Positions 1 through 42,112 of a DNA stretch of 42,112 bases are shown one piece after another. The DNA lies in NCBI GenBank assembly GCA_023257795.1, contig JALRBL010000018.1, positions 1 to 42,112 of the forward strand, in the 5' to 3' direction. Within the stretch, counting starts at the first letter, position 1. The number at the start of each line of letters is the position of its first letter. The position numbers were made by a program, and so were the translations under genes. The notes under the pieces are model-generated. The model made no database searches, had not been told where the DNA came from, and saw only the letters and a program-made list of their open reading frames with translations. Origin of the DNA: Gammaproteobacteria bacterium. GTDB taxonomy: Bacteria; Pseudomonadota; Gammaproteobacteria; Magnimaribacterales; D2472.

Positions 1-92
1 TTCAGGAAAACCTTAAAAAAACTAGATCACAGTAGACAATTTGAAGTGATAACATTCACAAAATCCAGTTCTCCATTTCAGACCAAAACACT

Positions 93-713
93 TCAAAAAG
101 TTATGTAAGAAGGCTTAAAATACCATTTTACAAGAAAAGTAGCCATCAGAAAGCCGCCAAGAAAGCCTTCAAGTGTTTTATTTGGACTGATAAGAGGAAT
201 AATTGAAGTCTTGCCAAAATTGGATCCTACGATGTATGCAAAAACATCAACCATTGCAGTTTGAAAAATAAGCAAAAATAAAAACAAAAATTTGTTTACC
301 CCTAGCTCATTGTGTTCCAAAAAAATAAACATGATTCCAGAGATAAAGCCGACAACTAGAAATTGACATAAAACTATATTGTTAAAAGAAAAAATCGATT
401 GCTGCGATGGCTTAAGAATTGGAATGAAGAATAATATTGCAAGCCAAAATATTCCAATCAAGAAAATATTAAAAACTAAAATATGTGGAAACATGAGAAT
501 GCCAATCAATATAAAACTCAAGATTCCTACCCCAGGCCAATAATTTTTATGTGAATTCCTATACCATTCTGTTACCAGTAACATACCAAGCAAATAAACA
601 ACCGCATTGATTAAATAAATAGATTGAGTAATTAAAAAAATAATCAGCAAGCCTGCTAACATTAATGCTGAGGGGATGCGCTGTATGATGTTTTTTTTAA
701 ATGCGTTTTCCAA
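93..713 (-). CDS. cdsA: Phosphatidate cytidylyltransferase, apparently C-terminally truncated
   Basis: Hydrophobic protein with DVFAY.VGS.FGK...ISPNKTLEG motif, directly after uppS; C-terminal KD...PGHGG..DR signature absent. Confidence 0.8.
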   Translation of the reverse strand: MENAFKKNIIQRIPSALMLAGLLIIFLITQSIYLINAVVYLLGMLLVTEWYRNSHKNYWPGVGILSFILIGILMFPHILVFNIFLIGIFWLAILFFIPILKPSQQSIFSFNNIVLCQFLVVGFISGIMFIFLEHNELGVNKFLFLFLLIFQTAMVDVFAYIVGSNFGKTSIIPLISPNKTLEGFLGGFLMATFLVKWYFKPSYITF

Positions 714-1395
714 AACTTCGTTTAGTCCTTATAAATTTATTCAGACAACTTGCATACTCAGTTTGACTAAAATTTGGCCATAAAGTTTCTACAAATAATA
801 GTTCGGTATATGCAAGTTGATAAAGTAAAAAGTTGCTGATTCTTTTATCGCCCCCTGTTCTGATCATTAGGTCAAGTTCTCTAACAGGCGCATCTAGATA
901 TGAGAAAAAACTGCTTTCAGTGATTTTTTTTGTTTGCTTGGAATTGATAATTTTATTAACAGCGCTAACGATATCTGACCTTCCACCATATCCAAGAGCA
1001 ATATTAAGAATGAGTTTTGGTTTCTTAATATTAGTATCATCTTCGGCGAACTTAATCATTTTAAGAGCATGGCTTCCAAACTTTTTATATTGACCGAAAA
1101 AATTTATTTTAACTCCCTCTTCTTTAAGCTCTGGCACCTGATCTTTAATGGCCTGAATGAGCAATTTACCAATTCCAAGAATTTCAGATTTAGGTCTTTG
1201 CCAATTTTCAGTACTAAAAGCATATAAGGTCAATGATGCAATAGAATGGCGAATAGATTCCTCTACAATTAATCTAACGGTTTTAATTCCTGCTTCGTGC
1301 CCAGAGGTTGTAGATAGCTTTTTTGATCTAGCCCATCTACCATTGCCATCCATGATAATGCCAACATGAATTGGCTTAGGCACAATTTTTGGCAT
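697..1395 (-). CDS. uppS: Undecaprenyl diphosphate synthase
   Basis: HVGIIMDGNGRWA, YAFSTENWQRP, IRTGG..RISNFLLYQ motifs. Confidence 0.97.
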   Translation of the reverse strand: MPKIVPKPIHVGIIMDGNGRWARSKKLSTTSGHEAGIKTVRLIVEESIRHSIASLTLYAFSTENWQRPKSEILGIGKLLIQAIKDQVPELKEEGVKINFFGQYKKFGSHALKMIKFAEDDTNIKKPKLILNIALGYGGRSDIVSAVNKIINSKQTKKITESSFFSYLDAPVRELDLMIRTGGDKRISNFLLYQLAYTELLFVETLWPNFSQTEYASCLNKFIRTKRSFGKRI

Positions 1396-1400
1396 AGCGT

Positions 1401-1955
1401 TTATATTTCTAAGAGATCTGCCTCTTTCTTTTTTAACTCGCTATCAACCACTTCTATGAACTTATCAGTAACTTTCTGAACTTCATCTTCTAGTCTTCGC
1501 AGATCGTCTTCAGAAATTTCACCAGACTTTTGAGATTCTTTTGATTGGTTATTAGCATCTCTTCTAATATTTCTTATTGCAACTCTAGCGTTTTCAGCTT
1601 CACTTCTAGCTTGCTTAATAAACTCTTGTCTAGTTTCTTCTGTTAGAACTGGCATAGTTACTCTGATGAGACCTCCTGATGTATTTGGATTCAATCCTAA
1701 ATCAGATTTCAGAATAGCCTTTTCAATATGAGAAACCAATGACTTGTCCCATGGAGAGATTGCCAAAGTTCTACCCTCTTCTACAGTTATGTTTGCAGTT
1801 TGAGATATTTGGGTGGGGTTACCGTAATAATCTACCTTAATGCCATCCAAAATACTTGGATGAGCTCTTCCAGTCCTAATTTTATTAAAATCAACGATAA
1901 GTGAGTCTATTGATTTTTGCATTTTTAGCTTCAGTTCTTGAATTAAGTTTTGCAT
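1401..1955 (-). CDS. frr: Ribosome recycling factor (start moved to ATG at 1955)
   Basis: IRTGRAHPSILD, RVAIRNIRRDAN; ATG 2 nt after pyrH stop gives 184 aa. Confidence 0.97.
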   Translation of the reverse strand: MQNLIQELKLKMQKSIDSLIVDFNKIRTGRAHPSILDGIKVDYYGNPTQISQTANITVEEGRTLAISPWDKSLVSHIEKAILKSDLGLNPNTSGGLIRVTMPVLTEETRQEFIKQARSEAENARVAIRNIRRDANNQSKESQKSGEISEDDLRRLEDEVQKVTDKFIEVVDSELKKKEADLLEI

Positions 1956-1957
1956 AT

Positions 1958-2671
1958 CTAGGATATTAAAGTCCCCACATCTTCTCCGCAAGCAATTTGC
2001 TTCAAGGCATTTGGCTCACTCCAGTTAAAAACCTTTATTGGAATATTATGATCTCTTGCAAGAGTAAGCGCAGTTGCATCCATTACCTTCAAATTTTTAG
2101 TAATAGCATCTTGAAATGAGATGGAATTATAAAATTTAGCTTCGGGGTTAGTGTTAGGATCATCTGAATATACTCCATCTACCTTAGTGGCCTTCAGCAT
2201 TAAATCAGCCTCAATTTCAACTGCTCTAAGGCAGCCAGCTGTGTCGGTAGTAAAAAATGGATTGCCAGTGCCTGCAGTGAATATGACTACGAAACCGTTT
2301 CCTAGCAGTTGAATGGCAAGCCTTCGATCATAATGCTCAACTAAGCCAGACATAGAGATGGCTGACATAACTCTTGTTTTAACTCCAGCTCTTTCTAAAG
2401 CATCTCTGAGAGCGATACCATTCATGACAGTGGCTAGCATTCCCATGTGGTCTCCTGCCACTCTATCCATTCCTGCTTTGGACAGCTTTTCACCTCGGAA
2501 AAGATTTCCTCCACCAATCACAATGCCAATTTCTGCACCAAGCTCTTTGCAGTCTCTAACTGAAGCTGCCATTTCATCTAGAATTTTTGGATCGATCCCA
2601 TGTTCGTCGTTTCCAGCAACAGCCTCACCGCTAAACTTAACAAGCAGACGTTTATATTTGAGATTGCTCAT
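1958..2671 (-). CDS. pyrH: UMP kinase
   Basis: [24 protein letters not shown]. Confidence 0.98.
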
Positions 2672-2674
2672 GTA

Positions 2675-3526
2675 TTATGATTTTAACTGCGCTGCCACCT
2701 CAGCTGCAAAGTCTTTCTTCTCAACTTCAATACCTTCGCCAACTTTAATCCTCGACATTGATACAACATTAGCATTTTTTTCAGCTAGCAATGCGGCAAC
2801 CGTTTGATCAGGATTCTTTACAAATGCTTGAGAGACTAGGGTAATTTCTGAAAGGAATCTATTAACCTTGCCATCAATCATTTTTTCCATAATGCTTGGG
2901 TCTTTGCCTGATTCAGCAGCTTGGGCTTCATATATGGCTCTTTCTCTAGCAAGCAATTCTTTATCAACTTGTTCAGCGGTTATGCAGTTTGGATTAGATG
3001 CCGCCACATGCATAGCCAGATCCTTAGCTAAATCAGCATTATCTGCGTCAATAGCTACTACTGCTGCTAACTTTCCGTCAGTATGGAGATAGGTTCCTAT
3101 AGACTTTCCTTCGGCGACTTGTACCATTCTTCTAATTTGAATATTTTCACCAATAGATTGGACGAGAGTCTCTCTTTCGGTAGCAAAAGCTTCGTTTATT
3201 TCATCGATAGCATGGACATTATTTTGAGCTAAGTAGCTTTTTATGTTGTTACAAAAGTTTTGAAACTTCTCGTCTTTTGCAGCAAAATCAGTCTCAGTGT
3301 TAACTTCTACTACTGTTACAGAAGAACTAGTCTGATTTACAACTAATGTTCCGTCTGCAGCAACTCTAGATGCTTTCTTTTCAGCTTTTAATGAGCTGTT
3401 AGACCTCAAGAGGTCTATCGCTTTTTCTAAATCACCCTCGGTTTCAACAAGTGCCTTTTTGCATTCCATCATGCCAACACCCGTCATTTCTCTTAATTCT
3501 TTTACTTGGCTTGCTGAAATAGACAT
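2675..3526 (-). CDS. tsf: Elongation factor Ts
   Basis: VKELREMTGVGMMECKKAL, EVNTETDFAA. Confidence 0.98.
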   Translation of the reverse strand: MSISASQVKELREMTGVGMMECKKALVETEGDLEKAIDLLRSNSSLKAEKKASRVAADGTLVVNQTSSSVTVVEVNTETDFAAKDEKFQNFCNNIKSYLAQNNVHAIDEINEAFATERETLVQSIGENIQIRRMVQVAEGKSIGTYLHTDGKLAAVVAIDADNADLAKDLAMHVAASNPNCITAEQVDKELLARERAIYEAQAAESGKDPSIMEKMIDGKVNRFLSEITLVSQAFVKNPDQTVAALLAEKNANVVSMSRIKVGEGIEVEKKDFAAEVAAQLKS

Positions 3527-3528
3527 AT

Positions 3529-4473
3529 TTATTCTCCTTCTTTCTGATCTTGATCTTCTTGAGATATATCAGGTTGCGGATCTCCAACTTTAATAGAGTT
3601 ATTATCTTCATCTTTATTTTCAACAACTTCATCATCAGAAGCATTGACATTCGCAGCCTGTTCTTCTAAATCAGGCTCCTCATCATCGGCTGAATTTATA
3701 AGATTCACCACCTTTCCAGAAGTTGCACCGACCTTCTTCACTTTAACAACTGGGGCATCCTCATCATCACTGACGATGACTCCACCTTTAATATTAGATA
3801 GACCTCTCGCACAGGCCTCAGCTATTACCTTAGTGACAAGTCTAACTGATCTTATTGCATCATCATTCCCAGGAATAATGTAATCTATACCTTCTGGATT
3901 TGAATTAGTGTCGACCAATGCGATAATTGGGATTCCCATTTTTCTTGCTTCATTTACTGCAATTCTCTCGTAGTTAACATCAACTATAAATAAAGCATCA
4001 GGCAAGCCTTTCATTTCTTTAATACCCCCAACACTAATGTTCAGCTTTTCATGTTCTTTGCTTATTTCTAGGGCCTCTTTTTTTGAGAGCTTTTTAATTC
4101 TGCCTGATTCAATCATTTCTTCTATGTCCAATAATCTTCTCACGCTCCCTCTTATTGTTTTCCAATTGGTAAGAGTTCCTCCAAGCCATCTCTTGTCAAT
4201 ATAAGGTAAACCTAGGTTGGTAGCTTCTTCTCTAATGGTATTTGCTGCAGATCTTTTGGTGCCAACAAAAAGAATTTTATTGCCTCTTGAGCAGATCTCC
4301 TCAGCTTTAGATGCAGCAGCACTTAAAAATTCTTGGGTAAGATCTAAGTTAATAATGCTTATTTTGTTTCTGGTGCCAAAAATATATTTTTCCATTTTTG
4401 GGTTCCAGAATCTTGATTGGTGTCCAAAATGCACTCCGGCATTAAGGAGATCTTGTATTGATACTATACTCAT
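3529..4473 (-). CDS. rpsB: 30S ribosomal protein S2 with long acidic C-terminal extension
   Basis: [33 protein letters not shown]. Confidence 0.98.
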
Positions 4474-4563
4474 ATGTTCTCCGGGTTATTCTCCAGCAGT
4501 TTTAGAAACAACCTTTTTTAAGGCACCCTATTCCTAAAAATGTTCTGCTTTCGTGTTAAAAGT
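4474..4563 (-). ncRNA. rpsB 5' leader (t44 / S2 autoregulatory RNA)
   Basis: Minus strand AGCAG...UUUUAGGAAUA-GGGU-GCCUU-AAA-AAGGU-UGUUUCUAAAA-CUGCU, then UGGAG..UAACCC: long stem with GGGU bulge and downstream ACCC, as in gammaproteobacterial S2 leaders; -10-like TAGAAT at 4575-4570. Confidence 0.75.
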
Positions 4564-4593
4564 TCGACAATTCTATAGAAAGAATCTTATTTA

Positions 4594-5280
4594 TTAAAGG
4601 TTATTTCGAAAAAATTTGTTAAAGCTATGCAAACCATTTGGTTGATCTTTGAGCCAAAGTGCAGCAGCAATAGCGCCCTTAGCAAAAATATCTCTGCTAA
4701 AGGCTTGGTGTTGAAAAGTTACATTTTTTTCTGATGAAAAAAAAGAAATGCGATGCAAACCAAAAACATCATGATTGCGCAATGAGATGTAATTTATTCT
4801 TATTTTTGGATTCAGTTCCAAGATCTCAGATGATATTGATTTTGCAGTACCTGAAGGAGAGTCTTTCTTTTTGGTATGATGCACTTCTGTAATATCACAA
4901 TCTGTTATACCCGGATTCTCGGCTATAAAATTTAAGATAGAGGATGAGAGTGTTTGAACACCATATGAAAAGTTTGATGCAAGCATAACTGGTGCAGCCT
5001 CAGAATATTTATTTGCTAAATCAATGTGTCGGTTATCTAAATTGGTAGTGCCGGAAACAAGAGGTATCTGATAATCGTTAAGTAAGACCTTTTCTAAATC
5101 TCCTGGATCAGAGAAATCAATAATGGCTAAAGGTTGGACAATTGCATGACGATGCGATGGATCAAAATCCTTAAAATTTGAGTATTGGTGAGTATTCTTC
5201 TGCGCAAGCAATCTTATTAGAGATTGCCCCATTCGACCATTAAATCCATTAATTAAGAAATGGGCTCTATTCGCTTTCAA
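4594..5280 (-). CDS. dapB: 4-hydroxy-tetrahydrodipicolinate reductase
   Basis: [24 protein letters not shown]; follows dnaJ. Confidence 0.95.
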
Positions 5281-6367
5281 ATTCTTTTATTGCTTTCTTG
5301 AATGAAGCTTGAATAGGGTGGCATTGGTCAGAAAATGACTGCTCAAGTTGATCAATAAGCTTAATTTGATCTTTAGATAGATTTGATGGAGTTTCAACCA
5401 CTACCCTGCAATGCAAATCTCCTCTTGAAGCATTTCGGACTGATGCAGCTCCCTTACCTTTTACCACTAGAATTTTTCCAGTCTGTGTATTCGGCGGTAT
5501 CTTTAAAGAGATTTTGGAATCAATGGTGGGGATGGTTACCGAACCTCCTTTGATAGCAGTTATTATTGATATAGGTGCTTCGCAATAAAGATCAGACCCA
5601 TCTCTTTCAAAAATCTTATTTTCTAAAACATTTATAACAACGTACAAATCACCGTTTGGACCGCCCGCAATTGCATTTCCCTCGTTTGCTAATCTAACTT
5701 TGTCTCCCTGATCAACTCCAGCAGGAATACTAATTGATAATGTTTTTTCATCTCTAATTGTTCCTTTCCCGCTACAGTTTGAGCAAAATTCTTTGATGAT
5801 GCTCCCTTCACCCCTGCAAACAGAGCATGTTTGCTGAACTGAGAAAAAGCCTTGTTGCATGCGAATCTGGCCAGCACCATTACAAGTGCCGCAGGTTGAT
5901 GGACTTGAACCAGGTTTTGCACCTGATCCGGAGCATGGTTTGCAAGGGTTATCTACAGGTAGCTTGATTGTCTTTTTAATGCCTAAAACAGCTTGTTTAA
6001 GAGATAAATCAACTCTAATTTGGAGATCTTGCCCTCGTCTCTGGCGTCTTGATGAAGTTCTACCACCAAAAACATCGCCAAATATGTCTCCAAAAATGTC
6101 TCCAAAGTTAAAATCCTGAAATCCAGCACCCCCACCCATGCCTTGAACTCCAGCATGGCCAAATTGATCATAGGAAGATTTCTTTTCTGGATCAGAGAGA
6201 ATTTCGTATGCTTCTGCAGCCTCTTTAAATTTTTCTGCTGCACTTTTATCATCTGGATTTCGGTCCGGATGATATTTCATAGCAAGTTTTTTAAAGGCTT
6301 TTTTTAACTCTTGTGATGAGGCACCCCTGGAAACTCCCAGAACCTCGTAGTAATCTCGCTTGGACAT
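5267..6367 (-). CDS. dnaJ: Chaperone DnaJ
   Basis: J domain HPD, G/F region with DIF repeats, four CxxCxGxG. Confidence 0.99.
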
Positions 6368-6369
6368 TA

Positions 6370-8295
6370 CTAAGACTTATCTTCGTCTTCTTTAACCTCT
6401 TCGTACTCTGCTTCAACTGTATTATCATCTGAATCATTTGACTGATTTGCAGACGGATCAACAGCTTCACCACCATTAGGTGCTGAATAGAGCTTTTGAG
6501 CCAATGGAGTTAATTTTTCATTTAGTGCTTTAGTGGCATCCTCAATTTTAGTTAAGTCATCAGACTTAACCGCTTCTTCAAGCATAGCTAAAGATTCATC
6601 AACTGAGGCTTTTTCTGCATCAGTAAGCTTTGTTCCAGATTCATTAATCGATTTTCTAGTTGCGTGAATCAACATATCAGCATTATTTTTTGCTTGAACT
6701 AAGCCTTCAAATTTTTTATCTTCTTCAGCGTTTGCTTCAGCATCTTTTATCATTTTTTCAATATCTTCATCTGATAATCCACTCGATGCTTTAATCACGA
6801 TGGACTGTTCTTTACCAGTTTTCTTATCTTTAGCAGAGACATTCAAAATACCATTGGCATCTAAATCAAAAGATACTTCAATTTGAGGCATACCTCTTTG
6901 GGCTGGAGGAATGTCCTCTAGGTTAAACTGTCCAAGAGATTTATTTTGAGCAGCTTGCTTTCTTTCGCCTTGAATAACATGAACTGTAACCGCGGTTTGG
7001 TTGTCTTCCGCAGTAGAGAAAACCTGAGATTTTTGAGTTGGGATTGTAGTATTTTTTTCAATCAAGGGTGTTGCAACACCTCCGAGAGTTTCAATACCAA
7101 GTGTCAAAGGAGTAACATCGAGTAAAAGTACGTCCTTGGTTTCTCCCGAAAGAACTGATCCCTGAATTGCAGCACCTACGGCAACCGCTTCGTCGGGATT
7201 AAGATCTTTTCTAGGCTCTTTGTTGAAGAATTCCTTAACCTTGGATTGCACTAGCGGCATTCTAGTCTGGCCGCCTACCAAAAGAACTTCATTAATATCC
7301 TTGATGTTTAACTTTGCATCTTCCAATGCTAACTTAACAGGAGCTAAACTTTTATCTACTAGCTCCTCTACCAATGATTCAAGTTTGGCTCTCGTTACTT
7401 TATGAACGAAGTGCTTTGGACCAGAGGCATCGGCGGTTATGTAAGGAAGATTCACTTCCGTTTGTTCGCTTGAAGATAATTCAATTTTTGCTTTTTCAGC
7501 AGCTTCCTTGAGTCTCTGAAGAGCAAGAGGATCCGATTTTAAGTTAAAACCAGATTCGCTCTTGAATTGTGCTACAAAATAATCAATCAACTTTAGATCG
7601 AAGTCTTCGCCACCTAAGAATGTGTCTCCATTCGTTGCAAGAACTTCAAATTGATGCTCGCCATCAACTTCAGATATTTCAATAATAGAAATATCAAATG
7701 TACCACCACCAAGATCATATACGGCAATAACAGAATCGCCTTTGTGCTTGTCTAATCCATAGGCAAGAGCAGCAGCAGTAGGTTCATTAATAATCCTTTT
7801 CACTTCAAGACCAGCGATCTTTCCAGCATCTTTAGTAGCTTGTCTTTGAGAATCATTAAAGTAGGCTGGGACGGTAATCACTGCTTCTTTAACTTCTTGT
7901 CCGAGATAGTTTTCAGCAGTCTTTTTAAGTTTCTTTAATATCTCAGCTGAAATCTGAGGAGGAGCGAGTTTTTTATCATCTACTTCTACCCAGGCATCTC
8001 CATTGTCAGCCTTAATAATTTTGTATGGAACCATTTCCATATCTTTTTTTACAACATCGTCTTCAAATCTTCTACCAATGAGTCTCTTGATAGCGTGTAA
8101 GGTTTTCTTTGGATTGGTTACTGCTTGTCTCTTAGCAGGCGTGCCAACCAACACTTCACTGCTGTCAGTGTATGCAATAACGGATGGAGTTGTCCTTCCG
8201 CCTTCAGCATTTTCAATCACCTTAGGTTGCCCACCCTCTATAACAGCTAGACAGCTGTTAGTAGTACCCAAATCAATTCCAATAATCTTTGACAT
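6370..8295 (-). CDS. dnaK: Chaperone DnaK
   Basis: [34 protein letters not shown]. Confidence 0.99.
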
Positions 8296-8304
8296 AATAT
8301 TTAC

Positions 8305-8838
8305 CTAGTTTTTAACAACAATGACCCTCGCAGGTCTAATAATTCTCTCGTTTATCTCCCATCCTCTTTGCAGCACTTGCATCACATCATCATCGGTAAG
8401 CTCTTTATTAGCGATGACCGACACTGCTTCATGCAATTGAGGATCAAATTTTTCATCAACAGGGTTTATGGGTCTTATTCCAAATTTATCAAGGACATTT
8501 TCAAAAGACTTTAGAGTAAGTTCTATACCCTCTCTATCAGAATTGCTTGTACTAGAAAAACTTTTAAGCGCTTGTTCTAGATTATCAATTACTGGGAGGA
8601 GCTCCCCAATGAAGCTTTCAAGACCAAATTTATGAGCTTTTTGTATATCAATAACATGTCTTTTATGCATGTTATCTATCTCAGCATTTAACCTAAGACA
8701 TTTATCTTCAAGTTTTTGAATAATATCAACGCTGGTCTCCTGAGGAGAATTATCAGTGCTAGATTCATCTAAAGGATCCTGATCAACTACATGCTTATCA
8801 GAATCATCGACAATATTTTTATCTTTGGATTTCCCCAT
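8305..8838 (-). CDS. grpE: Nucleotide exchange factor GrpE
   Basis: LLPVIDNLE, FDPQLHEAV, RIIRPARVIV; upstream of dnaK. Confidence 0.96.
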   Translation of the reverse strand: MGKSKDKNIVDDSDKHVVDQDPLDESSTDNSPQETSVDIIQKLEDKCLRLNAEIDNMHKRHVIDIQKAHKFGLESFIGELLPVIDNLEQALKSFSSTSNSDREGIELTLKSFENVLDKFGIRPINPVDEKFDPQLHEAVSVIANKELTDDDVMQVLQRGWEINERIIRPARVIVVKN

Positions 8839-8856
8839 AACTTATCCTTTTTTAAG

Positions 8857-8884
8857 ATATGGGGAGAAAATTTTCTAGTTCAAG
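8857..8884 (-). promoter_or_regulatory. Sigma32 (RpoH) heat-shock promoter of grpE-dnaK-dnaJ
   Basis: Minus strand CTTGAA(8884-8879)-N14-CCCCATAT(8864-8857), the sigma32 consensus. Confidence 0.9.
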
Positions 8885-8893
8885 ACTAAAGTG

Positions 8894-9304
8894 TTAAGTT
8901 TTTTTTGGTTTAACATAAAGCACCATTGAATGATCAACCAAATCATACCCATAAGCTTTAGCAATTTCTTCCTGTCTTTTTTCAATCATTTCATCATGAA
9001 ATTCGATAACCTTTCCAGAATCAAGGCAAACCATGTGGTCATGATGATCATCTGGAGTAATCTCATAGATTGCTCGACCCTCTTCAAAATTATGCCTCAT
9101 GATCATCCCAGCAGACTCGAATTGGGTAAGCACTCGATATACTGTAGCGAGACCAACATCTTCCCCAGAGTTTATTAGTTCTTTGTAAATATCCTCAGCA
9201 CTCAAGTGATCGTCTTTATGTTGCTCAAGCACCTCTAAAATTCTTATCCTTGGAAGCGTTGCTTTAAGCCCAGCTTTTTTAAGCTCAATATTTTCTTTGC
9301 TCAT
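8894..9304 (-). CDS. fur: Ferric uptake regulator
   Basis: GLKATLPR, GLATVYRVLTQFE, HHDHMVC. Confidence 0.97.
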   Translation of the reverse strand: MSKENIELKKAGLKATLPRIRILEVLEQHKDDHLSAEDIYKELINSGEDVGLATVYRVLTQFESAGMIMRHNFEEGRAIYEITPDDHHDHMVCLDSGKVIEFHDEMIEKRQEEIAKAYGYDLVDHSMVLYVKPKKT

Positions 9305-9353
9305 AGATTCATATTTTTATTTAAACCAATACTAAGTATAATCAAATCCGCCT

Positions 9354-9674
9354 ATGAAACAATTAATCCTCTTTCCTCTTGTTATTACTTTATTCTCGTG
9401 TTCTGTATTTGAGCCCTATAAGATTCCGATACCACAAGGAAATATAATTGAGGATAAAGAAATTGCAAAACTTCAAAAAGGGCTTACAAAAGATCAGGTC
9501 CAGTATGTGCTTGGAACTCCTCTAGCAAATACTCCCTTTCACAGCCAAAACTGGTATTACTTCTACTCAGTAAAGATAGGCCAGAATGTTATAACTGAAA
9601 GAAAGCTTTCTGTTGTATTTGATAAAGAAGGAAGATTAAAAGATTGGGTGTTGGAGGATATGGCTACTCAGTAA
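9354..9674 (+). CDS. bamE: Outer membrane assembly lipoprotein BamE (SmpA/OmlA)
   Basis: Lipobox LFSC, QGN, GLTKDQVQYVLGTP; divergent from fur. Confidence 0.93.
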   Translation: MKQLILFPLVITLFSCSVFEPYKIPIPQGNIIEDKEIAKLQKGLTKDQVQYVLGTPLANTPFHSQNWYYFYSVKIGQNVITERKLSVVFDKEGRLKDWVLEDMATQ

Positions 9675-9948
9675 TATTTTTTCTTCTTCTGTCTTTTGGA
9701 TCTTGAAATAATTCTCTTAAAACTTCTACCCTATCATCAGGGCTAAGCCTATATTGCTCTGGTAATGGAAGATACTTCCCGTCTAAGAGTTCTCCATTCA
9801 CGCCTATTTCAAATTCGTTTTGTAAGGGCTCAAGAAGCTCCTGAATATAACTTGTAGATAGAAGCTCCCCTGCAGTTGTTCGGTTTGAAACTTCAATTTC
9901 ATGAAAAACTTTTAAGTCAGGGTGTTGAATGGAAAAAAATACTCTCAT
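9664..9948 (-). CDS. ratB: RnfH/RatB (YfjF) ubiquitin-fold protein
   Basis: C-terminal DRVEVLR.L..DPK.RRR motif; next to ratA. Confidence 0.8.
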   Translation of the reverse strand: MRVFFSIQHPDLKVFHEIEVSNRTTAGELLSTSYIQELLEPLQNEFEIGVNGELLDGKYLPLPEQYRLSPDDRVEVLRELFQDPKDRRRKNITE

Positions 9949-10361
9949 ATTAAATAATCTTCAAAAGCCACTTTAAACCTTGCCACAAAGAACTCCAAAG
10001 TTGTTTGGTTAATTATTGGTTTTAAAAGCAAGGGCACAGAAAGTTTTGCTTCAAGAATGATGCTCGTTAAGCCTTGATCAATCTCATGAACAGTCCAAGT
10101 TGCATCGAACTGCTTTAACGGTCCATCAATTTGTTTAATTTTAATCATATTTTCAAAGACTATGTTTTCTGAGGTGATGGAATAATTTTTAGATAATATA
10201 TTAAAAGTTAATGAGCCCCTCATGGTGTTTCCACGTAATTCAAGCAAACTTGATTCTAAGCAGCCTGGTAAAAAGAACTTATAGTTTGAAAAGTCAGCTA
10301 TGGCATCAAAAACTTTTTTAGAATCAGCATTGATGAGATGCTGAAAGGAAAATTCTTGCAT
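9945..10361 (-). CDS. ratA: RatA/PasT (YfjG, Coq10-like START domain)
   Basis: VFD.IAD..NY..FLPGC and DGPLKQF...W motifs; conserved smpB-ratA-ratB-bamE synteny. Confidence 0.82.
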   Translation of the reverse strand: MQEFSFQHLINADSKKVFDAIADFSNYKFFLPGCLESSLLELRGNTMRGSLTFNILSKNYSITSENIVFENMIKIKQIDGPLKQFDATWTVHEIDQGLTSIILEAKLSVPLLLKPIINQTTLEFFVARFKVAFEDYLI

Positions 10362-10364
10362 TTA

Positions 10365-11696
10365 CTATATAAGTTGGAATATAAAAATTCCAAAAACTAG
10401 CACTGGTGAAATAAATCTAATAAAAAATTGCCAAAGCCTAAAAACAAATTCAGAACCCCCTAGCTCTGCCTTTGCTATCGAGGGATTCAATTTCCAACCA
10501 GCAAAAATTGCAACAAATAAACCTCCGAGAGGTAACAAAAATTGGTTGGCAAGCAGATCCATAGAATCCAAGAAATTTCTTGAACCAATAAAGGTATATT
10601 CACTCCAAACATTAAAACTCAGAAGACTCCCAAGCCCTATAAACCAGGCAATCCCAGCAAGCATAAATGAGGCAATGGGTCTTGAGAGAATATTTTTTTC
10701 TGCAAAATAGGCTACGCTAGGCTCTAGTAGTGAAATAGAGCTACTAAGAGCAGCAATAGATAACAATAAGAAAAACAAGCCACCAATAATATTGCCAAAG
10801 GGTAAATCAGCAAATATTGATAATAAGCTAATAAAAACTAAGCCGGGACCGCTATTTGGTTCAACGCCGTAAGCAAAAATAATTGGAAAAATTGCAAGTC
10901 CAGCAAGCATTGCAATTAGAGTATCAAGCCCAGCAACAATTGCTGAGGATTCATAGATTTCTTGATCTGGAGACATATAGGCTCCGTAACACATAATTGC
11001 ACCCATTCCCAAGCTTAAACTAAAAAATGCTTGTCCCATTGCGCTTAAATAGGTATTTGCGGTAACGGCAGAAAAGTCAGGAGAAAACAAAAAGCTAAAT
11101 GCTTGTGAAAAGTTACCATTGATGAATGCGTTAATAACCATAATGATCATTAAGATAAAGAGCATCGGCATAAGTAACTTAACCATTCTTTCGATACCTG
11201 AAATCACTCCTGCGGCAATTATCCAAGCAGTAATCAAAATAAATATTGTGTGCCAAAGCAAAAGCTGTAAAGGCGATGACGTAACTTGTTGAAATTTTGC
11301 TATGGAATCTATTTCTCCCTCCAAGCCAAGTGAAATAAAAATATAATTTAAGCAAATTCCAGCAAGAACACTATAAAAGCTTAAAATGACGACGCCTGCA
11401 ATCAGTCCGCCCCAACCAATTGCTTGCCAATTTGAAGAGCTTGCCGATTCAGTTGCCGCATCTTTCATTGTAGATACAGGACTGCCACGATATCTCTTGC
11501 CTAACATAATTTCAGAAATCATGATGGGCAAGCCTATGATTAAAATGCATCCCAAATAGATCAAGACAAATGCCCCTCCTCCATTTGTTCCAGCCTTGTA
11601 AGGAAATCCCCAAATATTTCCTAAACCAACTGCTGAGCCAGCAGCAGCTAAAATAAAAGTCCATTTACCTACCCAAGTTAAAGTTTCTTTATTCAT
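10365..11696 (-). CDS. Sodium-dependent transporter, NSS/SNF family (start probably ATG at 11696)
   Basis: AAAGSAVGLGNIWGFPY..G.NGGGAF, GQAFFSLSLG, GPGLVF. Confidence 0.92.
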   Translation of the reverse strand: MNKETLTWVGKWTFILAAAGSAVGLGNIWGFPYKAGTNGGGAFVLIYLGCILIIGLPIMISEIMLGKRYRGSPVSTMKDAATESASSSNWQAIGWGGLIAGVVILSFYSVLAGICLNYIFISLGLEGEIDSIAKFQQVTSSPLQLLLWHTIFILITAWIIAAGVISGIERMVKLLMPMLFILMIIMVINAFINGNFSQAFSFLFSPDFSAVTANTYLSAMGQAFFSLSLGMGAIMCYGAYMSPDQEIYESSAIVAGLDTLIAMLAGLAIFPIIFAYGVEPNSGPGLVFISLLSIFADLPFGNIIGGLFFLLLSIAALSSSISLLEPSVAYFAEKNILSRPIASFMLAGIAWFIGLGSLLSFNVWSEYTFIGSRNFLDSMDLLANQFLLPLGGLFVAIFAGWKLNPSIAKAELGGSEFVFRLWQFFIRFISPVLVFGIFIFQLI

Positions 11697-11698
11697 AA

Positions 11699-12106
11699 TT
11701 AGTAAGGGTTTAGTAGTGATGCTCCTGAAATAAGAATACATATTGTAAGCACATATGTAGCAATCTCTCTAGCCTTTTTATAGCGTGAATCTTGTTCAAG
11801 AAATTTAGCATTATATTTTTTTTCTAGCCACCATATGCAGTTAAGAATGAAAGCACCCATTAAATGTGCAATAAAAAAATTATTAATTACTATTACTAAG
11901 AATGCTAAAAATGATAGGGCTATTCCAATTATGGGATTACTGTTATGCCAACTCCATGAAATCCCAGCTAAGAAAGCACAAATAATTGCCACAAGGTTCA
12001 TTAAAAATTTAGCAGCATATTCAGGTTCAATTAAAGGCAACCATGGTAAAGCGGTAATAACTACGCAAACAGCCATTGCAGAATATATAAGATTAGTATG
12101 ATTCAT
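11699..12106 (-). CDS. Small integral membrane protein, possibly DUF3429-like (alternative TTG start at 12118)
   Basis: 4-5 hydrophobic segments; AIICAFLAGISW resembles the DUF3429 motif; stop 2 nt before the transporter start. Confidence 0.55.
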   Translation of the reverse strand: MNHTNLIYSAMAVCVVITALPWLPLIEPEYAAKFLMNLVAIICAFLAGISWSWHNSNPIIGIALSFLAFLVIVINNFFIAHLMGAFILNCIWWLEKKYNAKFLEQDSRYKKAREIATYVLTICILISGASLLNPY

Positions 12107-12135
12107 AATGCCAACCAAGATGTTAATATAATTTC

Positions 12136-12603
12136 ATGGCTAAGGCTAAATCTGATGACACAATCGCACTTAATAAAATAGCAAAAAGAAACTATTTTTT
12201 AGATGAAATTTTTCATGCTGGCATTGTTTTAAGAGGCTGGGAAGTAAAGAGTTTAAGACTTGGAAAAGTTGATATTAAAGACAGTTACGTAAATTTTAAA
12301 AACGATGAAGCATTCATAATAGGAATGAAAATAGATCCACCTCAGTCGCTGGACAGCGAAAGAGATCAATCTCTTAGGACAAAAAAACTACTGCTCCATA
12401 AAAAAGAGCTCCGCGAAATTAAATCAAAGATAGAGCAAAAGGGATTGACCTGTATCCTAACAAAAATTTTTATTAGTTCTAATTTGATAAAATGTGAAAT
12501 TGCTATTGGAAAAGGTAAAAAACAACATGACCAAAGAGAAACCATTAAGCAAAGGGACTGGTCTAGACAAAAAGATAGGCTGTTAAAAAATTCTCATAAA
12601 TAA
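12136..12603 (+). CDS. smpB: SsrA-binding protein
   Basis: AGIVLRGWEVKSLR, RTKKLLLHKKE, GKGKKQHD.RETIKQRDW. Confidence 0.97.
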   Translation: MAKAKSDDTIALNKIAKRNYFLDEIFHAGIVLRGWEVKSLRLGKVDIKDSYVNFKNDEAFIIGMKIDPPQSLDSERDQSLRTKKLLLHKKELREIKSKIEQKGLTCILTKIFISSNLIKCEIAIGKGKKQHDQRETIKQRDWSRQKDRLLKNSHK

Positions 12604-12631
12604 GTTTTTTCTATATAATTCATCACCCTTA

Positions 12632-12980
12632 GGGGGCGTATTGGGTTCGACATTTGAATTGGAAACCAAACCGCATGCCAAGATTGTGATAACTCTTGTA
12701 AATAAATATCTCAAAAAATTTAGTTGCAGATAACAACTACGCTTTAGCCGCTTAATTGGCTAACCGATATTAGAATTGTCCATGGTTCAAAGTATTGGTC
12801 GCATTCATGGACTGGCAGTATTTTTTTGCCTCAAAAAAAGACTGCGAGATTATTTTGTAGGCTAGCTTGAATCGCCCTGCTCCTCGGGCCGTGAAAGTTA
12901 AACATAAAGAGTAAGCTAAGCATGTAGAAGTAAAGCGGAAAATCAGATGGACGCGGGTTCAATTCCCGCCGCCTCCACCA
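12632..12980 (+). ncRNA. ssrA: tmRNA; tag peptide (A)ADNNYALAA encoded at 12726-12755
   Basis: 5' GGGGGCG pairs with 3' CGCCTCC-ACCA (G3-U70), T-arm GCGGGTTCAATTCCCGC, UAGUU before the GCA resume codon, TATAAT at 12614-12619, adjacent to smpB. Confidence 0.97.
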
Positions 12981-13002
12981 TGAAAAAAGCAATGTAAAGT
13001 TG

Positions 13003-13031
13003 TAGACATTGCGTATTAAGATAATTAAACT
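13003..13031 (+). promoter_or_regulatory. Putative sigma70 promoter of rpsT
   Basis: TAGACA-N17-TAAACT. Confidence 0.55.
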
Positions 13032-13041
13032 ACTGCAACTT

Positions 13042-13308
13042 ATGGCAAACTCAAAACAATCAATTAAAAGAGCAAAGCAAAATGACGCACGCTATGTGCT
13101 TAAGCATGCTCAAAGATCCAAAGCAAGAACTGCAGTCAAAGCTGTAAAAAATGCTATTACGGCAAAAGACACAGAGACTGCCAAAAAAGCTTTAATTCAA
13201 GCTGAAAAACTTTTAGATTCTACAGCGTCAAAAAAAGTCATCCACAAAAATAAAGCTGCCAGGCTGAAAAGCAGGCTAAGTAAAGCTGTAAAATCTCTTA
13301 GCGTTTAA
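13042..13308 (+). CDS. rpsT: 30S ribosomal protein S20 (start moved to ATG at 13042)
   Basis: MANSKQSIKRAKQ...IHKNKAARLKSRL. Confidence 0.97.
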   Translation: MANSKQSIKRAKQNDARYVLKHAQRSKARTAVKAVKNAITAKDTETAKKALIQAEKLLDSTASKKVIHKNKAARLKSRLSKAVKSLSV

Positions 13309-14300
13309 TTAAAAGAGCTATAAATCTTTTCTAAGAGTTTCTTAACTCCAAGTGACGTAACTGCTGAAATAGGATAAAGATTTCTTATATTAATCTTTGA
13401 TAATTCCAGCCCAAGTTCTTCAAGTAAAGGCTTTGAATCCTCAAAAATATCGCATTTATTGACAGCCACAAAGATATTTTTCTCCAAAAGAGATATGTCG
13501 TATTTTTTAAGCTCCTGATGAAGCTTTTTAAACTGTTGAACTGGAGATAATTCAGTATTTATTGGATCCAATAGAAAAAGTAAAGATTTGGTTCGAGAAA
13601 TGTGCTTAAGAAATCTTAAACCTAATCCCAAGCCTTCTGATGCGCCTTCAATAATACCTGGAATATCGGCAATAACCATGCTTCCATACCCCATTTTTAC
13701 AGTCCCCAGATTTGGACGCAGCGTAGTAAAAGGATAATCTCCAATTTTAGGTCTAGCGGCAGAAACAGCACTTAGAAATGTTGATTTTCCAGCATTTGGA
13801 AAGCCAACCAAACCAACATCTGCTAAGGATTGAAGCTCAAGTTTTATATAGAACAACTCTCCTTCTTCACCCTTAGTGGTCTTTCTTGGAGCTTGATTAG
13901 TGCTTGACTTGAAGCGTGCATTACCAAGACCCCCCTCCCCGCCTTTGGCTAAAGTATATTTTTTGTTAGGTTCGTTACAATCCTGAATCAGATTATTTGT
14001 GGCCTGATCTAAAATCAGTGTGCCCAATGGAATTTCAAGAATTAGATCGTTACCATCCGCACCAGTCTTATTTTTTCCAGCTCCTGGCCTACCATTTTGA
14101 GCTTGGAGAATTTTTTTATGATGGAATTCTATGAGGGTGTTTATGCTATCTTTAACATGAAAAATGATATCTCCACCACGACCGCCATCACCGCCATCAG
14201 GACCACCGCGTGGTATAAATTTCTCTCTTCTGAAACTAAGGCATCCTGAACCACCGTTGCCAGCTCTGATTTCAATCAGAGCCTCGTCGATGTAGTTCAT
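13305..14300 (-). CDS. obgE: GTPase ObgE/CgtA, short form
   Basis: FRREKFIPRGGPDGGDGGRGG, GFPNAGKST, DIPG, NKCD. Confidence 0.97.
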   Translation of the reverse strand: MNYIDEALIEIRAGNGGSGCLSFRREKFIPRGGPDGGDGGRGGDIIFHVKDSINTLIEFHHKKILQAQNGRPGAGKNKTGADGNDLILEIPLGTLILDQATNNLIQDCNEPNKKYTLAKGGEGGLGNARFKSSTNQAPRKTTKGEEGELFYIKLELQSLADVGLVGFPNAGKSTFLSAVSAARPKIGDYPFTTLRPNLGTVKMGYGSMVIADIPGIIEGASEGLGLGLRFLKHISRTKSLLFLLDPINTELSPVQQFKKLHQELKKYDISLLEKNIFVAVNKCDIFEDSKPLLEELGLELSKINIRNLYPISAVTSLGVKKLLEKIYSSFN

Positions 14301-14301
14301 T

Positions 14302-14559
14302 TTAAGCGGATAATACGTTTACGGTTTTTCTTTGATTTGGACCTTTGTAGGTGAAGCTCACAACACCATCTATTTTTGCGAACAAAGTATGATCTTTACC
14401 CATTCCAACATTTTCTCCTGGATGAGCATTAGTACCTCGTTGACGAATTAAGATTTCACCAGCTTTGACAGTCTGGCCGCCAAATCGCTTAACTCCCAAT
14501 CTTTTAGAATGAGAGTCTCTTCCATTCCTACTTGATCCACCAGCTTTCTTATGTGCCAT
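14302..14559 (-). CDS. rpmA: 50S ribosomal protein L27
   Basis: [16 protein letters not shown]. Confidence 0.99.
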
Positions 14560-14563
14560 TTTA

Positions 14564-14878
14564 TTATCCTGCTGTAATCTCTGTTACCTGAACTTTATGA
14601 AATCTTTGACGATGCCCCTGAGTTCTCATGCTGTGTTTTCTTCTCTGAAATCTAAGAATGGTAATCTTATTACCTTTAGTTTCTTCGATAACTGTCGCTT
14701 TGACGCTAGCATTCTCAATAACCGGTTGACCGATGGAGACATTATCACCGTCTGAAACAAGTAAAACTTGATCAAAAACGACTTCATCGCCTGCATTTTT
14801 ATCTAGCAATTCAACTTCAAGGATTTGATCGATTTCAACCTTGTGTTGTTTGCCACCTGTTTTAATAACTGCGTACAT
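14564..14878 (-). CDS. rplU: 50S ribosomal protein L21
   Basis: [18 protein letters not shown]. Confidence 0.99.
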
Positions 14879-14902
14879 AGTATTAAGAATTTGTGGGTGA
14901 GA

Positions 14903-14931
14903 AATATACGCTTATATCATTAAATTATCAA
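14903..14931 (-). promoter_or_regulatory. Putative sigma70 promoter of rplU-rpmA-obgE
   Basis: Minus strand TTGATA-N17-TATATT. Confidence 0.65.
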
Positions 14932-14961
14932 TACTTATGTATAATTTCAGCTTCTTTATAA

Positions 14962-15921
14962 ATGAATAATTTATTTTCTAATAAATCGCTTTCGGAACTA
15001 GATAAAGTATCTAGTTTTCTAAAAATGGATGTCTCGACTGAAAAGATAATTAAAAGTCTTTATAAATATATTTTTACCAAAGACGGAAAAAAGCTAAGGC
15101 CGTTAGTAAATTTATTATTCAGCAGGGGATATGGTGCGAAGAACCGTCTCGAATTAGCAACAATTATAGAGCTGTTACATGTGGCAACCCTTGTGCATGA
15201 TGATGTTGTTGATAAAGCTTTTTTAAGAAGGGGCAAACAAGCTGTTAACAAAGTATGGTCAAATTCACATAGCGTCTTAATAGGTGACTACATCTATTCA
15301 AAAGCTTTTATCAAAATGGTTGCCCTAAAAAGGCTAGATATATTGAAGGAGCTATCAAATGCCACTAATGACATCGCTAAAGGTGAACTTCTGCAATTGA
15401 CCCTATTTAATTCAAGGGATGTTGTTACAAAACAACAATGCTTAAAGGTTGCATATTATAAAACAGGAAGGTTATTTGAAGCTTCAGCTCTAACAGGAGC
15501 AATGTTAAGGTCAAGTCATAAAAACTTTTTAGCTCTCTCAAGCAAATTTGGTAAAGATTTAGGCATAGCTTTCCAGATCAAAGATGATCTACTCGATTTT
15601 AAAATACAAAGTAAATCAGGTAAGGAACAATTTAAAGATTTTGTAGAGGGAAAATATACTCTTCCACTGGTTCTAGCTCTTCAAAAAACATCACTCATAG
15701 AAAAAAAATTTTTAAATAGTAAATTTGGTAAAAAATTGTCAAAAGCAGATAAAGAAAAAATATATGACATTATGGATTCCTCAAAGGGAATTAGTAGTTG
15801 TGAAAATATCCTTAATGGATATGTAGCATCGGCACAAGAAGTTGTGAGTAAACTTGAAAAATCTATGGATTGTAATGATTTGAATCAGTTAATAAGCTAT
15901 TCTTCTCTTAGAACTATATGA
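14962..15921 (+). CDS. ispB: Polyprenyl (octaprenyl-type) diphosphate synthase
   Basis: GKKLRP, HDDVVD...[12 protein letters not shown]; divergent from rplU. Confidence 0.9.
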
Positions 15922-16436
15922 AATTCATACCCAAAGAAAATTACTCAAAGTCTGATCTAATAGCTTGCGCTAATGGCGCTCTCTTTGGAGAAGGAGCTGG
16001 AAGACTTCCATCTGATGGAATGCTAATGTTCGATAGAATATTATCAATAACTAAGGATGAGACAAAAAAAGGTCAAATAATTGCTGAGCTAGACATCAAT
16101 CCTGACTTGTGGTTCTTTGACTGCCACTTTAAGACTGACCCGGTTATGCCAGGATGTTTGGGTTTGGATGCTATGTGGCAATTAGTTGGCTTTTATTTAT
16201 GCTGGCTAGAGCTCCCCGGGAAAGGAAGAGCTTTGGGAGCAGATAAAGTAAAGTTTTTTGGACAAGTCTTGCCTGAAGCAAAATTAGTGCGTTATGAAAT
16301 TGAAATGCGCAGAGTAATCAACAGAGGGAAGCTTGTAATGGGAATCGGTAATGGAAATATGTTTGTTGACGGTAGACACGTATATAGTGCCGAAAGCTTG
16401 AGAGTAGGTTTGTTTGAAGATACGAGTGAATTTTAA
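15918..16436 (+). CDS. fabA: 3-hydroxydecanoyl-ACP dehydratase/isomerase
   Basis: [26 protein letters not shown]. Confidence 0.97.
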
Positions 16437-17645
16437 ATGAAGAAAGCAGTGGTTACTGGAATGGGTGCAATTTCATGTATTGGAAACACTCTGAAAGAAA
16501 TCACACAAAATCTTAAACTTGGTAAATCAGGAATAATCAGAAATACATCCTACGATGGATTAGGAATGAGGAGCTTGGTCTCAGGATCTATCAACTTAAA
16601 GCTTGAAGATTTAATTGATAGAAAGCTTTTAAGATTTATGTCCAATGCTGCTGGATACTCCTATCTTGCAGCAAAGCAGGCCTTAGAGCATGCTGGACTT
16701 GGTGAGAATGATATTCAAAATCCAATGGTTGGAGTAATAGCTGGATCAGGGGGTGCCTCTCCAGTAGCTCAACTTGCTGCAGCAGATATAGCAAGAGAAA
16801 AAGGAGCTAAAAGAATTGGTCCTTATGCCGTAACAAAAACAATGGGGTCTACTGTATCTGCATGCCTTGGTACTGCCTTAAAAACCAAAGGAGTTAATTA
16901 CTCTATTACTTCTGCTTGCTCTACAAGCGCACACTGTATTGGACAAGCTGCAGAAATAATTCAACAAGGCAAACAAAATATCATCATTGCTGGAGGAGGA
17001 GAAGATGAACATTGGACGCTTTCAACTCTTTTTGATGCTATGGGGGCTCTTTCATCAAGATTTAATGATACTCCTGAGCTTGCTTCCAGACCTTTTGATG
17101 AAGAAAGAGATGGGTTTGTTATCTCTGGAGGCGCAGGCATCCTTATTATAGAAGAAGAGGAACACGCAAAAAGAAGAGGAGCTCAAATTCTTGCTGAAAT
17201 AACTGGATATTCTGCAAATTCTGATGGCTTTGATATGGTTTCTCCATCAGGCGAAGGTGCTGAAAGATGCATGAAGGCAGCGCTAAAACAACATGGAAAG
17301 AGCGTGGATTATATAAATGCTCATGGCACGAGCACACCAGTGGGAGATATTGCTGAATTAAATGCAATTACAAAAGTTTTTAGAGAAGCCAGTCCAATGA
17401 TTTCATCCACTAAATCTATGACGGGACACTCTTTAGGAGCCACTGGTGCTCAAGAGATTATTTATTCATTGCTAATGATGCAAGAAAAATTTATTGCGCC
17501 ATCAATTAATATCGAAAATGAGATAGCTGAAGCAAAAAATATTAATATTATTAAAGAAACAGTTGATAAAGAGATTTTGTCATTTATGAGTAATTCCTTT
17601 GGATTTGGTGGCACAAACGCAAGCTTGATTCTTCAAAAGTACTAG
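16437..17645 (+). CDS. fabB: Beta-ketoacyl-ACP synthase I
   Basis: SACSTSAHCIG, INAHGTSTPVGD, TGHSLGA, NSFGFGGTN. Confidence 0.96.
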   Translation: MKKAVVTGMGAISCIGNTLKEITQNLKLGKSGIIRNTSYDGLGMRSLVSGSINLKLEDLIDRKLLRFMSNAAGYSYLAAKQALEHAGLGENDIQNPMVGVIAGSGGASPVAQLAAADIAREKGAKRIGPYAVTKTMGSTVSACLGTALKTKGVNYSITSACSTSAHCIGQAAEIIQQGKQNIIIAGGGEDEHWTLSTLFDAMGALSSRFNDTPELASRPFDEERDGFVISGGAGILIIEEEEHAKRRGAQILAEITGYSANSDGFDMVSPSGEGAERCMKAALKQHGKSVDYINAHGTSTPVGDIAELNAITKVFREASPMISSTKSMTGHSLGATGAQEIIYSLLMMQEKFIAPSINIENEIAEAKNINIIKETVDKEILSFMSNSFGFGGTNASLILQKY

Positions 17646-18499
17646 TCCACATCCCAAGGATAGCAACTAGGCAAATCTGAACTCACTTTTCCTGGAAAAC
17701 TAGGCGATCTTTTCTCAAAAAATGCATTCACGCCCTCTAGAGCATCTGCAGATTTTGCTCTTTCTCGGATAATTATTGATTCCAACTCATGTGATTTTAT
17801 AGGGTCATTATCACCAAGTGCACTCCAAATAAGTTGTCTAGACATGGCAATAGAAACAGGCGCAGATCTAGCAGTAAGCTCTTGTGCAAAACTTATCACT
17901 TGAGCAATAAAATCTTTCTCATCAAAAATGTAGGAAATTAAATTAATATTTAATGCCTCCTCAGCTGAGATAATTTTTCCAGAGAAGCATAATTCCAAAG
18001 CTTTTGATGCTCCTACTATTTTGGGTAGAAACCAACTACTGCATGCATCATTTACGATGCCTCTATTTAAAAATACAAATCCAAAACGAGCATTGCTAGT
18101 TGCAATCCTAATATCTGCAGGCAATTGCATAGTTGCTCCTATCCCCACAGCAGGTCCATTGCAGGCAATAATTATAGGTTTAAGAAAACGATACATCCTC
18201 AGAGTTAAAGTGCCTCCAAAATCTTTTTGCTCTGCTTCGCTTATATTTTTACGAGATGATTTAAATGCATCCACCCCAGAGGACAAGTCTGCCCCTGCGC
18301 AAAATGCCCTCCCGTTACCAGTAATGATTACTGAATGAATAGAATCATCTCTTTCAAGATCATCTAACATACTTATCATGGTGTAGCCCATTCTGCTAGT
18401 AAAAGCATTGAGCTTATCTGGTCTATTTAACTTAATAAGGGCAATATTATTAAGTTTTTCAAGGATGACTTGTTCTTCTTTATCAGAAGGGGATGTCAT
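17642..18499 (-). CDS. Enoyl-CoA hydratase/isomerase (crotonase) family protein
   Basis: [32 protein letters not shown]. Confidence 0.92.
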
Positions 18500-18917
18500 C
18501 TTCGCTATATTGAGGCTCTTGATTTATGTCTTCTGCTGCTGGTGAATGAGGTTGCGAGTGACCTCCTCCCGCTTCTGAACCCCTTGAATCAAGCATAGTT
18601 AGATCGCTTCCTACTATTTCAGTTGTGTATCTGTCAGCACCTGATTGATCCTGCCATTTTCGTGTTTGAAGCTTCCCTTCAACGTATACTTTGGAACCCT
18701 TATCTAAATATTGCTCTGCAATTTCAGCAAGCTTTCCGAAATAGACAACCCTGTGCCATTCTGTTTTTTCTTTTTGTTCGCCTGTTTCTTTATCTTTCCA
18801 TGAATCTGAAGTCGCTAAAGAAAGATTGGCAACCGCCATGTTGGTTTGGGTATATCTTATTTCTGGTTTTTGACCTAAATTTCCAACTAAAATTACTTTG
18901 TTAATGCCTCTGCTCAT
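18483..18917 (-). CDS. ssb: Single-stranded DNA-binding protein
   Basis: [20 protein letters not shown]-terminal DDIPF. Confidence 0.98.
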
Positions 18918-18983
18918 AAAAACCTCTTATAATCACATAGTGTAACCTGATTTATTTTTCCAGCGAAGGCTTACTTTAACTTA

Positions 18984-21809
18984 ATGTCAAAAATATCCAT
19001 CAAGGGTGCTAGAACCCATAATCTTAAGAATGTTTCTTTGGATATTCCCAGAAACAAACTGGTTGTAATTACTGGTCTATCAGGATCTGGTAAATCGTCT
19101 TTAGCTTTTGACACTATTTATGCCGAGGGACAGAGAAGATATGTAGAGTCTTTATCAGCCTATGCCAGACAGTTTTTATCATTGATGGAAAAACCAGATG
19201 TTGATCAGATTGAAGGCCTATCACCTGCTATCTCAATAGAACAAAAATCAACCTCACATAATCCTAGATCAACTGTTGGAACCGTAACAGAAATCTATGA
19301 CTATTTAAGACTTTTGTATGCAAGGATTGGCTCACCAAGATGCCCCACTCATAATGAAATCCTTGCAGCAAAAACAATATCTCAAGTATCTGATGATATA
19401 TTAAAAATTAAGGAGAGTTCAAAAATAATGATCGTAGCTCCTCTTGTGAGAGAAAAGAAAGGGGAGCATGTTGGTATATTCGAAGAATTAAAAAAAGAGG
19501 GTTTTTTAAGGGTAATTGTTAATGGTATAACTTATCCTATTGAAGAATTTCCTTTGCTTGATAAACAAAAGAAACACAATATTTCTGTTGTTATAGATAG
19601 ATTAATTGTAAAAACTACTGAAGAAAATATCCAAAGATTAGCAGACTCCTTAGAGACTGCCTCTAAATTGAGTAACGGTTTGATTGATATCATCATCTTG
19701 GATGAACAAGATAAGGTTCTTAACTTCTCAACAAACTTTGCTTGCTCAAAATGTGGTTATTCAATAACAGAACTTGAACCCAGAATGTTCTCTTTCAATA
19801 ATCCTATTGGCGCATGCAGTAAATGTGATGGATTGGGAGTAATACAATACTTTGACAAAGAAAAAATGGTGGAAGACCTAGATATTTCGATAAACGAAGG
19901 TGCAATCAAAGGATGGAACAAAAGAAATAGATTTTACTACCATCAACTCAAATGCCTTGCGAACCACTATGGATTCTCATTAGAAACTAAATGGTCAAAT
20001 TTACCTGATGAGATTCGACATATAATCCTATATGGATCTAAAGAGACAATTGATTTTTCTAAACGCTTTTCAAGTGGAAGCAGATTTGTTCGCAAACATA
20101 GATTTGAAGGGGTCATTCCTAATACTGATCGAAGGTATCGAGAATCAGATTCTGACTATATTAAAACAGAGTTAGCTAAAATGTTATCTGAAAGCAGTTG
20201 CGATGAATGTCATGGCTCACGATTAAATGAAGCATCAAGAAATGTACTTATCGATGATGTCCCAATTTATGACATCGTTAGTCTTAAAATTTCAGATGCT
20301 CTTGAATTTATTAAAAATATTAAGCTTCAAGGGTCTCAATTAAAAATTGCAGACAAGATACTTAAAGAAATAAATGATAGATTATCTTTTTTACTAGATG
20401 TCGGCTTAAATTACCTTACCCTGGAAAGGACTGCGGAATCATTATCTGGTGGAGAATCTCAAAGAATCAGGCTAGCAAGTCAAATTGGATCTGGTCTTGT
20501 GGGAGTTACGTATGTTTTAGATGAACCTTCAATTGGTTTACATCAAAAGGATAATGAGAGGCTACTTAAAACTCTAAAACACTTGAGAGATCTTGGAAAT
20601 ACTGTGTTGGTTGTTGAACATGATGAAGAAGCTATTAGGAGCGCTGACCACATTATCGATATTGGGCCTGGAGCTGGAATACACGGGGGTAAGATTTGTG
20701 CTGAGGGCAGTCTAAAAGAAATTCTACAAGCCAAAGAATCAATTACCGCGGAATACCTTAATGGTAAAAGGAAAATTGATAGTAATTTAAATCCAAAGAG
20801 GCCCTCTCAGTTTATTAAAATTTTTGGAGCAGAAGAAAATAACCTTCAAAATGTTAATGTAGAAATACCTATTGGCTTATTTACTTGCATCACAGGAGTT
20901 TCTGGTTCTGGAAAGTCCTCCTTGATAAATCAGAGTCTTATGCCAATGGCTGCTTTTATTCTTAATAAAGCGAAACTTAGCAAGAAAATTAAACTTAAAA
21001 AAATAGAAGGTCTAGAGAACTTGGATAAAGTTATTTCGATTGACCAATCACCAATTGGAAGAACCCCTAGGTCAAATCCAGCTACATATACTGGAGTTTT
21101 TTCTCCTATCAGAGATCTATTTGCACAGTCTGAGGAAGCTAGATCAAGGGGCTACAAACCTGGAAGGTTTAGCTTTAATGTTAAAGGTGGAAGATGTGAA
21201 GCCTGTCAGGGAGATGGCATGATCAAAGTGGAGATGCACTTCCTTGCTGATGTTTACGTTACTTGTGATATTTGTAACAACAGAAGATATAACGATCAAA
21301 CATTAGAAGTTAAATTTAAGGGCAAAAATATCTCTGAAGTATTAAACATGACGGTAGAGGATGCTGTCGAATTCTTTGATGCAGTTCCTGCCATTAAAAC
21401 TAAACTCGCAACACTTCTAGACGTAGGCCTTGGATATATAACCCTAGGGCAATCTGCTACAACCCTATCTGGAGGTGAAGCTCAAAGAGTTAAACTAGCT
21501 AAAGAATTATCTAAAAGAAGTACTGGGAAGACTCTCTATATACTGGATGAGCCTACAACTGGATTGCATTTTTTTGATATTGAGCTTCTGCTTGGAGTTC
21601 TAAAAAGACTCTCTAATCAGGGAAATACAGTAGTCGTTATAGAGCATAATCTTGATGTAATTAAATCAAGTGACTGGATAATTGATCTAGGTCCTGAAGG
21701 GGGCACAGATGGAGGTCAAGTCATTGCTTTTGGAGATCCATCCAAAGTAGCAAAAAATACTAAATCCTATACTGGAAAATATCTTAAGAAATTATTAAAA
21801 AATAATTAG
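18984..21809 (+). CDS. uvrA: Excinuclease ABC subunit A
   Basis: Two ABC ATPase domains ([23 protein letters not shown]) and zinc fingers. Confidence 0.99.
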
Positions 21810-22210
21810 GCTGCGGTTTCTTTTTGATTTGACTCTATGGTTTTATTGTTGAGATCTCTATCAACCCACTCAACATAGGCCACATCAGCCTTATCTCCAT
21901 TTCGAAAACCTGCCTTAATGATCCTCAAATATCCACCATTTCTTTCTTTAGAGCGTACTCCATAGACTGTAAATAATTTTCCTACCGCAGCATCATCTCT
22001 CAATTTATTAAATGCAAGCCTTCTATTAGCAACTGTATCTATCTTCCCAAGATTAATAAGCGGCTCTAAAAAAGATCTAAGCTCTTTTGCCTTAGGAAGT
22101 GTTGTTTTAATTAGCTCATGCTCGATAAGAGCTAAACTAAGATTCTTAAACAATGCCTTTCTGTGCGATGAATTTCTATTAAGTTTTCTTCCTGATTTCC
22201 TATGTCTCAT
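21806..22210 (-). CDS. rplQ: 50S ribosomal protein L17
   Basis: [19 protein letters not shown]. Confidence 0.99.
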
Positions 22211-22222
22211 AAAACTATCTCA

Positions 22223-23185
22223 TTATCCAAGTGGAGGCCAGTTATCTAGAACTGTTCCGAGTGAAAATCCTCTAGAAGCCAAAACATCTTTAATTTCATT
22301 AAGAGATTTTTTACCTAAATTTGGAGTTTTTAAAAGGTCAAATTCTGATCTTTGTATCAAATCACCAATTAAGAATATGCTTTCAGCTTTTAGACAATTA
22401 GTTGACCTTACAGTAAGCTCTAATTCTTCTATGGATCTTAATAGCAAAGGATCAAAATCATTTTGCTCTTTTTTGGCTTCCTGCTCAGCAATTGCATCAA
22501 GATTAACAAAAGATGCAAGCTGTTGTTGTAAGATTGTAGAAGCATGCTCAATAGCTAATTTTGGATCGAGAGTACCGTCTGTCTCTAATTCAATGATCAA
22601 CTTATCTAAGTCAGCCCTTTTTTCAAATCTAGCATTTTCAACTGTGTAAGCAACTCTTCTTACTGGACTAAAGGATGCATCTAGTTTTAAAGCTCCAACT
22701 TGAACTTCTTCCTCTCTCAGATCGCTAGGCTCGTAACCTCTTCCAACTCTAACAGTGGCAGTCAAAGACAGTTTAACTTTATCAACCAATGAAGCAATGT
22801 GGTGATCAGGATTAGGAAGCTCCACATTACCTGGAACTTCAAAATTTGCTGCTGATACTTCTGAAGGACCATCCATGTTTAAGGTGATCTCTGCAGAATT
22901 ACCTTCAATTATAGAAATCGGCATATCTTTTAAATTAAGAAGAATATCTATTACATCCTCTCTGACGCCCTCAATAGTACTATATTCATGAGATACGCCA
23001 TCAATAGAAACACTTGTGATAGCTGCACCAGGCATTGATGAGAGAAGAATTCTTCTCAAAGCATTGCCAAGAGTATGCCCAAAGCCTCTTTCTAGTGGCT
23101 CTAGAGTAATTTTAGAGGTAGTTGGATTAATATCCTCTACCTGGATTTCAGTTGGGACTAGTAAGTCAATGACAGATGTTTGCAT
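22223..23185 (-). CDS. rpoA: RNA polymerase alpha subunit
   Basis: [23 protein letters not shown]; alpha-CTD LELTVRS.NCLK. Confidence 0.99.
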
Positions 23186-23205
23186 ATTTTTTCTTCCGTT
23201 ATTTA

Positions 23206-23826
23206 TTATTTTGAATAAAGCTCAACAATAAGGTTCTCATTAATTTCCATGCCTAAATCTGCTCTGTCTGGAGCGGACTTAAACACACCCTTAAAATTAG
23301 TTCGATCAACTTCAAGCCAATCACAAGCCTCGCGTTGATCAGCTAAGTCAAGTGAGCCTTTAATTCTTAGTTGCGATTTTGATTTTTCACGAATTGATAT
23401 CTCATCATTTGGTTGAACTTGGTAAGAAGGAATATTCACAACTGAGCCGTTAATCATTACAGCTTTATGCGAAACTAATTGTCTGCCTTCAGCTCTAGTA
23501 GAGGCAAATCCCATACGATAAACTACATTATCAAGGCGTTGCTCAAGGAAGCTCAATAAGTTTTCACCAGTATTTCCTTTGGCTTTAGCAGCTTTTTTGT
23601 AATAATTTCTAAATTGTTTCTCCAAAACTCCATAAATTCTTCTTACTTTCTGCTTTTCACGAAGTTGCAATCCATAATCTGATAGCCTTCCTCTGCGCAG
23701 ACCATGCACCCCAGGAGCTGTATCCATATTACATTTGGACTCAACAGCTCTGACGCCACTTTTTAAATATAAATCAGTGCCTTCCCTTCTTGAAAGCCTT
23801 AATGATGGACCTGTGTATCTTGCCAT
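23206..23826 (-). CDS. rpsD: 30S ribosomal protein S4
   Basis: [25 protein letters not shown]. Confidence 0.99.
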
Positions 23827-23835
23827 AGTATTTCC

Positions 23836-24234
23836 TTAAACTCTTCTCTTCTTGGGTGGACGACATCCATTATGAGGTAATGGTGTCACGTCTGTAATGC
23901 TTTTAATTTTTAATCCGCAAGCATTGAGTGACCTTATTGCAGATTCTCTTCCGGCACCAGGGCCCTTGACCTTAACATCTATATGCAACATACCAAATTC
24001 TCTGGCAATATTTCCAACTTTTTCAGCAGCGACCTGGGCAGCAAATGGAGTACTTTTTCTTGAACCCTTGAAACCAGAGCCACCTGACGTTCCCCAACAA
24101 ACAGCGTTACCCTGTTTGTCAGTAATAGTTATGATTGTGTTATTAAATGAAGATTGTATATGTGCAACACCTTCAGATATTACTTTCTTAACTTTTTTCT
24201 TGATTGAAGATTTATTTGATTTATTAACTGCCAT
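23836..24234 (-). CDS. rpsK: 30S ribosomal protein S11
   Basis: [24 protein letters not shown]. Confidence 0.99.
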
Positions 24235-24238
24235 TTGA

Positions 24239-24595
24239 TTACGCTCTCATTGGTTTTTTAGGACCTTTTCTGGTTCTAGCATTATTTTTAGTATTTTGAC
24301 CACGAACAGGGAGTTTTCTTCTATGCCTGATTCCTCTGAACGCCCCAAGATCCATAAGTCTTTTAATGTTTGTACTAATTTCTCTTCTGAGGTCGCCTTC
24401 AACAGTATATTTACCGACTGCTGTTCTAATATTCTCAAGATCATCCTCAGAAATTTCTGAAACTTTTTTTGTATAATCTAATTTTAATTCTGTGCAAATT
24501 TTTTGCGCAGTTACTCTTCCAATACCAAATATGTGAGTTAAAGCAATCTCGAGATGCTTATTCTCTGGAATATTTACTCCTGCTATCCTTGCCAT
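24239..24595 (-). CDS. rpsM: 30S ribosomal protein S13
   Basis: [25 protein letters not shown]. Confidence 0.99.
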
Positions 24596-24600
24596 AAAAA

Positions 24601-24717
24601 TTATCCTTGTTTTTGCTTGTGCTTGGGTTCAGTTTTACAAATAACATAAAGCGTACCTTTTCGCCTTACTAGCTTGCAATTTCTACAAATCTTTTTTATT
24701 GATGCTCTTACTTTCAT
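24601..24717 (-). CDS. rpmJ: 50S ribosomal protein L36, zinc-binding form (missing from ORF track)
   Basis: Hand translation [38 protein letters not shown], between secY and rpsM. Confidence 0.98.
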
Positions 24718-24718
24718 A

Positions 24719-26011
24719 TTATCTTCTGTAACTCTTTAAATTAGCTTTCTTTAACAAGTTGGAATATTGAGATGACATCATGTGTGATTGAACCTGCGAC
24801 ATGAAGTCCATCAATACAACAACAATAATAAGGACTGATGTGCCTCCTAAATAGAATGAAACACCAGCAAAATTAATCAACCCAAGTGGAAGTAAACAAA
24901 TTAATGTTAGATAGATGCTTCCAAAAACCGTTAACCTGGCTAGTACATTATCTATGTAACCTGCTGTTTGTTCGCCTGGTCTTATGCCGGGTATATATGC
25001 TCCAGATCGTTTTAAATTATCTGATACTTCTTTAGTGTTAAAAGTAAGAGCTAACCAAATAAAGCAAAAAGAAATTATCAAAGTTGCAAATAATAATACA
25101 TACAATGGCTGGCCAGGATTTAAGGCTAACGAGATAGTCTGAAGAAATGAAAAAGATTCATTTTGACCAAACCAAGTAGATAATGAAGCAGGAAAGAGTA
25201 GAAATGTGCTTGCAAAAATTGCAGGTATAACACCAGCCATATTAACCTTGAAAGGAAGATGGCTGGCTTGAGCTTGCATAAGCTTTCTGCCCTGTTGTCT
25301 TTGTGCATAATTAACGGTGATGCGTCTTTGACCTCTTTCAATGTAGACCACAATAGCAATGAGCACCATAGCAAGTACGCCTATGCTTAATAATAATAAA
25401 ATGTTTAGGTCGCCTTGCCTCGCTTGCTCAAGAGCTTGTCCTATGGCGCCAGGGATCCCAGTTAGGATACTGGTTGCAATAATAATTGAGATTCCGTTAC
25501 CAATACCTCTTTCAGATACTTGTTCGCCAAGCCACATCAAAAATACAGTGCCTGCGACAACGCTTACTACTGCAGTAATGAAGAAAGAAGGTCCTGGTTG
25601 GTAAGCGAGACCGCTAGAGCTAAGAGTTGCAGCAAGAGCTGATGCCTGAATAAGAGCTAAAAATACAGTCCCGTATCTAGTGTATTGTGTGATTGTGTTT
25701 CTACCTGCCTGGCCATCTTTCTTTAGATCTTGAAGATATGGGATAGAATTGCTAAATAGCTGCATGATAATTGCAGATGAAATATAGGGCACCACATTAA
25801 GAGCAAATATACTCATTCTTTCTAACGCGCCGCCAGAAAATAAATTAAAAAGTTCAAGAATAGTTCCTTGGTTCTGATCAAACAATGAAGCAAGTCTGTC
25901 TGGGTCAATTCCGGGTATTGGAATATGTGTACCTATTCTATAGACAATAATAGCCATGAAGACAAATCTTAGCCTTTTCCAGAGATCGCTCATGCCTTTA
26001 TTCTCTGCCAT
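24719..26011 (-). CDS. secY: Preprotein translocase SecY
   Basis: [26 protein letters not shown]. Confidence 0.99.
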
Positions 26012-26013
26012 CT

Positions 26014-26439
26014 CTAGCTAACCTTGCCTCCGGCTTTTTCAATAGATGATTTTGCTCCCTTGGAGACTTTAATTCCTTCAACGTTAATAGCTTTAGAAAG
26101 TTCAAATTCTCCAAATATCTTAACTTTTTGAATGGATTTACCAATGACTTTGTATTCTCTAAGAGTGTCCATAGTTACTAAATCTAAATTAGATACATCT
26201 CTTAAATTAATCTCTTTTAAATGATTGTTTACTCTTGATGAGAAGCCAAACTTAGGCAATCTTTGTTGTAAAGGCATTTGTCCACCTTCAAAACCTCGCG
26301 CTACATTACCGCCAGATCTTGATTTTTGGCCTTTATGGCCTCTACCAGCGGTTTTACCTAGACCAGACCCAATACCTCGACCAACACGCTTTTTATTTTT
26401 GGAAGTGCCTTTGCTTGTTAAATTATTCAGACTAACCAT
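26014..26439 (-). CDS. rplO: 50S ribosomal protein L15
   Basis: [26 protein letters not shown]. Confidence 0.99.
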
Positions 26440-26440
26440 T

Positions 26441-26626
26441 TTATCCTTCTACTATTTCAACCATATCTCTGATTTTATTGACCATTCCTCTTACAGACGG
26501 AGTATCTTCCAAAGTTACAGTTTGATGAATTTTTCTAAAACCTAATCCCTTAACACATAATTTATGTTTTTCAATTCTGCCTATTGGGCTTTTAATCAAT
26601 TTAATTTTTAGTTCTTTAGCTGCCAT
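26441..26626 (-). CDS. rpmD: 50S ribosomal protein L30
   Basis: KSPIGR..KH..CVKGLG, DTPSVRGM. Confidence 0.97.
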   Translation of the reverse strand: MAAKELKIKLIKSPIGRIEKHKLCVKGLGFRKIHQTVTLEDTPSVRGMVNKIRDMVEIVEG

Positions 26627-27123
26627 TAGATTTCCTCTAATTTCTTACCGCGCCTTTTAGCTACATCTTGGGGCGATTCCATAGACTTAAGAGCATTAAC
26701 AGTTGCTCTTACAACATTGACTGGATTTGTAGAGCCATAACATTTTGCTAAAACATTTTGCACACCGACAAGCTCAAGAACGGCTCTCATTGCTCCGCCT
26801 GCAATTACACCAGTACCCTCTGCAGCTGGCTGCATGTAAACATTTGCGGAGCCATGTTTCGCATTCACTGGATACCACAAAGTATTTCCGTTAAGACTAA
26901 CATCTACCATATTTCTTCTAGCATTTTCCATTGCTTTTTGGATTGCAGTTGGAACCTCCTTTGCTTTACCTCTGCCAAAACCAACTCTACCCTTGCCATC
27001 ACCAACCACTGTAAGAGCAGTGAACCCAAAGATTCTTCCTCCTTTTACAACCTTGGCTACACGGTTTACCTGAACAAGTTTTTCTTCTAGAACGTCTTGC
27101 TGTAACTGTAATGCTTCACTCAT
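26626..27123 (-). CDS. rpsE: 30S ribosomal protein S5
   Basis: [14 protein letters not shown]. Confidence 0.99.
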
Positions 27124-27468
27124 TTAAAACTCCAATCCTGCTTCTCGCGCTGCTTCCGCAAGCGCTTTAATCTTACCGTGGTATCTGTACCCAGATCTAT
27201 CAAATACAACGCTGGAAATACCCACTGATATTGCTCTTTCTGCAAGCCTTTTACCAACCTCTTTAGCAGCGTCAATATTGCTGTGATCTGCTTTAAAATC
27301 TTTTTCATTTGTTGATGCTGAAGCAATAACTTGGGACCCTCGAGCATCAAAAAGTTGCGCATAAATATTTTTAGAGGACTTAAATACCGTTAACCTTGGT
27401 TTAGCTTGCTGAGCAATTCTCTTCCTTGTTTTCGCTGCTCTTCGTAGCCTTGAATCAACTATAATCAA
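27124..27468 (-). CDS. rplR: 50S ribosomal protein L18 (TTG start)
   Basis: FDRSGYRYHGKIKALAEAAREAGLEF. Confidence 0.97.
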   Translation of the reverse strand: MIIVDSRLRRAAKTRKRIAQQAKPRLTVFKSSKNIYAQLFDARGSQVIASASTNEKDFKADHSNIDAAKEVGKRLAERAISVGISSVVFDRSGYRYHGKIKALAEAAREAGLEF

Positions 27469-27469
27469 T

Positions 27470-28012
27470 TTATTTGCCCCCAGATTTCTTAGCTTCTTTT
27501 CTCTTTACGTATTCATTGGAATACCTTACGCCTTTACCTTTATATGGCTCAGGTCGTCTGTAATTTCTGATTTCTGCAGCTACTTGACCTAGAATCTGCT
27601 TATTGAAACTTCTTAAAATAATTTCAGTTTGAGTTGGTATCTCTGCCTCTACTTCGTCAGGAAGTTGATAGATAACCGGATGTGAAAAACCAAGCGTTAA
27701 TTCAATTGACTTACCATTGAGCTTAGCCTTGTATCCTACGCCCCTTAGCTCTAATTTCTTCTCAAACCCCTGAGAAACACCGATTACCATATTATTAACA
27801 AGCGCTCTAGTGGTCCCTGCTAAAGTATTAGATTGTTTTGACTCCTCATCGTATGCAATGGTGATTTCTTGTTCACTTTGATTTAATGAAACAGTGTCAG
27901 GAACCAAGAACTCGAGTTCGCCCTTTGCTCCAGTTACTTTTACAGAACTTCCCTGAAATGAAACAGTAACGCCTGCAGGTATGTTAATAGGATTATTTGC
28001 TACTCTAGACAT
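27470..28012 (-). CDS. rplF: 50S ribosomal protein L6
   Basis: MSRVA..PI, RPEPYKGKGVRY. Confidence 0.99.
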   Translation of the reverse strand: MSRVANNPINIPAGVTVSFQGSSVKVTGAKGELEFLVPDTVSLNQSEQEITIAYDEESKQSNTLAGTTRALVNNMVIGVSQGFEKKLELRGVGYKAKLNGKSIELTLGFSHPVIYQLPDEVEAEIPTQTEIILRSFNKQILGQVAAEIRNYRRPEPYKGKGVRYSNEYVKRKEAKKSGGK

Positions 28013-28015
28013 GAA

Positions 28016-28411
28016 TTAAAAAACCTCACAAAGAATTTCGCCGCCAATATTCTGTTTTTTTGCCTGTTTGTCAGTCATTAATCCTTGGCTCGTTGATAAA
28101 ATATAAACACCCAATCCATTTTTTACTGGAGTCAATGCGCCAGCACCTGAATATCTTCTTAAACTAGGTTTACTAACTCTCTTTAGCTTTCGAATTGCTG
28201 GGAGGGAATCATTATATTTTAAAGCAATGTGAATAAAATCTTTCTCTGCTTCTGTTTTCCGTTCTACAGATTTTAAATACCCCTCATTGACTAATAATGA
28301 TACTAATTCAAATCTAAGTTTTGAAAAAGGCGAATTAATAGTCTTTTTGCCTCTTAAGAGGCCGTTTCTAATTCTTGTTAAACAATCTGATATGGGATCT
28401 TGATAACTCAT
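28016..28411 (-). CDS. rpsH: 30S ribosomal protein S8
   Basis: QDPISD.LTRIRN, RVSKPSLR.Y, GGEILC. Confidence 0.98.
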   Translation of the reverse strand: MSYQDPISDCLTRIRNGLLRGKKTINSPFSKLRFELVSLLVNEGYLKSVERKTEAEKDFIHIALKYNDSLPAIRKLKRVSKPSLRRYSGAGALTPVKNGLGVYILSTSQGLMTDKQAKKQNIGGEILCEVF

Positions 28412-28417
28412 AATTTC

Positions 28418-28723
28418 TTACCAACTTGATTTTACTAATCCAGGAATCTCACCACGCATGGCAGATTCTCTGAGTTTAATTCTGCTGAGCCCAAATTTTC
28501 TATAGACTGCATGAGGTCTTCCAGTCATAGCGCAGCGCCTAGTTTGTCTAATGGGAGAAGCATTCCTAGGAAGTTTTTGCAATTCTGTAAAAGCTGCCAT
28601 GCGTTCTTCATAATTTAGGTTTGAATCAAGATACTTCTTTTTTAGTTCAGCTCTTTTTGCAGCATACTTTGCTACAGCTTTAGATCTCTTGTTTTCTCTT
28701 GCAATAATTGATTTTCTTGTCAT
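28418..28723 (-). CDS. rpsN: 30S ribosomal protein S14 (long, zinc-independent form)
   Basis: [31 protein letters not shown]. Confidence 0.98.
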
Positions 28724-28726
28724 AAC

Positions 28727-29263
28727 TTAACTCTTAAATGGAAACTCAAGGACTTCTAAAAGGATCTTTGCATCTTCTTTATTTTTTGCTGAAGTATTAA
28801 TACAAACATCCATGCCTCTAATCTTATCGATGTTGTCATAATTGATTTCTGGAAAAATGATCTGTTCCTTGATACCCATGCTGTAATTACCCTGTTGATC
28901 AAAAGATTTAGGGTTTAATCCTCTAAAATCTCTTTCTCTAGGGATAGCGATGTTTACCAGCCTTTCTAAAAAGTCATACATCCTATCTCCTCTAAGTGTA
29001 ACTTTGCATCCTAGAGGCCAGCCATCACGGATTTTAAAACTTGCTACTGATTTTCTTGCTTTAGTAACAACAGGTTTTTGACCAGTAATTGCTCTTAAGT
29101 CGTTAACCGCAGATTCTAGATGCTTCTTATCATTAACAGCCTCACCAACACCCATATTAATTACAACCTTGGTTACCTTAGGCACAGCATTAACGTTAGA
29201 TAAACCTAATCTTTCCTGAATCACAGGAACCATTTCTTTTCTAAATCTTTCTTTTAAATTCAT
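28727..29263 (-). CDS. rplE: 50S ribosomal protein L5
   Basis: [20 protein letters not shown]. Confidence 0.99.
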
Positions 29264-29264
29264 A

Positions 29265-29591
29265 TTAAATCTTCGTTTGATCTGATTTGAACACTCTTAC
29301 TTTTTCGGAACCTTCAACAGAAAACCCTATGCGATCAGCCTTTTTCTGCTTTGGGTTCCAAATGGCAATATTAGAAATATTGATAGAGGATTCTTGTTCG
29401 ACTATTCCGCCAGTAACTCCTAATTGAGGATTTGGTTTGGTATGTTTTTTAACAATATTAACCCCAGTTACTAAGGCTCGATTATTTTTTAAGATCTTTT
29501 GGATAGTTCCTCTTTTTCCAACATCTCTTCCCGCGATAACAACAACTTCATCACCAGTTCTAAGTTTAGTTTTAGTGTGCAAAGTAGACAT
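29265..29591 (-). CDS. rplX: 50S ribosomal protein L24
   Basis: KOW motif [24 protein letters not shown]. Confidence 0.98.
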
Positions 29592-29593
29592 TT

Positions 29594-29962
29594 TTACAAT
29601 ACCTCGGGAGCTAAAGATAAAATTTTCATGTGACTTCCTGCTCTCAATTCTCTAGTTACAGGCCCAAAAACCCTTGTGCCAATAGGAGCTTTTGATGCAT
29701 TCAATAAAACTGCAGCATTCTCATCAAATTTAATAAGCGATCCATCTCTTCTTCTAACGCCTTTTTTTGACCTCACTATTAAGGCATTTAGAACTTGCCC
29801 TTTCTTAACTTTTCCTTGAGGAATAGCTTCTTTAACAGCTACCTTAATAATATCTCCGATATTGGCATATCTTCTTTTAGATCCACCCAAAACCTTAATG
29901 CACATCACAGATCTTGCTCCACTATTATCGGCAATATTTAAAATAGATTGCATTTGAATCAT
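29594..29962 (-). CDS. rplN: 50S ribosomal protein L14
   Basis: MIQMQS.L..ADNSGA, SLAPEVL. Confidence 0.99.
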
Positions 29963-30243
29963 ATGTCATCTCCAACCGGTATTTCAGTGCCAGCATTGTT
30001 AACTTTCTCACTTTCAATCAAGACAAAAGATTTTAACTTAGAGATTGGTCTACACTCTTGAATACTAACAAAATCTCCGATCTTTGCCGTGTTATTCTCA
30101 TCATGAGCATGGACTTTAGTAGAACGTTTGATAACTTTTCCATACTTAGGATGCTTAACTTTTCTTTCAATTTTTACAGAAATAGTTTTGTCAGCCTTAT
30201 CGCTCACGACTACTCCAGATAATACTCTTCCCTTTGACTCCAT
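29959..30243 (-). CDS. rpsQ: 30S ribosomal protein S17
   Basis: GVVVSDK.DKTI, KHPKYGK, ECRPISK. Confidence 0.98.
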
Positions 30244-30247
30244 ATTT

Positions 30248-30454
30248 TTAGCCTTTTAATCCTGCTAATGCAGTTTTTATTTGTGCAATTTTTTTTCTCG
30301 TTTCTTTTAAATGATGAGGTTTTTCTAATTGCCCAGTCTTATGTTTCATATTGTTTTGAAATAGCTCTTCTTTATTATCTAGGAGCATTTTCTGTAAATC
30401 AGTGGAAGACTTATCTGCCAAGGATTTAAAAAAACTTTCATTTTTCTTTGCCAT
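30248..30454 (-). CDS. rpmC: 50S ribosomal protein L29
   Basis: [18 protein letters not shown]; between rplP and rpsQ. Confidence 0.93.
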
Positions 30455-30456
30455 AA

Positions 30457-30867
30457 TTAGATTGCCTTTTTAACAAATGTTGTTTTAACAGGTAATTTGG
30501 CAGCAGCAAGCCTGAATGCCTCTCTTGCAATCTCTTCTGATACTCCTGACATTTCGTAAAGCATTTTTCCGGGTTGAACTAAGCTTACCCAGTATTCAAC
30601 ATTACCCTTACCTTTACCCATTCTTACCTCTAATGGTTTTTTAGAAATAGGTTTATCAGGGAATAATCTAATCCAGATTTTTCCACCCCTTTTGATATAC
30701 CTAGTCATAGCTCGTCTAGCAGACTCGATTTGTCTAGCAGTAATCCTTCCTCTTGTGGAAGCTTTCATACCAAACTCACCAAAAGATACTTGATTGCCAT
30801 TTTGGGCTAGACCTCTGTTTCTGCCCTTATGCATCTTTCTAAATTTTGTCTGTCTAGGTTGCAACAT
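30457..30867 (-). CDS. rplP: 50S ribosomal protein L16
   Basis: [23 protein letters not shown]. Confidence 0.99.
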
Positions 30868-30878
30868 AATATTTAAAT

Positions 30879-31529
30879 TTATTCCTCAGTTTTAAATGGA
30901 TCATCAAGAATTTCACCTTTAAAGACCCATACTTTGACTCCTATAATTCCATATGTAGTTAAAGCTTCTGATGTTCCATAATCAACATCCGCTCTTATTG
31001 TATGCAACGGGACTCTGCCCTCTCTATACCATTCAGTTCGTGCAATCTCTGCTCCACCTAATCTTCCAGATACCTCAGTTCTAATACCTTTAGCACCTGA
31101 CCTAAGAGCACTTTGAACTGCTCTCTTCATTGCTCTTCTAAACTGGACTCTTCTTTCTAACTGTTGGGCAATTCCTTCTGCAAGAATATTGGCATCTAAG
31201 TCTGGCTTTTTAACTTCTTTAATATTCACCGATGTTGGTTGTCCAACGATTTTATTAATAGCCTGTTTAAGGTTGTCTATTTCTTCACCTTTTTTACCAA
31301 TAATGACCCCAGGTCTAGACGTATGAATAGTCACAATATAGCCTTTTGCAGATCTTTCGAGATCTATGTTACTAACGGATGAAAATCTTAGCTTTGTCTT
31401 AAGAAATTCTCTGACTTTGAGGTCATGAACAACATTTTCCTTATATGCTTTACCTTGAGCATACCAATTAGCATTATGCTTCCTGATAACACCAAGCCTC
31501 ATTCCTATAGGACTAACTTTCTGACCCAT
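30879..31529 (-). CDS. rpsC: 30S ribosomal protein S3
   Basis: MGQKV.P.G.RLG, GRVPLHT. Confidence 0.99.
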
Positions 31530-31532
31530 TGT

Positions 31533-31874
31533 CTACTGCTCCTTTCCTTCTAGCATAATTTCAATATGGCAAGTGGGTTTAATGATTCTATCTGCTCTGC
31601 CCCTTGCTCTAGGCTTCATTCTTTTAAGTCTCATTCCTTGATTAACAATAATAGATTTAACAAAGAGTGAATCTATATCAGCTTTGTCATTATGTTCAGC
31701 ATTAGCAATTGCTGACTCTAGTAACTTCTTTACTATAGCGGAAGCTTTTTTCTTACTAAAAGTCAGAAAATCAAGTGCTTCTTGAACATGTTTCCCTCTA
31801 ACTGCATCGGCCACCAACCCTGCTTTTATAGGAGACAATCTTATAGACTTTAAATAAGCTCTTGTTTGGGTCAT
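31533..31874 (-). CDS. rplV: 50S ribosomal protein L22
   Basis: [17 protein letters not shown]. Confidence 0.98.
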
Positions 31875-32143
31875 TTTGCTTTCCTGTCTCCTGAATGCAT
31901 TTTGAATGTTCTAGTTACCGCAAATTCACCTAGCTTATGACCGACCATGTCTTCATTAACAAACACTGGCACGTGTTGTCTGCCATTATGTACTGCAATA
32001 GTTAACCCGACCATTCCAGGAGTAATCATTGACCTTCTAGACCATGTTTTGATTGGTTTTTTGCTATTTTCTGCTATTGCCTGATCCACTTTCTTTTGAA
32101 GCGATAGGTCAACAAATGGCCCTTTCTTTAACGATCTCGGCAT
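31871..32143 (-). CDS. rpsS: 30S ribosomal protein S19
   Basis: [21 protein letters not shown]. Confidence 0.99.
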
Positions 32144-32967
32144 TATTTTTTACCTCTTCTTCTAACAATTAAGTTATTTGATCTTGTATTCTTTCTTGTC
32201 TTATAGCCTTTAGTTGGTGTTCCCCATGGTGAAACAGGATGTCTGCCACCTGAAGTTTTTCCTTCACCACCACCGTGAGGGTGATCTATTGGGTTCATTG
32301 CAACACCTCTAACAGTTGGCCTTACACCTCTCCAACGCTTAGCTCCAGCCTTACCTATAGATCTAAGATTATTTTCTTGATTAGAAACTACCCCAATGGT
32401 AGCCATGCAAGATGATAGAATTTTTCTCATCTCACCTGATTGAAGCCTTAAAGTAGTATATATACCCTCTTTAGCTACAACCCGTGCTGAAGTTCCAGCA
32501 CTTCTTGCAAGCTGAGCACCCTTTCCAGGCCTCATTTCAACACAATGAACATTAGTTCCAAGAGGAACATACTCTAAAAGCATTGCATTGCCGGGTTTAA
32601 TTTCTGTTTTTTCTGATGCAAAAATAGAATCGCCAATATTTATTTTAGCAGGTGCCAAAATATATCTTCTCTCACCATCGCTGTATTTAATCAAAGCGAT
32701 GTGAGCAGTTCTATTAGGATCGTATTCAATTCTCTCAACTATCCCAGGAACATTTAGTTTATTACGTTTAAAATCAATTATTCTATAGAATTGTTTGTGG
32801 CCGCCTCCCTGATGACGAACAGTGATTCTGCCTTGATTATTTCTACCACCATTCTTAGACTTCTTTTCAAGCAATGCTTTATGAGGCTTGCCCTTATGAA
32901 GATCAGATTTGATTGAGATTACAAACCTTCTACCTGGACTGGTTGGTTTAGCTTTAATGACTGCCAT
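32143..32967 (-). CDS. rplB: 50S ribosomal protein L2
   Basis: [21 protein letters not shown]. Confidence 0.99.
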
Positions 32968-33263
32968 TAGTTAATGCCCTCAAATTGAATTTGAGATCCT
33001 TCTTGAAGAGCGACAATTGCCTTTTTATAGTCGGATCGTTTGTACTTCCCAAACTTGTTACGTTTTGTTTTTCCTTTTGAGATACATGTGGTGACAGAGC
33101 GAACTTTGACATTGAATAATGACTCAACTGCTTTCTTAATTTCAAGTTTATTTGCATCCAAGCTAACCTTGAATGCAACCTGATTAAGGCTAGAAGCAAG
33201 CATGCTGCTCTTCTCAGTAACTAAAGGAGCTTTAATAATTGTAAGAAGTCTTTCTCGATTCAC
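32967..33263 (-). CDS. rplW: 50S ribosomal protein L23 (probable GTG start at 33263 overlapping the rplD stop)
   Basis: [22 protein letters not shown]; GAGGAG 8 nt upstream of GTG. Confidence 0.96.
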
Positions 33264-33874
33264 TTCATCCACTCCTCAATTAATTTAAAAGCCTCTGGAG
33301 TAACTGCAACTCTCTCAGATCTAAGAAGTAAAACTGGGTTAATTTCTTTAACAGTTACAACTTCAAGATTAGGGATATTTCTCGCAGACAGATATAAGTT
33401 TGTATCTAACTCATCGACAATTATGAGGGTATTTTCGAGTTGAAGCTCTTTAAGATACGATGCCATCAGCTTAGTTTTAGGTTCTGATAACTTTGGAGTT
33501 GATATTGCTAGCAATCTTTCTTGCCTAAGCAATTCAGATAATATAGATCTGATAGCGGCTCTATACATTTTTTTGTTAACTTTTTTAGAATAATCTCTTG
33601 GTGATGAAGCAAATGCTACTCCGCCACCTCTCCACAAAGGGCTTCTAATAGTTCCAGCCCGGGCTCTGCCTGTTCCTTTTTGTCTAAAAGGTTTTTTACC
33701 GCCGCCTCTTACATCGGATCTAGTCTTTTGACTATGACTTCCTTGTCTAGCACCAGATAAAAAAGATGTAACAACTTGATGAACTAAATCAGAGTTGTAC
33801 TCATTGGAAAATATTTCATCAGAAATTTGAATATTTTGTTTTGCGCTATCTTGTGAAAGTAAATCTAATTTCAT
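33260..33874 (-). CDS. rplD: 50S ribosomal protein L4
   Basis: KPFRQKGTGRARAG. Confidence 0.99.
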   Translation of the reverse strand: MKLDLLSQDSAKQNIQISDEIFSNEYNSDLVHQVVTSFLSGARQGSHSQKTRSDVRGGGKKPFRQKGTGRARAGTIRSPLWRGGGVAFASSPRDYSKKVNKKMYRAAIRSILSELLRQERLLAISTPKLSEPKTKLMASYLKELQLENTLIIVDELDTNLYLSARNIPNLEVVTVKEINPVLLLRSERVAVTPEAFKLIEEWMK

Positions 33875-34509
33875 GATTGTGCCTTTTTAACAGCTGGTAT
33901 TACTCTAACAAGTGATCCTGTTGCGCCAGGGATAGCTCCCTTTACAAATAAAAGGTTGTTTTCTAAATCAGCCTTCACTAATTCTAGGCTTTGGACAGTT
34001 TTCTGCACATTGCCCATTTGACCTGACATTTTTTTGCCTTTCCATACTCTGCCAGGAGTTTGACATTGACCTGTGGAACCATGGGCTCTATGTGATAAAG
34101 AGTTACCGTGTGTTGCATCCTGCATTCTGAAGTTATGACGCTTGATTACTCCAGCATAGCCCTTACCTTTAGAGGTTCCAGTTACATCGACATGTGTAAT
34201 ATTTTCAAAAATACTTACATCCATGTGTTTGCCTTGAGGGAATTGATCAAGATTTTCGGTTTTAAACTCTACTAGGTAACCTGGGTCCAAATCAACCTTT
34301 TTAAAAAACTCTTGCTGCGCTTTGTTTAAAGTAGCTTTTCTAAAATAATTTTTTGAAATTAGAACTGATGAATAGCCATCATTTTCAACAGTTTTATGAG
34401 AAGCTACAAAATTTCCAGCTACAGAAATTACAGACACTGGTATGGAGGTTCCATCTTCTTGAAAGACTCTGGACATCCCAGCTTTTTTTCCAATTAAGCC
34501 TATGCTCAA
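33871..34509 (-). CDS. rplC: 50S ribosomal protein L3 (TTG start)
   Basis: GKKAGMS, SKGKG, HGNSLSHRA; AGGAG 6 nt upstream of TTG. Confidence 0.99.
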   Translation of the reverse strand: MSIGLIGKKAGMSRVFQEDGTSIPVSVISVAGNFVASHKTVENDGYSSVLISKNYFRKATLNKAQQEFFKKVDLDPGYLVEFKTENLDQFPQGKHMDVSIFENITHVDVTGTSKGKGYAGVIKRHNFRMQDATHGNSLSHRAHGSTGQCQTPGRVWKGKKMSGQMGNVQKTVQSLELVKADLENNLLFVKGAIPGATGSLVRVIPAVKKAQS

Positions 34510-34520
34510 TTTATACTCCT

Positions 34521-34558
34521 TACGGGGCTCTAACCCTCTATGGCCGCTTATGGCGTTA
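34521..34558 (-). promoter_or_regulatory. Candidate cis-regulatory RNA mimicking 23S rRNA H19-H20 (putative L4-binding operator)
   Basis: UAACGC-CAUAA-GCG-GCCAUAGA-GGG-UUAGAGC-CCC-GUA, a GC-rich island abutting the rplC SD; resemblance to 23S nt ~299-340 judged from memory. Confidence 0.6.
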
Positions 34559-34870
34559 TTAACTTAAACTTATTTGGACATCCACGCCTGATGCAAGATC
34601 AAGCTTCATTAGAGCATCAACCGTTTTATCGGTTGGCTTTAGGATATCCAACAACCTTTTGTATGTTCTAATCTCATATTGATCTCTTGCATCTTTGTCT
34701 TTATGAGGAGAAATCAATATCGTAGTTTTTTCTTTTTTTACAGGAAGCGGTATTGGACCTTTGATCACTGCTCCAGTTTTCTTTGCAGTTTCAACAATCA
34801 ATTTTGTGGAAGAGTCAATTAGACGGTAGTCAAAAGCCTTGAGTCTAATTCTAATTGCTTGGTTTTCCAT
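34559..34870 (-). CDS. rpsJ: 30S ribosomal protein S10 (NusE)
   Basis: [24 protein letters not shown]. Confidence 0.99.
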
Positions 34871-34904
34871 CTTGCTTCTTGTCTTATATATTTAAAGGTT
34901 GCGT

Positions 34905-34934
34905 ATTCTATGCTTCAACAAAGGCTTATGTCAA
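34905..34934 (-). promoter_or_regulatory. Sigma70 promoter of the S10 cluster
   Basis: Minus strand TTGACA-N18-TAGAAT with A/T tract upstream. Confidence 0.8.
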
Positions 34935-34950
34935 TAAAAAATAAGGGTTT

Positions 34951-37044
34951 CTAAGCAGTTTTCAGTTCTTGCGCTATGTTGTTTGGAACTTCAGCATATT
35001 TAGTAAATTCCATTGAGAAGCTAGCTCTTCCTTGAGTAGCTGATCTAACATCAGTGGCATAACCAAACATCTCTGATAGAGGAACTTCAGAACGCACGAC
35101 TTTACCCGAAGGTATTTCATCCATTCCAAGAATAATACCTCTTCTTCTATTCAAGTCACCAACAACATCACCCATAAACTCTTCCGGTGTGACAACCTCA
35201 ACTTTCATAACAGGCTCTAGTAAAACTGGATTTGCTTTGAGGGCACCTTCTTTAAGAGCCATAGAACCAGCTATTTTAAATGCCATTTCACTTGAATCAA
35301 CATCATGGAATGATCCATCAAAAAGAGTAGCTTTGAGAGCAAGCAAAGGATAGCCTGCGATCACGCCATTTTGCATTTGTTCTTGGATTCCCTTGTTAAC
35401 AGCTGGAATATATTCTTTTGGAATTACGCCTCCAACTATAGCATCAACAAATTCATATTCATCATCTAAACCAAGAGGTTCTAGCTTAAGCCAAACATGG
35501 CCATATTGGCCTCTTCCACCACTTTGTCTAACAAACTTACCTTCAATTTCAACAGATTTTTTTATAGTTTCTCTGTATGCAACTTGAGGTCTACCAATAT
35601 TTGCCTCAACAGAAAACTCTCTTCTCATTCTGTCAACTAGTACGTCTAAATGAAGCTCGCCCATTCCAGAAATAATTGTCTGACCAGACTCTTCATCACT
35701 AGTAACTCTAAAAGAAGGATCTTCTTGAGCAAGTTTTCCTAAGGCAATAGACATCTTTTCTTGATCAGCTTTGGATTTTGGTTCAACGGCAACTGAAATT
35801 ACGGGTTCAGGAAAATCCATTTTTTCAAGGATAATTTGATTATTTGGATCGCATAGTGTATCCCCGGTAGTGATATCTTTTAAGCCAATGCAAGCAGCGA
35901 TATCACCAGCTCTAATTTCTTTAATCTCGTTACGATTATTGGCATGCATTTGTACCATTCTTCCAATTCTTTCTTTTTTATCTTTAGTTGAATTTACTGC
36001 CTGATCTCCAACTTTAACAACACCAGAATAAACCCTTATAAACGTTAGAGTGCCAACAAATGGGTCTGTGGCAATCTTAAAAGCAAGAGCTGAAAATGGT
36101 TCATTGTCCGAAGATGATCTTTGAGAAGTTTTTTCTTCTTTTCCAGGAATAATACCTTTAATTGCTTCAACTTCATCAGGAGCTGGTAAATAATCAATCA
36201 CAGCATCTAATACTGCTTGGACGCCTTTATTTTTAAAAGCTGATCCACAGAATGCTGGAACTATTTCATTGGCAATAGTTCTAATGCGAATGCCTTTTTT
36301 GATGTCATCTATGGATAAATCTCCTGACTCAAGATATTTATCCATGAGCTCTTCATTTGCCTCTGCTGCAGATTCGATCATTTCTTCTCTTAGCTTTTGA
36401 CATGTAGCAATCAAATGCTCTGGAATATCTTTTGCTTCAAAAGTTAACCCTTGATCATCTTCATTCCAATAAATGGCCTTCATCTTAATAAGATCAACAA
36501 CACCCTTAAAATCTTCTTCGGCACCGATGTTATATTGCATAGGGACAACATTTGCCTTCAGCCTATCTTTGATCTGTTGAGTCACTCTTGAAAAATCTGC
36601 TCCAGCTCTATCCATTTTATTTACGAATACAATTCTTGGAACTTTATATCTATTTGCTTGACGCCAAACTGTTTCAGATTGAGGTTCGACACCTGAAGTA
36701 CCACAAAAGACAACTACCGCTCCATCAAGTACTCTTAAAGATCGCTCTACTTCAATGGTAAAATCTACGTGACCGGGAGTATCAATGATATTAATTCTAT
36801 GCTGAGGATATTGTTGCTCCATACCACTCCAAAAACATGTGGTTGCGGCAGAAGTAATAGTGATACCTCTTTCTTGTTCTTGCTCCATCCAATCCATGAC
36901 AGCAGCACCATCATGTACTTCACCAATTTTGTGAGACAACCCTGTATAAAATAGAACTCTTTCAGTGGTGGTAGTTTTCCCAGCGTCAACGTGGGCACAA
37001 ATACCAATATTTCTATACTTATTTAGTTCGGTTTCTCTAGGCAT
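34951..37044 (-). CDS. fusA: Elongation factor G
   Basis: [34 protein letters not shown]. Confidence 0.99.
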
Positions 37045-37062
37045 AATGTTTAAAAAATAATA

Positions 37063-37533
37063 TTAAAATCTGAAGTGGGAAAATGCTTTATTAGCTTCAG
37101 CCATCTTGTGAACATCTTCTCTCTTTTTGATAGCAGAACCTCTGCCTTCTGATGCGTCTGATAATTCACCAGCTAATCTTAACGGCATTGACTTTTCAGA
37201 TCTTTTTCTAGCAGCATCAACCAACCATCTCATTGCAAGAGCTTGTCTTCTTGCTGGTCTTACCTCAACGGGGACTTGATATGTAGCGCCACCAACTCTT
37301 CTTGATTTAACTTCAACAACGGGTCCAACAGTCTCTAATGCTTTCTTAAAAACATCAACGGGATCAGTCTTCATTTTTTGATTAATAGTATCGAATGCTC
37401 CATAAACTATATTTTCTGCAACTGACTTTTTTCCATCCTTCATGATGTGATTCATGAACTTAGCAACAATTACATCTTTAAATTTTGGATCTGGTAATAC
37501 TTTTCTTTTTTCTGGACTTCTTCTTCTTGGCAT
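37063..37533 (-). CDS. rpsG: 30S ribosomal protein S7
   Basis: [23 protein letters not shown]. Confidence 0.99.
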
Positions 37534-37535
37534 GT

Positions 37536-37907
37536 CTATTTACCTTTTTTTGCGCCGTACTTTGACCGACGCTGTTTTCTATTAGCAACACCAGAAGTAT
37601 CTAAAGCTCCTCTAACAGTGTGGTATCTGACTCCAGGAAGATCTTTTACCCTTCCACCTCTGATAAGCACAACTGAGTGCTCCTGGAGGTTGTGTCCTTC
37701 ACCGCCAATATATGAAGTTACTTCAAATCCAGAAGTAAGTCTTACCCTGCATACCTTTCTAAGAGCTGAGTTAGGCTTTTTTGGAGTGGTAGTATATACA
37801 CGTGTACAAACCCCTCTTTTTTGGGGAGAGTTTACTAATGCTGGAACATCAGTCTTTCTAGATTTTGGTTTTCTAGGTTTTCTAATTAATTGATTTACTG
37901 TAGCCAT
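37536..37907 (-). CDS. rpsL: 30S ribosomal protein S12
   Basis: [21 protein letters not shown]. Confidence 0.99.
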
Positions 37908-37924
37908 ACTATTTTGTTGCCGCG

Positions 37925-37953
37925 ATTGTATATAGGTGTTGTATTTTGGTCAA
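37925..37953 (-). promoter_or_regulatory. Sigma70 promoter of rpsL-rpsG-fusA with GC-rich discriminator
   Basis: Minus strand TTGACC-N17-TACAAT followed by CGCGGC. Confidence 0.8.
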
Positions 37954-37955
37954 CA

Positions 37956-40900
37956 TTATTCTTCAGATTCCTGTAACTCTTGCCTAAGAGCTGCTTCAAT
38001 TTCTTCAGCAGTTAACATTGAATCATCATGACCTGCTGATCTTAACTCTTTCATTTTGTTGTGATACTCAAGTCCAGTTCCTGCAGGAATAAGTCTACCA
38101 ACAACAACATTTTCTTTTAAACCTCGTAGTTGATCTATTTTCCCTGTCACTGATGCTTCAGTTAATACCCTAGTTGTTTCTTGGAAAGAAGCAGCTGAAA
38201 TAAAGGAATTAGTTGAAAGAGAAGCTTTGGTAATACCTAACAGCACTCTTTCGAATGAAGCTGGAACTTTTCCATTAGTCTCGGCTTTAGCATTTTCCTC
38301 AACAAGATCAGCATACTCAACTTGATCGCCCTGGATAAACTTAGTATCCCCACCGTCAAGAATCAGAGCCTTTCTAAGCATTTGCCTCAAAATTGTTTCA
38401 ATGTGCTTGTCATTAATTGATACACCCTGAAGTCTATAGACATCCTGAATTTCATTGACAATAAAATTTGTTAATTCAGGGACGCCTCTGAGTCTTAGAA
38501 TGTCATGTGGACTTAATGGGCCGTCTGAAATGATATCTCCTTTTTGAACAGACTCGCCTTCAAAAACCGTCAACGTTCTGTGTTTTGGTATTAACATTTC
38601 TATATTTTGAGACTTTTTAGTGGCTCCTTCTGGGGTAATTACAAGCCTAACCTTTCCTTTAGTTTCCTTGCCAAAAGAAACGATTCCAGATGCTTCAGCT
38701 AAAACAGCTGCATCTTTAGGCTTTCTTGCTTCAAATAAATCAGCAACTCTTGGGAGACCGCCAGTGATGTCTTTAGTTTTAGAGCCCTCCAATGGAATCC
38801 TTGCTAAAACCTCACCAGCTGTAATCTTTGAACCATCTTTAATATTGACTAAAGCTTTTGCAGGAATAGAGTAAACAGCTTGTGTTTTCTTATCTCCAAC
38901 CGTAACAGGCTTACCTTTGCCATCAACTATAGATAAAGAGGGAACGAGGTCTTTGCCCGCAGAAGGTCTTTCTGAAGCATCAATGACCTCAATGCTACTC
39001 AATCCGGTTAGCTCATCAGTTTTAGATCTGACAGTAACTCCATCAATTACATCAGAAAAGGTAATCGTACCTTCAACCTCTGAAATAATAGGTCTAGTAT
39101 ACGGATCCCATGATGCAATACGTTGATCAATATCAACAGCCGCATTATTTGCTACATATAAAGTAGACCCATAAGGAACTTTATGCTTTTCAACAAGTCT
39201 TCCTTGATCATCATGTAATTGAACAATGGTATTTCTTGAAACTACAACTTCTAATTTATCTTTATTAGTTACTGTTCTCATATCATCGGAGAACTCAACT
39301 TTTCCAGCGTTACTAACAACTACGGCATTATCTTCAGAAGAGCTAGATGCTGCGCCACCAATATGGAAGGTCCTCATAGTTAACTGAGTTCCTGGCTCAC
39401 CAATTGATTGAGCTGCTACAACACCCACTGCTTCACCCTTGTGAACCTGGTGACCGCGAGCTAAATCTCTTCCATAACATGAAGAACATACGCCATAAGC
39501 AGCTTCACAAGTCATAGGTGATCTAACTTCTAGTTCTGATAAATTCAGATTTTCAATTAGACCGATAGAATCCTCATCAACCATATGACCAGCAGATAAA
39601 ACTATATCTCCTGCAACATTAACCAAGTCTTTAGCAAGCACCCTACCTAGAATTCTTTCAGTAAGAGGTTGAATAATTTCACCACCTTCGATGATAGAAG
39701 TTAATGAGATACATTGGTCTGTTCCGCAATCCTCTTCAACTACAACGCTGTCCATGGCAACATCGCACAATCTTCTAGTTAGATAGCCTGAATTAGCTGT
39801 TTTTAAAGCTGTATCAGCCAACCCCTTTCGGGCACCATGTGTAGAAATAAAATACTGCAATACTGATAAACCTTCTCTAAAGTTAGCAGTAATTGGAGTC
39901 TCAATAATAGACCCATCAGGTTTTGACATGAGGCCGCGCATTCCGGATAGCTGTCTAATTTGTGCAGGCGATCCTCTGGCACCAGAATCAGCATAAATAA
40001 ATACTGAATTAAATGATGGTTGCTCTACTTCATTACCATCTTTGTCTGTTACCAAGTCTACAGAAATTTTATTCATCATGGCTTTCGCAACTTTTTCATT
40101 AGCTCTTGACCAGATATCAATGACTTTATTATATCTCTCACCCTGAGTAACAAGACCAGTAGAGAACTGAGATTCTATTTGTTTAACTTCTTTCTCTGCT
40201 GCTTCAATGATCGAATGTTTTTCTTCAGGGATTATAAAATCATCTACACCTATAGATGATCCAGAGCGTGTAGAAAAGTCAAACCCAAGGTACATTAATT
40301 GATCAGCAAAGATTACTGTTTTCTTGAGACCAGCTTTTCTATATGAAATATCAATGAGATTGGTGATGGCCTTTTTATCCAAAACCTTATTAACATTGTC
40401 AAAGCCTACTTCAGCAGGGGTAATTCTCCATACCAAGACACGACCTACTGTAGTTTGTTCAACAAAACTTCCTTTGTCAGCATTAACGATTCTAACTTTT
40501 ATTGATGCTTGAAGATCAATAGTTTCTGTTTCAAAAGCTCGTAATACCTCGTCTGGATTAGAAAAAACCCTGCCTTCTCCTTTGGAATTGAACCTATCTC
40601 TTGTCATGTAATAAAGACCAAGAACAACATCTTGAGATGGGTTGATAATAGGAGCACCGTTTGCTGGAGATAGAATATTGTTGGTCGACATCATTAAAGC
40701 TCTGGCTTCAAGTTGGGCTTCGATTGTCAGAGGTACATGCACAGCCATTTGGTCTCCATCAAAGTCAGCGTTATATGCAACACAAACAAGAGGATGAAGT
40801 TGAATTGCCTTTCCTTCAATAAGAATGGGTTCAAATGCTTGAATACCAAGTCTGTGAAGGGTAGGAGCTCTGTTTAGTAAGACGGGATGCTCTCTGATCA

Positions 40901-42112
40901 CCTCATCTAGAATTTCCCAAACTTCTGGTGTTTCTCTTTCAACTAATTTCTTTGCAGCTTTAATCGTGGTAGCAAGCTCTTTTTGCTCAAGTCTTCCGTA
41001 TACAAAAGGCTTGAATAATTCTAAAGCCATCTTTTTGGGCAAACCGCATTGATGAAGTTTTAGATTCGGCCCTGCAACAATTACTGATCGACCAGAATAA
41101 TCAACTCTTTTACCAAGAAGGTTTTGTCTAAATCTTCCTGCTTTACCTTTAATCATATCAGCCAATGATTTAAGTGGACGCTTATTGGTTCCAGTAATAA
41201 CTCTTCCTCTCCTTCCATTGTCAAGCAATGCATCAACACTTTCTTGGAGCATTCTTTTTTCATTGCGAACAATAATTTCAGGCGCACTAAGCTCTAGAAG
41301 TCTTTTTAACCTATTGTTTCTGTTTATAACTCTTCTATAAAGATCATTTAAGTCTGATGTAGCAAATCTGCCGCCTTCAAGAGGGACTAAAGGACGAAGA
41401 TCTGGAGGAAGAACAGGAAGAACATTCATGATCATCCATTCAGGTTTATTTCCAGAATCTTTGAATGCTTCTAAAAGTTTTAATCTTTTAGAAAGTTTTT
41501 TTAGTTTTGTTTCAGAATTAGTTTCTGGAACTTGCTCTCGAATAATCCTAATTTCTTCATCTAAATCTAGCTCTGAAAGTAATTTTTGAACGGCCTCAGC
41601 ACCCATCTCAGCTGTAAATTCATCGCCAAACTCATCAAATGCCTCGATATATTCCTCTTCAGTGAGTATTTGACATCTCTCTAAATCAGTAAGCCCTGGA
41701 TCGGTAACGATATAGCTTTCGAAATATAAAACTCTTTCAATTTCTCTGAGCGTTAAGTCAAGCAATAGACCTATCCTAGATGGTAAAGATTTCAGGAACC
41801 AAATGTGAGCCACTGGAGAGGCTAGCTCTATATGACCCATTCTCTCTCTTCTTACCTTGGCAAGAGTAACCTCTACGCCACATTTCTCACAGACAACGCC
41901 CCTGTGCTTCATGCGTTTGTATTTACCACAAACACATTCATAGTCTTTTACTGGGCCAAAGATTTTTGCACAGAAAAGCCCATCTCTCTCTGGTTTAAAA
42001 GTACGATAATTAATTGTTTCGGGTTTTTTTACCTCTCCAAAGGACCATGACCTAACCATTTGTGGCGAGGCCAATCCTGCAGAGATAGTTGAGAAATCTT
42101 CTTTATTAGATT
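37956..42112 (-). CDS. rpoC: RNA polymerase beta' subunit, 5'-partial (frame open to window edge)
   Basis: NADFDGD catalytic motif, N-terminal zinc finger; upstream codons [12 protein letters not shown] in frame. Confidence 0.99.

Follow-up and report, generated by a model that had tools for sequence, protein, structure and literature searches.

Control of the S10 operon outside the enterics has been an open question since the L4-dependent leader of E. coli was found not to be conserved in Pseudomonas, uL4 being the known regulator of this operon in E. coli (PMC10931766, section 3.3). In the window, by which the whole analysed stretch of 42,112 nt (contig JALRBL010000018.1) is meant, the corresponding genes follow each other almost without gaps, with the exception of one spacer between rpsJ and rplC. 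This raises the question of whether the spacer carries a control site and, if so, which protein would act on it.

Gene array and position of the spacer

The genes rpoC, rpsL, rpsG, fusA, rpsJ, then the spacer, rplC ... rplE ... rpoA and rplQ are found in this order, all on the minus strand (Table 1). The spacer has the length and sequence given in the original prediction and reads, on the mRNA strand, UAA, CGC-CAUAA-GCG, GC, C-AUA-G, A, GGG-UUAGAGC-CCC, GUA, AGGAG, UAUAAA and UUG. The other 26 gaps from rplC to rplQ range from -13 to +20 nt based on ORF coordinates, as expected from the claim that most spacers of the cluster are short, and the rpsJ-rplC spacer is the sole long gap within the 28-gene ribosomal array. 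Its description as GC-rich holds relative to the surroundings (57% GC in the element core versus 18-48% in surrounding 50-nt windows) and not in absolute terms. The fold of this single spacer sequence is not unusually stable (z -1.21; not significant).

No tuf gene is located between fusA and rpsJ, and the 80-nt gap at this place (34871-34950) contains a near-consensus promoter-like site. If transcription starts from this site, the rpsJ leader would be about 28 nt long, which fits the short leader proposed earlier.

Fourteen metatranscriptome runs contain the stretch, and contigs cross the spacer in two of four compared RNA-library assemblies (X1, X2); since neither a single transcript nor its start or level can be read from such contigs, they are no evidence of co-transcription or regulation. 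In two of the four assemblies (X3, X7) contig breaks were seen at 34493-34530. These are assembly branch points around a 38-nt unitig of higher depth, which is expected if several co-occurring strains share a conserved core.

Table 1. Features of the rpsJ-rplC region and of the ribosomal gene array, in coordinates of the window.
Feature	Position	Strand	Remarks
fusA	34951-37044	-	followed by an 80-nt gap before rpsJ
Promoter-like site TTGACA-18-TAGAAT	34905..34934	-	in the fusA-rpsJ gap; 11/12 versus consensus, consensus scan only
rpsJ (S10)	34559..34870	-	NCBIfam NF001861 and TIGR01049, E 2.6e-45; upstream of the element, outside the proposed control
Whole rpsJ-rplC spacer	34510..34558	-	49 nt
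23S H19-H20 mimic core	34521..34557	-	37 nt; model R1 53.9 bits, E 8.6e-14; architecture as in the Rfam LSU consensus
Junction nucleotides UAA	34556-34558	-	5' of the H19-like hairpin
H19-like hairpin CGC-CAUAA-GCG	34545..34555	-	MFE fold and RNAalifold; both partners vary in 3/3 pairs (72 distinct elements)
Junction strand GC, lone pair C-AUA-G, A	34537..34544	-	corresponds to the first letters of the E. coli 24-mer (gene positions 316-339)
H20-like hairpin GGG-UUAGAGC-CCC	34524..34536	-	loop of 6-8 nt, always U first and AGC last
Junction strand GUA	34521..34523	-	leads back into H18 in 23S
rplC Shine-Dalgarno AGGAG	34516..34520	-	abuts GUA directly
rplC (uL3)	33871..34509	-	TIGR03625, E 7.6e-76; UUG (TTG) start; proposed direct target of repression
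rplD (uL4)	33260..33874	-	TIGR03953, E 3.5e-72; start overlaps the rplC stop by 4 nt; gene of the favoured ligand
rplX (uL24)	29265..29591	-	TIGR01079, E 5.1e-29; 12 genes downstream in the same packed array; gene of the alternative or second ligand
rplQ	21806-22210	-	downstream end of the array

A copy of the 23S rRNA H18/H19/H20 junction and its variation

The Rfam LSU consensus, aligned to the 23S of a relative, reads gAA, H19 hairpin, aC, c-AuA-g, a, gGG-UGAuAGu-CCc, GUA and the 3' strand of H18. The spacer has the same order of parts and the same junction letters; it aligns to H19-H20 of domain I, and the reduced H19 hairpin pointed out in the original prediction stands in its proper place. 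The 24-mer of E. coli 23S on which that prediction relied is exact in its letters; its position in the annotated gene is 316-339, one nucleotide off the stated 317-340, and the count of 20 identical positions out of 24 was reproduced. The claim that the lone pair 319-323 had been swapped to C-G could not be upheld, since C-G is the state of both the bacterial Rfam LSU consensus and the family's own 23S. The element also ends exactly where it had been said to end, at the rplC Shine-Dalgarno sequence ahead of a UUG start, and this start is found in all 23 loci of the window's family that were compared.

A covariance model (R1) was built from 18 distinct spacer cores of the window's family only and was run with filters off over 94.7 kb, comprising the window, five 23S loci of relatives and seven S10 loci without the spacer. 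Besides the element of the window, the only matches with E < 0.01 were the H19-H20 regions of all five 23S genes (22.6, 20.7, 20.7, 18.0 and 15.9 bits), while the next-best match scored 6.8 bits. As a model of spacers alone singles out H19-H20 in each of the five 23S genes, the likeness is beyond chance. Conversely, in Halomonas ventosae the Rfam LSU model matches the spacer between rpsJ and rplC (42.3 bits, E 4.4e-11, model positions 329-385); on the short element of the window it gave no match at E up to 10. A 63-nt stretch of the H. ventosae spacer matches the annotated 23S gene in 5426/5426 E. coli genomes, at a median of 7 places per genome. Compared to the host's own 23S, the spacer is identical at 23/24 positions in H. 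ventosae and at 33/36 in Salinicola. The spacer is thus confirmed to be an RNA copy of the 23S H18/H19/H20 junction.

The assembly of the window's genome is 85.7% complete and does not contain a 23S gene, so the 23S genes of relatives were used instead. The 23S of three members of the family reads GGCCAUAGUAGGUGAUAGCCCUGUA at the H19-H20 site, and the junction strand of the spacer (34537..34544) is identical to GGCCAUAG of the family's own 23S. In this AT-rich 23S (three loci), H20 has drifted to AGG/CCU, whereas the spacer retains GGG/CCC, which indicates that the copy follows the host rRNA only approximately. The spacer is closer to the rRNA of GC-richer relatives than to the 23S of the host family.

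The anatomy of the element was compared over 88 distinct elements. The common form in the order holding Halomonas consists of GUG, UAA, CGC-variable hairpin-GCG, GC, C(A/G)UAG, N, GGG, U..AGC, CCC, GUA and CAC, and continues with GAGG 2-8 nt past CAC and then AUG. The form of the window's family has UAACGC..GCGGCCAUAGAGGG..CCCCGUA in common with it, but lacks GUG/CAC. At this place most elements of the family carry runs of U and A, and in the window's genus there is nothing that pairs. The two forms look homologous, the one of the window's family being apparently reduced. The fullest form was found in Halomonadaceae and has UAGUG, GAA, a 23S-like H19 with the loop CUGGAAAG, and then CACUA.

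The junction strand is invariant in 19 spacers of the window's family, and all 88 elements have G[C/U]-C[A/G]UAG, AA before the hairpin and a first GGAG, GAGG or AGGA beginning 0-12 nt after GUA. The H19-like hairpin has a length of 8-48 nt and is closed by at least three pairs in 83/88 elements, compared to 27% of shuffled upstream sequences. An H18-like stem of at least three pairs (variants GUG/CAC, UUU/AAA and AUG/CAU) is present in 71/88; the control for this stem is weak, as sliding the partner by -2 gives 52/88, because GUGUAA and GUACAC allow two registers. In the window's genus (L001, L002) no contiguous H18-like pairs were found, so that the junction would be open there.

Covariation was examined in a model-fitted alignment of 88 matches, which correspond to 72 distinct rows. 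In this alignment 99.2% of the cells pair, compared to at most 56% for slid partners, and the covariation score was reached by none of 500 shuffles. All three basal pairs of the H19-like stem have changes in both partners (C-G to U-A in 6 rows, G-C to C-G in 2, C-G to A-U or U-A in 5), and RNAalifold recovered both hairpins from the window's family alone. The search for conservation and compensatory changes in relatives, one of the checks suggested at the outset, therefore found the element in the same place with such changes in its hairpin. The GGG/CCC stem of H20, correctly predicted to be kept, and the C-G lone pair are invariant in 72/72 distinct rows, hence no covariation support comes from them. 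The two partners of the tertiary pairs, the GC before the lone pair and the terminal GC of the H20 loop, are both present in all elements and almost invariant, likewise without covariation either way.

An RNA structure that acts without a protein, be it a processing or stability element or an uncoupler of rpsJ and rplC translation, whose rRNA likeness would be incidental or due to captured rDNA, was also considered and appears quite improbable. Two observations fit it. In an alternative RNAalifold structure the CC of GGCC (34542-34543) pairs with the GG of the Shine-Dalgarno sequence (34518-34519) and masks it; these columns are invariant, so covariation cannot judge this pairing. Further, many Halomonas-order spacers (L243, L245, L246, L248, L255, L218 and others) have a GC-rich hairpin between the rpsJ stop and the mimic, in some cases with a terminator-like U run, which is absent from SAR86. 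However, across two orders the helices vary freely but the unpaired nucleotides of the junction and both ends of the H20 loop stay the same, which fits a surface recognized by a protein rather than a generic hairpin, and the elements are identical to the rRNA protein site at 19-23 of 24 positions.

Distribution of the element

Within the window's family the element was present in all 23 loci compared, from 10 genera, with spacers of 49-65 nt. R1 matches of 48-62 bits were obtained in 115 of the 139 genomes of this family; of the others, mostly incomplete assemblies, 7 gave only a 23S-type match of about 24 bits and 17 gave none. Records with the same element are titled SAR86 cluster bacteria. 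In seven loci from two sister families the element is absent and the rpsJ-rplC gaps measure -2 to 11 nt. It is also absent in one genome of a third sister family, with a raw gap of 12 nt, which amounts to 0/8 over the three sister families.

In the order holding Halomonas, the best 40 R1 matches were examined and all 40 were situated between rpsJ and rplC. Of the 141 genomes of this order in which rpsJ was matched, at least 83 also give an R1 match at 40-170 nt downstream from that gene, the distances here and in the class-wide sample being compared by eye from coordinates. A pattern scan over all species, which required GGAG and therefore under-samples and cannot show absence, gave 62 sites between rpsJ and rplC among the 120 matches listed, the other 58 being real 23S genes or other sites. 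Among the matches listed, 36/62 were of the Halomonadaceae type (Halomonas, Vreelandella, Salinicola, Chromohalobacter, Kushneria and others by record title), 20/62 of the SAR86 type, 3/62 of the type of records titled Luminiphilus and Alteromonadaceae, 2/62 of the type of a record titled Pseudomonadales MAG, and 1/62 of another type (L130).

A class-wide sample comprised 151 families with one genome each, and rpsJ could be located in 130 of these genomes, counting that of the window; the unpublished genomes G193 and G294 are part of this sample and were counted only among the negatives. No R1 match beside rpsJ was found in one genome each of the 129 other gammaproteobacterial families, and none of the 60 long rpsJ-rplC spacers of the sample contained the mimic. 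The element is thus common in two lineages and not general to Gammaproteobacteria. The expectation that the motif may be widespread, with a similar sequence in Pseudomonas, is in line with the frequent fuller form in the Halomonas order. The absence of the element from the sister SAR86 families, and the lack of a match beside rpsJ in the genomes sampled from these 129 families, indicate that it is dispensable. One genome of the sample (G182) gave 14 R1 matches at E up to 1, far above any other genome, which may represent a repeat resembling part of the model.

In view of this distribution, it is extremely improbable that the spacer is merely left over from a piece of rDNA that entered the operon and has no function. 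Such an origin would be in line with the roughly 80% identity to 23S that the Halomonadaceae copy shows over 55-58 nt. However, one fixed site is occupied in 83 or more genomes of one order and in 115 of another family, with compensatory changes. The genome that keeps the element is moreover streamlined (1.27 Mb), and none of its other gaps exceeds 20 nt; core divergence at a neutral rate was not seen among close relatives.

A different conserved hairpin was observed just 5' of the rplC Shine-Dalgarno sequence in 16 of the 60 long rpsJ-rplC spacers, in other gammaproteobacterial families (L156, L159, L160, L167, L173, L175, L177, L178, L195, L197, L198, L203, L207, L209, L212 and L214). Here a covarying stem of 4-7 bp closes the loop G-UCAAUCG(A/U)AAU, which is similar to the 23S sequence near gene position 220, where relatives read AAAUCAAUUGAGAUUCC. 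No Rfam match was found for this second motif at E up to 1. It may be an unrelated second mimic of domain I at the same site.

Proposed control by uL4 and relation to known operators

The proteins uL4 and uL24, which join the ribosome early in assembly, have their primary binding site on 23S rRNA at the H18/H19/H20 junction. According to PMC6426284, a fragment with this junction (23S nt 281-359) is bound by these two proteins only, in line with the ligand pair named in the original prediction. Based on this and on the position of the copy, it is reasonably probable that the element serves as a translational operator for uL4, perhaps together with uL24, by which rplC and the coupled downstream genes would be repressed and S10 would be exempt. 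Junction strands and H20 loop ends that stay constant while the helices vary are what one would expect of a surface contacted by a protein, and the Shine-Dalgarno distance is suited to covering the rplC ribosome-binding site.

In the mechanism that we propose, the spacer RNA would fold into a small replica of the three-way junction, and uL4 in excess over free 23S rRNA would bind this copy, possibly together with uL24. The bound protein could then block access of the 30S subunit to rplC, where the Shine-Dalgarno sequence starts 0-12 nt past the last junction nucleotide and the UUG start is weak. Repression would pass to rplD and the later genes through translational coupling. We infer this coupling, like the ligand and the repression itself, from the sequence: stops and starts overlap or lie a few nucleotides apart, as for rplC and rplD with their overlap of 4 nt. 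The gene of S10 (NusE) is situated upstream of the site and would escape the control.

The choice of uL4 is favoured by the location of rplD as the second cistron after the site and by the role of uL4 in the E. coli S10 operon. In addition, the H19 loop and the H18 strands, which were dropped in SAR86, are ascribed mainly to uL24. L4 presumably also cross-links to 23S near 320-325.

The same operator might instead respond to uL24 alone, sensing the free initiator of 50S assembly and controlling the whole gapless train of S10-spc-alpha genes. According to PMC6426284, the close contacts of uL24 to the H18-H20 fragment outnumber those of uL4, and both strands of H18 are held by it; many Halomonas-order elements retain a 23S-like H19 loop (e.g. 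UGGAAU, UGAAAU), and rplX belongs to the same array, with all 12 gaps from rplC to rplX, rplN-rplX included, of at most 11 nt. However, rplX is 12 cistrons away from the site, no autoregulation by uL24 is reported in the available text of the review PMC10931766, and the parts that uL24 is said to hold were lost in SAR86 elements (H19 loop) and in the window's genus (H18 strands as well). On balance, uL24 as the sole ligand is unlikely.

Another reading is that uL4 and uL24 bind cooperatively as on 23S, so that the element would report a joint excess of the two earliest binders of domain I. Both proteins stabilize the same junction intermediate, more strongly together than alone (PMC6426284), and none of the three junction strands varies in the mimic. 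Since no precedent for such a two-protein operator was found in the available text of the review and survey literature, we regard this as rather unlikely. Sequence analysis cannot separate it from the main reading with uL4. An extension of this idea, for which our expectation is similarly low, would make the element a two-protein sensor: a minimal replica of the 50S-assembly nucleus, clamped cooperatively by uL4 and uL24, which would tie S10-spc-alpha translation to how much nascent 23S domain I is available. This could be an older gammaproteobacterial solution that persists in the order of Halomonas and in a single SAR86 family; enterics would have replaced it by the attenuator leader, and other families by the second hairpin with its domain-I-like loop G-UCAAUCG(A/U)AAU.

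With regard to the preferred reading, control by uL4, one of the closest known systems is the E. coli S10 leader, the L4-interacting RNA (PMC3616713). It acts on the same operon and probably has two things in common with the mimic, uL4 as the regulator and feedback through a protein that binds 23S as a primary binder; for uL4 this leader is in competition with a 23S fragment (PMC10931766). As described in PMC3616713, this leader is located upstream of rpsJ, has five hairpins and an intrinsic terminator, acts on transcription and translation, and has S10 under its control. The element of the window, on the other hand, follows rpsJ, is a literal copy of the rRNA site, and lacks a terminator-like site, and the rpsJ leader would be only about 28 nt long. 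Two hallmarks of an E. coli-type S10 leader are missing here, as the element is located downstream of rpsJ and no terminator-like sites were detected at 33800-35100 of the window.

In its arrangement the element resembles the S8 operator of the spc operon at rplE, which is likewise internal, lies at the initiation region of a downstream cistron, closely mimics rRNA and spreads repression by coupling (PMC10931766, section 2.6). The differences are that the S8 operator involves uS8, 16S h21 and another cistron, and that the E. coli genes upstream of the S8 site are retro-regulated (PMC10931766). With the 23S junction itself (nt 281-359; PMC6426284, RF02541) the mimic shares (U/G)AA, a hairpin, GC, C-AUA-G, N, GGG-U..AGC-CCC and GUA, and in most lineages also a putative H18-like stem, there of 3-4 bp. 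In contrast to 23S, H19 is shortened in SAR86 to 3-4 bp that close a loop of arbitrary sequence and elsewhere extends to up to 48 nt, H18 has 0-4 bp instead of a long helix, and a Shine-Dalgarno sequence follows. The L4 r-leader candidate of Archaeoglobi (PMC7247131, Table 1) is also a candidate uL4-responsive motif, located upstream of rplC-rplD-rplW-rplB; it is archaeal, was graded '?' by Eckert and Weinberg 2020, and shows no likeness to the mimic as described in PMC7247131.

Database searches with Rfam 15 returned nothing on the spacer. At the gathering score only a tmRNA was found in the whole window, a one-piece gene at 12632-12980 on the plus strand (RF00023, 178.3 bits). A search of 34400-35000 at E up to 10 gave nothing on the spacer, and 18 related loci gave no matches at E up to 1. 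No existing family therefore covers the element, as far as the window and these loci are concerned, which settles the question of an Rfam precedent that had been raised with the prediction. A search of openly available full texts yielded no description of the element, and it does not appear in the available text of the survey of E. coli-type regulators (PMC3616713), the 20-leader paper (PMC7247131) or the 2024 review (PMC10931766).

Three traits of known rRNA-mimic operators were found here as well: the element is located at the ribosome-binding site of the cistron presumed to be regulated, it looks like the site on rRNA of proteins whose genes belong to this operon, and it is conserved across species, with covariation in the H19-like stem and suggestive covariation in the H18-like stem. 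It is a new RNA motif, a putative member of the well-known rRNA-mimic operators in ribosomal-protein operons. Its location is unusual and its mimicry unusually literal, and it most likely represents an undescribed feedback switch for the main ribosomal-protein operon.

The motif offers a concrete and widely distributed candidate for control of the S10 operon, from which S10/NusE would be exempt by position. With 37 nt it provides a model RNA for recognition by uL4 and uL24, and it would make a new Rfam family. As the only long gap in the 28-gene array, the rpsJ-rplC element also shows what a streamlined marine genome retains.
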